Assembly: GCA_965216325.1 (NCBI GenBank)
Contig: OZ244160.1
Span: forward strand, 1,280,001-1,344,000
DNA length: 64,000 nucleotides
Source: Coraliomargarita sp.
GTDB taxonomy: Bacteria > Verrucomicrobiota > Verrucomicrobiia > Opitutales > Coraliomargaritaceae
Direction: 5' to 3'
In this document: positions 1 to 64,000 of the stretch, one piece after another
How the letters are laid out: every line of letters begins with the position of its first letter
How positions within the stretch are numbered: position 1 is the first letter of the stretch
Translations under genes and position numbers: made by a program
The notes under the pieces: model-generated
Seen by the model: the letters and a program-made list of their open reading frames with translations, nothing else
What the model was told of the DNA's origin: nothing
Databases searched by the model: none

Positions 1-1031
1 CGCCACTGATCATCAAAAACATCATCGATATCACCGAGAGTGATCAGCGTCAGGGCGTGATGATTTTCAGCGCCTCGGTGAAACATGCCCAAGAGATTTT
101 AGAATACCTGCCCGAGGGCCAAGCACGCCTCGTGGTCGGTGACACTGAAGTCAGCGAGCGCGATGAAATCGTTGAAGCCTTCAAACAACGATCCTTCATA
201 TATCTGGTCAACGTCTCCGTCTTGACGACCGGCTTCGATGCCGCGCATGTTGATGTGATCGCGATACTGCGCCCCACCGAATCGATCAGTCTCTATCAAC
301 AAATCATCGGCCGCGGCCTACGTTTGGATAGCGGTAAGAAGGATTGTCTCGTCCTCGATTACACCGGCATGGGCCACAGCATCTTCAGCCCCGAGATTGG
401 CGACAAGAAACCGGCTTCTGAATCCGTCCCCGTGCAAGTGCCCTGCCCAGAGTGTGGCTTCGTCAACGACTTCTGGGGCATCCTCGACGATGAGGGCAAT
501 CTAGTGGAACACTTCGGACGCAAGTGCCGCGGCGGACAAGTCAATCCACAGACCTACGAGTTCACGCCCTGTAACTACCGCTTTCGCTTCAAAATCTGCA
601 ATCAATGCGGCGCTGAAAACGACATCGCCGCGCGTGAATGTAACCGCTGCGGCAGCGTGCTAATCGATGCCGATGAAAAGCTCAAACAAGCACGACTCTC
701 TAAAGACGCCCACGTGCTCACACCCGATACCATCGAAATGCTCGAGCGCGTCGACAAACGCGGCACCCCCTACCTGCAGGTAAAGTATTACGATTACGAC
801 GCCCAGTTCGTCTCCGAAATGCACTACTTGAACAACGCCACCAGCCTGAAAAAATTTTCGATCAATTTCCTAAGGTCGCACCTGCGCCAACCGGAACGAA
901 AGCCCAAGGTTCAGTCGGTAGACGACGTGATTCAAATCCAATCCCAACTCCGCATGCCTGCCTTCGTGATCGCCCGCAAGCAAGGCAAGTTCTGGAAGGT
1001 CACCGAGAAAATATTCAGCGAGGAACTGTGA
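1..1031 (+). CDS. radD: DEAD/DEAH-box DNA repair helicase, RadD/YejH-like (5' part outside window)
   Basis: Helicase C-terminal motifs ([18 protein letters not shown]) followed by Cys-pair Zn fingers (CPEC, CNQC..CNRC); frame runs in from the window start. Confidence 0.8.
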
Positions 1032-1050
1032 CCAGAAGACGATAAATTTT

Positions 1051-1115
1051 AGCCACGGATTCACGCGGATGGTCACGGATCTTACAATACGAGTCATCCG
1101 TGAAAATCCGTGGCT
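1051..1115. repeat. Palindromic CACGGAT/ATCCGTG repeat element
   Basis: AGCCACGGAT-TCACGCGGAT-GGTCACGGAT ... ATCCGTGAAA-ATCCGTGGCT; outer 10 bp are a perfect inverted repeat. Confidence 0.75.
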
Positions 1116-1125
1116 TACTTTTTAT

Positions 1126-2426
1126 GGCTATTCGTAAAATCTTGTGAAGGAAGCGGTATAGATGTTCAAGACAGAGATGACATCACAGGAAGAACACTAC
1201 GAGCAACTATTGGGTTTGAGCGGAGCTTGGAAGGTATCCGCAGTGCAATTGGATTTAGGAGCTAAGCGTGTAGTGGTCGAGATTTACTATGACTTGTCAC
1301 AGTCGCTGGAGTGTCCTGAGTGCGGAGGAGTCTGCCCTCACTATGACGACCGGGAGATGCGTGAATGGCGTCACCTGGACACAATGCAGTTTGAAACGAT
1401 CCTGCGCTGTGAGGTGCCTCGCTGCAATTGCCCGGAACATGGCGTGAAGACCGTTCGTGTGCCTTGGGCAGGGAAAGGCTCAAGATTTACTCTGCTGTTC
1501 GAGTCCTTTGCCATAGACGTGCTTCAGGCCTGTTCGAGCGTGAAGGCCGCAGCTGAGTCAATGGGGCTAAACTGGCATCAGGTAAATGAGATCAGGCGTC
1601 GTGCAGTGGCCAGGGGGCTGGAGCGAAGACAGGCCGTGCCAGTCAATTACTTGGGCATTGATGAGAAGAGTTTTCGCAAGGGACACAACTACATCAGTCT
1701 GTTGACCGATCTGGATCGCAGTCGGGTTCTGGATGTCGCCGAAGGTCGCGACGAGTCGGCATGCGACAAGCTCTTTGAGGGGCTAACCGAAGAGCAGCTA
1801 AAGGTAGTCAAAGCAGTCGCTATGGATATGTGGCGTGCCTATATCAAGGCCGCTGAATCCCACTTACCCGATGCGGACATCGTGCATGACCGCTTCCACA
1901 TCAGCGCGCACCTGAATCAGGCAATCGACAAGGTGCGTCGGCAAGAACACAAAGTCCTCTCCAGCCAGAACGACGACACGCTCAAGAAGATTAAATATCT
2001 CTGGCTGACGGGCTTTGAGAACCTCAGCGAAGAGATGCAGGTTCGCTTTGACCAGCTGCAGTCGCTCGGGTTGAAGGTGGGTCGTGCCTACGCGATCAAG
2101 GAAACCTTCGACCACTTTTGGGACTACACGTATCCGGCCTGCGCACGGAAGTTCTTTAACAAGTGGTATGGGTGGGCTCGCCGCAGCAAACTCGACCCCG
2201 TCAAACGCGTCGCCAAAATGATCAAAGAACACTTCGAGAACATCATCACCTATCTGAAACACCGAATCACCAATGCGGCAACAGAAGGCTTTAACGGTGT
2301 TATCCAAAGCATCAAAGCAAACGCCAGAGGCTTCAGGAGCTTTGAGAACTACAGAGTCGCCATCCTGTTCCAATGCGGAAAACTAGACCTCAACCCCTGA
2401 TTCCTCACAGGAATTTACGAAGAACC
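1126..2426 (+). mobile_element. ISL3-family insertion sequence
   Basis: Imperfect terminal IRs GGCTATTCGTAAAATCTTGTGAAGGA (1126) and TTCCTCACAGGAATTTACGAAGAACC (to 2426) around one transposase; no target duplication visible. Confidence 0.9.
1162..2400 (+). CDS. ISL3-family transposase
   Basis: CPEC/CPEH Zn finger, LGIDE, AMDMW, DRFH and TNAATEGFN motifs. Confidence 0.95.
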   Translation: MFKTEMTSQEEHYEQLLGLSGAWKVSAVQLDLGAKRVVVEIYYDLSQSLECPECGGVCPHYDDREMREWRHLDTMQFETILRCEVPRCNCPEHGVKTVRVPWAGKGSRFTLLFESFAIDVLQACSSVKAAAESMGLNWHQVNEIRRRAVARGLERRQAVPVNYLGIDEKSFRKGHNYISLLTDLDRSRVLDVAEGRDESACDKLFEGLTEEQLKVVKAVAMDMWRAYIKAAESHLPDADIVHDRFHISAHLNQAIDKVRRQEHKVLSSQNDDTLKKIKYLWLTGFENLSEEMQVRFDQLQSLGLKVGRAYAIKETFDHFWDYTYPACARKFFNKWYGWARRSKLDPVKRVAKMIKEHFENIITYLKHRITNAATEGFNGVIQSIKANARGFRSFENYRVAILFQCGKLDLNP

Positions 2427-3078
2427 GAAAATTATAACCATAACCAACTTGACCACGAAACTCTGAAATATGCTTTCCATGAATATGAGTCTCTTGATCA
2501 TAGCTTGAAAATGCACCTAGCAATTTGGCCTGTCTCTCTACTGTTTCCATCGAAAAACTCTGAATACAGTCATTCTTAGTGCCTTCATCGATTCGAAATC
2601 CCATAAACGCTTCTATTTGAGAGAACAAGTAAGGCCAGTCATCAAAAAAATCTTCATAGCGAAGTATCAGCGCTCGCGAGTTACCCTTTAGATTCAACAA
2701 ATCCCACATTCCATTCCGGTCAAACTCTTGAATTTGTTCATCTACAACTTCAACCGTTGGTTGTTGTTCATAGCGCTGAATCGATGAAGCAATACTGTCC
2801 AACGGATTGCGAATACTAGCAACGACCTTGGGGCTCATAAAATCGGACTTCCGACGCGTATCGTAACAATGGACTTTCATCACTTCGTGCTTTGGACACA
2901 CTGTCCTTAAGACGTTCCAAAGCAGAGTGCTTCCAGTTCGAGGAGGGCTGAATTGTATCAACCTCGGACTCCGAACTTCCCTGATATAACGTATGATTTT
3001 TTTCACACCTAAAACACCGATCAACCCGTTAAGAAAAGCGAATTTAAGATCAAATTCCCTCGAGATAAACCATAACAT
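2427..3078 (-). pseudogene. Sulfotransferase-domain protein, 3' end cut by ISL3
   Basis: PAPS-binding loop SPPRTGSTLL and LRYED; no stop before the ORF enters the IS right end (reads to 2383); start uncertain. Confidence 0.7.
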
Positions 3079-4093
3079 CTGCTCGAACTTCATCCTGATA
3101 CTTGGAAAAACTTGCACATAAAGAGCGATACTTCGCATCCAACTCCAAACGACGATTCAGCTTAACCAATGCCTTTTGATCCTTCAACAGCCGACAAGCA
3201 AACCGCTTAATACGATAACGGACTCGAACAGGGAGCGACAACGGTCGATGCGAATGCTCGAAATAACAGTTCAAATCAGCTCCCTCCATCCAGTTCGGAC
3301 GCAAACGTTCCAACCACAACTGGAAATACAAAAAAGTGCCCTCTGGTCGCTTTCCAAGCCAAGGCTTAAAATAAGTTATGAAATGATAGTTTACACCATT
3401 CAACTCCAACTCATTCATACAAACACCTCGGGCATCTGAATTCCAAACTTCTGGAAGAAACTGCACGCGCCCCTTCAAAATATAATTTAGTGCGGTCTGA
3501 TCCCAACAACGACAAACACTAGGATCCCGCTCGATTAAATCCATCGTCAAGCGCCCAACATTCGCCTTACGCCAATAAGCCAGATCAATTAGCATGACAC
3601 CGGAATTGAAATAAGGTAATGCTCCCTCTGACTCATCATGAGGCCATGGACAATCATCGCGCAGCAATGGAACCACCTGATCTTGAACCACCATAGCACA
3701 CTTCCCAGGAGCAAACTCTCGCTGCCACAACCAAGCGAGATCAAGACCGATCAAGATATCAGAATCAATATATATCACACGCTTGAGATCGACTAACTGA
3801 GGCAGCAACAAACGAGCATAGGCCATCGGGCTCGCATGCAATTCCGACACCCGAAAACCATCAAACAGATTGAGATCAATAACGTGACGAATACAGACAA
3901 CATCAGCACATCGACGCTCCAACACATCGCATAGAAAAGCGTAATCCACATCCTCAAGACCACCATCCAATACGTGCACCACTGGCCGATAAGCCTCACT
4001 CAAATGCGCAAGTGCGCTATCTAAGGTCACCAACAACCCATAGAAATAATGCGTATCTGCACCTGAAACGATGTGAATTTCATCCTTTAACAT
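3050..4093 (-). CDS. Glycosyltransferase family 8
   Basis: YARLLLP, IYIDSD (DxD), YFNSGVMLIDL, DQTALN, HF..KPW. Confidence 0.9.
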   Translation of the reverse strand: MLKDEIHIVSGADTHYFYGLLVTLDSALAHLSEAYRPVVHVLDGGLEDVDYAFLCDVLERRCADVVCIRHVIDLNLFDGFRVSELHASPMAYARLLLPQLVDLKRVIYIDSDILIGLDLAWLWQREFAPGKCAMVVQDQVVPLLRDDCPWPHDESEGALPYFNSGVMLIDLAYWRKANVGRLTMDLIERDPSVCRCWDQTALNYILKGRVQFLPEVWNSDARGVCMNELELNGVNYHFITYFKPWLGKRPEGTFLYFQLWLERLRPNWMEGADLNCYFEHSHRPLSLPVRVRYRIKRFACRLLKDQKALVKLNRRLELDAKYRSLCASFSKYQDEVRADVMVYLEGI

Positions 4094-4203
4094 TTGCCGA
4101 AAGAGAACACATCCTTAGAAGGCAACCAAGACATTTAGGCTAAAAATAGACCAAAGCATACAAACTAACACGGGTGCACACATGTACAAAAGAACGCTAC
4201 AAA

Positions 4204-5121
4204 ATGAAAATCAGCGTCTTAATAAACAACTACAATTACGGAAACTACCTAGATGAATGCCTGAGCTCAGTCTTCGCACAGACGCTCCAAGCCCATGAGA
4301 TAATTGTAGTTGATGACGGTTCCACCGATGATTCCGTCGAAAAACTCAAACCTTATTGCGCACACATCAAACTGATTCAGCAATCTAACCAAGGGCAGGC
4401 AGCAGCAATGGCGACCGCTACACTTGCGGCAACTGGCGACCTCTTTTGCTACCTAGACTCTGACGATAAATGGCGCCCCGCACACCTTAAAAGAATCTAC
4501 ACAGCCTTCCAAAGACCTGAAGCACCAGACATGGTCTATACCAACCTTGAATCGTTTGACCAAGCTTCTGGATTACACGGAACCTCCGACGTCATACTCA
4601 CCCAAGATACGTTCATACCTACAAGTCAACAATTGGCATTCTGTAGAATATTTGTCGGAGCCCCCACGTCAGCAATTGCCATTAAAGCAAGCTACGCACG
4701 CAGTCTATTTGCACCGAAGCACATCCACCAACTCATTGCTACTTGCGGTAAAGTAAATGGGGACGAAATCCTAATTTACGGCTCCTCTCTTATCGGCTGC
4801 GCGAAATTAGCACTGGCTGAGCCAACTGCTAGCTATCGAATTCACGGACAAAACAACTATTTCGGCATCCGTCAAAGTTTGCAAGACAAGCAACGGAAAG
4901 AACGCATCATACGGCTAATCGCCGAGCAACACTCTGTCCGTCGCTGCATGCGTAGCCTACAAGCTGAGCTAATTAAAAACTCCCCCCACCTACCACACAC
5001 ACACACCTACAAACGAGGCTACCTAAAAGCACCGCGACGACTAGGCCTAACAGGCATCAGAAAATACTACTGGAAATTTCGCCTGAAGCAGACCTACACA
5101 AAATACGCATCTCACACCTGA
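4204..5121 (+). CDS. Glycosyltransferase family 2
   Basis: ISVLINNYNY, VVDDGSTD, YLDSDD. Confidence 0.9.
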   Translation: MKISVLINNYNYGNYLDECLSSVFAQTLQAHEIIVVDDGSTDDSVEKLKPYCAHIKLIQQSNQGQAAAMATATLAATGDLFCYLDSDDKWRPAHLKRIYTAFQRPEAPDMVYTNLESFDQASGLHGTSDVILTQDTFIPTSQQLAFCRIFVGAPTSAIAIKASYARSLFAPKHIHQLIATCGKVNGDEILIYGSSLIGCAKLALAEPTASYRIHGQNNYFGIRQSLQDKQRKERIIRLIAEQHSVRRCMRSLQAELIKNSPHLPHTHTYKRGYLKAPRRLGLTGIRKYYWKFRLKQTYTKYASHT

Positions 5122-5124
5122 TCC

Positions 5125-5709
5125 ATGGATAACGTCTGGCTCAACTCGGCCCTCTTAAACACACGGCCCTCGACCGCCATCTTCGCCGACCGCGATGGCA
5201 CCCTCATCCGTCATGTCGACTACATCAGCGACCCCGAGCAAGTCGAACTACTGCCCGGTGTCAAAGACAGCGTCCACCGACTCCTCGACCGCGACACACC
5301 CTTCTTCATCCTAACCAATCAGTCCGGCGTCGGGCGAGGCTACTTCCCCATCGAACAGGTCCATGCCTGCCAAAAACGCCTCTTTGAACTACTGGAACTC
5401 CAACCCACCGATATTGCAGGCTGGTGTATCGCGCCGGAAGCCCCCAGCGAGACAGGCGGCTACCGCAAACCCTCACCTCGCTTCATAGACGAAGCCTGCC
5501 AACACCTAAACGTCTCCCCAAAGCAGTGCCACATGATCGGTGACACTCTGGTCGACCTTGAAACTGCATGGGCCAGCGGCGCCCATGCGTGGGCCGTAGA
5601 ATGCGGCAAGCCCCAACTGCCCCAAGCACACCAGCAGCACCAACTCACCGGCGGCCCCTACAGCATACGCAAAGACTTCGCGGGCTGTATCAGCGAAATT
5701 ATAGGCTAG
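5125..5709 (+). CDS. gmhB: D,D-heptose-1,7-bisphosphate phosphatase
   Basis: HAD motif DRDGTL, TNQSGVGRG, RKP, MIGD; heptose cluster context. Confidence 0.85.
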   Translation: MDNVWLNSALLNTRPSTAIFADRDGTLIRHVDYISDPEQVELLPGVKDSVHRLLDRDTPFFILTNQSGVGRGYFPIEQVHACQKRLFELLELQPTDIAGWCIAPEAPSETGGYRKPSPRFIDEACQHLNVSPKQCHMIGDTLVDLETAWASGAHAWAVECGKPQLPQAHQQHQLTGGPYSIRKDFAGCISEIIG

Positions 5710-5774
5710 TCTCTGCTCAAGAATCACTGATACTGGAACTTTTCACAGTTTTCAGCATCTTTCCCGTTCGAATT

Positions 5775-6773
5775 ATGAGCACAGGTAAATACACTCTCGT
5801 CACCGGCGGCGCCGGCTTTATCGGCAGCGCGCTGGTGCACGCACTCAACCAAGAGGGCATGACCGACATCGTCATCTCCGACATCCTCGGCACCGACGAG
5901 AAATTCAAAAACCTCGTGCCGCTGCGCTATGCGGACTACCTCGAAGCCGACGACCTGATCGACCTGCTGGAAGAAGAGCCGGACTATCTCGACCAATTCG
6001 ACACCATTTTCCACCTCGGAGCCTGCTCGGCGACGACCGAAAAAGACGCCAGCTACCTGATTCGCAACAATTACGAATACACCAAGGTGCTCGCCAACCT
6101 GTCCATCGAACGAGGTATTCGCTTCGTTTACGCCTCCAGCGCCGCGACTTACGGCGACGGCAGCCAAGGTATGGACGACCGCCTCGAAGACCTCCACACC
6201 CTCAATCCGCTCAACATGTATGGCTACTCGAAGCACATGTTCGACCTGTATGCACAGCGCATGGGCTGGCTCGACGAAATCGTTGGCCTGAAATACTACA
6301 ATGTCTTCGGCCCCAATGAGGCTCACAAGGGCGACATGCGCAGCCTCGTCGCCAAGTCTTACGAACAAATTCAGTCCACCGGCGAAATTGGTCTCTTCAA
6401 GAGCTACCACCCGGACTACACCGACGGCAACCAGATGCGCGACTTCCTCTACGTCAAAGATGCCGTCGCCATGACACTGCACCTGGCACGCACACCGGAT
6501 GCCAACGGCCTCTTCAACCTCGGCAGTGGCCAGGCCAACACTTGGAACACCCTCGCCGAAGCGATCTTTGCCGCGCTCGAGTTGGAGCCCAACATCCGCT
6601 ACATCGACATGCCCGATCAACTAAAGGGCAAATACCAATATTACACCTGCGCCGACACTGGAAAATTACGCGAAACCGGATACACCAACGAAGGCTATAC
6701 CCTTCAGGATTCCGTGAAAGACTACGTGCAAAACTACCTCGTCACCGGCAAGCACCTAGGGCAGGAAGGCTAA
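5775..6773 (+). CDS. hldD: ADP-L-glycero-D-manno-heptose 6-epimerase
   Basis: TGGAGFIGS, HLGACSAT, YASSAATYG, YGYSK; ATG 5775 preferred over the longer ORF. Confidence 0.95.
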   Translation: MSTGKYTLVTGGAGFIGSALVHALNQEGMTDIVISDILGTDEKFKNLVPLRYADYLEADDLIDLLEEEPDYLDQFDTIFHLGACSATTEKDASYLIRNNYEYTKVLANLSIERGIRFVYASSAATYGDGSQGMDDRLEDLHTLNPLNMYGYSKHMFDLYAQRMGWLDEIVGLKYYNVFGPNEAHKGDMRSLVAKSYEQIQSTGEIGLFKSYHPDYTDGNQMRDFLYVKDAVAMTLHLARTPDANGLFNLGSGQANTWNTLAEAIFAALELEPNIRYIDMPDQLKGKYQYYTCADTGKLRETGYTNEGYTLQDSVKDYVQNYLVTGKHLGQEG

Positions 6774-6780
6774 AGAAAGG

Positions 6781-6876
6781 CTGACAGCTGAGACTTGAAA
6801 CCTGAAAGACTTCTCTAAGCCAAGCTTTCAAACTCAGCACTCACTTAAGTCTAATACCTCAAGTTTCATCCTTCAA
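6781..6876. repeat. Degenerate heptamer array (CTGAGAC/TTGAAAC/CTGAAA and inverse)
   Basis: GCTGAGACTTGAAACCTGAAA then inverse units; same family at 7394-7414 and 9064-9480. Confidence 0.7.
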
Positions 6877-7374
6877 ATGAATCTTCCAAATCCAAAACTG
6901 CTTTCAATCGACGACGCAATTGTTGCTCGCGACGCCTTGCGTAGAGCCGGTAAAACCATGGTCATGACCAATGGTTGCTTCGACCTACTGCATGTTGGGC
7001 ACATTTCCTACCTACAGAAAGCCAAGACACTCGGCGACGAGTTATGGGTGCTCATTAACAGCGATGACAGCGTGCGCGCCCTAAAAGGCCCCACTCGCCC
7101 AATCGAAAGCGAAGCCGAACGCGCCTACTGCCTCGCAGCTCTCAGCTGTATCGACCGCATCGTCATCTTCAACTCCCCTCGCATCGTCGAAGAAATCCAG
7201 CTGCTCAAGCCGGACATCTACACCAAAGCGGGCGACTATACGATTGAAACCCTGCACCAGGGCGAACGCCAAGCCTTCGAAAGCGTCGGCAGCCAGATCA
7301 AATTCCTGCCTTTCCTTGAGGGCTTCAGCACCACTAAGATGATCGAGAAAATCAACCGTGCAGGAGGCCTCTAG
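6877..7374 (+). CDS. hldC: Heptose-1-phosphate adenylyltransferase (RfaE domain II, stand-alone)
   Basis: TNGCFDLLHVGH, NSDDSVRALKGPTRP, GFSTT. Confidence 0.9.
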   Translation: MNLPNPKLLSIDDAIVARDALRRAGKTMVMTNGCFDLLHVGHISYLQKAKTLGDELWVLINSDDSVRALKGPTRPIESEAERAYCLAALSCIDRIVIFNSPRIVEEIQLLKPDIYTKAGDYTIETLHQGERQAFESVGSQIKFLPFLEGFSTTKMIEKINRAGGL

Positions 7375-7422
7375 GCTTCACCGCCACTCACGCCTCAAGT
7401 TTCAGGTCTCAGCATTCACACA

Positions 7423-7986
7423 ATGTCCCTCACACAAACAGATTACACCGAGCTGCAAAATACGCTCAATGCCTTTGCCGCCGAACTCGCCACCGTGGAA
7501 GCCATCGGCAAACTCATCGTCGAACGCCTCCGCGCAGGCAGCACCGTCTTCGCCTGTGGCAACGGCGGCAGCGCAACTGACTCGATGCACCTGTGTGAAG
7601 AGCTCGTAGGGCGCTACCGAGGCGACCGTCGCCCACTCCCTGCAGTCTCACTGAACACGGATACCTCCGTCCTCACCTGCATCGCAAACGACTACGGCTA
7701 CGACGTCATTTTCTCACGCCAAATCGAAACCTTGGGCAAAGCAGGCGACATCCTCGTAGGCTTCTCCACCAGCGGCAACTCTGAGAACATCTACCAAGCC
7801 TTCGAGGCAGCCAAGGCCAAGGGCGTGACCACCATCCTCCTCGGCGGCAAAGACGGCGGAAAGATCAAAGCAATCGCGGACCACTCGATCATCGTGCCGA
7901 GTAATAACACCGCACGTATCCAAGAACTGCATACATTCATCCTGCACAACTGGCTCGAACACGTCGAAGTCGAAGACTGGTCATGA
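7423..7986 (+). CDS. gmhA: Sedoheptulose-7-phosphate isomerase
   Basis: CGNGGSA, ANDYGY, STSGNS, RIQELH. Confidence 0.95.
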   Translation: MSLTQTDYTELQNTLNAFAAELATVEAIGKLIVERLRAGSTVFACGNGGSATDSMHLCEELVGRYRGDRRPLPAVSLNTDTSVLTCIANDYGYDVIFSRQIETLGKAGDILVGFSTSGNSENIYQAFEAAKAKGVTTILLGGKDGGKIKAIADHSIIVPSNNTARIQELHTFILHNWLEHVEVEDWS

Positions 7987-8008
7987 TACAGCTAAAATTC
8001 CAAGTTCA

Positions 8009-8075
8009 GGTAGGGTTCGTTATCCCTAACGAGCCGCCACAGATTTCGGCACGATAAGGATATCGCGCCCTACCG
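8009..8075. repeat. GTAG-family REP doublet (REPIN-like)
   Basis: GGTAGGG...CCCTACC; right arm 8047-8075 identical over 29 bp to 28598-28626. Confidence 0.8.
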
Positions 8076-8085
8076 TTACAGCACC

Positions 8086-9063
8086 ATGCCTTTGGACATC
8101 CCAGCAACCTTAGCAAAGTTCTCGAAACTCAACATTGTCGTGATCGGCGACATCATGCTCGACCACTACATCATGGGCGATGCCACTCGCATATCCCCGG
8201 AAGCCCCAGTCCCAGTCGTCTCTGTTGCGACCGATAAATACGTGCCGGGCGGAGCGGCCAATGTCGCCAACAACCTTGCGGGCATCGGCGTGCCAACCAC
8301 CCTACTCGGCAGCTACTGCAAGGATCACGAAAGCGCTCGCCTACGCGAAATGCTCGGTGCGAAACAAATCGACCTCTCCACCCTTGGCGAAAAAGACGGC
8401 ATCGCCACGATTTTGAAAACCCGTGTCGTCGTTCAGCGCCAACAACTCTGTCGTATCGACCGCGAGGATAAACCCGCGACCTATGCACTCGATCACCTAT
8501 TCGACCAACCTGACTTTCTGCGCCTGATCGAAGAGGCCAACGCCATTCTGTTTTCCGATTACGCTAAAGGCGTCGTCAACGACCAGCTTCTCAGCACGGT
8601 GCGCACCCATCTCGCGGAGCAGGGCAAACAACCGCTACTCGTCGTCGACCCCAAGCCGAAGCGCCACCTGGACCTCTCCGGCATGGGCCTCATGACCCCG
8701 AACCGTATGGAAGCGCTGCAAATGGCTGGCTTCGACCACAGCTCCGACGCCGAGTTCGACGACGAGGCAGTCTGCAAAGCGATCTTCGACGCGCACAATC
8801 CCGAGAAACTCATCATCACCCTTGGAGCCGACGGCATGCTTCTCGGCGAGAAAGGCAAAATCATCGGCCGCATCGCCACCGAAGCCCGCGAGGTCTTCGA
8901 CGTCTCCGGCGCTGGCGACACTGTAATCTCCGTGCTCACCGCAGCACTCGCAGCAGGCGAGTCACTCGAAGACGCCGCCAAACTCGCCAATAAGGCAGCC
9001 GGTATCGTCGTCGGCCACCTCGGCACTGCACCGATTAGCTCTGAAGAGCTAATGGAGGGATGA
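8086..9063 (+). CDS. hldA: Heptose-7-phosphate kinase (RfaE domain I, stand-alone)
   Basis: GDIMLD, RISPEAPVPV, GGAANVA, DVSGAGDT. Confidence 0.9.
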   Translation: MPLDIPATLAKFSKLNIVVIGDIMLDHYIMGDATRISPEAPVPVVSVATDKYVPGGAANVANNLAGIGVPTTLLGSYCKDHESARLREMLGAKQIDLSTLGEKDGIATILKTRVVVQRQQLCRIDREDKPATYALDHLFDQPDFLRLIEEANAILFSDYAKGVVNDQLLSTVRTHLAEQGKQPLLVVDPKPKRHLDLSGMGLMTPNRMEALQMAGFDHSSDAEFDDEAVCKAIFDAHNPEKLIITLGADGMLLGEKGKIIGRIATEAREVFDVSGAGDTVISVLTAALAAGESLEDAAKLANKAAGIVVGHLGTAPISSEELMEG

Positions 9064-9480
9064 AAGCTGAGACGTGAAACCTGAAATTTCTATAGTCACA
9101 CAAAACTTTCAATCTTTAGCCCTCCACCATCAATCACTCAAGCTTCAGGCTTCTAACTCACCCCTCCTTTAATGAACCATCAGGATTTAAGAGCACGAAC
9201 AAAGCGATTCGCGGGCATGATCGTCAGATTCTATGTAGGTTTGGACAAGCGGGCGAGCGAACTTTCTATCTTTGTCACAATGGCCAAGAACACTAAGCAG
9301 AAAAGAAGGCTGAAACCTGAGACTTGAAGCTTGAAAATTATTTTTCTCAGAAAAATTTCAGCCTTCAAAATATTCAAGTTTCAGGTTTCGAGCTCAGCAT
9401 TTCTTCAACTTTTCACTCAAGTCTCAAACTCAGGCTTCATTCCTCACAAAAACTCAGGTTTCAAGTTTCAAACTCAGCCC
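9064..9480. repeat. Inverted heptamer arrays flanking a four-helix-bundle remnant
   Basis: CTGAGAC/CTGAAAC units followed by many GTTTCAG/GTTTCAA/GTCTCAA/CTCAG units. Confidence 0.75.
9172..9327 (+). pseudogene. Internally deleted four-helix-bundle (TIGR02436/bAvd-like) protein, 51 aa
   Basis: Translates MNHQDLRARTKRFAGMIVRFYVGLDKR-ASELSIFVTMAKNTK...; resembles the first and last helices of the family joined together; recognised by eye only. Confidence 0.6.
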
Positions 9481-9485
9481 TCCCA

Positions 9486-10637
9486 ATGATTTCCGTTCCT
9501 CTTCTCGATCTAAAGCCACAATACCAAGCGCTCAAAAGCGAACTCGACGCCGTTGTTGCCGAGGTTATCGAATCGCAGTATTTCATCCTCGGCCCAACCG
9601 TGGAAAACTTCGAGCAAGCCTGTGCCAGCTACTGCAACACAGACCACGCAATCGGCGTCTCCTCCGGCACTGACGCGCTGATTGTTGCCATGATGGCCAT
9701 GGGCATTGGTGAAGGCGACGAAGTGATCACCACGCCTTACACCTTCTTTGGCACCGTCGGCTCTATCGTCCGCCTCGGCGCCAAGCCTGTATTCGTCGAC
9801 ATCGAGCCAGACACTTTCAACATCGACGTCAGCAAAATCGAAGCGGCAATCACTCCAAAGACACGTGCCATCGCCCCGGTGCACCTGTTCGGGCAAATGG
9901 CAGACATGCCAGCCATCAAACGCCTCGCCCGCGAGCACGACCTGCTCATCATTGAGGATGCCGCTCAAGCCATTGGCGCCAAGCAAAACGGCCGCCTCGC
10001 CTGCTCTCAGGGCCACATGGGCTGTCTCTCCTTTTTCCCGACCAAGAACCTCGGCGGCTTCGGCGATGGAGGCATGGTGGTCACCAACGACAGCGATTAT
10101 GGGCAAATCTGCAAACAGCTCCGCAACCACGGCATGGAGCCCAAGTATTTCCACCCGCGCGTCGGCGGCAACTTCCGCCTCGATGCCCTGCAAGCCGCGG
10201 TGCTCAACGTCAAACTGAAGCACCTCGACAGCTGGCACGAGCAGCGCCGTGCAAACGCCGCGCTCTACCACAAGCTCTTCAACCAAGCAGGCATCACCCG
10301 CGACCTCGCCGCACTCGAAGCGGGCGAACTCAACAAGGGCGTGTTGCTGCCAGTCGAAAAGGAAGGCAACTATCACATCTACAATCAGTTCGTGATCTAC
10401 GCCGATCAACGCGACGAGCTGATCGCACACATGCGCGCCAACAACGTCGGCTGCGAAATCTACTACCCACTCGCGCTGCACGAGCAAGAGTGCTTCCGCC
10501 TACTCGGCTACCCGAAGGGCGCCTTCCCCAATTCGGAACGTGCCGCCGCCATGAGTGTCGCACTGCCGATCTTCCCGGATCTTTCCGCTGAGCAGATTGC
10601 TCGCGTCGTCGAAGTCATCGCCGACTTCTACGCATAA
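9486..10637 (+). CDS. DegT/DnrJ/EryC1/StrS-family sugar aminotransferase
   Basis: [30 protein letters not shown]; upstream ORF extension is repeat-derived. Confidence 0.95.
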
Positions 10638-10652
10638 TCCACTTCAACTGTA

Positions 10653-12404
10653 ATGTTTCTCAAGCGCTTCGGCCCCTACTTTAAATACATCAAGCCCGTC
10701 AAACTTCAGTTTGGCTTGGGCCTATTGGCAGGCATGCTCTACGCCGCATCGTCCGGCTTTGGCCTGCCGTTTGTGACCAAATACTTAATTCCTCTCGTCA
10801 CCAGGCCCGGAGACCACGAGGCATCCACAGTCATCCTGTACCTGGCTCTCGTGCCGATCATGTTCTTGCTGCGAGCACTCGGGAGCTTCGCGAATTCATA
10901 CCTGATCGCATATGCTGGCATGCACGTGCTGGAGCAAATCAGGCGCATGGTCTTCGATCACATCCAACGCCTACCACTGGCGTTCTTCCACAACAACAAA
11001 GTCGGCGACCTGATGAGCCGTGTGCTCGGTGACACCGCGCAGCTACAATCTGCTCTCGTTAAAGTGGTCGATAGCCTCATCAAAGAGCCTGCAACACTTA
11101 TTGCCGCAGCGTGCTATCTAGTCTACCTCTCTTACGTCGCAGAGGACATCAGCTTTATTCTCATCGCTCTCGCATCAATTCCCGCCTGTGTGCTGCCCAT
11201 TCGTGCGATCGGCTCAATCATCCTGAAAAAGGCAAAGAAAGCACAGGCCCAAGCTGGCGAACTCAACCACGTCTTAAATGAGAACCTCTCGGCCACACGT
11301 GAAGTTCGCGCCTACAACCTCGAAGCACGAGAAAGTGCACGCTTTGGAGGTGCCTGTTCGATCTTCCTCCAACGCGCCCTAAAAGTCGTCAAATACGACA
11401 AATCACTCACCCCAATTATCGAGGTCGTCACATCACTCGCACTCGTCGGCGCACTATATGTCGCGATCCAACGCGAAATCGACGAGGCTGCACTCGGCTC
11501 GATTATTGTCGCACTCTATATGTGCTATCAGCCGGTCAAGAAACTGGGCGGTGTCTCCAACACCATCCGCAAAGCCGAGGCTTCACTGGACCGCCTAGAA
11601 TACGTGCTCCAAACCGAAGACACCGTGCCGGAATCATCCGATCCTCTGCCAGCACGCAGCCTACGCGGCAACGTCAGCTTCGACAATGTCACTTTCAGCT
11701 ATGACGACGAGGCAGCACTGAAAGCAGTGAGTGTTGATATTACTGCTGGCGAAACTATCGCCCTGGTCGGGCCAAGCGGCGCCGGTAAATCGACCTTCGC
11801 GAATCTGGTTCCTCGTTTCTACGATGCAAGCGAGGGCACGGTATCCGTCGACGGCACCAACGTTCGCGACATGGCCAAAGCCGATCTGCGCAGCCAAATC
11901 GCATTGGTCTCACAGGAAGCGATTCTCTTCAGCGATAGCATCGCCAACAACATTCGTATCGGCAAGGCAGATGCCACACAGGAAGAGATTGAGGCTGCGG
12001 CAAAAATGGCACACGCGCATGACTTCATTCTCGAGCAGGACGAGGGCTACGAAACTGAAGTGGGCGAGCGCGGCTCGAAGCTTTCCGGCGGCCAACGCCA
12101 ACGTATTTCCATTGCCCGCGCCTTCCTCAAGAATGCACCGATCATCGTGCTCGACGAGCCGACCTCCGCACTCGATGCCGAGAGCGAGCACCAAATTCAG
12201 GAAGCACTCGAAGAGCTCTCCAAAGGCCGCACGGTCCTTATTATCGCACACCGCTTTAGCACCATCCAGCATGCCGACCGCATCTTCGTATTCGACGATG
12301 GCGAGATCGTTGCAACTGGTAAGCATACCGACCTCTACGAATCCAACGAACTCTATCGCAGCCTCTACGACAAGCAGTCCAAAACCGCACTGGAACAAAA
12401 CTAG
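10653..12404 (+). CDS. msbA: MsbA-like ABC exporter (TMD+NBD)
   Basis: TM helices, [28 protein letters not shown] context. Confidence 0.75.
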
Positions 12405-12474
12405 ATGTAGCACAGGCATCTTGCCGGTGTCCTCCGAATCATTATTCAAAACAGGCGAGACGCCTGTTCTACAT
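12405..12474. repeat. GTAG-family REP doublet
   Basis: ATGTAGCACAGGCATCTTGCC ... ACAGGCGAGACGCCTGTTCTACAT. Confidence 0.8.
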
Positions 12475-12485
12475 AATCAACACAC

Positions 12486-12614
12486 ATGAAACTCAAACAC
12501 CGCATCCTCATTCTACTGTCCGCGATTGTGCTGCTTGGTGCACTGACAGCCTGTAGCTCAACGAGAACTGAAAACGGCGCCACAATCGAGAAACGAGGCT
12601 ACTTCGGCCGATAG
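12486..12614 (+). CDS. Small lipoprotein (42 aa), below ORF-track cutoff
   Basis: MKLKHRILILLSAIVLLGALTA-CSSTRTENGATIEKRGYFGR; basic N-region, hydrophobic core, lipobox LTAC. Confidence 0.7.
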   Translation: MKLKHRILILLSAIVLLGALTACSSTRTENGATIEKRGYFGR

Positions 12615-12660
12615 GCTGTCCTAGCGACACAAGTGCTCATCGAAACGGCAAGCAAACTGC

Positions 12661-13116
12661 CGGGATGGCTGCCCTCAGCCGTCCGGAATGGCACTACCTT
12701 AAGGATCATTACGGGCTGGATGTTCTATTGCGGTATAGACTGTTTAAAGCTCAGGGGGAGGTGGTTTGTTGCTGTGTTATACCATACTGTAACTTTCCCC
12801 GTTAGAAAGGTAGGGAGGTCTGCCCCGACTCGACCTGAGCTCGTCGCAGGTCAGACCTCCGGCGGCACTCGCTCCGACTTTCGGAGGCATGAGGGCATGC
12901 CTCCCTACCCAACAATAGCATTCGTTCTACCAGAAATAGTTGAAGACTGGTATTATAGACCTTTCTTCGGCCATACCCCTCCGTCTGCTTTCGCAGACAC
13001 CTCCCCTTGGCGGGGAGGAGCTATTTGTCTCTGAGAATTCTTAAATTTGCCTTAAGGTAGTGCCATTCAGGACGCACCTGCGCGATACCGGACGCATGAG
13101 GGCATGCGTCCCTACC
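12661..13116. repeat. Nested repeat cluster: REPIN interrupted by an IR-bounded segment holding further REPs
   Basis: 19-bp perfect IR at 12686-12704 / 13050-13068; inner REPIN 12809-12909; hairpin repeat 12976-13020; outer arms 12661-12685 and 13089-13116. Confidence 0.75.
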
Positions 13117-13125
13117 CCTTGTCAT

Positions 13126-15978
13126 CTACGAACGCATCGCCTGCTGCGTTGGCGTCTCCAGAGCATTCTTAAAGTCGAGTGCATTGCCGGCATAGACTAA
13201 CTCACCTCCAGCATCGCCCCCCTCGGGTCCGAGTTCGAGGATCCAGTCAGCCATGCCGATCACATCCAGATCGTGCTCAATCACGACAATGGTGTTGCCC
13301 GCATCACGCAGTTTAAACAGCAAGTCCATCAAACGCTGCACGTCCAACCAATGTAAGCCCGTCGTCGGTTCATCCAAAATATAAAGCGTCTCTCCCTGCT
13401 GACGCTTGCTCAGCTCTAACGATAATTTAATGCGCTGCGCCTCACCCCCTGAGAGTGTCGTTGCAGGCTGACCGAGTTTGATATAGCCCAAGCCCACATC
13501 CGACAGGGTGCGGAGTTTTTCGTAGATACGCGGCTGTTTGTCAAACACCTCGAGTGCTTCATCGACACTCATCTCCAACACATCGGCAATACTGAGTCCC
13601 TTAAAGCGCACATCCAGCGTCTCACGGTTATAACGTCGCCCATGACAGCTGGGACACTCGGTATACACATCCGCCATGAACTGCATATCCAGCTTAATCA
13701 CCCCATCGCCCTTGCAGCGCTCACAACGCCCACCGGATATATTGAAACTAAAGCGGCTGCTCTTGTAGCCACGAATTTTTGCCAGCGAACACTTGGCAAA
13801 CAAATCACGCAATTGATCAAACAACTTGGTATAGGTCGCCGGATTCGAGCGTGGGCTGCGGCCAATGGGATCCTGATTGACCTGCACGACCGAGCTAAAA
13901 TTGTCCAAGCCTTCAATCCGCTGATGCTTCCCCGGGATCGACTTTGCGCGATTCAATTTAAAGGCCGCGGCCTTTGCGAGGATGTCATTCACCAGAGTGC
14001 TCTTACCCGAACCCGACATACCGCACACCACGGTCAACAAACCCACCGGCAGCCGTGCATCGATCGCTTTCAAGTTGTGCTCCTTCGCACCACGCACGAT
14101 CAACCAATCTGTCTTTGGCTCCAGTGTTTCCACATATTTCTCCACGCGCTGAGCCCCCGACAGAAACATCCCGGAACGACTGGACTTCGATTGATACAAT
14201 TCCTGCGGCGCACCTTCGAAAATCACCTCGCCTCCTTGGCTCCCCGCACCCGGTCCCAGTTCGATCAGATGGTCCGCGGCACGCATCGTGTCGCCGTCGT
14301 GCTCCACGACCACCACCGAATTCCCCCGATCACGTAGACCCACGAGCGTCTTAATCAGTCGGCGATTATCCAAGGGGTGCAGCCCGATACTGGGCTCGTC
14401 CAATAGATAGACGACGCCAACGAGCGACATTCCCAACTGTGTCGCCAAGCGCACACGCTGCGCCTCCCCGCCACTCAGCGTGGCATAGGCACGCTCGAGC
14501 GTCAGGTAGCTTAGGCCAACTTCATTCAAGAAAGACAAGCGTGACGACAAGCCACGCACCGCATCACTCACCGTCTGATAACGATCGCTGGCCTGTAACT
14601 TCGCCACAAAGGCTCCGGCCTCCTGCAAGGACATCCTCAGAAAGTCCGTAATTGAGATGCCTTCTATGAGCACATTCAAACTCGCAGCATTCAAACGCTT
14701 GCCACCACAGGTCGCACAACGACTACTGGTTTGATAGGCCATCAGCCGTGCACGCAGGCCATCGCTGCTGGTGCTGCGGCGCGTTGCCTCCAAGTCAGCC
14801 AACACCCCTTCGTAGGGCATCATCTCCGGCTTCGAGTTGCCACCCTTTAGCTTAAAGCTAAACAAGCGCTCACCGGTGCCCTGCAAAATTTGTTCGCGCA
14901 CCGCCTCGTCCAATTCCTCCCAGGGCAGATTCGGATCGAACGGTAACTGCTCCGCGAGCTGTTTCAGAATCGCATTGTGTTTAATGATCATCTGCTTCGA
15001 TCCGAGACGCCAAGGCTTGATCGCGCCCTTTTTCACCGACTTCGATGTATCCGGCACCAACAACTCGGGCTGAAATTGCAAGGTCTCGCCCAAGCCACCG
15101 CAGGTCTCGCACGCACCCTCTGCATGGTTCCACGAAAAGTGGCGTGGCGTGACCGGCTCATAGACCGTGCCGCAGACGACGCAACTCAAGCGATTGCTCA
15201 AGGCCAACTCTCGCCAGTCCTCACTGCCTCGCTCTTGGATCAAAATAAGTGCTCGGTCGTCGCCCTCACTAAAGGCCAACTCCAGGGAATCTGCCAAACG
15301 ACTGCGCTGATCCTCGCGCAAGACGATACGATCCACCACGATCTCAACCGTGATCTCTTTCGCCTTGGAATCAATCAAGTCACGCTCGTCCAAGCGACGC
15401 ACCTCGCCGTTCAAACGAACGCGCTGAAAGCCCCGCTGCTGTAAGCGTGGCAACTCCTCACGCAAGATCGCCGGCTTGCTCACCATCCACGGAGCCAGAA
15501 TCATCAGTCGACTGCCTTCCGGCTCCGCAAACACACGCGTCAGGCAATCATCCATCGAACGGCGCTCGATCAAGCCACCATCCTTCGGGCAATACGCCGT
15601 GCCACAGACCGACCAAAGCACACGCGCAAAGTCAGCAATCTCGGTAACGGTTGCCACCGTGCTGCGCGGATTCGCCCCACTACCCGTGCGCTGCTCCACT
15701 GCAATCACCGGCGACAGTCCCTCGATGAAATCGACATCCGGGCGCGGGATCTGCTCCAGCACCATGCGCGCTTTGGTCGACAAGCTATCAATATACTTGC
15801 GGTAGCCTTCGGCATAGACCGTATCAAAGGCCAACGACGACTTGCCCGATCCACTCACACCAGTGATCACCACCAATTGATTGCGTGGAATATCAACGCT
15901 AATGTTGCGAAGGTTATGTTCACGCGCGCCGTTCACAGATATGGTCTCGGCTATCGGGCTGGAATCAGGCGTTTTCAT
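13126..15978 (-). CDS. uvrA: Excinuclease ABC subunit A
   Basis: GAREHNL, two ABC cassettes ([26 protein letters not shown]), Zn fingers. Confidence 0.97.
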
Positions 15979-16091
15979 CGCAACAAACCTTTAATCTATA
16001 ACAGGCTTTTTCAGGCGCGCAAACCCATAAAAAACGCGCGAAAAACGGCGTTTTACGTTGTCAGGTAGCAGCCCAGAACTAGTATAACACT

Positions 16092-16379
16092 ATGAGCCAA
16101 GCAATGTTACCCATTCTCTACGTTAAGTCCGGTTGCCCTTGGTGTCGCGAGGCACTTGCTTACTTCAACGGCCAGGGGGTCGAGCTCGATGTACGCGACG
16201 TTACGACCAACCCAAAGGACATGGATGCGATGGTGAACATCAGTGGCCAAACCAAAGCCCCGACCTTCGAGTATGAGGATTTTGTGGTCGCCGACTTCTC
16301 GGTGGATGAATTCCTCGCCGAGCTTAACGACTTCCCTGAAGTGCGCCACAATCTTGGACTCAGCGATAGCGACGGCTAA
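16092..16379 (+). CDS. Glutaredoxin-family protein
   Basis: CPWC active site, SGQTKAPT. Confidence 0.85.
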   Translation: MSQAMLPILYVKSGCPWCREALAYFNGQGVELDVRDVTTNPKDMDAMVNISGQTKAPTFEYEDFVVADFSVDEFLAELNDFPEVRHNLGLSDSDG

Positions 16380-16407
16380 CTGTAGCACATAGATCCTCCA
16401 CTTTTTA

Positions 16408-16436
16408 ACGTCTACTCACCCGGTAGGCGTTTTTTG
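16408..16436 (+). terminator. Probable Rho-independent terminator
   Basis: ACGTCTAC/GTAGGCGT stem followed by a T-run. Confidence 0.55.
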
Positions 16437-16444
16437 TGCTCCTA

Positions 16445-16579
16445 GCGTAGCATGCAGCTTTAGCAAACGCTTCTCAAAAGGCTATATATCAGCAAGACCA
16501 CACCGCCCTGATGCATGCTAGACATACGGCTGCATCAGCTCGTGCACAGTAGAGCGTTTGCTAAAGCTGCACGCTACGC
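16445..16579. repeat. GTAG-family REPIN
   Basis: GCGTAGCATGCAGCTTTAGCAAACGCT ... AGCGTTTGCTAAAGCTGCACGCTACGC long inverted repeat. Confidence 0.85.
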
Positions 16580-16604
16580 CCCAAGAACCAAGGTCTAGCA
16601 CAAA

Positions 16605-16676
16605 GGTTGGGACGGCTGCTTCCAGCCGTCCGCCGAACCGCTACAACACCGGGCGCATGAGGCATGCGTCCCTAGC
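16605..16676. repeat. REPIN, GGTAGGGACG..CGTCCCTACC family (degenerate)
   Basis: Arms match 12661-12685 and 13089-13116. Confidence 0.75.
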
Positions 16677-16737
16677 TCCTCAATACTGTAAATTAGCATC
16701 GCTAATGCAGAGTCGAAAACTTGGCGCACTTTTCTTA

Positions 16738-16751
16738 TTGATTAGAATCAA
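16738..16751. promoter_or_regulatory. FNR-type binding site
   Basis: TTGAT-TAGA-ATCAA, a perfect TTGAT-N4-ATCAA; candidate -10 TAGATT at 16774-16779. Confidence 0.65.
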
Positions 16752-16813
16752 TTAAGCTGCAAATTTCCTGCATTAGATTTTCTGATCCTAACTTTATCCA
16801 ATAATAAAAACTC

Positions 16814-18283
16814 ATGACTGCTCAAAAGTTTAAAAATCGTTGGCTCGTCGCGGCAAGTGCCGTGGGTGTGCACGTATCGATCGGCTCGATCTACGCCTAC
16901 AGCGCGTGGAAGATGCCTTTGGAAAACATGTTCGGCTGGTCTCCGAGCGCGACAACGGGCGCCTTCAGCCTCGCCATTTTCTTCCTCGGCTTGTCCGCCG
17001 CCTTTCTTGGGCGCTTCATTGAGAAAAAGGGCCCTTCCAAAGGTGGCCTGCTCTCGGCAGCCTTTTTCTGCGTGGGTCTGATCGGCGCAGGTGTGGCCTG
17101 CCTCATGGGCAGCCTGCCGTTGTTCTATCTGTTCTTTGGCGTCGTCAGTGGTATCGGCCTCGGGGTCGGCTACATTTCGCCGGTCTCAACGCTGGTTAAA
17201 TGGTTCCCCGACCGCCGTGGTCTCGCGACCGGCTTGGCGATTATGGGCTTCGGCTTCGGCGGACTCATCTGTGCGCGCCTGATCGACGTGCTGGTGCCCG
17301 TAGAGCAAGAGCTGACCATTCCCAAGTATGTTCAGGTCGTGGATGGCGAAGCAGCCGCTCCGCTCAACAAGGTTGAATTCGTGCAAGACTACTTGGCAAA
17401 AACTCCGGAAGAGCAAACTGCCATCGCGGGCACCCCTGTGCCGGAAGGCGTCGAAAGCCAGAAGGTGTTGGTCTATGATCCCAAGAAAATCGCCTACGCC
17501 TTCATGATTCTCGGCGTGCTGTATGCCTGTGTGATGGTGCCCTCCGCGCTCTACATCGCACCACCGCCCAAGGAGTGGGTCGAGGCCTACATGCAAGGCA
17601 TCCCGCAAAAGGCCAAAGCCGCCGCAAGCAAGAGCAACGAGCTCACCGCGAAACAAGCCATCAAAACCTTCGGTTTCTATGGACTCTGGCTAATGCTCTT
17701 CATCAACGTCTCCTGCGGCATCGCCCTCATCGCGACTGCGAAAAAAATGGGCTACGAAATGGTTCACCTCTCCGCGGCGATGTCGACCTGGCTGGTCATG
17801 GGCATCTCACTCTTTAATGGCTTGGGCCGTATCTTCTGGGCATCGATCTCCGACTTTATCGGACGTTCCAACACCTACATCGCATTCTTTGCCTTACAGA
17901 TCATCGCCTTCCCCCTGCTCGCCCACATCACCGCGACACCAGTCGTCTTCATGATCGTCACCTTTGTCATCCTGACTTGCTATGGCGGCGGCTTTGCATC
18001 GATCCCCGCGTATATCAGCGACCTGTTCGGCGTGAAGGAAATGCCCACCATCCACGGCTACATCCTCACCGCATGGTCCCTCGCAGGCGTCTGTGGTCCG
18101 ACGATCAACTCTTTCGTGTATGAGCGCACCCAGAGTTACCAAGGCAGTCTTTACGTCTTCGGTGGCGCTTTCGTGGTCGCGCTCATCGTGGCGATCCTCA
18201 TGAAGTTCGAGATCAAGCGCCTCAAGCATCACTACACCGACGCCGAAGTCGAAGCAGCCCGTCCACACACGCACGACGTGTAG
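16814..18283 (+). CDS. OFA-family MFS transporter (oxalate/formate/lactate-type)
   Basis: [29 protein letters not shown]. Confidence 0.88.
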
Positions 18284-18286
18284 AAA

Positions 18287-18357
18287 GTAGAAGCGCGCTT
18301 CCAGCCGCTTCCATTCCAACCATCTAACAGCGGCTGCCTCGGCGAGGCAGCCCTACC
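18287..18357. repeat. GTAG-family REP doublet
   Basis: GTAGAAGCG..CGCTTC and GGCTGCCTCGGCGAGGCAGCCCTACC. Confidence 0.7.
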
Positions 18358-18383
18358 TATTTGCCTCCGACCACCGTATCCGG

Positions 18384-19337
18384 ATGACCACTACAGACTA
18401 TCCATGGGGGCATCAACGGCGCTTCAACGCCTACCCTCAGTATTTCAAGAAGCACTTTGGCGCACGCGTGCAGAAAGTGTCGATTGATGCCGGATTCAGC
18501 TGCCCAAACCGCGACGGCACCGTGAGCTTCGGTGGCTGCACGTTTTGCGATAACGACTCCTTCAACCCCTCCTACTGTCAGCCCGACAAACCCGTCGCAC
18601 AACAGATCGAAGAAGGCATCCGTTTTCATAGCAAACGCTACCACAAGCCCAAACAACACCTCGCCTACTTCCAAGCTTACACGAACACCCACGCCCCACT
18701 CCGCACACTCAAAGCACTCTACGATGAGGCACTCAGCGTGCCCAACATCGTCGGCCTGGTCATCGGCACACGGCCCGACTGCATCGATGCGGAGAAGCTC
18801 AACTACTTCCGGGAACTCGCGGAGACGCAATACGTCATTCTCGAAATCGGCATCGAGTCCTGCTACGATGCCACCCTCAAACGCATCAACCGTGGCCACA
18901 ACTACCAGCAAGCCGTCGACGCCATCGAGCTCACCGCGGAATATGGCGTCAAAGTCGGCAGTCACCTCATCTTCGGCCTCCCCGGCGAAAGCGAAGACAT
19001 GATGCTCGCGCAAGCCGAGCTGCTTTCGAAACTACCGCTCAACACCATCAAATTCCATCAGCTCAATCTGGTGCGCGGCACCGCGATGGTAAAAGACTTC
19101 GAGAAGCACCCCGACGATTTCCGCTTCTTCGAACTCGACGAGTATCTCGACTTCATGGTGCGCTTCATCGAGCAACTCAATCCCAGCATTGTCATCGAAC
19201 GCTTCTTCAGCGAAGCGCCCCCCGCCGATAACTTGACACCGATTCAATGGGGCCTGCGCAACGACCAGATGCTCAATCTACTGGAACGAGAGCTCGAGCA
19301 ACGCAACGCCTGGCAGGGACGCCTCTATTCCGACTAA
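18384..19337 (+). CDS. TIGR01212/YhcC-family radical SAM protein
   Basis: [29 protein letters not shown]. Confidence 0.9.
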
Positions 19338-19479
19338 CACTGCAAAAATAGACGGTTGCACATACCTCCGATAAGTCCGCTAGCATCTTGTCACAAAATG
19401 TGGATAACACCGATTTGGAATGTTATCTTATTAGGCTAACGTGAAATACCTTGCGCCATTTGCATTTCAGGACAACAAA

Positions 19480-19519
19480 TTGGAATATTAGCACAAAATG
19501 ATACAATAACTTGTTCGGT
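19480..19519 (+). promoter_or_regulatory. Putative attI-like site with overlapping Pc-like promoter
   Basis: TTGGAA-N16-TACAAT with extended -10 TG; core G|TTCGGT (19513-19519) is the exact complement of R'' ACCGAAC ending cassette 1. Confidence 0.6.
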
Positions 19520-19526
19520 AAAAATA

Positions 19527-19796
19527 ATGGAAGCAATACGATACTCGACAGGCGAAATCGTAAAGAAAGGCGATCAAGTCGTGATCACCCATTCACTGGC
19601 TTCCAGACTTATTTCGATCCTAACACTTAAGCCTAAAGGAAAAACAGAAAAAGGAACTGTTGTAGGAGTCTACGATCCCGATCAGCCAATAATTCCAAAT
19701 GGAGAAAATGAGTATGGGATCTGCATCAAGTATCCGGATGGCCATTGGAGCTGGGGAGTCCCAGGAAGCGAAACCAAACTTAAACGAAGAAACTAA
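19527..19796 (+). CDS. Hypothetical protein, gene cassette 1
   Basis: AT-rich 89-aa ORF bounded by the core site and attC. Confidence 0.7.
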   Translation: MEAIRYSTGEIVKKGDQVVITHSLASRLISILTLKPKGKTEKGTVVGVYDPDQPIIPNGENEYGICIKYPDGHWSWGVPGSETKLKRRN

Positions 19797-19799
19797 AAC

Positions 19800-19855
19800 A
19801 CCGAACCCTGAAGTTATCAATCGCGCGCAGCCGCGTTGATAACTGATTGTTGAAC
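19800..19855 (+). other. attC site 1
   Basis: ACCGAAC ... AGTTATCAA/TTGATAACT stem ... GTTGAAC. Confidence 0.8.
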
Positions 19856-20154
19856 AAGCCCGCCCTTGGATTAACGGCGCGGCTTAGTATATGCGAAACG
19901 CTTTTGGCGGCACTGCTGGAGGGGCGTTCGGATCGACGCGGCTAGGAGATTTGTAAATCTCAAGCTGCGGCAGGCATGTGGTTTTCCGGCATCATGCCGT
20001 AAAACCACATCAGCACAGAGAGTTGGTGTGGGCGCAGCTAAATAATGGCGTTTTCGTATCCACGCTACGGATACATCCCAAAAACGGGCACAAGCAAGCA
20101 CGGCCCAAATCTGATGGGATTCGGGGCTGCGGCCTGTCTGTTGAACACGGTTGA

Positions 20155-21258
20155 TCATTTGCGGTAAAGTAAGGCGGTGCTCAGCGGTGGGCCACGGACT
20201 GGACGGAGCTTGCCGACGCGGTGCAGCTGCCCCTCGCAACAAGGACAACGCAGAGGCTGTTCTTCAGGTAGTTGGATCGCAGGTGCACGGCCGCCGAGCA
20301 GGAAGCGCAGCCTGCGGTATTTATCCCGCGCGGCAGCTGAGAGGGTGCCATAGTGCCGCACGCGTGTCAGCCCCTTGGGCAGAACATGCAGCAGCCAGCG
20401 GCGTATCAGCTCGGCGGGCTCAAGAGCCATCAGCCTGCGCTGGCCCGTAGCCGAATCGGTCCACCATAGCCGCACACGCCCTTGCGCATCGTAACCAGCC
20501 AGACGTTCTTCACTGAAGGCGCTCTTGCCCACATACGCCGCGAGGTAGCGTAGTGCACGTTTGCCACGACCAACCGGTTGAACGTTCACGTTCCAATCCA
20601 TACGCGCGAGTTGTGGATCCAGTTCAGCAGACCGGCCCGGATGTTTCTCGCGCAACGCACGCAGGAACTGGTCGCGATAGCTGCGCGCCAGCGCGGCATA
20701 CGGCAACAGGTAGTTCTCGTGCTTGGCGCGGATTACTTCGCATCCGCTCTGGCTGAGTGCAGCGGCAGGCACGAGCACGTGCACATGCGGGTGATACTGC
20801 ACTTGCCGTGTCCACGTATGCAGCACCGCCACAAAGCCCGGCTCGCCACCAAAGTGCTTCGGATTGGCAAACAGTTCTTTGATCGCTCCAGAGCTGGCCG
20901 CGAACAACAACTGATAGGCGACCCGGTCGTAGCGCAGGAAGAACCCGCGCAGTTGCTCGGGCACCGTGAAGGTCAGCATGAAGTATGGCACCGGTAAGCG
21001 GCGAGCCTGTTGGCGTGCTGACCACAGCTGCTGCGTGCGCCCTCCACAACTCGGACAGGCTCGATGGTTGCAGCTGTGATACACATAGTGCTCACGCTCG
21101 CAACTGGCACACAGGTGCACATGCCCGCCCAATCTAGACGTGCGACAACTCAAGACGGCTTCGACTGCTCGCCAGTGTGCGGCAGGGATCTTGTGTGCCC
21201 CGCCGCGCGCGCTGACATACTCCGGCCAATGCCGCCGCAGTAGATCGGCCAGCCTCAA
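20155..21258 (-). CDS. IS91-family rolling-circle transposase
   Basis: Zn-binding N-domain (C..C, HSCNHRACPSC), HUH HPHVH, YLAAY (YxxxY), RVRHYG; TTG start overlaps recombinase stop. Confidence 0.93.
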   Translation of the reverse strand: MRLADLLRRHWPEYVSARGGAHKIPAAHWRAVEAVLSCRTSRLGGHVHLCASCEREHYVYHSCNHRACPSCGGRTQQLWSARQQARRLPVPYFMLTFTVPEQLRGFFLRYDRVAYQLLFAASSGAIKELFANPKHFGGEPGFVAVLHTWTRQVQYHPHVHVLVPAAALSQSGCEVIRAKHENYLLPYAALARSYRDQFLRALREKHPGRSAELDPQLARMDWNVNVQPVGRGKRALRYLAAYVGKSAFSEERLAGYDAQGRVRLWWTDSATGQRRLMALEPAELIRRWLLHVLPKGLTRVRHYGTLSAAARDKYRRLRFLLGGRAPAIQLPEEQPLRCPCCEGQLHRVGKLRPVRGPPLSTALLYRK

Positions 21259-22220
21259 CGCTTGCTGCGCTTCGACAAGGCCGGAGCGATCACACTGTCA
21301 AACAGTGCGCTCTGGCTCTGGCGGCCACCTTCTTCACTTAGCTCGGTTACATGCAGATACACCAGCGTGCTCTTCAGTTCCGAGTGGCCGAGATAGCGAC
21401 TGACCTGACGAATCGACACCCCGTCCTCCAGCAAATGTGTGGCAAAACTATGCCGCAAGGTATGCACCGTGAAGTGCTTGTTGATGCCACTATTGGCGCG
21501 GATGATCCGCATCGCCATCTCCAGCGCCGAGCTGCTCATCGGCTTGGCGCTGCGGTGCATCGCCTGCGCCTGAGAGATGCCTGACTGCTTCCAGCCGCGC
21601 CCCACGCCAGGGAACAGCCAGTCCGGATTGCGGTGGCACTTATAAAATGCCCGCAACCGCTTGACCATTGCCGGGCAAATCGGCACCTCACGCGCCTTGT
21701 TGCCCTTGCCATGGCGCACGCGAACGACGCCGCGTCCAGAGTGGATATCCGTCGGCTTGAGCTGCAAGGCCTCCTGTAAACGCAAACCACAGTGATAGAT
21801 CAGCGAGAGCACCGCCCGAAAGCGACCCTCATGCACACAGGCCAGCACACGCCGCACCTCGTCGCGCGTGAGCACGCTCGGCAAAGGCTCGCGCCGCTGC
21901 AGCGTGAACTCCGACCACAGCTTCCACTCCCGGGCCAGCACATCACGGTAAAGCGTCCGAATCGGCACCAGCGCCTGATTCACCGTTGACGCGGCCAGCT
22001 TTTGGTCGTCGCGCAGGTAGATCAGATAGTCCAACACCTGACGTTCCGATAGACGGCGCAACCCCGGGCCCTTCGGTTGGTAGTGCTCGCCCAAGCGATT
22101 GACCCAATCCAGATAAGCCTTACGACTACGAGGCGAGTGAGCTTTGCTATGGACATGCGCATAGAACTGTTGATACGTTTGCGAACACTGAGTCTTTGAT
22201 GATTTGGTATTTTTTTTCAT
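21255..22220 (-). CDS. Tyrosine recombinase with SAM-like N-domain
   Basis: CGLR, GKGNK, HTLRHSFATHLLE, LGH, catalytic Y (LVYLH); the IntI-type RRHH patch was not seen. Confidence 0.92.
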   Translation of the reverse strand: MKKNTKSSKTQCSQTYQQFYAHVHSKAHSPRSRKAYLDWVNRLGEHYQPKGPGLRRLSERQVLDYLIYLRDDQKLAASTVNQALVPIRTLYRDVLAREWKLWSEFTLQRREPLPSVLTRDEVRRVLACVHEGRFRAVLSLIYHCGLRLQEALQLKPTDIHSGRGVVRVRHGKGNKAREVPICPAMVKRLRAFYKCHRNPDWLFPGVGRGWKQSGISQAQAMHRSAKPMSSSALEMAMRIIRANSGINKHFTVHTLRHSFATHLLEDGVSIRQVSRYLGHSELKSTLVYLHVTELSEEGGRQSQSALFDSVIAPALSKRSKR

Positions 22221-22324
22221 CCGGGCAGGTTGGGGCAACTCAGCCTAGCCCGGAACTTTTGACTTTAGAAACCACCCACCAAGACGCCCAAGCACTTAAC
22301 CAACAGCCGCCGCGCAGCGGCTTT

Positions 22325-22353
22325 GTTCAACCAGACGCATTGAGCAACGGCTA
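22325..22353 (+). other. Left half of an attC site (truncated)
   Basis: R'' GTTCAAC then CAGACGCATTGAGCAACGGC, similar to the left arms of the other attC sites; no right arm found. Confidence 0.55.
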
Positions 22354-22495
22354 TACTTACGTCAGATTCTGGGTGATCGAGCTGTTTTTGATCCTTCTGG
22401 TGGCCATAGCAAGCTTGCCGATCATCCTCCCACACTTCCGGAAGACAGATCAAGGCGGAGTGATCAACTCCGAGTCGCTACGCTCCTCTACTTGA
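22352..22495 (+). pseudogene. 3' fragment of a membrane-protein cassette gene reading into its attC
   Basis: YTYVRFWVIELFLILLVAIASLPIILPHFRKTDQGGVINSESLRSST*; no plausible own start. Confidence 0.5.
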
Positions 22496-22515
22496 TCATG
22501 CTCCACGCTTTGGCT
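22445..22515 (+). other. attC site 3 (degenerate)
   Basis: GGAG-TGATCAA ... TTGATCA-TG-CTCC stem with GAG.CGCTACGCTC tip; R' reads G(CT)TTGGCT, complementary to AGCCAAC at 23077. Confidence 0.7.
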
Positions 22516-22528
22516 GAAAGAAGAAAAG

Positions 22529-22556
22529 TTGACAAGCGTACGCAATTACGCACGCT
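22529..22556 (+). promoter_or_regulatory. TA operon promoter/operator
   Basis: TTGACA -35 followed by GCGTACGC and imperfect CGCACG palindromes. Confidence 0.6.
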
Positions 22557-22565
22557 AACCTCATT

Positions 22566-22808
22566 ATGACTACTGTCACAGCAACTAAAGCGAGAAATAG
22601 CCTTTATAGCTTAATTGATGAAGCGAATGAATCGCACATCCCCATTCAAATTACAGGGAAGCGAGGTAATGCTGTGCTGGTTTCTGAAGATGATTGGAGA
22701 GCAATCTCCGAAACCATTCATCTCAGCATGATTCCTGGCATGATCGAATCGATCAAAGAAGGAATGAATGAGGAAATTGAAGACTGCAGCGACACTTTAG
22801 AATGGTGA
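22566..22808 (+). CDS. yefM: Phd/YefM-family antitoxin
   Basis: ATKARNSLYSLIDE, PIQITGKRGNAVLVSEDDW..ETIHL. Confidence 0.9.
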   Translation: MTTVTATKARNSLYSLIDEANESHIPIQITGKRGNAVLVSEDDWRAISETIHLSMIPGMIESIKEGMNEEIEDCSDTLEW

Positions 22809-23068
22809 ACTATAAACTTGTTTTCACTAAACAAGCACTGAAGGACGCAAAGAAACTCTCAAAAAGTAACCTCAGGAAAAAAGCTGAAGACTTACTGGAA
22901 ATTCTAAAAGAGAATCCCTTCAAGAAACCGCCCGAATACGAAGCTCTCGTTGGCGATCTTCAGGGGAGCTATTCAAGACGAATAAACATACAGCACCGTA
23001 TTGTTTACCAAGTCTACGAAGAAGCGAGAATAGTGAAGGTTATCCGTATGTAGACTCACTACGGATAA
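22802..23068 (+). pseudogene. yoeB: Txe/YoeB-family toxin with premature stop
   Basis: YEALVGDLQGSYSRRINIQHRIVY; ends VIRM-TAG-THYG-TAA where the family has MWTHY. Confidence 0.85.
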
Positions 23069-23076
23069 TAGAAATG

Positions 23077-23133
23077 AGCCAACGAGTCGTCAGGGGACAA
23101 GGCCTAAAGGCGCGCCCAGACTCCACGTTCGAG
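23077..23133 (+). other. attC site 4
   Basis: AGCCAAC-GAGTC ... GACTC-CAC-GTTCGAG. Confidence 0.75.
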
Positions 23134-23138
23134 CACAC

Positions 23139-23171
23139 AAAAAACGCCACTCCATAACGGAGTGGCGTTTT
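23139..23171 (-). terminator. Rho-independent terminator (probably bidirectional)
   Basis: AAAACGCCACTCC-ATAAC-GGAGTGGCGTTTT. Confidence 0.85.
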
Positions 23172-23194
23172 GTAGAAACGAAGCTCAATCGACT

Positions 23195-24190
23195 TTAGAA
23201 GCCGTCGACGCCTGCTGGAATCGCTGGTGCTTCCGGAGCGGGCGCGCCCATGTTCATGCTGCCGCTCATCATCATGAGTCCCATCAGTGGCATCATTGCA
23301 CCTTGCACCGCTTGGTCGAATTGCTCCTGAGTCTGCGCATTTTGCAGATTAGTCAAAATGCCATCGACCATACCGTAGGCCATGATGATCTGCGGCTTGT
23401 TCTCCGCCAAGTCTTCCGGGGTCAGTGCTGCGAGGTTTGCTTTGGCCTCAGAAACACCCTCGGTCCAGCCAGCGACCATTTCGGAGTCCAACCAGCGGCC
23501 ATCGACCTTCGTGTAGGTGCCGGTGTTGGTTTCTTCACCGGGAACAGACACTTCGAGGGTCGCACTATCCGCAGTCGACTCGAGGACATTGACCGACATC
23601 TGCGCCAAGTCTGTGAGACGGAACTCATCGCCTGAGAGCGCCGCAAGCCCATCTAACTGCTTCAGCAACTCAGACACGGTGCTATTGCAAAACGCTTGCC
23701 CATCAAAGGCCTTCAAGCCTTCCAAGGATGTGATTTGGCTCGCGTTCAAAGTATTCAAGAAACTGATCAGCGCGGGCCATGCAGCCTCCATCTCAGCCTT
23801 TTCTTCAGCAGACTTCTCCGCACCACCGAGGTTGGTATTGAGGATGAAATCCTTTTGGTCTGCGGCCACTTGAGTGAGCTTGCCCACCAGTGCGAAGCCT
23901 TGATCGTAAATTTCAGCATCCAGCTTGGTGCTGGCCAAATGAACCAGTTCATTCACGTCGCTCTGGTAACTGGCCGGCATTGCTTGCCAAAGCACACCAC
24001 CGTTTCCTTTAGCCAACTCACCGGCGATGTATTTCATCGCAGCATCCGGCGCGTCCGGATAGCTGACCTTCGCTGCAGCCGGAGTAGAACTGTCGACGGA
24101 ACCAGAGCTCGAACCGGAGTCACCACAGCCTGCAAAAAAGAGAGAACCGGTGGTCGCGCCAACCAGTGCAAGTGTATGTAGAGATTTCAT
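23195..24190 (-). CDS. Hypothetical lipoprotein
   Basis: Signal peptide with FAGC lipobox and Ser-rich linker. Confidence 0.75.
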   Translation of the reverse strand: MKSLHTLALVGATTGSLFFAGCGDSGSSSGSVDSSTPAAAKVSYPDAPDAAMKYIAGELAKGNGGVLWQAMPASYQSDVNELVHLASTKLDAEIYDQGFALVGKLTQVAADQKDFILNTNLGGAEKSAEEKAEMEAAWPALISFLNTLNASQITSLEGLKAFDGQAFCNSTVSELLKQLDGLAALSGDEFRLTDLAQMSVNVLESTADSATLEVSVPGEETNTGTYTKVDGRWLDSEMVAGWTEGVSEAKANLAALTPEDLAENKPQIIMAYGMVDGILTNLQNAQTQEQFDQAVQGAMMPLMGLMMMSGSMNMGAPAPEAPAIPAGVDGF

Positions 24191-24252
24191 GTAATGTAGT
24201 TGATTGAGGTTGAAGAAATGAATAAATTACGATTAATAGATAAGAGACAAAG

Positions 24253-24858
24253 TCAATTCGACAAGTCGTAGATCGCATAGCCCGCCATTAGGTTGGGCCA
24301 GAAGCGGCACTCATCGCGCCAGTTGCCCCCGAGAGCGACACGGTCCTGAATCCGGATCCCCTTCTCCGCACAGAAGGCCTCGAATTCATGGATCGAGAAG
24401 GGATTGTTCGGAATCGTCTCATGCCAAGGACGTGGATAGACCTGATTATCGGGACGTCGACCGTTCTGCACATAGCTCAAGCGATTCTTCCAAAAGCCGT
24501 GATTCACGAAGCCAACGGTCAGGTGTTTGCCTACGCGCAGTGCCTCGCTCAAAATTGTATGCGGGTCATCCAGTAACTCGACTGAACGGCTGAAGATGAC
24601 ACGATCAAACGAGTTGTCCTCAAAGGTTCTGAGCAAGGTGCCCACATCGCCGTGGTAGGCGGGCACCCCGCGCTTGATGCAACTAATGATACGGTCGACA
24701 TCGATATCCACACCGACGGCATAGACCGACTTGGTTTGCTGCAGATATTCGAGCAACACCCCGCGCCCGCAGCCAAGATCGAGCACGCGATCGCCCTCGT
24801 TTACCCAGCGGCCGATCACCTGGAAGTCGACCTGACGTTTTTTATTAGCCGGGCTCAT
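24253..24858 (-). CDS. metW: Methionine biosynthesis protein MetW
   Basis: VLDLGCGRG SAM motif, WHETIPN; overlaps metX stop. Confidence 0.88.
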   Translation of the reverse strand: MSPANKKRQVDFQVIGRWVNEGDRVLDLGCGRGVLLEYLQQTKSVYAVGVDIDVDRIISCIKRGVPAYHGDVGTLLRTFEDNSFDRVIFSRSVELLDDPHTILSEALRVGKHLTVGFVNHGFWKNRLSYVQNGRRPDNQVYPRPWHETIPNNPFSIHEFEAFCAEKGIRIQDRVALGGNWRDECRFWPNLMAGYAIYDLSN

Positions 24859-25994
24859 CGATTTAGAAATGAGCGAATAAGCTCATCCAGTTTGGGTGAA
24901 CAGAGCAGGAAGGAGTCATGTCCGGCATCCATCGCCAGTTCCGCATAGGTCGCGTCTTTGCCCAAGCGCAGGAGCGCCTCAACGACTTCGCGATTGCCTT
25001 GCGGTGGATAAAGCCAATCGGAGGTGAAACCAACCACGAGACCGGAAGCCTGCACCGCTTTCAGCGTGGCATCCAGAGAGTTATCCGCGCCATGTAAATC
25101 AAAGCGATCGAGCGCCTTGGTAAGATACAAATAGGTATTGGCATCGAAGCGAGAGACAAAGGCCTGCCCTTGATAGCGCAGATAGCTCTCGACTTCGAAT
25201 TCGATATCGAAGTGCTCTTTGGCATCGAGCTTACGGCGCTTACGGCCGAACTTCGCCTCCATACCGACATCGGACAGATAGGTAATGTGCGCCATCATCC
25301 GCGCAACCGACAAGCCCTCAGCCGGCTGAGTGCCGTCCGGGTAGTTGCCCTCCTGCCAAGTGGGATCGCTAATGATCGCCTGACGTCCTGTATCATTGAA
25401 CGCGATTGCCTGCGCATTATGCCGCGCACAACAAGCCAGTGCAATGTAGCGGCCGACACGCTCGGGATAAGCGGTCACCCACTGCAAAGTCTGCATGCCC
25501 CCCATGCTGCCTCCGATCACTGCATGGAGCTTATCAATGCCGAGATGGTCGATGAGTAGCGCCTGCGCATTGACCATATCGCCCACCGTCAGTTTGGGAA
25601 AATCCAGACTGTAACGCTTGCCGGTTTCAGGGTTGAGGGATTCGGGGCCGGTAGAGCCACTGCAACCGCCCAGCACATTGGAGCAAATCACATAGTAGCG
25701 GCTGGTATCGATCGGCTTGCCGGGGCCGACCATAAAGTTCCACCAACCTTGCTTGCGCTCCTCCATACTGTGGACGCCCGCGCAGTGATGGTTACCGGTC
25801 AAGGCGTGGCAAATGAGCACCGCGTTGTCCTTGGCCTCATTGAGTCGCCCATAGGTCTCGTAGCGGAGCGTCAGCTCGGGAATGGTGCCGCCAGCTTCAA
25901 AGTGAAAGGTCTCTTTCGAAACAAAATCCTGATACTCGACCAAGCCCACCTCACCCGCTTCGGGTATTTCTGGTGTTGCTTCGGAATCAATCAT
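24855..25994 (-). CDS. metX: Homoserine O-acyltransferase
   Basis: CHALTG, GGSMGG, ARMMAHITYLS, RFDAN, GHDSFL. Confidence 0.95.
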   Translation of the reverse strand: MIDSEATPEIPEAGEVGLVEYQDFVSKETFHFEAGGTIPELTLRYETYGRLNEAKDNAVLICHALTGNHHCAGVHSMEERKQGWWNFMVGPGKPIDTSRYYVICSNVLGGCSGSTGPESLNPETGKRYSLDFPKLTVGDMVNAQALLIDHLGIDKLHAVIGGSMGGMQTLQWVTAYPERVGRYIALACCARHNAQAIAFNDTGRQAIISDPTWQEGNYPDGTQPAEGLSVARMMAHITYLSDVGMEAKFGRKRRKLDAKEHFDIEFEVESYLRYQGQAFVSRFDANTYLYLTKALDRFDLHGADNSLDATLKAVQASGLVVGFTSDWLYPPQGNREVVEALLRLGKDATYAELAMDAGHDSFLLCSPKLDELIRSFLNR

Positions 25995-26000
25995 TTTAAG

Positions 26001-26033
26001 GAATTATGAGTTAGGGATTAGGAATTAGGAATT
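26001..26033. repeat. Short heptamer tandem array
   Basis: TTATGAG-TTAGGGA-TTAGGAA-TTAGGAA. Confidence 0.6.
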
Positions 26034-26064
26034 CGTGCGCCTTGGCAAGGGCGCTTTTGCAGAA

Positions 26065-26145
26065 TGGAGGGCAATGCTCCGTCATTGCCACCTCCGCGCA
26101 TCCATTGCCCATGCGTGATCGGTAACGACGGAGCCTTGCCCTCCA
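26065..26145. repeat. GGAG-family REPIN
   Basis: TGGAGGGCAATGCTCCGTCATTGCC ... GGTAACGACGGAGCCTTGCCCTCCA. Confidence 0.8.
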
Positions 26146-26149
26146 GAGC

Positions 26150-27721
26150 TCATTCGTTCGGCTGAAACTGCACGGCCTTTAAATTATTCTCCAAGCGCAA
26201 GTCCGCCTGACCTTCTTCTGGCAACACCTTGGCAATAATCTGCAACTGAGGCTCGTCCTGATTGGCGGGAGCCAGTGCGGTGACCTTGCGGGTGGTGGTC
26301 TTGCCCGGCGCAAGTGCTTCGAGCTTAAAGGCCTGCGGCTCATTGTCGCCCAACACCACTTCCAGCTGTGCATTGTAAAGCCAATCGGTGCCGCGGTTCT
26401 GTACAGTCACCTCGACCGGCATGGTCGTGCCGGGCTGGGCATCTTTGCCAAGGGTCACACTGGCCAGTGCGACATCAATCACATCCTTCTGATCGCGCTC
26501 GCGCAGTCGCTGCCAGTCCAACACCCCTGCCCCATAGAGCGAATCGGCCCCGGGCGCACCGGCTTCATTGAGATAATCGCTCAAGAGTTCGACCGACTGC
26601 TGTGGCAACTGATTCGGATTGCCGGCGAGCAGCGTCGCCAAGGTGCCCGACACAAACGGAGCGGCCGCCGAGGTGCCGGTAAACAAGGTCGTGCCCAGTT
26701 CCTCCTGCGCAGTCAAAATCCCAACGCCCGGAGCCGCAAAGTCGATCTCTACCGACTGATTCGGAAAGATCGCCTGCATGGCATTAGCATCCACAGCAGT
26801 CACCGCGATCACCGATGCATACGCAGCCGGATAGGACAAGGCACCATAGCCATCATTCCCTGCGGCCGCGACCAGTAGCACGCCTTGCTGATGGGCGTAG
26901 GCGACTGCGTTGCGGAGCACCGGTGCATCCACATAGAGCCCGAGGCTCAGATTGATAATGTCTGCATCAGCATCAACCGCATCGACAATGGCCGACGCAA
27001 GGGTGAAGCTATTGCCGATCCCGTCTGCACCGAGCACGCGCATCGCCAACAAGGTGGCATCCGGCGCAATGCCCTCTTTACCACCAATGATGGAGGCCAC
27101 CGAAGTGCCGTGCCCTGCGCCTTCCCCAGCCATCCCCGACTCGGTATAATCCAAGACCTCGATCTCGCTCTCGGCAAACTGCGCATGCTCTATTAGACCG
27201 GAATCTAAAATCGCCACCCGCACGCCGGCCCCCGTGGAGTCCAACTCCCCCACGATCTGCGCCGCGGACACTCCATAGGCTCGCAAGCTCGCAAGCGCCT
27301 CGGGATTGACCACCTCTGGAGGCAGGGGTGGCTGCACTTGGTAGTTGTAGCCAAGTTTAAGCTCCCCGTCCTGCGGAAAATGCTCACGCAGCACCGACTC
27401 ATTGAGCCGTACAGTCAGCAAACGATCAATCCGCCCCGGAACGGGCACACCCGCACGTTCGAGTTCTGCTAAATAGGCGTGATAAGCGGCGGCATCTTCA
27501 AATGTCACCAGCAGCTGCCCGCCAAGCGCAGCTTTCGGATACGAAATCGGCGTCACCGAAGACGGCTGCCAAACGGGCACGACATCACTGCCGGTCGTGC
27601 CTTCGGCATCTGCTAAGCTCAGCGGCTCCGGTGGCGGGACTTGGTCATTCAACCAACGGCCAACCAAGAGCCCAAGTATCAACAGGCAGGCAAGCAGGCT
27701 GAATCGGGTGGCAAGTTTCAT
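26150..27721 (-). CDS. S8 subtilisin-like serine protease with C-terminal CARDB-like domain
   Basis: ILDSG, HGTSVA, AAGN, GTSAAAP. Confidence 0.9.
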   Translation of the reverse strand: MKLATRFSLLACLLILGLLVGRWLNDQVPPPEPLSLADAEGTTGSDVVPVWQPSSVTPISYPKAALGGQLLVTFEDAAAYHAYLAELERAGVPVPGRIDRLLTVRLNESVLREHFPQDGELKLGYNYQVQPPLPPEVVNPEALASLRAYGVSAAQIVGELDSTGAGVRVAILDSGLIEHAQFAESEIEVLDYTESGMAGEGAGHGTSVASIIGGKEGIAPDATLLAMRVLGADGIGNSFTLASAIVDAVDADADIINLSLGLYVDAPVLRNAVAYAHQQGVLLVAAAGNDGYGALSYPAAYASVIAVTAVDANAMQAIFPNQSVEIDFAAPGVGILTAQEELGTTLFTGTSAAAPFVSGTLATLLAGNPNQLPQQSVELLSDYLNEAGAPGADSLYGAGVLDWQRLRERDQKDVIDVALASVTLGKDAQPGTTMPVEVTVQNRGTDWLYNAQLEVVLGDNEPQAFKLEALAPGKTTTRKVTALAPANQDEPQLQIIAKVLPEEGQADLRLENNLKAVQFQPNE

Positions 27722-27822
27722 AGTTAATACGGGAAAGTAGTGAGCAATGCGCAAATGACAATCGCAGGATAGGTGCTTGTCATACTTGTAACGTCTGAGC
27801 CAGCCGCCTAGTTACAGGCTCC

Positions 27823-28485
27823 ATGAAAATTCTGTGCCTCAAACACGTCCCTTTTGAAGGCCCCGGTGCCATTGCGCTCTGGGCACAGCAACGCGGCCAC
27901 GAACTGGTGATCAAATCCGTGTTCCAGTCCGAGCCCCTGCCACCCATCGAATCAATCGACCTGCTGCTCGTCATGGGCGGACCAATGAATATCTACGAGC
28001 ACGACACGCATCCGTGGTTGGTTGACGAGAAGGCCTATATCCGCTCCGCCATTGATGCGGGCAAGCAGGCGGTCGGCATCTGCCTCGGCGCCCAGCTGAT
28101 CGCCGATGTGCTCGGCGGCCAAGTGACTGAGGGCCCACAGAAGGAGATCGGCTGGTTCCCCATCGAGCTGGACCGCCCCAGCGCGCAAACACTGCGCGTG
28201 TGCCACTGGCATGGCGACACCTTCAGCATACCCGCCGGTGCCGAACACATCGCCCGCAGCGAAGCCTGCGCCCACCAGGGGTACCTTTACGAGAATCGTG
28301 TGCTCGGCCTGCAATGCCATTTGGAAAGCACGCCCGAGAGTCTCGCGCTGCTCATCGCCGCCTGTAGCGACGAACTGGTCGACGGGCCGACGATCCAAGA
28401 CGCCGAAACCATGCTCGCAGAGCCCCTCCAAACTTACGAGGCGATGCAGGCGGTATTGTTCGAGCTACTCGACGGACTCGAATAA
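27823..28485 (+). CDS. Class I glutamine amidotransferase-like protein
   Basis: GICLGAQ, WHGD, QCHLE. Confidence 0.88.
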   Translation: MKILCLKHVPFEGPGAIALWAQQRGHELVIKSVFQSEPLPPIESIDLLLVMGGPMNIYEHDTHPWLVDEKAYIRSAIDAGKQAVGICLGAQLIADVLGGQVTEGPQKEIGWFPIELDRPSAQTLRVCHWHGDTFSIPAGAEHIARSEACAHQGYLYENRVLGLQCHLESTPESLALLIAACSDELVDGPTIQDAETMLAEPLQTYEAMQAVLFELLDGLE

Positions 28486-28486
28486 A

Positions 28487-28626
28487 GGTAGGGCAGTCTC
28501 GCCGAGACAGCCGTTCGCCAAGGTGTATAAACGATACGAATCTCGTGGATTCAACTTCACCCAAGGCATGAAGCAGTCGCCGCAATTCAAAACGGGGCGG
28601 CACGATAAGGATATCGCGCCCTACCG
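28487..28626. repeat. GTAG-family REPIN between convergent genes
   Basis: GGTAGGGCAGTCTCGCCGAGACAGCC ... CGGCACGATAAGGATATCGCGCCCTACCG. Confidence 0.8.
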
Positions 28627-28629
28627 CGG

Positions 28630-29115
28630 CTAGAACAGCCGCGGGTCGAGCATCCACGCCAATTCGCAGCTGCCAACCTGTCCATAATTCGGAATGGGGG
28701 CCCATTCCAGGCAGACCATATTGCAGGTTTTGAAATAAACTCGGGCCCGTCCACGTTCACCGCCGAGCAATAAGGAAGTGAAGACGGAAATATTGGGATT
28801 GTGCCCGACGATCAGGACGTCGCGCTGCAGCTCGCTCAAATCCGCCAACAACGGCTCCGGATCACGGTCGGGCTCCAGACGATCAACCTCGCGGACCAGA
28901 TCCACCGCAACACCACTCTCCGACAGCACACACTCCGCAGTCTGCTGCGCCCGCACGAGGGGGCTCTGCCACAGCACCTCAGGCTGGAAGTGCTTATTTT
29001 CCTTTAAAAAGCGGCCGAGTGCCGCCGCGTGGGCACGCCCGCGATCCGTTAATTCCCGCACAGAATCCGGATAGCCCGCCCCCGCCTGCGCATGGCGTAG
29101 TAGAAAGAGTTTCAT
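28630..29115 (-). CDS. sixA: Phosphohistidine phosphatase SixA-like
   Basis: LLRHAQA, RELTDRG, SPLVRAQQTA, VGHNP. Confidence 0.85.
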   Translation of the reverse strand: MKLFLLRHAQAGAGYPDSVRELTDRGRAHAAALGRFLKENKHFQPEVLWQSPLVRAQQTAECVLSESGVAVDLVREVDRLEPDRDPEPLLADLSELQRDVLIVGHNPNISVFTSLLLGGERGRARVYFKTCNMVCLEWAPIPNYGQVGSCELAWMLDPRLF

Positions 29116-29161
29116 GCCTAGAACTTGGCAGACTGCGGCAAACTTGTGCAGCCCAAAAACG

Positions 29162-29234
29162 CAAAAACCCCGAAGCGCGATGCACTCCGGGGTCCTTAAC
29201 AAACAACAAACTAACTACACAATTTATGTGTATA
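29162..29234 (-). ncRNA. Candidate sRNA 1 (about 70 nt)
   Basis: No ORF; upstream promoter motif, 5' hairpin, GU-rich core, terminator CCCCGGAG..CTTCGGGG-TTTTT; 5' end estimated. Confidence 0.6.
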
Positions 29235-29239
29235 AAGTA

Positions 29240-29265
29240 AGACGCCTTGCAAACGCTGGTGTTCA
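29240..29265 (-). promoter_or_regulatory. ECF-sigma-type promoter 1
   Basis: TGAAC-N16-CGTCT on the minus strand. Confidence 0.65.
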
Positions 29266-29314
29266 AAAAAGCTCGAAAAAATCCAATCGCTCTGCCCAGC
29301 GCTGACATCCGGGC

Positions 29315-29388
29315 AAAAAAACGCCGCTCTGCAAAGCGGCGTTTCAAACAAACAACAAACTGAACAACTTACTACGAATTGTTATGTT
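29315..29388 (-). ncRNA. Candidate sRNA 2 (sibling of sRNA 1)
   Basis: Same 15-nt core AGTTTGTTGTTTGTT before terminator AAACGCCGCT..AGCGGCGTTTTTTT; 5' end estimated. Confidence 0.6.
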
Positions 29389-29393
29389 GTAAT

Positions 29394-29419
29394 AGACGTA
29401 AACCGTGCGCTCGCGTTCA
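29394..29419 (-). promoter_or_regulatory. ECF-sigma-type promoter 2
   Basis: TGAAC-N16-CGTCT on the minus strand. Confidence 0.65.
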
Positions 29420-29478
29420 AAAAATTCGAATCTTTTTTCAGGAAATTTTAACGCACCTCAAAGGACTCACACAAGTCA

Positions 29479-29847
29479 CTATAAATCAGTATACTTATCG
29501 CTCCGACCCTTAGCTTTATCGACTGGATATTTTTCCGCATTGCGCAGCATTTTCTGCTGAATTGCTGCGGAGAGGTCGATTTTCGTAACATTGGCGAACT
29601 GGATCGCGAAAATAAAGATATCCGCCAGCTCTTCCTCGACCTTAGCTCGTAGCTGCGGATCTTGCATATCGACCCGCGACTGATCGGCCGACTGCCAGAG
29701 AAAGTGCTCCATCAACTCGGCCGCCTCGGCCGAAATCGCCATCGATAGGTTCTTCGGCGAATGAAACTGCTCCCAATCACGCTCCTGTGCGAACGCGAGA
29801 ACCCGATCTTTAATTTCCTGAAGTCGGGTTTCTGGGTCGCTCATCAT
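29479..29847 (-). CDS. MazG-like nucleotide pyrophosphohydrolase
   Basis: ERDWEQFHSPKNL, EAAELMEHF, EELAD, NAEKYP. Confidence 0.9.
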   Translation of the reverse strand: MMSDPETRLQEIKDRVLAFAQERDWEQFHSPKNLSMAISAEAAELMEHFLWQSADQSRVDMQDPQLRAKVEEELADIFIFAIQFANVTKIDLSAAIQQKMLRNAEKYPVDKAKGRSDKYTDL

Positions 29848-29864
29848 GTCGGAGATTGAATTGT

Positions 29865-30953
29865 TTAAAGGCTCAAGCGGATATGCCCCATACCAAAACC
29901 ACTCGCCGCGCCATACAAGAAGCATTCTTGGCCTGACCCAAGCTCCAGCTTGCCCTGATCCATCAACCAGCGCAGAGCCAGCGGAATCGCCGTGCTTGCG
30001 GTATTGCCGTAATGGTCTGCGGTAATCGTGACCTTCCTCGGGTCCATCTTCATTTCCTGGATGCTAACATCCTCAATCAATTTGCGGGAAATCTGGTGCG
30101 GCACAAAGAAATCCAAGCTTTGGTCGAAACTCGCTTCACCAAACTCGCTCTTTCGAATGTCCTCATACTCTTGAAAGTAGCGCAGGCTGTAGCTACGTGC
30201 GATCTTCGCAAGTGCCGACATATCCAAATAGAACCATGGATTCAGCGCACCACCATTGGCGCGCCAGTCTTCACGCTCAGGCACGTGACAAAGCTGCCAG
30301 TGTTCGCCAAAGCTCATCAGATTAATTTCAGAAATACCGACTTCGCCTTCAGCCGCCTCAATGAGCATGGCCGCACCCGCGTCGCCCAGAGTGAGCCCCC
30401 CCATTTTAAGGCGTAACTCACGCACATCTGCCACTTCACGATTACAGACGATACTGCCCAACTCACCACTGCAAACGATACAGCGCCGCGCCGCGCCAGT
30501 GGCGAGGAAACTGTTACAGACATTGATTGCCTGCAGGAAGGAGTTGCAGGCATTTGAAACATCAAAGGCGTTGACCACCTTCATGCCCAAACGCTCTTGG
30601 ATGATGTTTGCCGTTGCCGGCTCCATCATATCCATATCTGTGCTGGCAAAAATCAGTGTATCAACCGTCTTGAGATCCAGCCCCGTGCGCTTAACCAGAT
30701 CACACACAGCCGCTACCGCCAGATCAGAGGGAACCGTGCCTGCAGGCGCATAGACTCGATCGATATTACCTGTCGTGCGCTCAATAATATCGGGCAAATT
30801 GCGCTTGAGGCGCTCTGGTGCCTTTAGCGAAGCAGCAACATCCTTATTGCTGACCACCTGAGACGGGATCTCCACTCCGATGTCGACAATGCGTGAGATC
30901 GGCTTCTGGAAGCGCTGCATGCGCTCGAAATAATAGGTGTCTTTGATAGGCAA
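29865..30953 (-). CDS. KAS III / OleA-like condensing enzyme
   Basis: EPATA, FDVSNACNSF (Cys), PHQIS (His), YGNTAS (Asn); start may be 30920. Confidence 0.85.
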   Translation of the reverse strand: MPIKDTYYFERMQRFQKPISRIVDIGVEIPSQVVSNKDVAASLKAPERLKRNLPDIIERTTGNIDRVYAPAGTVPSDLAVAAVCDLVKRTGLDLKTVDTLIFASTDMDMMEPATANIIQERLGMKVVNAFDVSNACNSFLQAINVCNSFLATGAARRCIVCSGELGSIVCNREVADVRELRLKMGGLTLGDAGAAMLIEAAEGEVGISEINLMSFGEHWQLCHVPEREDWRANGGALNPWFYLDMSALAKIARSYSLRYFQEYEDIRKSEFGEASFDQSLDFFVPHQISRKLIEDVSIQEMKMDPRKVTITADHYGNTASTAIPLALRWLMDQGKLELGSGQECFLYGAASGFGMGHIRLSL

Positions 30954-31048
30954 ACTGGGTTAGCTTGTTGAGGAATTACATGCTTTCCCGCTGAATGGAA
31001 GTCGTTTTTTTCTCGCCAAGTCATATTTTGCCCAACCTTTTATCCGTG

Positions 31049-32167
31049 ATGCCGGAATCCTCCAACACAAGCAAAGCAAACGGTCTAAGCGTGACCTATT
31101 CCAGCTGGTTCGCCCGACTCTTCTTAAAGTCGATTTACGACAATCAGTGGGTCATTCCGGAACCCTTGCCAAAACCGATCAGCGGCTTTTTGAAGTGGTA
31201 TGAGCAACGGATGAACGTCGACACCAGCGGCATCGAGATCGACCGCCCGATCTTTATTATTTCGCTGCCGCGCTGCGGCTCGTCGATGCTGCAAGACCTG
31301 CTCTGCACACATCCACAACTCGCCTACACCACCAACATCATGGATATCTGCCGCCCCTCTTGTTGTGCGGCAGAGCACTTACGCAAGAAATTCGGGGTCA
31401 ACATCTCCGGCGAGCGCTTCCTGAAGGATAGTGTAGTCGTCGACGGAGGGAGCCCCGCTGACCCAGTCGCGACCTGGGCGGACTTTTTTGGCGAGGACTA
31501 TTTTGAAATCAACGATCAGGTTCCGGACTTCGAGCGCCTAAGTGCCGAGCAAATTACAACCATTCGGGAGAGTATCAAACGGGTGCTCTGGAGCTTTGGA
31601 GGCAGTGAGCAGCGCTTCTTTTGCAAGACCCCGATGCTCCTACCCTACCTGGGCGTCCTCAATCAGCTCTTTCCGGATGCCAAGTTCATCCACCTACTGC
31701 GCGACCCACGACAAGGCGCGAACTCGATGGTCAAGATCCACAAGATCTGCAATGAGAAGCTCCATGAAATCCGCCAGCGCCAGCGACGCCCAGCACCAGA
31801 GGAGCCCTTCATCCCCTATCCCCGCCTGCCCGAACTCAGCGGCTATCTAAAAGACTATGGCCCAGAGGACGTGCGCACCACCGCACACTTGTGGAATGAT
31901 GCCATCGATACAATCGATACCCATCGCGAACACCTAAAGAATTTCTACGAGATTCGCTATGAGGACATCCTCGCCGCACCCGCCGAGCAAATGGCAAAAC
32001 TCTTCGACTTCTGTGAACTCCCACAACCGGGTGCCGACAACAGCGCCTTCCATGAAAAGCTTTCGGGCGTCGGCGTGGTGCACCACACCAATCGCTATGG
32101 AAACTTCCAAATTATCGAGGACGTCTGCCGCACAAAAATGCAACGCTTCAGCTACCTAAACCAATAA
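31049..32167 (+). CDS. Sulfotransferase
   Basis: RPIFIISLPRCGSSML, FPDAKFIHLLRDP, IRYED. Confidence 0.9.
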   Translation: MPESSNTSKANGLSVTYSSWFARLFLKSIYDNQWVIPEPLPKPISGFLKWYEQRMNVDTSGIEIDRPIFIISLPRCGSSMLQDLLCTHPQLAYTTNIMDICRPSCCAAEHLRKKFGVNISGERFLKDSVVVDGGSPADPVATWADFFGEDYFEINDQVPDFERLSAEQITTIRESIKRVLWSFGGSEQRFFCKTPMLLPYLGVLNQLFPDAKFIHLLRDPRQGANSMVKIHKICNEKLHEIRQRQRRPAPEEPFIPYPRLPELSGYLKDYGPEDVRTTAHLWNDAIDTIDTHREHLKNFYEIRYEDILAAPAEQMAKLFDFCELPQPGADNSAFHEKLSGVGVVHHTNRYGNFQIIEDVCRTKMQRFSYLNQ

Positions 32168-32170
32168 GAG

Positions 32171-32968
32171 ATGCCTATGAATCGTAAACTCCCTGAGTTC
32201 TCGACTCTGGTGATCACCGGAGGCTCCTCTGGCATCGGCCTAGGCATTTTGGAAACCTTTCTGCGTGAGTATCCCAGGGCTCAGGCAATTAGCCTGTCGC
32301 GTAACGCACCGAAGTTGCAGAAAGATCAAGAACGCGTGCACCACATAACCGCCGACTTGGCGGATCCGCGCTCACGAACCGATGCGATTCAACAACTCCT
32401 CGATCATCTCGAAGCTCACACCCACGGTCCAATACTATTGGTGAATAACAGTGGCATCGGAACCCACGAACCCGTCCAAACGAGCGACCGGAAAATACAG
32501 CTCAAAACGATCGACCTCAACATCTCGGGCACCGTGCACCTGAGCACCACGCTGCTGCCCACACTTCTGGAACGGGGCGGATGGCTCACCACCACCTGCT
32601 CCACCAGCGCCTTTCAGCCCATCCCGGAAATGACCACCTACGGCGCGACCAAGTGCTTCTTACTCCACTGGACACTCGCACTGGGCAACGAACTGCGCGG
32701 CAGCAAGGTGCGCACACTGGCGCTCTGCCCCGGACTCACCGAAACCCCGTTCATCCCACAAGCTGGCTTTGAAAAGCCCGTGCGCGCTCCCTGGGGAGTG
32801 CAAACGGTGAATGAGGTAGTGCAGAGCTTTTACCACGGCCTCAGTCACGGCCGATCGATGGTCATCTCCGGACGACGCAACTGGGTGGTCGCACAGATTT
32901 CATCCATTGCGCCACTTTGGCTCTCCACTCGCGTTGCCGGTTGGCTCATGCGCTACGCCAAGGCCTAG
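32171..32968 (+). CDS. Short-chain dehydrogenase/reductase
   Basis: TGGSSGIG, VNNSG, YGATK, LCPG. Confidence 0.92.
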   Translation: MPMNRKLPEFSTLVITGGSSGIGLGILETFLREYPRAQAISLSRNAPKLQKDQERVHHITADLADPRSRTDAIQQLLDHLEAHTHGPILLVNNSGIGTHEPVQTSDRKIQLKTIDLNISGTVHLSTTLLPTLLERGGWLTTTCSTSAFQPIPEMTTYGATKCFLLHWTLALGNELRGSKVRTLALCPGLTETPFIPQAGFEKPVRAPWGVQTVNEVVQSFYHGLSHGRSMVISGRRNWVVAQISSIAPLWLSTRVAGWLMRYAKA

Positions 32969-33060
32969 AAAGCCGACAATCTGTCTCGACCTGCTCACAT
33001 TTTTTTTAAATATTCAACAGCATACCAAGCACCCTTAAGCGAATCCTTACCTAACCTGCC

Positions 33061-35529
33061 ATGAAATATACAGCTGCCAGCACTGGCCTGCTCGCGATTG
33101 CAAGTATCGCCTCATCGATCGCACACGCCGAAGACCCACTCCTTAGCTATAAGGCCGAAATCATCGCCAAAGCACAACCGGATGAGTGCTTTTACGACCT
33201 CTATGACCCCGAAGTCCAAGGCAGCGGCGAGAACATTTACGAAAAGAGCGGAATCGATTGTGAGGACTGCATCAACGGCGGCGGACAACCTAAGATCAAT
33301 CAGGCCTATGTCTGGGGCATGACCCGCAAGGACAACTATCTGTGGTATGGCACGGGGCCCAATGTCAACCGACTCGTGAGCGGCGTATATTATGGCGCTG
33401 AAGATGGAAGCGTTGTAAACAGCCGTGGAATCAATTTCAGTGTGGCCGAATACGCTGACAGCAAGTTCGTGCGAGATGGTGTTTTCGATGTCGAGCAACA
33501 AGTCGGCATCAACGGCGACCTCGGCTACAGTGCCAATCCCGGCGTTGGTGACTGGCGTCCACCAGACGCCTACCGTTTCAACCTCGATACCGAGACGCAG
33601 GAAAACCTGTATGACAACATGGACAAGAGCGAGAAAGAGTGGTTATGGAAAACGCTCGGCCTTCGCTCAGCCGGATACAGCGCCCCGAATACGACGCATA
33701 CCAGCGGATTGGTTTTTCTCGCAGGCCCCAGCATCACTGCCACCGATGACAATGGAGACGGCGTCATCATGTTCGCCTTCGATGCCAACACCGCTGACTG
33801 CGTCGGCGCGCAAAGCTTCCCGACTTACACCAACATCCGCAAATGGAAGCATTATAACGGTCAACTTTACACCGCGATCGCAACCGATAATGGAACTGGC
33901 CAAGTGCTCCGCTGGGTCAATGATCCGAACGACGCGGCATATCCCTTTGAGTTCGAAATCATTGGCAATCTAAATGCAGGCGGTGCTGAACTCGAGGTGC
34001 ACGATGACGGAACAGGTCCACGCCTTTTTGTGAACACTTGGCCAGGAATTGAAGGCAACTTAGACATCGGTGGCGATGTGACTACGATTCAAAACCTAAT
34101 CAACGCACCTGCTGGGCTATGGCGTAGTCCGGTTACCATCGATTCCTTGAATACAAGCCATGCCAACAGCTGGCAACTGGTCTGGAGTGTCGCTGACTAC
34201 GAACCCGACCTAGTTATTGGCTTACACTACGGTGGTGGCGCAATGGCTTCATTCGATGGACACCTCTACTGGGGAACCATGCACGTGCCCGGCACCGCAA
34301 GTTTAGCACATACGATTGGCTATGGCCCAACGCCTGCACCATTGCCACGCCCCGATCCGTATCCCGAGGATCCGAATGATCCTGAGCGCCTAGCTTACGA
34401 AGCTGACGTTCAACGCTGGCGTGCCGAACGTTACGAAGACTTTGTAAACTCCTACCGCGCGATTTCCATCTGGCGCGGCACGAATTTTACCAACAGCGGC
34501 GGTGATATAGACCTACTTTACGGAAACGAAAGCATGCCAGTGCGAATGGAGCGCAGTGTGTTCATGGAAAACAATGACCCACGCGGCACATTCAACAATC
34601 TCTACGGCACTTTCTTTGCCGACAATGTTGGGAATTTACGCAATGTAGCGGACAACACCGATTTCTTTGTCTGGATCTTAAAGGGCACAGTCGTCGACGG
34701 TGGCGACTGGGGCAACGAAGGCGACCCTAACACCGAAGACTCGACGCAACTCGTCCAGAACGTGAGCGGCTTCATTCCGCTCCATGGATCCGAAGGCATC
34801 AGCGAAGCCACTAATAACTATACGTGGACTATGCAGGTTTTCAACGGTAAGCTCTATATCGGAACCATGGATTGGGGCGACCTCAGCAGCCCGGATGACT
34901 TCCCTGGATCTACAGACGGCGCCGACCTTTACTGCATTGCAGCGGCAAACGAGCCTGCTGTAGCAATCACCAAGCACGGTATGGCCAATTGGTCCAGCTA
35001 TGGTGTCCGCACAATTGCAGCAGACGACGACCGCGGCGAACTCTACCTCGGCATGGCGAACGTGCACAATTTGCTCAGCACCAAAGTTGGTGACCCGGAA
35101 GATGGCGGCTGGGAAATTCAGCGAGTCACGCAACGCTTCACGGATGAGGATTTCGATGAACTCGATGACGAATGGGAAGCACTCCACTTCGGCAACACTG
35201 CGTCTGCAACCAGCACCAGTAGCAATACCGACGGCGACCCACTCACCGATGTTGAAGAATGGCTGGCTGGCACCGACCCGAACGACCCCAAGAGCTTCTT
35301 CTTTAAAGTTCTCGAAGAGGGCACGTCCGAAGGGATGCAGCAGATCGAATGGCCATCCATCCCGAATCGCTACTACACCGTCTGCGAGACTGACGACCTA
35401 AACGGCACCTGGAGTCCGGTCGCGACTTTCGAGGGCGATCCTGACAGCGATCCACTGACCTACGAATTTGATCCATCCCTGACGGATGCTAAATTCTTCA
35501 AAGTGATCATCACACCCGATGCGCCTTAG
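33061..35529 (+). CDS. Large secreted protein with Asp-rich Ca-binding-like repeats near the C-terminus
   Basis: Signal peptide; repeated LYxGT motifs (propeller-like, inferred); DEDFDELDDEWE and DGDPLTDVEEWLAGTDPND. Confidence 0.75.
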   Translation: MKYTAASTGLLAIASIASSIAHAEDPLLSYKAEIIAKAQPDECFYDLYDPEVQGSGENIYEKSGIDCEDCINGGGQPKINQAYVWGMTRKDNYLWYGTGPNVNRLVSGVYYGAEDGSVVNSRGINFSVAEYADSKFVRDGVFDVEQQVGINGDLGYSANPGVGDWRPPDAYRFNLDTETQENLYDNMDKSEKEWLWKTLGLRSAGYSAPNTTHTSGLVFLAGPSITATDDNGDGVIMFAFDANTADCVGAQSFPTYTNIRKWKHYNGQLYTAIATDNGTGQVLRWVNDPNDAAYPFEFEIIGNLNAGGAELEVHDDGTGPRLFVNTWPGIEGNLDIGGDVTTIQNLINAPAGLWRSPVTIDSLNTSHANSWQLVWSVADYEPDLVIGLHYGGGAMASFDGHLYWGTMHVPGTASLAHTIGYGPTPAPLPRPDPYPEDPNDPERLAYEADVQRWRAERYEDFVNSYRAISIWRGTNFTNSGGDIDLLYGNESMPVRMERSVFMENNDPRGTFNNLYGTFFADNVGNLRNVADNTDFFVWILKGTVVDGGDWGNEGDPNTEDSTQLVQNVSGFIPLHGSEGISEATNNYTWTMQVFNGKLYIGTMDWGDLSSPDDFPGSTDGADLYCIAAANEPAVAITKHGMANWSSYGVRTIAADDDRGELYLGMANVHNLLSTKVGDPEDGGWEIQRVTQRFTDEDFDELDDEWEALHFGNTASATSTSSNTDGDPLTDVEEWLAGTDPNDPKSFFFKVLEEGTSEGMQQIEWPSIPNRYYTVCETDDLNGTWSPVATFEGDPDSDPLTYEFDPSLTDAKFFKVIITPDAP

Positions 35530-35545
35530 TGCTTCGCGCTAATCA

Positions 35546-36232
35546 ATGGCACTGATCGAACTTAGAGATGTCTCCCGGTCCTATCTACTCGGCGAAACCC
35601 GAGTGGAGGCCCTCAAGTCGATCAACCTGAACATTGACTCTGGCGAATTTACCGCTCTCTGGGGGCCATCCGGATCCGGAAAGTCATCGCTCTGCCACTT
35701 AATCGGCGCGATTGACCGACCGGACTCGGGAACCGTTTCCATCAACGGCAAAGACCTCAAGACTTTATCTGATGATGCTCTTTCATCCCACCGTAATCGC
35801 TCAGTGGGATTCATTTTTCAGAGCTTCAATTTGGTCAACGTGCTATCCGCACTAGAGAATGTGTTGCTTCCCCTGCAGCTACGTGGCTCTTTTGGGAAAC
35901 GTGACAGCGAGCAGGCCCGCGAACTACTCACCGAGCTAGGACTGGGAAAACATCTCACACACCGCCCAGATAAGCTTTCCGGTGGCCAGCGCCAACGCGT
36001 CGCCATTGCACGAGCACTAATCACCGAAGCACCCATCATCGTTGCCGACGAGCCCACGGCCAATCTTGACTCAGTCAACGCGGAGCAAATCCTTGAAAGC
36101 ATGCGTGGGTTCAATCGCGACCGGGGCACCACCTTCGTCTTTGCGACTCACGACCCGCGACTTCTGGAACAAGCCAACCGTAGAATACAACTCTGCGACG
36201 GCACCATCGAAGAGGACCTCAGCCGAGCATGA
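35546..36232 (+). CDS. ABC ATPase, LolD/MacB-like
   Basis: [34 protein letters not shown]. Confidence 0.93.
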   Translation: MALIELRDVSRSYLLGETRVEALKSINLNIDSGEFTALWGPSGSGKSSLCHLIGAIDRPDSGTVSINGKDLKTLSDDALSSHRNRSVGFIFQSFNLVNVLSALENVLLPLQLRGSFGKRDSEQARELLTELGLGKHLTHRPDKLSGGQRQRVAIARALITEAPIIVADEPTANLDSVNAEQILESMRGFNRDRGTTFVFATHDPRLLEQANRRIQLCDGTIEEDLSRA

Positions 36233-37479
36233 AGATGTGGTTCACTCTAGGCCTGCGAAGCCTGTTAAAGAATCGGCGCCGCTCTTGCTTTACTATCGGA
36301 GCGGTCGCCTTCGGCTTTGCTGCGGTGAACGTGATCGGCGGCTTTATGAACTACGTCTTCCGTGGACTGGAGGAATCGTATGTCTACGCTTTTGGCAATG
36401 CACACCTAACCATCTTCAAGCAAGGCTTCCAAACCGAAGGAAAACTGGAGCCCTCCAATTACCTAATCGACGAAACCAGTCTGCATGCTATCCTCGCAGA
36501 GTGTCAGCAGATTGACGAAGTCTTACTCGCGACTCCTCAAGTTCAAGTCACTGGCCTACTGAGTAATGGCGATGTCTCAACGATCATGGTGGCTCAGGGC
36601 ATCGTGCCCGACGACGCAAAGTTCATCCGGGAGCAGGCTTCGGGTTTTATGAGGAACCTCGAAATGTTTACTGGCGAGGAACTCAGGAACGCCGAAGAAG
36701 CATATATCAGCGTCGCATACGGTTTGGCAGAGAAACTGCACCTGAACCAGGACTCCGATGTCATCACGGTCGCAACCACTGTTGAAGGCTATATGAATGC
36801 GATGGACGCCACCGTCGTGCAGCTTCAAGACGCACCGCTTGAAATCCTAGATGAGATGCTCGTCACCGTGCCCTTCAGCTTTGCACAAGAACTCTATGGA
36901 ACTCAAGGTGCGGATCGCATCTTAATTCTACTGAAGAAAGGACAAGGTCTGGAGGCCATGCGCTCGCGCCTAGAACGTCAGCTACAAGCATCTGGATATG
37001 AGGTCGAAGTCGTCAGCTGGAAGGATTTGCGCGTCTCCTACCGTCGCATCAAAAGCATGTTCAACGTGCTCTTCGCCTTCGTGTTCTCAGTGGTCGCTTT
37101 AATTGTCGCTCTCAGTATTATCAACACGATCAGTATGGCAGTTATGGAGCGCACTCGCGAGATCGGGACCCTTCGCGCACTCGGCCTCAAGCAGCAGGGT
37201 GTCATACTGTTGTTCAGTATTGAAAGTATGCTGCTTGGAACGATTGGAACCCTGATTGGTCTAGGTATACATACAGGCACGCTACTACTCGTTCAAGCGA
37301 TCCACCCCACGTGGATACCACCGAATATTCCAAAACGTGTGCCATGGGAAATCGCCTGGGCACCCAACTTTCTCATTGTCACCGCAATCTGCATGGTGCT
37401 CCTATCTATCTTCGCAGCCGTTATTCCATCACGCAAAGCGAGCCAGATGGAAATTATCGACGCTCTCGGCCACGTATAG
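36229..37479 (+). CDS. ABC permease, FtsX/LolC-E-like
   Basis: TM1, periplasmic domain, ERTREIGTLRALG, 3 TMs. Confidence 0.9.
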   Translation: MKMWFTLGLRSLLKNRRRSCFTIGAVAFGFAAVNVIGGFMNYVFRGLEESYVYAFGNAHLTIFKQGFQTEGKLEPSNYLIDETSLHAILAECQQIDEVLLATPQVQVTGLLSNGDVSTIMVAQGIVPDDAKFIREQASGFMRNLEMFTGEELRNAEEAYISVAYGLAEKLHLNQDSDVITVATTVEGYMNAMDATVVQLQDAPLEILDEMLVTVPFSFAQELYGTQGADRILILLKKGQGLEAMRSRLERQLQASGYEVEVVSWKDLRVSYRRIKSMFNVLFAFVFSVVALIVALSIINTISMAVMERTREIGTLRALGLKQQGVILLFSIESMLLGTIGTLIGLGIHTGTLLLVQAIHPTWIPPNIPKRVPWEIAWAPNFLIVTAICMVLLSIFAAVIPSRKASQMEIIDALGHV

Positions 37480-37497
37480 CCAGCACACAGAATCACT

Positions 37498-38244
37498 ATG
37501 AGACACCGCTTGAAAATCTGCTTCCTACTTTGCGCTGCACTCTTCAGTCAGGTCGCGAGCGCGAGCACACTCAGCCACACCGAGATTCTGGCCAAATGCG
37601 ATGCTGCCCGCGGAAATATGGAAGGCGTCGAGTGGGAAGTGAGCGTCAAAGAAGAATCCGTGGGCAAAAGTGACGAGCGCCGCATTCATGTTCAGGCAAA
37701 AGGCTTCGATATGGTCGCTGAGACCTTGGCACCACCGCGCCAGAAGCAGCACAAGTTGCTGCTCGTGAAAAATAATATGTGGTTCTATAAGCCCGGACTC
37801 AGCAAACCGGTCCCCGTTTCCCTGCGCCAAAAACTAACTGGCCAAGCTGCCAACGGAGATATTGCGTCGACCAACTACGCGAAGGACTACGAGATATTGA
37901 GCACCTCAGCGGCTGAGCACAACGGAGAAGCCTGCACTCTCTATGAGCTGAAAGCGACTAGTAAATCGGTCAGCTATGCACGCATCCACTACTGGGTCTC
38001 CAAGGAACGGCATGTTGGCCTACGCGCAGACTACTACAATGCATCCGGTAGCAAGCGCCTGAAGACTGCAACCATGCGTTACGAGAATGAAGTCGAGCTT
38101 GAGGGCCAACACCGCCCATTCATTTCCGAAATGGAGATTGCCGACACGGCAACCTCCGACACCGTCACACGCTTAAGCTTTTCCAAGCCAAAGCTCGGCA
38201 AGATCTCACCGCGGGCATTCAACCTGCAAGCGCTGACGCGTTAA
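37498..38244 (+). CDS. LolA-like periplasmic protein (outer membrane lipoprotein-sorting family)
   Basis: Signal peptide, NMWFYKP, RQKLTGQAANGDIA; context. Confidence 0.8.
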   Translation: MRHRLKICFLLCAALFSQVASASTLSHTEILAKCDAARGNMEGVEWEVSVKEESVGKSDERRIHVQAKGFDMVAETLAPPRQKQHKLLLVKNNMWFYKPGLSKPVPVSLRQKLTGQAANGDIASTNYAKDYEILSTSAAEHNGEACTLYELKATSKSVSYARIHYWVSKERHVGLRADYYNASGSKRLKTATMRYENEVELEGQHRPFISEMEIADTATSDTVTRLSFSKPKLGKISPRAFNLQALTR

Positions 38245-38270
38245 CAAACAACCAGACTGCAACCGACTAC

Positions 38271-39482
38271 ATGAAGCGACTTAGCCTACTGGCACTAATC
38301 GCCGCACATACAAGCGCATATAGCAACAATGCCCTACTAGACTGGTGGGATGAGCATGGCGACTTCACCATTCGCAACTTAAGCTCAGCATTCGCTCAGC
38401 AGCCAGCCGAAATCCCGCTCTATGAAGGCTTGGGATTTTTACTGGGCACCGAGAGTGACAACATCCTGAACCTTCCCGGCTACAGTCTCGTCAACGAATT
38501 TCGCCCCGAAGCCAGCATCAGCTACGAGCACGCCTTCTTGGAAGTGAAACCGCGCTTCGTCGCGCGCCGTGACTATTTTCGCGAAGGTGAATTCGATGGC
38601 AGCGAAGCCAGCGACGACGAATTCTATATCTATGAATGGGTCGCACAATTCTTCCTCACACCGGAGCTATCGATTTCTTATGGTCGTGAAGACCTGCAAT
38701 GGGGGCCCTCGTTCTTACTCTCACCCTCGAACCCCTTCGATAGTGACAACGGCCGTTCAGAACCGAAAGCCGAAGTGGATAGCGCTGATTACGCGAAAGT
38801 CATCTGGACACCAAACTTTAATTGGACGGTCTCAGCTATCGTCAATACCGATGACGGCCGTAAAGACTATCGTATCGATGACCGGCTCCGCCAAGACTTC
38901 CGCGACATCTATGCGCTCAAAGTCGACTACCTCTTTGAACGCGGCAACGCAGCGGTCATTGCCTCGACGACTGACAGCGCGGAAGACATAGATGAGCGAC
39001 TCGGTTATTACATCAGCTACAACCTTACGGATGCATGGATCGGCTACAGTGAAGGCAGCCTATCAAGCGAAGACGAAGAGCTCCTTCTTGGAGCCAGCTA
39101 CACCTTCCAGAGCGGCCTGAGCGTTGCTGCGGAATATTTCTACAATTCCAGTGGAATCGATGATGATATACCCGAAACTGTTTTTGGACTGATCGATCTG
39201 GGCGATTACCTCACCTCCTTGCCAAATCGCGAAACGTTCTTCCGTGAGCATTACGCGCTGCTGCAGATCTACCAAAACGACGTGTATCGAAGCTTAGATC
39301 TGCTCCTGCGTTATACGCACAATATTGACGACAAATCGAACAGCTTGCTCGGCCATGCCGAATACGACCTAAACGATTACGTTCAATTATTCACCTCTGC
39401 GACTCTGAATAGCAACGGAGGAGGTGAACTCGATAGCCTGAGAGAATACTGGGTGCAGATCGGCGTTGAATTCAGCTACTAG
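38271..39482 (+). CDS. Putative outer-membrane beta-barrel protein
   Basis: Signal peptide, alternating beta strands, C-terminal VQIGVEFSY. Confidence 0.7.
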   Translation: MKRLSLLALIAAHTSAYSNNALLDWWDEHGDFTIRNLSSAFAQQPAEIPLYEGLGFLLGTESDNILNLPGYSLVNEFRPEASISYEHAFLEVKPRFVARRDYFREGEFDGSEASDDEFYIYEWVAQFFLTPELSISYGREDLQWGPSFLLSPSNPFDSDNGRSEPKAEVDSADYAKVIWTPNFNWTVSAIVNTDDGRKDYRIDDRLRQDFRDIYALKVDYLFERGNAAVIASTTDSAEDIDERLGYYISYNLTDAWIGYSEGSLSSEDEELLLGASYTFQSGLSVAAEYFYNSSGIDDDIPETVFGLIDLGDYLTSLPNRETFFREHYALLQIYQNDVYRSLDLLLRYTHNIDDKSNSLLGHAEYDLNDYVQLFTSATLNSNGGGELDSLREYWVQIGVEFSY

Positions 39483-39560
39483 GGCACGAATCACCAGCTG
39501 TCAAATTGTAGATGACATGGGCGTTTATCAGGAGCACGGAAGTGCTATGATGATAAACTT

Positions 39561-40649
39561 ATGCAAAACCCCACATCATCTACACGGACAACTAAGAACG
39601 CACTGGGCACAGTAATCAAGCTTGGCATTGACGTGCATGCGAGCACCTACGTGGTGGTCATGAAGATCGATAGCAGCGCCCCTTCACGCGCGAAGCGCAT
39701 GAAGCCTGATATCTTCCTTCGATGGATTAAGCAGCTGAGCACTCAGTGCGAGCAGTTGCAAAGTTGCTACGAGGCCGGTCCTTTTGGTTACAGCCTGCAC
39801 CGCAAGCTCAAGGCGATGGGCGTGAACAACCACGTAATCCGCCCGATCAACTGGGACACTCATGGTAAGAAGGTAAAGACCGACGCGCGTGATGCGTTGC
39901 AAATGGTCTTGAGTCTGGACGGCTATCTGCGGGGCAATGACCGCAGCTTCAGTGTCGTGCGTGTGCCCAGCGAGCAAGAAGAGCGTCACCGCAGCCTAAC
40001 CCGGCAGCGTGAAAGCTTCGTCAAAGAACGTGGCCGTGCGGCCAAGCGTGGTAAGAGTCTGGGACTGTATTACGATCAACCCTTACCCAGCGGCTGGTGG
40101 AAGCCGCGCAAATGGATGCAGCTACTCGAACAGCTCGACGATTTTTTGATCAGCCTGCTGGAGCCACTGCGGTTAAACTGCCTGCACTTTAGCGAGCTAA
40201 TCAGCAACATCGAAGAACGTATCGAAGCGCTCGAGCCGGAACGGGTGCTGCCTAAAGGCATGGGGGTGGTCCTCTATGAACAGATCGAACGTGAGGTCTG
40301 CAACTGGAAGCGATTCAACAACCGCAAGGCGGTCAGTTCCTTTACCGGACTGTGCCCAAGCGAAGACACTAGTGCAAATCGGCGTTTCCAGGGCTCGATC
40401 AACAAACACGGCAGTCCCCGCCTGCGGCATATGCTACAAGAGTGCGCCTGGTTATTGATCCGGTGGAATCCCGGCTACAGTGGGGTGCGTAAATGGCAGG
40501 CCAAGCTCAGCGACGAGACCACCAGTAAGGCGACCCGCAAGAAAATTGCCGTGGCCATCGCCCGGCAGTTCGCCGTGGACTGGTGGCGCATACGCACTGG
40601 CCAATGCAGTCTCGAAGACTTCGGACTGATAAGCAGACAAAACCCATAA
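39561..40649 (+). CDS. IS110-family recombinase
   Basis: DEDD domain (GIDVH, YEAG, KTDARDA) and GLCPSEDTS..GSINKHG. Confidence 0.93.
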   Translation: MQNPTSSTRTTKNALGTVIKLGIDVHASTYVVVMKIDSSAPSRAKRMKPDIFLRWIKQLSTQCEQLQSCYEAGPFGYSLHRKLKAMGVNNHVIRPINWDTHGKKVKTDARDALQMVLSLDGYLRGNDRSFSVVRVPSEQEERHRSLTRQRESFVKERGRAAKRGKSLGLYYDQPLPSGWWKPRKWMQLLEQLDDFLISLLEPLRLNCLHFSELISNIEERIEALEPERVLPKGMGVVLYEQIEREVCNWKRFNNRKAVSSFTGLCPSEDTSANRRFQGSINKHGSPRLRHMLQECAWLLIRWNPGYSGVRKWQAKLSDETTSKATRKKIAVAIARQFAVDWWRIRTGQCSLEDFGLISRQNP

Positions 40650-40699
40650 GTCCGAACCAACGCTAAAGGCCTTCACCCTCTGATTTTAACGTTCTTTTG

Positions 40700-40920
40700 C
40701 AGTTTTCCTTTGTGCGGAGTGAGTCTGACCAAGCCCCTGTTGCCAACACAACGATTTTGTAGAATAGGCCACTTCGCCACCAAGCTTTTGAATGACCCAA
40801 TGGATAGGTCATAGTGTGCTCTTCTGAGAAACACTCAGAAACACGGATAGCAGGTTATCCCGGATCATCGAAACTCCGAGGCCATGCGCGGTGGACGCTC
40901 AAAGACGATTGCAATCAAAA
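40700..40920 (+). ncRNA. Candidate bridge/seek RNA
   Basis: Non-coding IS end with hairpins (ATGACC/GGTCAT, TCTGAG/CTCAGA) and a 9-nt complement of the insertion flank; boundaries approximate. Confidence 0.55.
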
Positions 40921-40983
40921 CAAACCACTTATCTTATGTAAAAACACTCACACGCTTCTACACTCTTGACAGAAACGAACATA

Positions 40984-41227
40984 GCAGGGGCTTTTCAAGC
41001 GAAGCCCGCAAGACGCTAATTGGCCACGAATACCACTTTGGTAAAGGTTCGACCTGGATTCGGGCTTTAGGGACGACAGTCTCTAGCGGTCCGAGAAAAT
41101 AACTACGTTCGGACGCTTGTGGGTATGTGCCCCTACCAAAACCGCCAAACCTTCTTCAAAACAGAAAACGGACTAAACTCCACCATTCAGCCTGAGCTTC
41201 TGATCGAAGGCAAACGAAGCCCCTACG
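40984..41227. repeat. Degenerate REP cluster (IS110 target)
   Basis: GCAGGGGCTT..GCGAAGCCC at 40984, partner GAAGCCCCTAC near 41216-41226, inner REPIN 41067-41137. Confidence 0.6.
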
Positions 41228-41290
41228 CCTGCAACTCAAACGCTAACTGAGAGGCTTTCAAACAGACAAAGATCTCAATAAAGTTGAGAT

Positions 41291-43204
41291 ATCGAGTAGC
41301 CGGGAGCGGTTGCCTGCTCCAAGCTCTCACACCACCGGACGTACGGTTCACGTATCACGGCGGTTCCGAAGAAGGATTTCGGCTCTCATCAATTCGAGCA
41401 AATCATAGACAGATAGGAGCTTCATTTGCGTGAAGGCTTTGCGTGGGAGGGCTTGGTTCATGTGAGAGGCTCCGCTGTTAAACCACGCCCCGCGTCCGTT
41501 GTAGCTGCTTTTGCGGGCACATTCGGGGCTGAGCCCAAGCTGCACCAGCTTCCTGTAGCGGGTGTGGGGACGTTTCCACTGTCGCCAGAGGATGCACCGC
41601 AAGCGATGTCGCAACCATTCGTCCAGTTCCCCGGCGAAGGTTTTCGTCTGACTCAGGCGGAAGTAGTTCGTCCAGCCGCGTAGCACTGGATTGAGCGTCT
41701 CAGCGATGAAGCGGCGCAGGTTGCGCCCGCGCCCTTTGCGGCAGAGTTTCCGCAGCTTGGACTTCATCTTTTGAGTCGTCTGTTTGGGCACGCGAATGCG
41801 GCTATGCTTGCCCCCAGTGAAGCTGTAGCCGAGGAAGATCCGGCGGCTCGGACGATCCACCGCGCTTTTGAGGTGGTTGACCTTCAGCTTCAGTTTGGTC
41901 TCCAAATAGTTCGTGATCGAAGCGAGCACACGCTCGCCGCTGCGCTGCGTGGCGACGTAAATGTTACAGTCGTCCGCGTAGCGGCAGAAGCTATGGCCGC
42001 GCTTCTCCAGTTCCTTATCCAGATCGTCCAACATGATGTTGGACAGCAGTGGAGAGAGCGGCCCACCCTGAGGCGTGCCTTTCTCCATGGGTTGAACCAG
42101 CCCGCCGATCATCACTCCAGCTTTAAGCCAGGAGCGGATCAGTTTGAGCATGGCTTTGTCTTTCACATGACGGCGCACCCGCGCCATCAGCAGGTCGTGG
42201 TTCACTTCGTCGAAGAAGGCCTTCAAGTCCATGTCCACGACCCAGTTCTTGCCTTCGTGCTGATACTTTTGCGCCTGTTCGACCGCTTGTCCTGCGCTGC
42301 GTCCGGGGCGGAACCCGTAGCTGTGTTCGCTGAACAGGGGGTCGAAGATCGGGCTGAGTATCTGCAAGGCCGCTTGTTGCAGCACACGGTCAACGATCGT
42401 GGGAACGCCCAGCTTGCGGGTGCCCCCGCCCGGCTTTTTGATCTCCAGACGCAGCACTGCCGGGGGACGATACCTCCCGGTCAGCAACTGCGATTCGATC
42501 TGCTCCCAGTGCGCATTTAGATACGCCAGGCTGGCTTCCATGTCGCGCTCGTCGATGCCCGCTCTGCCGCCGTTGCGGCGCACTTTCTTCCACGCGGCTT
42601 TGATATTGCCGCGCTCGGTCACCTGTCGAATCAGGTCGTATTGGTGAGCAACTCGGTTCTCCAAGGCCGATGGCGCGCTTGATGCGCCCGCATGGACTCG
42701 CCCCAGATGCCGTCCGGTTCCTTCCACGCGGGTCTGACGGGTGGTGCCGCCAGCTTCTGCTTCCCTGCTCTCGCTCATGGTCTCAGTCCTTGTTGTCGTT
42801 CTTCGGTTCGATCCTTCGCCCGCGACCTGTGCAGGCTACTATGATCTCGGCTGACTTCTCTAAACACATCCCAGTGCCTCGCGACACTGGTAGCCAGTAG
42901 CATGTTCAGAGACCTCCCCGGGTAATGCGCACTTACCGTCACACTTATGCCTGCCGCATGTACGCCTGCGCTTTCCGGGCAAGTTTCGGACTTTGAAGTT
43001 CTGTGCCTCCTCATCCAACGCAAACGCCTCTTATGCGATTTCTGTTCGTCAGGCCAGTGCTTTGCCATAGGCTTCCTTCCCACGAACACCTCGCGATGCC
43101 GCAGTTGCCCTTCGGCTAACTCTTCCCCTTGCCGGGCGAGTAACAGACTTTCATCAATTTCCATTAATAATCACTGTCGAGTAAGTGCGCCCTGCCGGGC
43201 GCAC
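41291..43204 (-). mobile_element. Group II intron, class IIC
   Basis: 5' GTGCGCCCGGC; short domain V GAACCGCCG..CCGTACGTCCGGTGGT; 3' CTACTCGAT; inserted just after a terminator hairpin. Confidence 0.92.
41348..42778 (-). CDS. ltrA: Group II intron reverse transcriptase/maturase (no endonuclease domain)
   Basis: SYGFRPGRS, GTPQGGPLSPLL, RYADD, GWTNYF. Confidence 0.95.
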   Translation of the reverse strand: MSESREAEAGGTTRQTRVEGTGRHLGRVHAGASSAPSALENRVAHQYDLIRQVTERGNIKAAWKKVRRNGGRAGIDERDMEASLAYLNAHWEQIESQLLTGRYRPPAVLRLEIKKPGGGTRKLGVPTIVDRVLQQAALQILSPIFDPLFSEHSYGFRPGRSAGQAVEQAQKYQHEGKNWVVDMDLKAFFDEVNHDLLMARVRRHVKDKAMLKLIRSWLKAGVMIGGLVQPMEKGTPQGGPLSPLLSNIMLDDLDKELEKRGHSFCRYADDCNIYVATQRSGERVLASITNYLETKLKLKVNHLKSAVDRPSRRIFLGYSFTGGKHSRIRVPKQTTQKMKSKLRKLCRKGRGRNLRRFIAETLNPVLRGWTNYFRLSQTKTFAGELDEWLRHRLRCILWRQWKRPHTRYRKLVQLGLSPECARKSSYNGRGAWFNSGASHMNQALPRKAFTQMKLLSVYDLLELMRAEILLRNRRDT

Positions 43205-43206
43205 AC

Positions 43207-43240
43207 AAAAAGGCCCTCCAGTGAAAACTGGAGGGCCTTT
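43207..43240 (-). terminator. Terminator of the porin gene and intron target hairpin
   Basis: AAAGGCCCTCCAG..CTGGAGGGCCTTT. Confidence 0.9.
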
Positions 43241-43264
43241 GATCAGAATATAAAAAGAGCTATC

Positions 43265-44503
43265 TTAGAAAGAGAAGATCAGCTCAACAGCACCGATGAG
43301 TTCATCATACTCTGCATCACCACCACCGGTCAGCACACCACCCGCATCAGCACCGAGATCGCCGTCGCCTTCAGCATAGCTTACTTCAAGCACAAGCAGC
43401 AGGTTATCAGTGAATGCGTAGTTGTGGGCCAGTGTGAACTTAAGCATGTCTGCCTCGATGTCAGCGTCAGCTGAGATTGGTGTGCTTACGTCACCTTCAA
43501 TCTCGTAATCAACATAGCTGATACGACCAGTCACAGATGCCTTCTCGCTGTATGCCCAGTTGGCCATGATCAGACCACCAAGGGAATCAGTTTCGATGTC
43601 AGCAAGAACACCAGAAACCCCTGGCGCATCTGTAGTGTCATCCCACTCATTGTTGCCGTAGAAGAATTCTGCAGCAAAGAACCATGCACCCATTTCATAA
43701 GTAACATAGGTGTTGAAGGTGTAGCTGGTTGTGTCACCGGTATCGATTGCGTCACCAGAGAGACCATCACCGTCTTCATAAGCGAGGCCAACGAACCATG
43801 TGAAGTCTTCAGTTACGTTCCAAGCACCTGCAAGTTCAGCGCCCCAACCGCCACCGTCGACGGACTCGGAACCACCAAGACGGCTGTCGTAGTTTTTGTC
43901 ACCGTCAAGTAGCGAGGCACCAAAGAAGAACTCGTCGCTCTCATATGTGTATTTTACACCTTGAGAGTAGTTTGCGCCAATCGGGAAGATTGTGCCAGTC
44001 AACGCTGCGATATCCTCACCGCCAAGGTCATCAGGAAGGAAGCCAAGACCAAGGTCAAGAAGCTCAGAACCTGCAAAAGGAAGCGAATATGCAGTAGAGT
44101 ATTGGTAAAGACCTGTTGGCTCGAAAGCTTCGAAACCAAGCATCGATGCGAAGCGACCAGCTGTGATCGCACTGCCACCGTCGAAGTGGTAAGTCGCGAA
44201 TGCCTCTTCTACTTCAAGGTCATCACCAGCTTCTTCATATTCAAGATCGATTTGAGCAGTTACCTTGTCGAAGTCGAACAACCAGCTGATTTCAACCTGA
44301 TCTACAGCGAAACTGTTGTCGGAGAAGTCTTCATCAAAGACGTTACCAACGCCGTCAACGTCAGCTTCAGCACTGCCGTCGGCGTGAACGTAGGACATAT
44401 CGATAAAGCCCTCGAAGGAAAGGAAGTCATTGATGACGATCTCACCATACGAAAGGCTGCAAGCCGCAAATGCTGCGGATGTAAGCGCAAGTTTCTTATT
44501 CAT
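43265..44503 (-). CDS. Outer-membrane porin-like beta-barrel
   Basis: Signal peptide, acidic beta-rich sequence, C-terminal ELIFSF. Confidence 0.8.
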   Translation of the reverse strand: MNKKLALTSAAFAACSLSYGEIVINDFLSFEGFIDMSYVHADGSAEADVDGVGNVFDEDFSDNSFAVDQVEISWLFDFDKVTAQIDLEYEEAGDDLEVEEAFATYHFDGGSAITAGRFASMLGFEAFEPTGLYQYSTAYSLPFAGSELLDLGLGFLPDDLGGEDIAALTGTIFPIGANYSQGVKYTYESDEFFFGASLLDGDKNYDSRLGGSESVDGGGWGAELAGAWNVTEDFTWFVGLAYEDGDGLSGDAIDTGDTTSYTFNTYVTYEMGAWFFAAEFFYGNNEWDDTTDAPGVSGVLADIETDSLGGLIMANWAYSEKASVTGRISYVDYEIEGDVSTPISADADIEADMLKFTLAHNYAFTDNLLLVLEVSYAEGDGDLGADAGGVLTGGGDAEYDELIGAVELIFSF

Positions 44504-44719
44504 TAGTGTAGTGTTCTTTGGTTTGTTTGTCGTGAACCCTCATAAATGAGAAATTCAACGAGCAAAATCTGCCCCAAAAACGTTAGAAAGTGAAGCTTTT
44601 TTTTATGAATCAAACACCTCAAAAAAGAGACACCTAGACACCTCATAAAGCTGTCACGAATAAGGCCGCCCAGCTCAATTAACTAAGCATGAGGCAGGCA
44701 GTGGCTTCCCCTCACCAAC

Positions 44720-45424
44720 TTAGGCATACACAATGCAAGCGCACTGATCGCAGAAGTGAGGCTCCCCTGAATCGAGCGCCTCTCGAGAGACCTCATTCGA
44801 CACGCGCAAATGGCAACGCGCACAAACGTGCGCTTCAATCCTTGCGACATACGGTGCCCGCTTCACCAATTTACGCACACGATCATAGTGCTCGATGTAG
44901 GACTCTTGAATGCCTTCGCGTGACGCAGCCAGCGCTGCCTTGGCGTCATCAATCGAGTCTTTAAGATTCTGCTCTTTCTGAGCCAAGAGCTCAATGTGAC
45001 GACGCTGCTCCTGAATACGGAGCTCAATCTCGGCCTTATCGGCATTGAACTGCTCGGTGACTTCGTCGATTTCGAGCATCAGCTCGATTTCCTGCTCCTC
45101 GAGTGTCGAAATTTCAGTCTCAGTCTGCTCAATCTGCTGAGTCATCGCCCGATACTCGTCGTTTTTCTTAATTTCGAGCTGCTGGGTGCGAAATTTGGCC
45201 ACGGCGGCCTCTTTGGCCTTCACCTCTGTGTCGAGTTCACTGCGCTGCACCTCTTTTTCCTTCAGTGTCTGGCGAGCGGCCTCAACATTGGCCTCTTCCG
45301 CTGCGATCTTGCTTTCGATTAAGGCGCGCTCTTTGGGAATACGCGTGAGCTCTTGCTCGATTTTTTGCAGCGAAGTGTCGCGATCTTGAACGATTAGGAG
45401 CTTTTCGATTTGCGGGTCAGGCAT
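44720..45424 (-). CDS. Coiled-coil + C4 zinc-ribbon protein (DUF164-like)
   Basis: Long coiled coil, CARCH..CDQC. Confidence 0.85.
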   Translation of the reverse strand: MPDPQIEKLLIVQDRDTSLQKIEQELTRIPKERALIESKIAAEEANVEAARQTLKEKEVQRSELDTEVKAKEAAVAKFRTQQLEIKKNDEYRAMTQQIEQTETEISTLEEQEIELMLEIDEVTEQFNADKAEIELRIQEQRRHIELLAQKEQNLKDSIDDAKAALAASREGIQESYIEHYDRVRKLVKRAPYVARIEAHVCARCHLRVSNEVSREALDSGEPHFCDQCACIVYA

Positions 45425-45474
45425 GTCTGCACACTGTCACCATCAGCGACCCACAGAGCAACCTAAAACCACGC

Positions 45475-45831
45475 ATGAGCGACACTTCTCTCCAAGACCA
45501 AATCGACGACGCCACTTTTGATTTCACCATGGGCGACTGCGCCACAGCAATCGAAAAGCTGCAGGCGATTACCGCCCAGAATGCGGACTGCTTTGCCGCA
45601 TGGCATGCCCTCACTGAGGTGCTGTTTTCAGAACAACAACTTAACGCTGCACTTGAGGCCGCCGAACACGCCCACAGTTTGGACGCCAACGACATCCACA
45701 TCAACACCAGCCTATCGCGCATCTGGGTGGCCCTCGGCGACAAAGAAAAAGCCGAACACTTTGGTGCCCAAGCACGTATGCTCGGCTGGAAAGATGAACT
45801 AAAATCTCCGCCCAAAACGGATGAATTTTAA
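45475..45831 (+). CDS. TPR-containing protein
   Basis: TPR-like helical pattern. Confidence 0.7.
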   Translation: MSDTSLQDQIDDATFDFTMGDCATAIEKLQAITAQNADCFAAWHALTEVLFSEQQLNAALEAAEHAHSLDANDIHINTSLSRIWVALGDKEKAEHFGAQARMLGWKDELKSPPKTDEF

Positions 45832-45895
45832 CCCCAAGAACCGAGCGATTCGCGGCATTGACAGGCCAGATTTCGCTTAACTTAATCGTCACAAC

Positions 45896-46888
45896 ATGGA
45901 AGACGCTACCTACACGCTAGAATTTGAAAAACCACTGCGCGAGCTAACCAAGCAACTTCAGACACTCCAAACCGTGTCTGAGGAATCGAAAGTGGACGTT
46001 GCCAGCGAAATTGAGGCAATTGAAAAGAAGATCGAAGCCATGAAGGCCGACATCTACTCGAACCTGACTCCATGGCAGCGCGTGCAACTCTCCCGCCACC
46101 CCAAGCGCCCCTACGCACTCGACTACATCGAGCGCATTTTTACCGATTTTCAGGAGTTACACGGCGACCGCCGCTTCAAGGACGACGCCGCAATCGTAGG
46201 TGGCCCTGCCTTTCTGGATGGCAAGCCAGTGATGGTAATCGGCCAGCAAAAAGGCCGCAACACCAAGGACAACCTCAAGCGCAACTTCGGCTGTCCACAC
46301 CCGGAAGGCTACCGTAAAGCGATGCGCTTGATGGAAATGGCAGACAAGTTCGACATGCCAATCGTCACGCTTATCGACACTCCAGGCGCCTACCCTGGCA
46401 TCGGTGCTGAGGAACGCCACGTTGCAGAAGCCATCGCAGTCAACATCCGCGACATGAGTGCACTCAAAGTGCCGATCATCAGCATCGTTATTGGCGAAGG
46501 TGGCTCAGGCGGTGCGCTCGGTATGGCTGTAGCGGACGAAGTGATGATTCTTGAAAACGGCTACTACTCGGTAATTTCACCAGAGGGCTGTGCAGCCATT
46601 CTTTGGAAGGACCGCGCCGCGGCACCAAAGGCCGCTGAAGCATTGAAGTTCAGCCCGAGCGATTTGATCAAGTTCGGTGTTGTTGACCAGATTCTAAAAG
46701 AGCCAGTTGGCGGCGCCCACCGTGACTACGCAGAAGCTGCAGCCACAATGAAGACCGCGATCGTTGATTCACTCAAGGGGCTCTCCAAGAAGAGCGACAA
46801 GAAGCTACTCGACGATCGCTACGACCGCTTCCGCAAGCTCGGCGTCTTCGAAGAAAAAGCCACTGCAGAAGCCTCAACTGAGGCCTAA
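45896..46888 (+). CDS. accA: Acetyl-CoA carboxylase carboxyltransferase alpha
   Basis: ELHGDR, PEGYRKA, DTPGAYPG, GEGGSGGA, SPEGCA. Confidence 0.97.
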   Translation: MEDATYTLEFEKPLRELTKQLQTLQTVSEESKVDVASEIEAIEKKIEAMKADIYSNLTPWQRVQLSRHPKRPYALDYIERIFTDFQELHGDRRFKDDAAIVGGPAFLDGKPVMVIGQQKGRNTKDNLKRNFGCPHPEGYRKAMRLMEMADKFDMPIVTLIDTPGAYPGIGAEERHVAEAIAVNIRDMSALKVPIISIVIGEGGSGGALGMAVADEVMILENGYYSVISPEGCAAILWKDRAAAPKAAEALKFSPSDLIKFGVVDQILKEPVGGAHRDYAEAAATMKTAIVDSLKGLSKKSDKKLLDDRYDRFRKLGVFEEKATAEASTEA

Positions 46889-46909
46889 GCGGCAAAGCTG
46901 GAAAGCGAA

Positions 46910-47689
46910 CTACCAACTGACACGCAGACCATCGTAAGCCAAGCGGATGTTCTCCGGCAACTCAGCTTCGGTAGCCTCGTGGTCGACCATGTAGGTCATG
47001 TGAGTCAGGAAAGACATGGGCGCATCCATTTCCTTGGCCACCTGAGTCGCTTCCGCAACCGTCATATGCGAAGGATGTGGCTGAGGGCGTAGACCATCCA
47101 AAACCACAATGTCTGCGTCCTCCGCAATTAAACGCGCCTCCTCGCCGACCTCCTTGCAATCGGTGTAATACGCGAGCGATTTACCAGTGTCCTTCTCGGT
47201 AAAGACCAGGCCGAGCACCTGCATGTTACCATGCGGCAGATAAACGGTCTCAATGAGGCCACCGGGTAGTTCCAACTGCTGAGGCATCTCATGCAGTTGA
47301 AATGCCGGGTAGCCCTTGACCACCGGCTTATCCAAAATCGCATAGGGAAAGATCTCGCGAATGCGCGCCAAGCCGTGAGGGCTACTGTAAACAGGCAGCG
47401 CCTCGCCTCCCTTCAAATCACAGAAACGGCGCAAATCATCCATGCCCAGGATGTGATCTGCGTGCGGATGGGTAAGCACGAAGGTATCGATTTGGTCGAG
47501 CCCCGCCTGAATACATTGCATCCGAAACTCTGGCGCAGCATCTACCTGAATGTGATGCCCCCCCATTTCGACGTGAATCGAAGTGCGCGTGCGCCAATTT
47601 TTGGGATTCTCAAGATCACAACCGCCCTCAGGTTGCGCAATCATGGGGACGCCCTGTGAGGTCCCTGTGCCTAAAAAGATAACTTCCAT
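46910..47689 (-). CDS. MBL-fold metallohydrolase (PhnP-like)
   Basis: LGTGTSQGVP, THPHADH, AYDG. Confidence 0.88.
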   Translation of the reverse strand: MEVIFLGTGTSQGVPMIAQPEGGCDLENPKNWRTRTSIHVEMGGHHIQVDAAPEFRMQCIQAGLDQIDTFVLTHPHADHILGMDDLRRFCDLKGGEALPVYSSPHGLARIREIFPYAILDKPVVKGYPAFQLHEMPQQLELPGGLIETVYLPHGNMQVLGLVFTEKDTGKSLAYYTDCKEVGEEARLIAEDADIVVLDGLRPQPHPSHMTVAEATQVAKEMDAPMSFLTHMTYMVDHEATEAELPENIRLAYDGLRVSW

Positions 47690-47765
47690 ACAAGTCTGCA
47701 GCCTGAGGATTCACCTCCGACAATCAATAGAGTAAAGCTCATCAGCCGATTAAATTACGGCACTG

Positions 47766-48695
47766 TCACTTAGCAGGCACCGAATCCGTCTCGCTCACAA
47801 TCAAATCCAAATACAAGAGTCGGTGGTCACTCCCACGCAGCATTCCCGGTTCATCGACAATAAGGGCACGTCCGGCTTCAATTTGTGGTCCCAACTCGGG
47901 TGACGCGACAAAGCCATCGAAGGTCAAATATTGGCTCTGCTTCTCATAGAACAGAGTCCAGACTTCACCACGCGAATCCGCAGCTGGCACACGTGCTCCA
48001 ATCGACAACTCGCCCCGCTTGTAAAAACGGCGCAGCGTTGCGCTGCCCGGATGGTCGTTGAAATCGCCCGCAATAAGAAAGCGATCCTGCGACAAATCAT
48101 AGCTGCGCTCCACAATACGATTCCGACACGCCTCAGCCTCTCGGGTGCGCCTTAAAGTAGAATTCGGATCCTCCTCAACGTCCGACCAATGGCTCTTAAG
48201 GTGAACTACAAATAACTGAAACGCCCCTCCATCGCCAAATGGGAATACAACTTCCAATAAACCACGCCTGACCTTCTCGCGTCCGTCAATATAGTTAAAA
48301 TCAAGATCGTCATGCTTGACCACTACCTCGGGAGCAATCCGTGAAAGCACTGCAATATGCCGCACTGAATCATCGGCGCGCATGTGAATCGCATACTCGT
48401 AGTGAAGTCCTTCCTGAGCCAGATCCGCCCGCAACTCCTCCAAGAAGGGAAGCCCTCCGATCTCCTGCAGGGCCAGAATGTCCGGGCTCACGGAAAGGAT
48501 CGCATTACGTACAGCAGCCTTCTCCGCCTCTGGCTTAGGATAGGCTGGACGCCATTTCGCACCGACATAGCGATCCATGACTAAATAGTTTTCGAGATTA
48601 TACGTCGCGATCCGTATCGACTGGACTGCGACCAGAGATGTCCCGAGCCATAAATAAGCCCAACACAGGTAGACAATCTGGCAGCACAATTTCAT
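47766..48695 (-). CDS. Secreted endonuclease/exonuclease/phosphatase-family protein
   Basis: ATYNLEN, LQE, HLKS, GDFND, SDH. Confidence 0.88.
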   Translation of the reverse strand: MKLCCQIVYLCWAYLWLGTSLVAVQSIRIATYNLENYLVMDRYVGAKWRPAYPKPEAEKAAVRNAILSVSPDILALQEIGGLPFLEELRADLAQEGLHYEYAIHMRADDSVRHIAVLSRIAPEVVVKHDDLDFNYIDGREKVRRGLLEVVFPFGDGGAFQLFVVHLKSHWSDVEEDPNSTLRRTREAEACRNRIVERSYDLSQDRFLIAGDFNDHPGSATLRRFYKRGELSIGARVPAADSRGEVWTLFYEKQSQYLTFDGFVASPELGPQIEAGRALIVDEPGMLRGSDHRLLYLDLIVSETDSVPAK

Positions 48696-48702
48696 TAAAG
48701 TA

Positions 48703-49953
48703 TCACTCGCGCCTCAACGAGGCCTCACGCTCCAGCAAGGTCGGGTGCGAATAATGAAAGCTGCTGTATAAGGGGTGTGGCGTCAAATTGCTGAGATTCT
48801 CTTTATGCAATTTCCGTAAGGAACGGACCAGCGGCTCATAGGAATTCATCGCGTCACGAGCAAAGGCATCTGCTTCATACTCATGCTTACGCGACAGGCG
48901 GCTGCTCAACGGGGAGAGCCAGAAAGTGACCAACCCACTCAAGAGCATAAACAAAATTAACACCGGCACCAATGCCCCCGATGCGGACTCACTAAAGCCA
49001 AATGCCTGAGCAAACCATAGACTATTGGCCAGCCATCCAAGTGCAGCAAACATTCCCAGTGTCATCACACCAGACACAGCGATCATCTTCGGAATGTGCC
49101 CTAATTTGTAGTGTCCGATCTCGTGCGCTAAAACCGCCTCCAGCTCCTCGGCCTCCATTTGCTCGATCAGCGTATCGAACAATACGATACGACGAAACTT
49201 CCCAAAGCCGGCGAAGAATGCATTCGAATGCCCGGAACGCTTGCTCCCATCCATCACCAAAATGGTTTGTGCAAGGAAGCCCGTGCGATCAGCCAGCGCA
49301 AAGAGGCGATCTTTGAGCTCCCCCTCCTCGATCGGCTCCATTTTGTTAAACAGTGGCATGATGAACATCGGATACGCGACTACCATGACTAACTGAAAGA
49401 TAAAGAACACCGCAAAGCCCCAGACCCACCAGAGTGCACCAGCGGACTGCACCAAGAATATCAGCAGCGCCAACAAGGGATAGCCGATCACAAAGCCGAT
49501 CAGGAGGCCCTTAATCTTATCGATTACCCAAAGCTGTTTCGTGCTTTTGTTGAAACCAAAGCGTTCCTCCAACTTAAACGTGCTCCACCAATCAAAAGGA
49601 ATACCGGGCATCCCAAGTGCAATTGCAATTAGGAACAAGACCAAGGCCTGCCCCCAGACTCCTATACCAAGCGGCGCAGTAAGAAGCTCATAGAGCCATG
49701 GCAATAGGCCTGAGACAATCACCACGACCAAAATCAGCGCATCATAGAGATCATTCACGATGCCAAAGCGAGTCTTAGCCACCGTGTATTCGATCGACTT
49801 CGCATAGCTTTCCGCATCCATAAAATCACGAAAACTCTCAGGCACTTCGGCAGACTGTTTCGCGGCATGGCGCATATTAATCCAGTCCAGCCATATGCTG
49901 GTTGCTGTTTTCACAACAAGAAGAACGAGAAACGTAAGCAGAATTGTATTCAT
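48703..49953 (-). CDS. M48 (Ste24-like) membrane metallopeptidase
   Basis: NAFFAG, HEIGH, EYEAD, SHP. Confidence 0.92.
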
Positions 49954-49995
49954 TTAGAGGGCACCAAGAGACATGGATTCGAGTAGCGGGTAAAC

Positions 49996-50023
49996 AAAAA
50001 ACCCGCAGCCAAAGCTGCGGGTT
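49996..50023 (-). terminator. Terminator after pilC
   Basis: AACCCGCAGC-CAAA-GCTGCGGGTT with a T-run on the minus strand. Confidence 0.85.
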
Positions 50024-50046
50024 CTTGAAAGTCGGATCTGCCCGTA

Positions 50047-51297
50047 TCAACCGGAAAGCTGCTTGATAATTTCCACAATTGGCAGGAAGAGCGCAATAAC
50101 GATGAAACCGACAACAAGCGCGAGGAAGACGATCATGATCGGTTCAATGATCGAAGTGATACCTGCAACTGCATTGTCCACGTCTTCATCATAGTTATCG
50201 GCGACACGATTCAACATCTCCGCGAGTTCACCAGTTTCCTCACCAACATCGACCATACTAGTCACCATATTCGGGAAAACTTTCTCGCGCCCCATTGGCG
50301 CCGACAAAGATTCACCATCACGAACGGAGTCGTGAATACTGGTGAGCGCTTTGGCAAAATATACATTACCAGTGATATCTTTGGTAATGTTAATCGCTTC
50401 AAGGATCGGCACACCACTGGACAGCAAGGTGCCGAATGTGCGGGTAATGCGCCCGATGTTCACCTTACGCGCCAGATCGCCAACCTTAGGAAGATTCAAG
50501 GCACACCAGTTAAACATCTTACTACCTGGCCCAGTGCGCAGGAAGAATTTGATTCCAAAGAACACCGCCACCACAAGACCCAGTGTGATCAGGATGTTGT
50601 CCTTCATGAAATTACTGATGTTGATCACCAACTGTGTCGGAGCCGGCAGCGCAGCACCATCGAGCATTTCGTCGAAAATGGACTGAAACTTGGGAACCAC
50701 AACCACCATGAGCAAGACCACAATCGAAACAGCAACACCAACCACAACAATCGGATAGACCATTGCTGACTTAACCTTCTTCTTGGTCTTGAGGCTTTTT
50801 TCCATAAAGCCAGCCAAACGTGAAAGAACAACGTCCAAAACACCACCTGCTTCACCTGCGCGAATCATATTCACATACAGGCGGTCAAAGGTCTTCGGGT
50901 GCTGCGCCAAGCCATCTGAAAAAGAATTACCTGACTTCACTTGGTCGGCAATCTGCTCAAGCACAGCCTTAAAGCGAAGGTTCTTTTCCTGTCGAATCAT
51001 CACCTCGAGGGAACGCAACAACGGCAATCCAGCCTGAAGCAAGGTGGCCAACTGGCGCGTAAACGTCGTCAACTCCGCCGGCTTAATCACTTTGCCAAAA
51101 CCACCAGCCTTCTTCGGAGCCTTGGTTTTCGCCTTCGTAGCTTTCGCGGAACCACCACCCGCAACCTCGCCCACACTCGTTGGCATAAGGCCCATCCCGC
51201 TGAGCTTCGCGTTCGCATCATCAGTAGACGCGGCACTAATCGTGCCGTTCTTTTGCTTACCATTTTGGTCAATGGCAGAGTATTTGAATTTTGGCAT
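50047..51297 (-). CDS. pilC: Type IV pilus/T2SS platform protein
   Basis: [14 protein letters not shown], two GspF repeats. Confidence 0.92.
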
Positions 51298-51314
51298 AAC
51301 AGAAAAATGGGGCT

Positions 51315-53003
51315 CTAAGTATACTTAAGCACTTCTTCAATGGTTGCGTTACCGTCGAAAATTGCACGCAGGCCATCATCACGCAAGCTTCTCATGCCCT
51401 GTTCAAGCGCTTTTTGCTTAATCGCTAGAGTCGGCGCTTTCTGGTTGATCAGTTCACGGATGGCATCCGTAACAACGACCATCTCAAACAGGCCAATACG
51501 CCCGCGGTAACCGGTATTACTACACTCTGGGCAACCTTCACCGTAATAGAAGTCCTTGTCCGCAATCTCCAGCGGGTCGACATCGAGCATATCAATCAAC
51601 TCCGGACCAGGCTCGTATGCACTGCGGCAACTACGGCAGATGCGACGCAAGAGGCGCTGCGCAAGAATGGCTTCCAGAGAAGCAGAAATCAGGAAGGCAT
51701 CGAGCCCCATATCAATCAGACGTGTCACTGCGCCAGGAGCATCATTGGTGTGCAGGGTACTCAACACAACGTGACCAGTCAGCGAGGCCTGCACTGCAAT
51801 CTGGGCAGTCTCAAGGTCACGAATCTCCCCAACCATGATCTTGTCAGGGTCTTGGCGCAGGAACGCACGCAAGGCACGGGCGAAATCGAGCCCGACCTGG
51901 TGATTCACCGCAACCTGCATAATGCCGTCGATCTCATACTCGACCGGATCTTCAGCGGTAAGAATCTTGGTTTCGACCTTATTAACCTCCCGCAACGCAC
52001 TATAAAGTGTAGTCGTCTTACCTGAGCCAGTCGGTCCGGTAACGATGAAGATACCATTGGGTCGTGCAACCAGCTCGCGAATCTTAGCCAAAATATCATC
52101 CGGCAAGGTCAGTGCCTCCAAGTCCAGATTGACCACAGACTTATCCAGAACACGCAACACAACACTCTCCCCGAACTGGGTCGGCAAAGTCGAAACACGC
52201 AGGTCCACCGGACGACCAGCAATGGTCATCTTAATACGACCGTCCTGCGGAATACGCGTTTCCGAAATATTCATATTCGAAAGTACCTTAATACGCGAAA
52301 TAACTGGCACCGCCAAGTTGCGTGGCGGTGGCGCCATTTCATAGAGCGCACCGTCAATACGATAGCGAATACGGAATTGGTCCTCAAAGGGCTCAAAGTG
52401 GATATCTGAAGCCTTATCTTTAATCGCCTGCTGCAGAACCAGATTTACGAAACGGATAATTGGCGTCTGATTCGCCACATCCGTAAGGTCCATCTCCGAG
52501 GCATCCTCCTCGATATCCGCTATGCTAGCACCTATGTCGTCAAGGATATCGTCAATCGAAGAGTCTTCTTCACCATAAGTATTAATCAACAGCGACTCAA
52601 CCTGCTCGGGGTTACACACCGCAATGTTGATATCCTTGTTCAAGGCAAAGGTGAGATCATCGATAATACTCGAATTAAACGGATCGTGAGCCAGCAAGGT
52701 AACCGAAGTCTCGCTTGCGGTGTAGGGGACAACCGCATACATACGCGCCACCGAACTTTTGACAACGGACGCAACATCGATATCAATCGTCGAAGGCATC
52801 TCAGCCACATAGTCGTAACCAAGATAATCTGCGACGGCACTCAAGATCGCATCGCGCTCCACCAGCCCGGAATCCACAACAGCATCAGCCAACGACTTAC
52901 CAGTATGTAAGTGGCTTTCGTTCAGCTCTTCAAGAGTGGCGGGCTCGAGCAATTCGGCTGAGCTAATAATTTCGTAAACGGTCTCGTTATGATCTTCAAA
53001 CAT
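51315..53003 (-). CDS. pilB: PilB/GspE assembly ATPase (copy 2)
   Basis: [25 protein letters not shown], Zn motif. Confidence 0.88.
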
Positions 53004-53047
53004 GCGGGGACTTACCGTGAATAGAATAAAGTTATTTCAATAGATTG

Positions 53048-54127
53048 TTAAGTAGTCAGCGTCGCTCCCGCCTCCATCAGCTTTTCGCGCATCGTATCGG
53101 GCAACTGTGACTTCGACAAGGCCTCGTCGCCCGAGATAAGACCTCGGTTGAACAAGCTCATCAAGTGCGCATCCAAACCAATCATTCCGTGTTTTGACCC
53201 CGTCTGAATATCGGAAGCAATACGGTAGGTTTTGTTTTCACGAATCAATTGAGCAATTGAAGTCGTCGTAATCATGATTTCAAAGGCAGCTACACGGCCA
53301 CCGCCCACCTTTTTACAAAGCACCTGGGAAATCACCGCAACGATAGAGGATGCCAACTGAGTGCGAATCTGGTCCTTCATATCCGCTGGAAATGCATCCA
53401 CAATACGGTCCACCGTGCGCGCGGCCCCGGTCGTATGCAAGGTAGCAAAGACCAAGTGGCCCGTTTCAGCAGCTCCGATGGCAGCCTCCACGGTCTCCAA
53501 ATCACGCATTTCACCCACCAAAATAACATCCGGATCCTGACGCAGCGCACCGCGAATGGCATCAGAGAAACTCGACACATCATTCCCGACTTCGCGCTGG
53601 GTCATAATGCAATTCTTGTGCTCATGGAAATACTCAATCGGATCTTCAATCGTGATGATGTGGCCATCACGGTTGCGATTAATCCAATCGATCATCGATG
53701 CCAAGGTCGTCGACTTACCTGAGCCCGTCGGCCCCGTCACCAGAATCAACCCGCGCGGTCGGCTAATTAACTCCTTAATTTTGTCGGGGAGTCCGATATC
53801 CGCCAACGAGAACAAATCATTGGGAATTTGGCGCAGCACCATTCCATACGCGCCCTTGGCACGCAGGACACTCACACGAAAGCGAGCTTTACCTAAAAAC
53901 GAAAAGCCGAAGTCAGCCCCACCGGTCGTCTTCAAACGCTCCTGATTCGTGGCCGACGTAATCGCCTTCATCAGATCTTCCGTTTGCTGCGGATCCAGCA
54001 ACGGTCCCTCGACCTGAGTCATGGTTCCATGAATACGCAAGGTCGGCGCCTGACCAACTTGGATGTGCAAGTCGGAAGCGCCTTGCTCTACCATTAACTC
54101 TAGTAAGTCATTGATTTCGTAGCTCAT
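53048..54127 (-). CDS. pilT: Retraction ATPase PilT
   Basis: [26 protein letters not shown]. Confidence 0.92.
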
Positions 54128-54168
54128 GGGTAATCAGAAACAGGGGTTATTGTTAATCAAGAGGAAAG

Positions 54169-55902
54169 CTAGGAGGGATCTTCTACAGTAACGTGGAGCA
54201 CCTCTTCTGAGGTGGTGACACCTGCCATAATCTTACGGATACCATCCTCACGCATCGTGCGCATGCCCATTTCACGAGACTTATTACGCAGGGCCACCAA
54301 ACTTGCATTTTCGTAGACCATCTGCTGCAACTCCTCATTCATAGTAAACATCTCGAAAATACCGACACGTCCACGGAAACCAGTCCCATTACACTTCGGA
54401 CAACCTGCACCACGCGAGAAATTGGCATCTGCGGTCTGGTCTGGACGAATACCCAGCGAATTGAGCAAACGCTCATCAGGCTCGTCCTCAGTCTTACAAT
54501 TTTGGCAAATCCGGCGCACAAGGCGCTGAGCCAGAGCAGCACGAAGCGAGGCCGAAACAAGGAATGGCTTAATGCCAATATCCACCAAACGACTGACCGC
54601 ACTCGGAGCGTCATTCGTGTGCAAGGTGCTGAACACCATGTGCCCGGTAAGCGAGGCATTCACCGCAATCTCAGCCGTTTCCTTGTCTCGAATCTCCCCG
54701 ACCATGATGATATTAGGCGCCTGACGGAGCATTGAGCGAAGCGCTGCAACAAATGTCATCCCGACGTCACGTCGGACCTGCACCTGATTGATACCAGCCA
54801 TCTCATACTCGACTGGATCTTCAACAGTGATGATCTTACGGTCCGGATGGTTAATGTAGTTGAGGGCCGAATATAGCGTGGTCGACTTACCGGAACCAGT
54901 CGGCCCCGTAACTAGAAAGATACCATCCGGCATCGCAATGATGCGCTCGAAGGTGGCTTGGTCATCACTAAAAAAACCAAGCTGGGGCAGACCAAGATTC
55001 AACCCCTCCTTGTCGAGAATACGCATAACAATACTCTCACCAAAGGCAGTAGGAAGGGTCGATACACGCAAGTCGATCACCTTAGCCCCAACCTTAATAT
55101 TGATACGGCCGTCAAGCGGCACACGCTTTTCCGCGATGCTCACATTCGACATCAGCTTGATACGCGAAACGATTGAAGGCTGCAAACGCTTGGGCGGATT
55201 CTCCACCTCATGCAACACACCATCAATACGATAACGCACGCGAAAACGCTTCTCCAGTGGCTCCATGTGAATATCAGAGGCACGTCGCTTAAGCGCTTCT
55301 GAAATCACCATGTGCACATATCGAATAATCGGCGCTTCGTCATCACCAGCGACACCGCCGCCACCAATTTCAACTTCGATTTCATCATCGATCTTCGTGC
55401 CGGAGTCATCTTCCATCCCGGCAAAAATATCGTCAACCTCCTGCATCTTCGCACCGTCATAATACTGATGAATCGCGTGTTCGACATCTGCCAGCGGCGC
55501 AACAACCGTGTTGATTGTGCGCTTAACCACATAACCGATGCTGTCGATCGCATCCATATCAAGCGGATCACAAATTGCCAACTGAACCTCAGTCTCATCG
55601 GCATGAATCGGGAAGACCTTATACTTATTCGCCAGATCGTAGCTAATTAAGTCAATTGCAGCAGTATCCACGCGGACATCCGCCAAATCGACGACATCCA
55701 TACTAAACTCGTCTGCAAGCACCTGCGCGACTTGCATCGGCTCGAGATGGTGCTCCGCGAGAAGCACATCCAGCGTCGCAGAGTCCACATCACCATCGAG
55801 ACCCTTCTCAATCGCATGCTCACGCGCAGCATCAATCGTATCCTGACCTACGATTGCTTTATCAATTAACAGTTGGAGGACAAAATCGTCAGCTGAGGTC
55901 AC
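54169..55902 (-). CDS. pilB: PilB/GspE assembly ATPase (copy 1)
   Basis: [19 protein letters not shown], Zn motif; GTG start. Confidence 0.88.
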
Positions 55903-55941
55903 TTATATTACTGGGTGGGGATGGAATTTTGAAAAGTAGAA

Positions 55942-57861
55942 CTAACGTGAAACGCTCATCAGGAATTCCGCATTGTTGCTAGTCTTCTTGATTCGTTGGA
56001 TAAGCATTTCCATAGCATCCACGGACGGTATGCCTTTCATAGCCCTACGCAATGAATAAATTTTGAGCATTTCGTCTGGGTGGTAGAGCAATTCCTCCTT
56101 ACGGGTGCCGCTCTTTTCCATGCTTAGGGCTGGGAAAATGCGCTTATCGGAGAGGCCACGATCGAGGTGCAACTCCATGTTACCCGTGCCCTTGAACTCC
56201 TCGAAAATCACCTCGTCCATCTTACTACCAGTCTCGACCAAAGCAGTTGCCAGAATCGTCAGACTGCCGCCGTCCTCGATATTACGTGCAGAGCCGAAGA
56301 AACGCTTAGGTCGTTGCAGCGCATTCGCTTCCACACCACCGGAGAGAATCTTACCGCTATTCGGCATCATGGTATTGTAGGCACGGGCCAAACGGGTGAC
56401 CGAGTCGAGCAGAATCACCACATCGCGACCGACCTCCACCATGCGACGAGCCTTCTCGATCACCATCTCTGCAGCGTGCACGTGACTTTCAGCAGACTCA
56501 TCAAAAGTCGAGCTAATCACCTCACCATGCACCTGCCTACGGAAGTCGGTCACCTCCTCCGGGCGCTCGTCGATTAACAAAATTATTAAATGTGCGTCGG
56601 GGTAGCTCTGCTGAATCGCGTTGGCCATCCCCTGCATCAGAACTGTCTTACCGGTGCGTGGCGGCGCCACGATCAAACCACGCTGACCAAAACCAACTGG
56701 AGTCAAGCAGTCAACGACACGCATCGAAAGGTTGTCCCACTTCGACTCGGAACTGGTCTCCAAAAGAATTCGGCTGGTTGGGTAATAAGGCACACGCTCA
56801 GTGAATGGCACAATTTCCGCCAAAGTCTCGGGATCACGGTCCATCACCTGGTTAACACGAACCACAAACGGACAAGTCTCGCCCTCACGGTGCGGGTGTA
56901 ATTGGGCCTGAACGATATGCCCACGCTGCAGGCCATAACGTTCAATCAAAACCTGGGGCACAAAAGCGCTCAACCCTCGCTGACGGTAGCTATCGCGCTC
57001 GTACACGAGGACACCGCCCTCATCATCCTCCAAGACATCCAGCACACCAGTCGTTGTAATCGCGACTTTCTGCTCACCTGCCGCAGCAATCATAGCGTCC
57101 AAGATCTGCTCTCGATTCGCTGCTGGCGCCGTCTTCACCCCGCTCGCTTCAACTTCGGCACGAAGCTCAGGTAGCGGCAAGTCGTAGATACGGTTGAAGT
57201 CCAAGCCCTCACCCTCGCCAGACTTCAACTCATCCGCCTTCGCGCAAATCGCCTCAAAATCCTCAAATAGCTCGTAGTCCGGAAGGTCGCCATAGTTGAA
57301 ACTTGAGCCCTCCTCCTTGATCACCTTCTTCTTATTCTTCTGCCAACGCGCCTTCTTCTTGCTTGGTTGATTCTTGTTCTTGTTGAACTTGTTATTGCGA
57401 TTTTGGCGATCGTTCTGGTGACGACCATGCTTCGGGTGCGGCTTCTTGCCATGGCCCTGCCCCTGAGACTTTGACGCATCAACCGGGTCTGGCTTCGCCT
57501 CCCCAGCCGGCTTATCTTCAGCAGCAGGCTTCGCATCCTCACGCGGCGTAGGAGGATCAATCGGCCCCGGCACGAAGCTATTTTGCTCAATCATGTCATC
57601 ATCCGAAGTGCTAAAGCTGGTTGGAATCTCGCCTTTATCATCCACCGGAGATGGCTTGCTAAAATCAGAACCGCCGCCGATCTCAAGCTGCTCAGGCTCC
57701 GCCGCTTTGGCTACTTTTTTAGCAGCGCGCTTCTTCGCAGACTTCTTCTTCGCCGCCTTCTTCGCAGACTTCTTTTTCGCCGCACGCTTCTTCACCGGCG
57801 TTTCCACGGCCTCTGCAGGCACAATTTCTTCAATGGGGGTGTTTTCTTCGTCTAAGCTCAT
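55942..57861 (-). CDS. rho: Transcription termination factor Rho with long low-complexity N-terminus
   Basis: [33 protein letters not shown]. Confidence 0.95.
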
Positions 57862-57928
57862 AGCTTGTAAAAATGAGGATTGGAACCACTTACCCGGCAC
57901 TTACCGATAGTGTGCACGGGCACGGCAC

Positions 57929-58510
57929 TTACGCATGCCGAATTTGTTCGATCAAATGAGTCGTTTGCAATTTAAGAAAATCTAAGCTTCCATTATTCGA
58001 GATGACGTGATGCGCACGGACAACTTTCTCTTCGAGAGGCATTTGTCGCTGGCGTCGCTGTTCAACTTCATCACCAGAATATCCCCGGTTCACCATACGG
58101 CGATCTATAACAGCAGCGGTACAACTAACACACACAGTTAAATCGAATTCTGTTTCAAGCCTTTTTTCAAACAGAAGTGGTATCTCGACGAGCCAATCCG
58201 CCTCAGGATCTGCAGCAACCTTCGACTTCCATGCATCCCGCACCAGTGGATGCAGAAGCCCCTCTAGCCAGCGCAGTTCAGCGTCGTCTGCAAACACGCG
58301 CTCAGCGATTGCCTTGCGATCAACCTGCCCGGCAGCATCAAACACCGCCACACCCCAATGCCCTCTCAAAGCCGTATGCACGTGCGGATCAGACCGTAAA
58401 AGCTCCCGCACGACTTCGTCACTTTCGATCGTTCGCCAGCCAGCTTCAGCAAAAAAACGCACAACGGTTGATTTTCCACAACCAATCCCTCCTGTAAGTC
58501 CAACACGCAT
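57929..58510 (-). CDS. coaE: Dephospho-CoA kinase
   Basis: [23 protein letters not shown]. Confidence 0.93.
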
Positions 58511-58603
58511 TGAATGAGTAAAAATAGATCCAGCCAAGGACAGGCCAACGATATAAAGAAGTGACAAACGCCGCAACTTGCGCACGCTCTTAAAATTAGA
58601 TTT

Positions 58604-60151
58604 ATGCTGGGAATTACACAATCAGCCGCACTAGTCGGCGTCGACGCTCATCCCGTTCAGGTTGAAGTCAATACGGGCGAAGCCGGCGAACTCAAATTTA
58701 TTTTGGTCGGCCTGCCCGATACCGCGGTCAAAGAGTCGCAAGACCGCGTATTTTCAGCAATCAACAACAGTGGCTACCGCATGCCCGCAACTCGCACCAC
58801 GATAAATCTTGCTCCGGGCGGCTTACGCAAAGAAGGCCCGGCCTACGACCTGCCAATCGCGCTCGGTATCCTCGCCTCGATGAAACAGTGCGAATCCAGC
58901 CGCCTCGACAACTTTCTAATCGCGGGCGAACTTAGTCTGTCAGGCAAGACACGCCCCGTAAAGGGCGCATTGGCAATGGCGATGCTCGCCCGCAAGCTTG
59001 GCAAGCAAGGGCTCATCATCCCCTCAGAATCCGTCGACGAAGCCGCGTTAGTCAACGACATCGCCGTTTATCCCGTCGGCAGCCTGGACGAAACAGTTCG
59101 TTTCCTCAATGGCGAGCGTGAGTTACTGCCAGCAAGGCGCGGCCAGAGCCATTATTTTCAAGAACGTCCCGAAGCCCAGCAACTGGACTTCTCGGAAGTC
59201 AAAGGCCAGCACGCGGTGCGCCGCGCAGTCGAAATCGCCGTCAGCGGTGGTCACAATCTCCTGATGATCGGGAGCCCTGGATCCGGCAAGTCCATGATCG
59301 CCAAACGCATCCCAACCATCATGCCGAGGCCAGGCATCGATGAATTCCTAGAGATTCTCAGCATTCAATCCGCGGCAGGAGCCACTCTGGATGCAGCGAG
59401 CCGCCACTATGAACGCCCCTTCAGATCGCCACACCACACGATATCAGACGTAGGGCTACTCGGCGGCGGCACTATCCCCGGCCCGGGCGAAATCTCGCTG
59501 GCACACAACGGAGTGCTCTTTCTCGATGAACTGCCGGAATTCAAGCGCTCCGCCCTAGAAGTGCTTCGCCAACCCCTAGAAGATGGCAAAGTTACCATCT
59601 CACGCAGCGCCGGCAAAATCACCCTCCCCTGCTCTGTCATGCTGGTCGCAGCCATGAACCCCTGCCCCTGCGGCTACACCGGTGACAATAGCCGCGAGTG
59701 TCGCTGCACCGTGCCGCAGATCCAACGCTATCGCTCGAAAATCAGCGGCCCCCTTCTCGACCGCATCGATTTGCATGTGGAAGCGCCCGCCTTGCGCATC
59801 GAAGAACTCCGTGATGCGACCCCCGGCGAGAGCTCAGCAACCATGCGCGAGCGCTGCGAAGCCGCACGCAACCGTCAATATCGACGTTTCAACGAGCAAG
59901 CAGATGCTGCGAAGCGCTGCAATGCACGCATGTCACACTCTCAAATCCGCAAGTATTGCAACATCAACAAGGAGCAGGGAGATCTACTGCAACAGGCAAT
60001 GGAACAGCTGTCCCTCTCCGCACGTGCCTATGATCGCATTCTAAAAGTGGCTCGAACGATTGCAGATTTGTCAGATTGTGATGAATTAGAGACAGCCCAC
60101 CTTCTAGAGGCGATCCAATACCGGAGTCTCGACCGCTCCCTTTTCTACTAA
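58604..60151 (+). CDS. comM: YifB/ComM Mg-chelatase-like AAA+ ATPase
   Basis: [30 protein letters not shown]. Confidence 0.88.
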
Positions 60152-60270
60152 ACTACTTACCTCAGCTGTATTCCGCAAAAGGAACGCATTTATAGAAAAA
60201 TGAGTTTTTCTAGCTAATACAGCTTGCACTAGATGCCCCAATCACTCAGAGAAACTACCTATTAACCAAT

Positions 60271-60358
<88 letters not shown>

Positions 60359-60371
60359 TTTATTTTTATCG

Positions 60372-61016
60372 ATGAAGACCGTCGCAATCATTGAAGACCA
60401 AACTGCCATCCGCGAGATGATGAGCCAAGCGATCTTGAATCGCGACGAATTTGAAGTCGTGCTGGATTGCGGCGATGGCCAACTCGGCTTAGACAAGACA
60501 CTCGAACTGAAGCCAGACTTCGTCATACTCGACGTCATGTTGCCGAACCTGAACGGCACCGAAATCCTTCGCCGCATCGCAAGCGAACTTCCCGACGCAC
60601 GCGTCTTAATCTTTTCCGGTTACCAATCCCCGGGGCTCGTTCGCGAGCTATTACAAGCGGGAGCACATGGCTTCGTCGAAAAGTCCGCCCCCTTGACTGA
60701 GCTCAAAAAAGGTATCGAAATTGTGGCAGGAGGCGGCAGTTATTTTGGCCCCGAAGTAGCCCTACTGCTTCGCGAAGCAATGGCTGACCCAAAATCCAAG
60801 GAGTCTGGTATCAATGTGCTCACCAAGCGTGAACGCCAAATCCTGCAACTGATTGCTGAAAGTAATAGCACTCGCGAGATCGCGGAAAAACTGGATATCA
60901 GTGTAAAGACCGCCGAAAACCACCGCACTAACTTGATGCGCAAGCTCGACCTCCACGACGTCGCCAGCCTGACCCGCTACGCCATCAACCACGGCCTCGT
61001 GGTCATGGGCAGCTAA
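60372..61016 (+). CDS. NarL/LuxR-family response regulator
   Basis: Receiver domain (IED, LDV, K) and LTKRE..HTH. Confidence 0.93.
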
Positions 61017-61849
61017 CACACTGCCGCCAAGCGGTCAGCAAGTATTTCAAGCAGCAGTGGGTGCTCACCCAGTAGAGGTGTGCGAATGATACTAGTGTAA
61101 GCACCACGTGCGCACAGCTCATCGCAGATCTCGGCAACATCCCCCCCCTCTCCGGCGTGTCGCCCCGGCAGAAGAAAAAACATGGCCGCGAGCAAACTGC
61201 CCCCGGAAAATCCGTCAACTTGATCGACCCGCTCCAATAGTGGCTCATTGAAGTCATATTCAGGGTCATCCCTGCGTTCCATCGACGATGCACAAATACG
61301 CAATTCCGGAAGCCGCTCAGCTAATTGAGCCGCAACTGCATTCCTAAGAGTATTCACTGGCGCATAGGGCGTGCCATGATCCACCAAAGCAACTTTGGCT
61401 TCAGACAAAGCCTCTCGCCCTAAGATCCTACGAACGGAATGCTCCAAGATCTCAGCCAAACGCGGATCCGGAGCGCGCACATCGGCTCCGGCGATCGTTC
61501 CTGCAACAACGACTTCCAAGCCCAAATACTCATCGCCGACCTCATCAATAACCTGAGGCACATAGTCAACGATTGCACGACTGGGCCCCAAAAAGAGCGG
61601 CAGAATAATAAAACGACGCTTCCCCTCCTTAGCAGCAGCACGCAGAGCACGTTTCAGAATCGTTGCTGGCTCGCCCCCCAACTGATCGGGATCAATCTTG
61701 TGTGAATGGAGCAGGCTAACCGGCTGAACCGATGTGCCCAGATGTTCTGAAAGCGCAGCAGCGAGGGCGCGCAAAGCAAGTGTCGCCTGCGGGCGCAGCG
61801 AGCCATTATCGACTAAAAAGATCTCGGGTGATTCTGCCTTGGGCATCAT
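61013..61849 (-). CDS. CbiX/SirB-like chelatase-fold protein
   Basis: DNGS, PLFLGPS, DHGT, FLLPGRH. Confidence 0.75.
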
Positions 61850-61932
61850 GGACTTGTGTTTGAATATTTCTGTCTCTGAGCAAAGGAAAAAGTTTGCGCG
61901 AGACAAACCAAGCACCCACATTTTTCGGCACT

Positions 61933-62526
61933 ATGGTAAAGTCGCTTCGAAACTCTCTCTTCCTGATCATCGCAGCGCTGTTGCTAACAGCCTGCCCCAA
62001 GAAACAAGGCCCCACTCCATCGGGTAACGCAACTGGTGGCGGCATCCCCGCCGAGCGCATTAACGGCGAATTCATTCCGGATGGCGACGGAAGCGGCGAC
62101 TGGGGCATGGACGGTGGCGACCTCGCTGACCTCGGTCGTGACTCGGGCGACATGATTGCCAACGGCATGTATGGCGAATACACCATGGTTGAAAATGTTT
62201 TACCTTCGGTGTTCTTCGGCTTCGACTCCTCGGCAATTTCTGGCACCGAGCGCAGTAAACTCCAGCAAGCAGCCAACTACCTCGCCGACAATCCAGCCGA
62301 AAAACTCCTCCTTGAAGGTCATTGCGACTGGTATGGCACAGCCGAATACAACCTCGCACTCGGCGATCGCCGTGCAATCAGTGCTCGCGACTACCTAATC
62401 ACACTTGGCGTGCAAGCCGACCGCGTTGAAACACTTTCCAAGGGCAGCCTCGAATCAACTGGCGGCCTCTCTAAGACAGAATCCTCTCAAGACCGTCGCG
62501 CGGACGTGATCGTGCTGAGAAAATAA
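61933..62526 (+). CDS. pal: Pal/OmpA-family lipoprotein
   Basis: LTAC lipobox, FGFDS, EGHCD, YNLALGDRRA, RRAD. Confidence 0.88.
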   Translation: MVKSLRNSLFLIIAALLLTACPKKQGPTPSGNATGGGIPAERINGEFIPDGDGSGDWGMDGGDLADLGRDSGDMIANGMYGEYTMVENVLPSVFFGFDSSAISGTERSKLQQAANYLADNPAEKLLLEGHCDWYGTAEYNLALGDRRAISARDYLITLGVQADRVETLSKGSLESTGGLSKTESSQDRRADVIVLRK

Positions 62527-62547
62527 TCCGACTTTCCGACTTACCAG

Positions 62548-62579
62548 AAAGCCCGCTCTTAACCGAGCGGGCTTTTTTT
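62548..62579 (+). terminator. Rho-independent terminator
   Basis: AAAGCCCGCTC..GAGCGGGCTTTTTTT. Confidence 0.88.
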
Positions 62580-62605
62580 ATGAACTGACAACGCCACGAC
62601 TAACG

Positions 62606-64000
62606 ATGCCTCCGATATTTACCAAACGCCATAGCTGGGCTTGGCTAGTCTGCCTAATCCTGCTTTCCGGATTCCTCCTGACCAGTATTAGCAGTTACCA
62701 CGTAACACGTGGCAACATGCGCGAAACTATCGTCAACAGTACGCTACCGCTCACCTCTGACAACGTCTACTCGGAGATACAGCGCGACTTACTCAGCCCA
62801 GTGTTCATTGCATCACTCATGGCAAACGACACCTTCCTCCGCGACTGGGCGATGAGCGGAGAGCAAGATGTAGAGGCAATTACCCGCTATCTAAACGAGA
62901 TTAAAATCAAATAAAGCACCGTCACTAGCTTCTTCGTCTCAGATAAAACTCATAAATACTACCACGCCCACGGCATACTCAAAGAAGTCAAAGAAAGCGA
63001 TCCGCGCGACAAATGGTATTTTCGTGCACGAGACATTATGGAGCCCTACGAGATCAACGTGGATCCTGATGCTGCCAACGCTGACGAGATGACGATCTTC
63101 ATCAACTACCGAACCTGCGACTATGAAGGAAACCTGCTGGGAGTCACCGGCGTCGGGCTAACTGTAAACAGTGTCAACAATCTCATCAGCCGCCATGAAG
63201 CAAAGTTCAAGCGCCAGATCTATTTCGCAGATCAAGACGGCAACATCGTATTACGCCCCGCCAACAGCTCACTACTTAACTACCCAGACTTAAACTCAAT
63301 CGAAGGACTGAAGAGCCAGCAAACCAAACAGCTGCTCTCTAATAAACGCAGCAAGCTTAGCTACCTACGTGGCGGCGAAACACGCCTTGTTAATTGCCAC
63401 TACGTGCCCGAACTCGACTGGTATCTAATCGTCGAACAAAGCGAGTCGGTAATGCTCGCCCCCATTCGTGAACAGCTTTTCTTCAATATACTGCTCGCCC
63501 TAGCGGTAACCTCAGTGGTGGCATGTATCTGTATCACAGCCATCAATCGCCACCAATCGAAGATTCACCGCCGCAACGACGAACTCATAAAAATCAACCA
63601 AGAGAACGAAGCTCACAAACAAGAACTGCTACAAGCCACTCAGAAACTGGAAAGCGCCAACAAACGCCTGAGCCAATTGAACGCTGAGAAAGACGAATTT
63701 CTCAGTATCGTCGCACATGACTTACGTAGCCCGCTGAATGCAATCATCGGATTCTGTGACATGGCTGAAGCGGAGGATGAAGACGAAGCGTTCGATATCG
63801 GTCCTTTTGTAAGCGACATCAAAGACTCAGGAGAGCGAATGCTCGAACTCACCCAAAAGCTGCTCGAGGTTTCACGCATTGAAGCCTTTCAAGGCATCAT
63901 CGAAACGGAGGAGGTCGACTGGAATGCTGTTATCGAAATCTCTGCGGGGCACTTCGCACGACAAGCCCAAGACAAAAAATCCAAGTCCAGCTATCGCTGG
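62606..64000 (+). pseudogene. Cache-domain sensor histidine kinase with in-frame stop (runs off window)
   Basis: TM, periplasmic sensor, TAA at 62912-62914, same frame resumes through TM2 to H-box KDEFLSIVAHDLRSPL. Confidence 0.8.

Follow-up and report, generated by a model that had tools for sequence, protein, structure and literature searches.

A two-gene IS91-family insertion sequence that probably homes to integron recombination sites in Coraliomargarita

IS1111-attC elements and group IIC-attC introns are attC parasites, which home to attC hairpins and insert in one orientation. The CTX phage inserts at dif by a related logic of folded DNA, in which a rolling-circle HUH protein gives single-stranded DNA and the folded hairpin is recombined by an Xer-type recombinase through one strand exchange. 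As well, IS91-family members that carry an upstream integrase gene, including ISShvi3, ISAzo26, ISSde12 and others, are present in ISfinder. That IS91-linked recombinases resemble IntI is already published, and the available part of that study describes an 'Integron-like' subgroup as the closest homologues of IntI without its insertion (Smyshlyaev et al., 10.1101/542381). According to the available sections of PMC9229058, ISShvi3 was recorded beside an attC, and group IIC-attC introns also lie antisense to cassettes, while the portion available of PMC9345347 treats both CTX at dif and integron cassettes as replication-resolved insertions by tyrosine recombinases. For the IS91 family itself, the accessible part of PMC13181058 describes a single-stranded circle made from the bottom strand of IS91, an ori end with two subterminal palindromes in IS91 and IS801, and a ter end in IS801 and IS1294 in which the cleavage tetranucleotide GTTC comes after a palindrome.

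In the window, which is the whole analysed stretch of 64,000 nucleotides from a Coraliomargarita sp. genome, we identified an IS91-family mobile unit with a recombinase gene and a transposase gene on the minus strand (19806..22330, 2,525 bp). Its limits, which hold to within one base (19806/19807 and 22330/22331), were set by the block common to three copies in this genome (19806/7 to 22330/34) and by an empty site in G017, a genome of the same genus. The three copies are 99.4-100% identical, showing that the element has moved within this genome, as a preliminary description of the locus had supposed. In G017, the sequence across the empty site is ...ACCGAA-C-CAGACG..., which puts the crossover at AA|C or AAC| and the insertion point at 19805/6, and comparison of the empty with the filled site revealed no target-site duplication, as is characteristic of IS91. 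Moreover, the left flank of copy 2, ACACATC, is a 7/7 complement of the unusual R' box GATGTGT of the preceding attC, so that the crossover lies at AT|C or ATC|, and IS91-style cleavage at GTTC| is ruled out as the insertion register in this genome. The copies part ways 3 nt past GTTCAAC, and therefore the attC-like arm found downstream lies outside the unit; the preliminary description was right that such an arm is present, but it had counted as part of the unit what belongs to the resident site. In a comparison of four public runs, limited to assembled contigs, no circle junction, excision product or empty-site joint was seen; the contigs break at 19806 and 22334, and run X12 did not cover the locus.

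The downstream gene of the pair (20155..21258, minus strand) encodes an IS91-family Y2-HUH transposase of 367 aa, which was recognized by Pfam (Y2_Tnp, E 4.2e-43; Zn_Tnp_IS91, E 5e-29), by NCBIfam (NF033538 transpos_IS91, 339.3 bits with the cut-off at 125) and by alignment. The HUH residues H156/H158/H160 and the tyrosines Y238 and Y242 are invariant in 13 aligned transposases and a Cys cluster occupies the N-terminus, giving the combination of a Y2-HUH transposase with an N-terminal zinc-binding domain that marks the IS91 family. The other gene (21255..22238, minus strand, with a probable ATG start at 22220) encodes an IntI-like tyrosine recombinase without the IntI insertion, as judged from Pfam, TIGR02249, a structure match and alignment. 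The end of the recombinase gene and the start of the transposase gene share 4 nt (TTGA), and the two genes appear to be translationally coupled. The recombinase carries Phage_integrase (E 5.4e-36) and SAM_4 (E 2.5e-16) domains in Pfam and the complete R-K-H-R-H-Y set of tyrosine recombinases (R153, K178, H259, R262, H285 and Y294), and in alignment the catalytic residues of both enzymes are intact. It scores 188.9 bits in two stretches against TIGR02249, below the cut-off of 265 for an IntI, and its closest solved structure is IntI4 (2a3v, E 9.2e-38). Residues 197-232 align to IntI4 179-240, where the IntI-specific insertion in the catalytic domain is missing, and an alignment placed a block of about 32 aa in three IntIs that is absent from 22 IS91-linked recombinases. 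In a phylogenetic tree the recombinase clusters with IntI and away from the host Xer proteins (support 100/99). Both the tree and the match to IntI agree with the subgroup described in the available part of 10.1101/542381.

The ori end of the unit begins with an attC-like module (19806..19855), which is 100% identical in the three copies, keeps the same layout in relatives, and is composed of a spacer (19806-19812), a stem-loop (19813-19843), a second spacer (19844-19848) and an R'-type box GTTGAAC (19849-19855). It is followed by a second subterminal palindrome (19856..19885, AAGCCCGCC ... GGCGCGGCTT), which was recognized by sequence reading and folding. The ter end (22306..22330), also identical in the three copies, comprises a palindrome (22306-22321), TTT and GTTCAA, and completes an R''-type box GTTCAAC (22325-22331), the last C of which is common to element and target. 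As the preliminary description had observed, GTTCAAC is the exact complement of GTTGAAC and the tyrosine recombinase and IS91 transposase genes lie between the two motifs; both genes are on the minus strand (ORFs, Pfam). The same end shows the subterminal palindrome and subsequent GTTC (22325-22328) of an IS91 ter end, with the crossover lying 2 nt beyond.

The ori module alone folds to -11.1 kcal/mol in place, and pairing with the ter end adds an 8-bp R stem. The joined ends fold to -16.2 kcal/mol, a value that no mononucleotide shuffle attained (0/500; -4.3 +/- 1.8). If the unit were circular, an attC-like hairpin would be predicted to arise from the ter end (palindrome-TTT-GTTCAA) joined to the ori end (C-spacer-hairpin-spacer-GTTGAAC). 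On the minus strand, TTGAAC opens the unit and the hairpin, TTCAGG and G close it, which is the TTRRRY...attC form of a cassette. The cassette-like build proposed earlier is therefore retained as regards the TTGAAC start, the R''-L''-L' hairpin with terminal G and the crossover at the integron position, but the permutation then chosen is not. A covariance model of 14 resident attCs did not match the element hairpin; this model mainly captures the sequence of one attC family.

The unit is embedded in a cassette cluster without intI, in agreement with the intI-less array that had been described from the sequence, and the attC model matched at 22445-22513 and 23077-23133 on the plus strand. Upstream lies an 89-aa cassette ORF (19527..19796, plus strand, from the ORF list), which has no Pfam or NCBIfam match and the DNA of which is 95% identical in G017, where an intact attC follows it. 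On the basis of this orthologous cassette, the left half of the split resident attC was located at 19800..19805 (plus strand); it is the R'' box of the upstream cassette, ACCGAA(C). On the other side, the resident attC left arm (22331..22353, plus strand) reads C-CAGACG-CATTGAGC-AACGGCTA and ends after CTA, and the bases past 22331 (CAGACG, CATTGAGC, AACGG) fit the left arm of the attC consensus in this genome. Homology to a cassette ORF starts at 22351, and the resulting ORF 3' fragment with its attC (22351..22513, plus strand; attC 22445-22513, 29.4 bits) shares 82-87% identity with the end of the ORF adjoining intI at 2.766 Mb. A Phd/YefM-YoeB toxin-antitoxin cassette comes next (22566..23133, plus strand; ORFs 22566-22808 and 22802-23053 by Pfam, attC 23077-23133, 33.5 bits).

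The genome possesses three true intI genes (358.2, 357.5 and 339.6 bits against the TIGR02249 cut-off of 265); copy 2 of the element is 3.7 kb from one of them, and a second one lies about 10 kb from copy 3. The attC model used here (R2, which replaced R1 with an automatic structure of 6 pairs) was seeded with 14 sites picked by eye from the 240 mostly false matches of a loose regex, and its 26 matches in the genome include these 14 seeds. Insertion turns one attC into two hybrid attCs. On the right-hand side these hybrids reached 49.9 and 41.0 bits, whereas the left hybrid sites are missing among the 26 matches of this single-family model. A direct-repeat search of the window for attCs found none, and the CAACGGC pattern was not enriched (17 matches versus 11.5 expected).

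All three copies (3/3) split the R'' box of a resident attC at RYYYAA|C on the cassette-sense strand, which upholds the suggested association with integron att sites, and their genes are antisense to the cassettes in every case. Among all attC insertion events collected (c1-c3, L020, L063 and L068), 6/6 are antisense to the attC polarity and lie at R'', whereas a cassette would be exchanged on the bottom strand at R' or attI and stand in the array sense. The cleaved-strand flanks of the three copies are ACCGAA, ACACAT and GCCTAA, and they lack the GTTC/CTTG that IS91 elements have next to the ori end. Lagging-strand-template targeting was considered with origin and terminus placed by cumulative GC skew near 1.85 Mb and 1.1 Mb, respectively, and was rejected, since only 1/3 copies is on that template and orientation tracks attC polarity.

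Relatives were found in Verrucomicrobiota, Chloroflexota and Gammaproteobacteria, with gene pair and end architecture kept and G|TTRRRY-type flanks. The recombinase gene is directly upstream of the transposase gene in 31/37 loci, the other six being truncated or fragmentary, and the ends of relatives were defined from copy pairs. The flank consensus of 26 insertion sites in three phyla, not all of which are independent, is the integron core G|TTAGGC. TT occupies positions 1-2 in 23 of these sites and Y position 6 in all 26, and the exact TTRRRY occurs in 9/26 against 0.1 expected. G precedes the crossover in 22/24 sites with the left flank kept; of the remaining two, L033 has a T that results from an indexing error at an internal junction of two copies.

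Folding of the 70 nt on the left side of the insertion point fell in the lowest quartile, relative to GTT controls of the same locus, in 12/21 sites and not in the remaining 9 (L028, L029, L031, L032, L034, L044, L045, L052 and the truncated c1). Earlier tests had given little: R''/R' complementarity with an ungapped stem was passed by 1/19 targets versus 56/3,998 background sites, and a minimum-energy fold closed by the R boxes was present in 7/22 reconstructed targets. Both were judged too strict because the R' of an array attC comes from the next cassette, and they were replaced by the flank-stability percentile and the covariance model; an earlier constrained fold did not enforce pairs. 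Some of the targets are not hairpins. In two loci adjoining intI (L052 and L054), the element stands in the normal cassette sense, as expected of IntI-driven capture. The target rule was found in none of the papers in the literature searched; PMC11023631 and PMC8876359 mention only IS911 and ISCR.

Taken together, the unit is probably an autonomous two-gene IS91-family insertion sequence that homes to integron recombination sites. In the mechanism proposed here, the HUH transposase, as in IS91, would peel the strand antisense to the genes off as a single-stranded circle, the hairpin of which would recombine with a folded attC, or with attI or a simple GTT site, by a one-strand exchange subsequently completed by replication. 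The exchange would take place at the phosphodiester used by IntI, on the resident top strand, which would set the element backwards in arrays; use of the same phosphodiester on the other strand argues for the element's own enzymes. Most likely, integration would be the task of the IntI-like recombinase, and copy-out that of the HUH enzyme. This division draws on what is known of the family and on one tandem dimer in G067, where the second copy begins with flank-derived AT, which hints, at this one locus, at two cleavage registers 2 nt apart.

The strongest competitor, in our view rather unlikely, is that the Y2 transposase alone does both copy-out and insertion, reading RYYYAA| beside a hairpin foot, a combination that attC sites happen to provide, with the recombinase as an accessory, either a regulator or end-recognition factor in place of Orf121 of IS91 or a multimer resolvase. 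Such a mechanism fits most of the data. Cleavage 7-9 nt from hairpin feet is typical of HUH enzymes such as IS608 and counts in its favour, as do the family palindrome and GTTC at the ter end, the several targets without a hairpin, and the distantly related rhizobial elements, which possess both genes, the recombinase included, yet insert at non-GTT sites. Moreover, the accessible part of PMC13181058 indicates that TnpA of IS91 alone inserts single-stranded circles and that Orf121, whose gene likewise lies upstream and overlaps the transposase gene, has no more than a modulating role in end recognition. However, the AA|C crossover is 2 nt beyond the GTTC| site of the family, the consensus of the targets, GCCTAAC, is that of the integron core and is not complementary to the box that the element itself carries, and the G067 dimer requires two registers. 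In addition, the recombinase is the closest kin of IntI and has kept all catalytic residues across phylum-level divergence, which exceeds the needs of a regulator.

An ordinary integron cassette, with both genes as cargo and moved by a host IntI via its attC-like site, would account for the cassette form and the IntI crossover position, and it agrees with the three IntI genes in this genome and with the two relatives that occupy the first position beside intI and run in the sense of the cassettes. It is nevertheless improbable, because IntI prefers bottom strands about 1000-fold (PMC8946536, from the part available), whereas 6/6 insertions here are at top-strand R'' and backwards. Furthermore, the ends are conserved with both genes across phyla, unlike cassette attCs, rhizobial relatives move free of integrons, and IntI was found in 4/9 host genomes of relatives and not in the other 5, all of these genomes being incomplete MAGs. 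Action of IntI on the element's sense strand was ruled out, since it would put the hairpin beside the ter end. Least of all do we credit the plus-strand cassette of the preliminary description, running from G|TT at 19849/50 and owning the downstream attC: GTTGAAC and GTTCAAC are complementary, the right hybrids score as attCs, and, because insertion creates two hybrid attCs, that stretch is still formally a unit that IntI could in principle excise, but as the transposing unit it is refuted by the empty site at 19805/6 and by three copies that share not the downstream attC but the upstream hairpin, formerly assigned to the preceding cassette.

A bolder reading, which we put forward only tentatively and regard as doubtful, is that two-gene IS91 elements are self-contained 'proto-cassettes'. 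The HUH enzyme would produce the single-stranded circle through a cut at GTTC|, and the IntI-like enzyme, without the strand-selecting insertion, would recombine the hairpin 2 nt off at AA|C; integrons might then descend from such elements or share an ancestor with them, and the elements would be attC parasites of a third class, which carry their own enzymes and can rewrite arrays from the strand that IntI leaves unused.

If the homing to integron sites is true, it would provide a function for an unexplained integrase gene across a branch of the IS91 family, and an enzyme-carrying, cassette-mimicking parasite would join the short list of attC-homing elements. Each insertion converts one attC into two hybrids and would thereby reshape cassette arrays. 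The source of cassette single strands and the origin of IntI and attC would both become testable in a 2.5-kb system, because it encodes a single-strand generator together with the closest relative of IntI.

Compared with IS91, IS801 and IS1294, the unit has the same transposase family, no target duplication and distinct ter and ori ends, and its upstream ORF overlaps the transposase start as in IS91 (PMC13181058, available part). Unlike them, it targets the 7-nt integron core in attC hairpins instead of GTTC/CTTG, its upstream ORF is a full tyrosine recombinase, its ends are predicted to pair into an attC-like hairpin, and its crossover is 2 nt beyond GTTC. The two-gene IS91 members in ISfinder and the 'Integron-like' subgroup share its gene layout; the available parts of 10.1101/542381 and PMC9229058 give no target rule, end structure, crossover point or orientation, which the unit and its relatives show. 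With integron cassettes and IntI it has in common the R''/L''/L'/R' hairpin with unpaired spacer and bulge, a crossover that falls between AA and C (G|TT), a one-strand logic without a shared overlap region and a recombinase of the IntI clade. It differs from them in using the resident top strand (R''), in lying backwards in arrays, in encoding its own enzymes, and in its sequence-conserved ends and a recombinase below the IntI cut-off. The attC parasites are built differently, IS1111-attC elements with a DEDD transposase and group IIC-attC introns with a ribozyme and reverse transcriptase, and neither is known to mimic a cassette or to employ the IntI crossover point. Finally, the CTX phage relies on a host recombinase and a dif target, whereas the unit described here would carry both enzymes in 2.5 kb and target attC.

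The genome of Coraliomargarita sp. (G000; 3.06 Mb, one contig) possesses three copies of the two-gene IS91-family element with 99.4-100% identity. Comparison of the copies places copy 1 at window positions 19806-22330 with its genes on the minus strand, copy 2 at genome positions 815791-818315 in the same orientation, and copy 3 at 2841920-2844445, reversed relative to copy 1. The block common to the copies starts at C-CCTGAAG (19806/7) and ends at GTTCAAC (22330/31), so that the hairpin at 19813-19843 and the adjoining GTTGAAC belong to the element. The preliminary description set the recombinase and transposase genes between GTTGAAC (19849-19855) and its complement GTTCAAC (22325-22331), and both motifs are indeed present, but its limits for the unit, 19849-22353, have to be redrawn, because the copies share the upstream hairpin and stop at GTTCAAC. 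The CAG that follows GTTCAAC is also common to the copies, but is the usual continuation of the integron recombination hairpins (attC) in this genome, where RYYYAAC is followed by (C/A)AG(A/T)CG.

The first gene (21255-22238, minus strand) encodes a tyrosine recombinase of 327 aa (Phage_integrase, E 5.4e-36; SAM_4, E 2.5e-16), whose stop overlaps by 4 nt the start of the second (20155-21258, minus strand), which encodes an IS91 transposase of 367 aa (Y2_Tnp, E 4.2e-43; Zn_Tnp_IS91, E 5e-29; NF033538, 339.3 bits against a cut-off of 125 bits). According to the alignments, the catalytic residues of the recombinase (R153, K178, H259, R262, H285 and Y294) and of the transposase (HUH residues H156/H158/H160, tyrosines Y238 and Y242) are kept, as is the Cys cluster of the latter. 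A run of A at window 22210-22218, directly after the probable recombinase ATG, counts eight residues (A8) in copies 1 and 2 but nine (A9) in copy 3 (2.842 Mb), where the open frame has 320 aa versus 329 aa; this difference could be a slippage switch or the mark of an inactivated copy 3.

No transposase homologue was found in G017, a genome of the same genus, in which the upstream 89-aa cassette (95% identity) is followed by an intact attC, ...ACCGAA-C-CAGACG-TGGTGAGC...GTTAGCA, indicating that the element entered the R'' box at AA|C or AAC|, without duplication. The attC that precedes copy 2 has an unusual R' box, GATGTGT, to which the left flank of the copy, ACACATC, is complementary at 7/7 positions; the AT of this flank is therefore resident sequence, which rules out an IS91-style cut GTTC| as the insertion register of this copy. 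Right of the element in the window (22331-22360), the resident attC arm stops after AACGGCTA and is fused at a CTA microhomology to a cassette ORF, of which the last ~40 codons remain, 82-87% identical to a cassette beside the integron integrase gene (intI) at 2.766 Mb. The L'' box there is CATTGAGC, versus TGGTGAGC in the orthologous empty site of G017; the truncated arm and the different box show that the right flank was exchanged or deleted after insertion. A contig of the marine metagenome run X5 carries the left end of the element (19803) behind another flank, ...TAGTGA before GAAC; it would represent a fourth site of insertion, belonging to a different population.

In gene sense, the unit consists of TTGAAC, a palindrome, the recombinase and transposase genes, GGGCTT-GTTCAAC, a 5-nt spacer, a hairpin, a 6-nt spacer and a final G, after which the target bases are TTCGGT, ATGTGT or TTAGGC. 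When joined in silico, the ends pair into a structure in which an 8-bp R stem is followed by a 5/4 internal loop and then by a 9+4-bp stem carrying a single bulge, at -16.2 kcal/mol versus -4.3 +/- 1.8 for shuffled sequences, a value reached by none of 500. Canonical attCs carry extrahelical bases on one arm. The extra bases of the element hairpin lie in the 5' arm on the plus strand, as those of the resident attCs do on the cassette-sense strand; with these arms matching, the hairpin has the polarity of the residents and the genes alone are backwards. In both partners the cut falls in the arm with the extra bases, namely the top-strand R'' box. This is the mirror image of the bottom-strand reaction of the integron integrase IntI, for which PMC8946536 gives a 1000-fold bottom-strand preference.

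Three bona fide intI genes are present in G000 (358.2, 357.5 and 339.6 bits on TIGR02249, cut-off 265); one of them is 3.7 kb away from copy 2, and a different one is some 10 kb away from copy 3. A covariance model built from 14 resident attCs detects 26 sites, the 14 seeds included, distributed over the three arrays and over intI-less clusters; the window is one such cluster (plus-strand sites at 22445-22513 and 23077-23133), in agreement with the intI-less array first proposed for it. The right-hand hybrid sites, in which the element's GTTCAAC is completed by what remains of the resident attC, reach 49.9 and 41.0 bits with this 14-seed model, and the left hybrids with the element's own hairpin give no match to it. 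At all three loci the element genes run opposite to the cassette direction. As for the genome at large, cumulative GC skew has its maximum near 1.1 Mb and its minimum near 1.85 Mb, suggesting very unequal replichores of about 0.75 and 2.3 Mb. Two stretches of the window at a distance of 20.5 kb (8047-8075 and 28598-28626) are exact repeats of 29 bp, and palindromic repeats of 29 nt that end in CCCTACC form a small family (12882-12910, 13089-13117 and 41110-41138).

Scanning species-representative genomes revealed relatives at 37 loci, from Verrucomicrobiota, numerous Chloroflexota and Gammaproteobacteria, with the recombinase gene directly upstream of the transposase gene in 31; the other six are contig-end or fragmentary. 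A transposase homologue occurs in 6 of 101 genomes from the bacterial family of the window (G000 included) and in 0 of 3 from its genus. Copy pairs of relatives show the left end (G/A)|TTGAAC-NAAGC(C)GC palindrome everywhere, and the right end GGCTTA-GTTCAAC, 2-5 nt, a long hairpin, 6-7 nt and (G/A)|. Among 26 insertion sites, which are partly non-independent (L027 and L029, for example, look orthologous), the flank consensus is TTAGGC, with TT at positions 1-2 in 23, a pyrimidine at position 6 in all, and exact TTRRRY in nine (0.1 expected). Of the 24 sites that retain a left flank, 22 have G before the crossover; of the two other bases, the T of L033 is an indexing artefact at an internal copy-copy junction. 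At the start of the L033 contig (1-260), a partial right end runs into a full copy through a G|TTGAAC junction, an arrangement that may be either a tandem or an assembled circle junction.

In relatives from the bacterial family of the window, the 14-seed attC model detects resident attCs opposite the element-gene strand at three loci (L020, L063 and L068), which together with the three local copies makes six antisense attC insertions out of six. Clear attC targets by fold are L023, L045, L048 and copy 3, each with more unpaired bases on the crossover-side arm. On the other side, several relatives (L028, L029, L031, L032, L034 and L044) show no notable hairpin in the 70-nt left flank, and, ranked against same-locus GTT controls, the 70 nt reach the most stable quartile at no more than 12 of 21 sites and the most stable decile at 5 of 21. 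Of 9 host MAGs, 4 yielded an IntI. At L054 (intact IntI-like ORF) and L052 (frameshifted intI, 348 bits), the element lies 136-200 nt from the intI start in normal cassette sense; L052, from a Chloroflexia MAG, has intI and both element genes split into several frames (2865-3829 and 4100-6100). Rhizobial plasmid copies with 36% identity keep the gene pair in 2,514 bp and are inserted at non-GTT sites beside IS5 transposase genes. These are the identical units L057 and L058 of Rhizobium johnstonii 3841 (pRL10 and pRL11), with ends GGATTGAAC...CCCAA, each just upstream of a different IS5-family gene.

Taken together, these comparisons establish a mobile element that crosses over exactly and without duplication at the integron position, on the top strand of the resident site, that takes a single orientation in arrays and whose ends pair. 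Element and target share no 6-8-bp identity around the crossover, which argues against classical two-strand tyrosine-recombinase exchange and favours a one-strand event, either integron-like or HUH-like. IS91 was described in PMC13181058 as having ori and ter ends and a bottom-strand single-stranded circle; by analogy, the HUH enzyme would copy out the strand antisense to the genes. L068 (G067:C2:873000-884666, in a complete genome of the same bacterial family) contains, inside an attC, a tandem dimer of a related element whose two copies are 100% identical and have a repeat period of 2,492 bp. Its junctions are G|TTGAAC (left), TTATTG|ATGAAC (middle) and TTATTG|ATCTAC (right). On the right, the flanking AT is native sequence (the other end of the cassette starts G|AT), so that the second copy, with ATGAAC and not TTGAAC, starts with a flank-derived dinucleotide. 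TT is found in all other left ends examined (the "+" rows of the motif scan and the first G067 copy); the scan rows "GC", "TG", "CT" and "AG" lie inside elements or elsewhere and are not left ends. A second copy of this kind would be expected if copy-out cut at GTTC| in the ter end and 2 nt beyond the element in the ori end, with re-insertion crossing over at the AA|C register. This one locus hints, as a lead, at two enzymes cutting 2 nt apart.

The best family of the recombinase is integron integrase TIGR02249 (188.9 bits in two stretches, below the cut-off of 265), followed by Xer models at 136.7-146.3 bits. Among solved structures, its best match is IntI4 (2a3v, E 9.2e-38), with Xer proteins at E 2e-24 to 1e-18. 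In the region of the IntI insertion it has 36 residues versus 62 in IntI4, and a block of ~32 aa common to the three local IntIs is absent from 22/22 aligned IS91-linked recombinases. A midpoint-rooted tree of 27 sequences, from which L051 (a read-through sequence) was left out, splits IntI and IS91-linked recombinases from two host Xer proteins with support of 100/99 and places IntI in a polytomy among the IS91-linked recombinases. These results are consistent with the kinship given in 10.1101/542381, where IS91- and IS3-linked recombinases are the closest homologues of IntI and lack its insertion. Judged by its sequence, the recombinase is IntI-like, yet not an IntI.

ISfinder lists two-gene IS91 members. 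Full-text searches, which covered main texts outside subscription journals, turned up nothing on the target rule, on the end hairpin or on the orientation; the IntI-like nature of IS91-linked recombinases is already in print (10.1101/542381). The element belongs to the IS91 family, to judge from its transposase and ter end, but it does not follow the tetranucleotide target rule of that family. It works like an integron cassette, but its orientation and strand place it outside that class.

Follow-up and report, generated by a model that had tools for sequence, protein, structure and literature searches.

An IS1111-group insertion sequence of Coraliomargarita with a predicted guide RNA, found in one subtype of REP hairpin

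A transposase gene and, downstream of it, a segment predicted to encode a structured RNA make up an insertion sequence of Coraliomargarita sp. (contig OZ244160.1), located in the window, i.e., the whole stretch of 64,000 nucleotides that was analysed. The features of this element and of the host sequence at its right junction are collected in Table 1. Nine copies have been found in the genome, eight of them identical over 1478 nt in an alignment of the copies and the ninth with a single base difference (C to A at 40842); outside the limits given in Table 1, the flanks of the nine aligned copies diverge. The element belongs to the IS1111 group of insertion sequences and has been active recently.

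Table 1. Position of the features described in the text (numbering of the window)
Feature	Position	Strand	Remarks
Insertion sequence AGATGAC...CATAGC, 1476 bp	39510..40985	+	IS1111 convention, AG core counted once; second AG at 40986-40987
Core dinucleotide AG, left junction	39510..39511	+	AG followed by ATGACAT in 9/9 copies
Left subterminal inverted repeat ATGGGCGTTTATCAGGAG	39517..39534	+	After the 7-nt terminal extension AGATGAC (39510-39516)
Transposase/recombinase gene, 362 aa	39561..40649	+	DEDD RuvC-like N-terminal domain and Transposase_20 C-terminal domain
Predicted bridge/seekRNA-like RNA, ~189 nt	40712..40900	+	Closing stem 40712-16 / 40896-900; RNAalifold, 16 sequences
Predicted right target guide (RTG, 'T' segment) AAGCCCCT	40731..40738	+	5' side of first loop; complements top strand AG+GGGCTT
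Predicted left target guide (LTG, 'B' segment) TTTTGTAG	40755..40762	+	3' side of first loop; same as top strand, left target and core
Candidate right donor guide (RDG) GTCAT	40808..40812	+	Tentative; complements ATGAC of the left end (39512-16); RTG-like position in second loop
Predicted left donor guide (LDG) ATAGCAG	40847..40853	+	3' strand of second loop; identical to last bases of right end plus core (40981-40987)
Right subterminal inverted repeat	40963..40982	+	TTGACA inside (40966-40971); followed by the 3-nt extension AGC (40983-40985)
Core AG and REP hairpin target GGGCTTTTCAAGCGAAGCCCGC	40986..41009	+	Host sequence, outside the element; right flanks REP-like in 9/9 copies

The limits of the element have been corrected with respect to the first-pass annotation, in which it ran from 39496 to 40993 and AGC was read at both junctions. 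Because the sequence shared by the nine copies starts at 39508-39510, the left 'AGC' (39496-98) and CTGTCAA (39498-39504) are flank of this site only, and CTGTCAA, considered as a left inverted repeat, was rejected, being present at this site alone among the nine aligned copies. What is repeated at the junctions is AG (39510-11 and 40986-87), with no other duplication on insertion, and the two bases ahead of the left AG are GT in eight copies and GA in one (L009). Contigs of four DNA runs branch at 39506, 39508, 39510 and 40990 to 40994, in agreement with the copy flanks; when these contigs were compared with 39300-41200, no joints were found, neither of an empty site nor of a circle junction. 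True empty sites were not recovered, and intact paralogous REPs were taken as a proxy for the uninterrupted target.

The left end comprises 51 nt ahead of the ATG (39510-39560) and the right end 336 nt past the stop codon (40650-40985). Aligned by eye, the two subterminal repeats agree at 14 of 18 positions and differ by an indel of 2 nt; the homologues are arranged in the same way, and CTTGAC is kept about 13-16 nt ahead of the right end in most of them. Three characters of the IS1111 group are present: subterminal inverted repeats of 7-17 bp set inside short terminal extensions, the left one of 7 bp; a long non-coding region (NCR) 3' of the transposase gene (tnp); and a sequence-specific target in which only the shared core is duplicated. 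Excision would produce a circle joining CATAGC-AG-ATGACAT, by analogy with ISEc11, ISPa11, and IS621 in passages of the two main accounts (PMC11187229, PMC11208160). The contig of a relative (L106) is circularly permuted, with a 127-nt terminal overlap and a unit of 1702 bp, and its junction reads CATAGC-AG-ATGGCAT, that is, right end, AG, and left end joined, which may correspond either to a circle or to a tandem copy. The TTGACA that the first-pass annotation placed in the right inverted repeat does lie there, and a promoter at the circle junction had been suggested from it; in the predicted circle joint, inspected by eye, TTGACA is followed after 17 nt by TGACAT, a poor -10 box without A at position 2, and a consensus scan of 39400-41100 gave no sigma-70-like promoter sites. 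At the L106 junction, the spacing of TTGACA differs and no -10 box was seen by eye.

The 362-aa protein carries both domains of the IS110 superfamily, PF02371 with 52.9 bits (cutoff 21.3) and PF01548 with 29.2 bits (cutoff 29.0). Residues D24, E71, D108, D111, and S271 are invariant in the protein alignment (11 homologues), and the C-terminal motif G263-L264-C265-P266-SEDT-S271 has been located. For IS110 elements, this motif has been given as G(L)-P-x4-S/T-G, with an occasional TA mentioned in the corresponding passage (PMC11187229). Here the catalytic motif is S-A instead of the usual S/T-G, the residue following S271 being A in the window element and in L011, D in L012, and G in the other eight. 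The NCBIfam equivalog profile NF033542 (transpos_IS110, IS110 family RNA-guided transposase) reaches 137.8 bits, under its cutoff of 140 (E 4.7e-40, profile positions 2-337 of 343), which is a marginal miss of the naming threshold, with no feature missing. A PDB sequence search with the protein gave no match at E 0.001, and when extended to E 1 its sole row was an unrelated ribosomal protein (E 0.8). The AlphaFold model of the protein (pLDDT 83.4) finds its best PDB fold matches in IS621 (8wt9, 8wt6) and ISCro4 (9t56), with E-values of 2e-10 to 1e-8, target-normalised TM of 0.58-0.67, and structure-based identity of 16-19%. The ORF thus modelled is a divergent recombinase of the DEDD/IS110 family, of predicted activity; 'divergent', already the wording of the first-pass annotation, is justified by the NF033542 score, the PDB sequence search, and the identity to IS621 and ISCro4, and the accompanying 'reprogrammable' would be extended to this element from the family members ISEc11 and IS621.

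Downstream of the gene, the MFE of the 3' NCR is no lower than that of shuffled sequences (z = +0.90; 80 of 100 shuffles equally or more stable). An alignment fold was used in place of the fold of the one sequence. RNAalifold predicts from 16 sequences 30 pairs, of which 26 show compensatory changes. The covariance model R1 gave 87 matches in 99 sources, all of them downstream of and co-oriented with tnp, and in these matches compensatory changes affect 28 of the 30 pairs. Pairing is possible in 93.0% of cells versus 71.1% in shuffles, a value that none of 500 shuffles reaches, and it falls to 29-55% when the partners are shifted by 1-3 columns. The NCR holds the conserved fold expected of a seekRNA or bridge RNA, and the RNA is present downstream of the gene in all nine copies. 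Its layout consists of two internal-loop modules, the first assigned to the target and the second to the donor. Nothing was found in the NCR with Rfam 15 at E up to 1 over 38000-45000; the only match of that scan is a neighbouring group II intron. The 3' NCR is predicted to encode a structured RNA that would act as a guide.

The observation that first pointed to a guide, an exact reverse complementarity between AAGCCCCTG at 40731-40739 and CAGGGGCTT at 40985-40993, is correct as a reading of the sequence. The extension of this complement to 11 nt with one G-U pair is also present, but it does not hold as the extent of the guide: only 8 nt (AAGCCCCT versus AG+GGGCTT) would pair with the target, whereas the partners of positions 9-11 are the last bases of the element itself and this pairing is not conserved, and in relatives with the right end ATAGG-AG the base following the guide is still G. 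The 9-nt match alone is only modestly unusual: when the 326-nt NCR was shuffled by mononucleotides and compared with a 30-nt junction segment, 50 of 2000 shuffles attained 9 nt. The main evidential weight for the guide is its covariation in relatives, where a change of the right flank is accompanied by a change of the segment corresponding to 40731-40738, as the first-pass reading would have it.

Between the RTG and its own right flank, at least 7 nt of contiguous complement have been found in 31 of 41 loci, compared with 109 of 1434 mismatched pairs (7.6%); by the author's count, 18 of the 27 distinct guide classes attain at least 7 nt; and the agreement of the LTG with the left flank extends over 5 nt or more in 27 of 69 loci (3.0% in controls) and over 4 nt or more in 51 of the 69 (13.9% in controls), all of these being counts that overstate independent events, as related loci are not independent. 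Complementarity of the RTG is shorter than 7 nt in the remaining ten loci (L017, L018, L022, L025, L052, L064, L073, L096, L106, and L113). Within this group, L106 is the possible circle junction mentioned above. The LTG, which the first-pass annotation left unplaced, is TTTTGTAG (40755-62); its sequence is that of the top strand across left target and core (..TTGT AG), which makes pairing with the bottom strand possible. The left flanks end in YYGTAG in eight of the nine copies and in ACGAAG in L009, and the suffix match of the LTG is 4 to 7 nt in the former and 3 nt in the latter. A further example is L010, a second, diverged member of the family in the same genome, in which the guide is CTCCCCTCCT and the flank reads AG GAGGGGAG, a different guide that agrees with its own flank at 10 of 10 positions. 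The target of L010 is also palindromic. The two-segment arrangement of seekRNAs is found as well, since AAGCCCCT lies 5' of TTTTGTAG and both overlap at AG. Judged from these comparisons of sequence, the first-loop guides covary with the flanks across relatives.

As regards the donor, two echoes of the element ends had been noted earlier, of which ATAGC (40847-40851) stands as a match to the right end within the LDG, and TTGTAGA (40757-40763) has to be reassigned, TTGTAG being the left target guide. The RNAs of the homologues conserve CGGATAGCAG, and their right ends conserve CCATAGCAG. The candidate RDG leaves the core unpaired in the window element, where AG follows and not CT; some relatives have GTCATCT, and a few compensatory changes are seen (GTTTT/AAAAC, GTCAC/GTGAC), with a mean of 3.8 of 5 pairs with the own left end versus 3.7 with the consensus end. 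GTCAT (40808-12) probably pairs with the left-end ATGAC, which is the weakest step of the scheme. An earlier RDG candidate, TCATC (40866-70), was discarded because it occupies a hairpin loop whose stem covaries and is itself not conserved.

This second loop is also where a different reading finds most room, in which the first module alone would guide and the second would be a protein-binding scaffold, the ends being read by the recombinase through the subterminal repeats and the ATAGCAG and GTCAT matches being incidental or related to processing only. A short seekRNA with the target segments only sufficed for ISEc11, the role of the long RNA being left open in that passage (PMC11187229), and the weak covariation between RDG and left end would fit such a scaffold; so would the high conservation of both the ends and the second loop, which is also why informative changes in that loop are few. 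Where changes do occur, nevertheless, they argue for a guide: in seven loci the LDG variant (ATAGGAG, ATATTAG, or ATATCAG) is found again at the right end of the same element. The second loop moreover shares the internal-loop layout of the first, with conserved structure, and donor-complementary loops have been described by Durrant et al. in IS1111 members including ISPa11 (PMC11208160, in the passage dealing with them). We consider the scaffold reading unlikely, with perhaps one chance in a handful of being right.

With regard to the target, AGGGGCTT REP hairpins hold all nine insertions, at sites reading YYGT-AG-GGGCTT in eight copies and ACGA-AG-GGGCTT in L009; the REP loops vary among copies, and two of them have an extra insert. 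The genome contains 194 hairpin-forming AGGGGC sites, of which 185 are unoccupied, and TT at the guide-specified position is found in 34 of these 185 and other bases in 151. Intact GTAGGGGCTT sites, used as stand-ins for the uninterrupted target, are also 34, eight of them being TTGTAGGGGCTT. Only 34 of the 185 free hairpins carry TT, yet all nine insertions do, and therefore the element selects the guide-specified REP subtype. This selectivity bears on the idea that the recombinase itself reads REP shape or sequence, in the manner of REP-associated or hairpin-recognising transposases, with the internal complement as a by-product. The presence of hairpins at the nine targets, the palindrome at the L010 target, and the fact that, going by titles cited in the literature, REP targeting by IS110/IS1111 elements was known long before guide RNAs would all suit it; the exclusive use of the GGGGCTT subtype when 151 of 185 free REP-like hairpins differ there, and the insertion of relatives of near-identical architecture at unrelated sequences matching their own guide, make it very improbable. 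Hardly any credit is due to chance, or to capture of a REP fragment within the element, as the origin of the 9-nt complement, for although 2.5% of shuffles attain the match and the 3' arm of the REP stem likewise reads AAGCCC, the segment always takes the same place within a conserved RNA fold, no REP partner arm adjoins 40731-40738, and flank-linked change extends to 27 guide classes unlike this REP.

The reading that we favour, with a probability of roughly 0.9, is that this IS1111-group element moves by RNA-guided site-specific recombination into one REP-hairpin subtype of its host. The central proposal of the first-pass annotation, an IS110/IS1111 element with a flank-complementary guide RNA 3' of the ORF, is thereby retained, with domains, protein fold, ends, covarying RNA, and guide-flank covariation all in agreement. 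By analogy with ISEc11, ISPa11, and IS621, as presented in the passages cited above for the circle, the RNA would be transcribed together with tnp and would associate with the recombinase, it would bridge the REP target and the circle junction, and strand exchange would take place at the AG core by means of the conserved serine S271. Of the two strands of the first loop, AAGCCCCT (5') would pair with the top strand over the core and right target, and TTTTGTAG (3') with the bottom strand; in the second loop, the 3' strand ATAGCAG would correspond to right end plus core, and the 5' strand GTCAT would probably pair with the left-end ATGAC.

RNA-guided recombinases of the bridge/seekRNA type were described in 2024, and several close known elements can be compared with this one, always within the passages of the papers cited. 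One of them is ISPa11, an IS1111-family element of Pseudomonas aeruginosa which also has REP hairpin targets and a long NCR downstream of tnp, and whose NCR-derived seekRNA co-purifies with the transposase (PMC11187229). The order of segments is the same in both, the top-strand complement lying 5' of the bottom-strand one with overlap at the insertion point, as reported for IS1111 seekRNAs (PMC11187229), and ISPa11 is among the six elements for which a bridge RNA has been predicted (PMC11208160). On the other hand, host phylum, REP, and guide sequences differ, in a comparison with ISPa11 made by description only; and the window protein has 362 aa and an S-A motif, whereas IS1111 transposases have 330-350 aa and an S/T-G motif (PMC11187229). 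ISEc11, ISKpn4, and ISPst6 share with the window element the subterminal inverted repeats, the 7-bp left extension, and the absence of target duplication; they also have a circular intermediate and a reprogrammable seekRNA, the latter shown experimentally, and ISEc11 has a circle-junction promoter (PMC11187229), but their targets are a linear 12-mer or attC sites and not REPs. IS621 and ISCro4, of the IS110 group, resemble the window RNA in having two internal loops; in their bridge RNA, each loop pairs with both strands about a core of 2 nt (PMC11208160). In both elements this RNA comes from the left end, upstream of the gene, and not downstream, the guide order within each loop is reversed, and they have a CT core with subterminal repeats of 2-3 bp instead of an AG core; in addition, IS621 includes the core in all four guides (PMC11208160), in contrast to the candidate RDG of the window element. 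Another example is given by ISPpu9 and ISPpu10, IS110-family elements of Pseudomonas putida that are likewise multi-copy and inserted in REPs (PMC12288879). ISPpu9 also has a small-RNA gene downstream of tnp; however, its Ssr9 RNA is a separate module dispensable for transposition (PMC12288879), whereas the downstream RNA of the window element carries the predicted guides.

Relatives have been found in Verrucomicrobiota and in soil or aquatic metagenome contigs, with at least 585 confirmed metagenome stretches plus genomes of Opitutales, Puniceicoccaceae, and others, the related genomes being removed from the host by a family or more; the passages of the bridge/seekRNA literature do not include Verrucomicrobiota among the hosts of the elements they name. 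It is conceivable, if rather doubtful, that the window element and its relatives form a distinct unnamed sub-lineage of IS1111-type bridge recombinases. The traits proposed for it are one closed RNA of some 190 nt, an AG core that does not vary, a long RTG (8-10 nt) together with a short LTG (4-6 nt), a core-skipping candidate RDG, and, in this branch, the S-A catalytic motif.

The window element leaves the current understanding of how bridge/seekRNA systems work unchanged; it is one more natural member, and a well-resolved one, of the RNA-guided IS110/IS1111 recombinases, in which the boundaries, the core, the predicted RNA fold, and three of the four predicted guide segments are pinned down from comparative data alone. 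For annotation of this genome, it accounts for the nine repeated 1.5-kb elements and for their confinement to one REP subtype. The IS1111 branch is structurally less well characterised than IS621, and the 87 aligned RNAs with their matched flanks are a resource on guide length, core rules, and donor recognition in that branch. If the proposed reading is true, the 27 or more natural guide classes would constitute a ready-made panel of orthogonal specificities; and if the asymmetry of the guides and the core-skipping RDG mark a real mechanistic difference with respect to IS621 and ISEc11, the clade would shed light on the way in which IS1111-type synapses are assembled.

Alignment of the flanks of the nine copies of the insertion sequence (IS) in its own genome, eight of them identical across 1478 nt, defines the limits of the element. 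The common sequence runs from ATGACATGG, preceded by GTAG (GAAG in copy L009), to CATAGCAG, followed by GGGCTT; sequence farther to the left is unrelated from copy to copy, and the right flank of every copy is a hairpin (GGGGCTT, loop, AAGCCC) resembling the repeated hairpin (REP) of the host genome. The first-pass annotation had started the element at 39496, taken CTGTCAA as a repeat arm and read AGC at both junctions; all three are traits of the flank of this single site, and the dinucleotide (core) at both junctions is AG. Outside the inverted repeats, the terminal extensions measure 7 nt on the left and 3 nt on the right; for the left end, the seekRNA paper (PMC11187229) uses the wording 'required 7 bp extension'. 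The sole difference among the nine copies is a C-to-A change in L009 at the equivalent of 40842, which breaks the pair with 40818 in the inner hairpin of RNA module 2. The near-identity of the copies speaks for an element that is still active or was so until recently.

The REP family has the consensus GTAGGGGC(G/T)nnGCTTGCGnn GCCC; across the whole genome GTAGGGGC occurs 193 times, and 194 AGGGGC sites can form a hairpin. This consensus and the aligned flanks place the copies inside the REP, between GTAG and GGGC, with AG at each junction. All nine insertions (9/9) lie in GGGGCTT REPs, the TT being present in no more than 34 of the 185 hairpin sites that are free; 34 GTAGGGGCTT sites are intact and free of the IS. 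In the right flanks of L008 and L009, the hairpin loop of the occupied REP is interrupted by about 26-28 nt; the two inserts, CTTCGAGCATGAGCTCAGGCCGAATG and a variant of it, are related and may be a nested small repeat.

Related loci have been found in several collections. Species-representative genomes supplied 20, which carry a Verrucomicrobiota label apart from two, an Acidobacteriota MAG (Candidatus Sulfotelmatobacter) and a bacterium without classification; a phylum sample of 400 genomes gave 7 more with a match, and at least 585 metagenome stretches were confirmed, the best 80 of which were used downstream. Alignment of the region after the stop codon across relatives revealed conserved blocks, for which RNAalifold gave 30 pairs from 16 non-redundant sequences, with compensatory changes in 26. 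A covariance model of this predicted RNA was searched against 99 sources (80 metagenome loci, 13 of the 20 representative-genome loci, 5 phylum-sample loci and the window copy, omitting 7 near-duplicate loci of two Synoicihabitans MAGs) and matched 87; nine of the ten metagenome loci without a match have less than 185 nt after the gene. In the resulting 87-row alignment, which is fitted to the model and thus biased toward the structure, 93.0% of cells pair versus 71.1% in shuffles (observed values reached by 0/500), two-sided changes occur in 28 of 30 pairs, and shifting partners by 1-3 columns lowers pairing to 29-55%; the independent MAFFT/RNAalifold result is in agreement. The ten matches in the own genome are the nine copies and L010, a single-copy diverged member of the family (G000:C1:2769008-2772060, element at about 461-2007) with a 384-aa ORF at 517-1671 and a palindromic target, CCCCTCC..AG..GGAGGGG.

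Loop 1 of this RNA carries the right and left target guides (RTG, LTG). Reading of 39200-41300 bore out that AAGCCCCTG (40731-40739) and CAGGGGCTT (40985-40993) are reverse complements of each other; taken alone, this is only mildly unusual, since 50 of 2000 shuffles of the 326-nt non-coding region attain 9 nt when compared with a junction window of 30 nt. Of the 11-nt pairing originally proposed, 8 nt stand as guide and the rest runs into the element's own end; the guide is counted as 8 nt because the next guide base remains G in relatives ending ATAGG-AG. The right end of each locus was located through its own loop-2 heptamer; 41 of 87 loci had an exact match together with a flank of 10 nt or more. 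In 31 of these 41, the RTG is complementary to its own core and right flank over at least 7 contiguous nt, versus 109 of 1434 pairings of a guide with a flank of another guide class (7.6%); the segment covaries with the flanks of homologues. By our own count, 18 of 27 distinct guide ends reach 7 nt. Examples are GACACCGCT with AGCGGTGTC, GGCCGACCT with AGGTCGGCC and TTGACTCCT with AGGAGTCA, and in L010 the guide is CTCCCCTCCT and the right flank AG GAGGGGAG, which agree at 10/10 positions. Ten loci fall below 7 nt, among them L106, a metagenome contig holding a circle or tandem junction. The suffix of the LTG matches the left flank over 5 nt or more in 27 of 69 loci versus 3.0% of controls, and over 4 nt or more in 51 of the 69 versus 13.9%.

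Loop 2 carries the left donor guide (LDG) and a candidate right donor guide (RDG). The pair CGGATAGCAG / CCATAGCAG is conserved throughout the family, and the loop variants ATAGGAG, ATATTAG and ATATCAG recur at the locus's own right end in 7 loci. For the left end, GTCAT is tentatively assigned as the RDG; GTCATCT in some relatives would cover the core too, and there are a few compensatory changes (GTTTT/AAAAC, GTCAC/GTGAC). The assignment is kept tentative because, in loci with variant left ends, pairing with the own end (3.8 of 5) is no better overall than with the consensus (3.7).

Features of the element, its RNA and the neighbouring intron (window coordinates)
Feature	Position	Strand	Remarks
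IS, IS1111 convention	39510-40985	plus	AGATGAC...CATAGC, 1476 bp
Subterminal inverted repeats	39517-34 and 40963-82		imperfect; own alignment
Transposase ORF	39561-40649		362 aa; both Pfam IS110 domains matched
RNA, whole	40712-40900		
RNA closing stem	40712-16 / 40896-900		
Module 1, outer stem	40723-27 / 40765-69		
RTG AAGCCCCT	40731-38		end of loop-1 5' strand; complement of AG+GGGCTT
Module 1, inner hairpin	40739-42 / 40749-52		
LTG TTTTGTAG	40755-62		loop-1 3' strand; identical to top strand of left target + core
Module 2, closing stem	40777-81 / 40890-94		
Candidate RDG GTCAT	within GGTCATAG (40807-14)		loop-2 5' strand; complements ATGAC of left end
Module 2, inner hairpin	40815-22 / 40837-45		
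LDG ATAGCAG	40847-53		loop-2 3' strand; identical to right end + core (40981-87)
Module 2, 3' hairpin	40861-64 / 40875-78		
Group II intron domain V/VI	41291-41365	minus	weak match, 30.6 bits, below gathering score
Group II intron reverse transcriptase/maturase ORF	41348-42778	minus	RVT_1 + GIIM
Group II intron D1-D4 pieces	42811-43100	minus	Rfam

Direct reading also placed TTGTAGA (40757-63), ATAGC (40847-51) and TTGACA (40966-71) where they had been annotated. Promoter prediction over 39400-41100 found none; at the predicted IS circle junction, TTGACA, 17 nt and TGACAT, a weak -10 box, can be recognised by eye as a candidate promoter. No circle joint was present in contigs of four DNA runs compared with 39300-41200. 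The 1829-nt contig L106 is a circular permutation whose termini overlap by 127 nt, the unit being 1702 bp. It is made up of a single family member whose right end meets its left end at CATAGC-AG-ATGGCAT, and represents an assembled minicircle or else a tandem copy.

The IS lies 27 nt past the stop codon of a 403-aa ORF (38271-39482, plus strand) without Pfam match, ending in ...GVEFSY, whose signal-like N-terminal stretch and aromatic C-terminus suggest a putative outer-membrane protein. On the downstream side, a group II intron (41291-43100, minus strand) follows the IS after about 300 nt.

The transposase scored 137.8 bits against the NCBIfam model 'IS110 family RNA-guided transposase', slightly below the cutoff of 140. 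An alignment of 11 homologues shows no variation at D24, E71, D108 and D111 (DEDD) or at S271 in the GLCP-x4-S motif; in the window element, S271 is followed by A, not G. A PDB sequence search with the transposase gave no relevant match. In a Foldseek search with its AlphaFold model (pLDDT 83.4), bridge recombinase complexes, those of IS621 and ISCro4, supplied all of the top ten matching chains (identity 16-19%, TM up to 0.67, E 2e-10 to 1e-8).

Siddiquee et al. (PMC11187229) describe IS1111 members with a long non-coding region downstream of tnp, from which derives a seekRNA that co-purifies with the transposase; its top-strand-complementary segment lies 5' of the bottom-strand-complementary one, the two overlapping at the insertion point. 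They also report REPs as targets of ISPa11 and ISEc11 as reprogrammable. For 93.0% of IS1111 elements, Durrant et al. (PMC11208160) predict that the right end encodes a bridge RNA, and they give a two-loop, four-guide model in which the core is part of each pairing. The window element agrees with the published description in all features examined except the candidate RDG, which skips the core. Since this description fits, the element is a member of the already known IS1111 kind, and the figures or supplementary tables of both papers may already hold close relatives.
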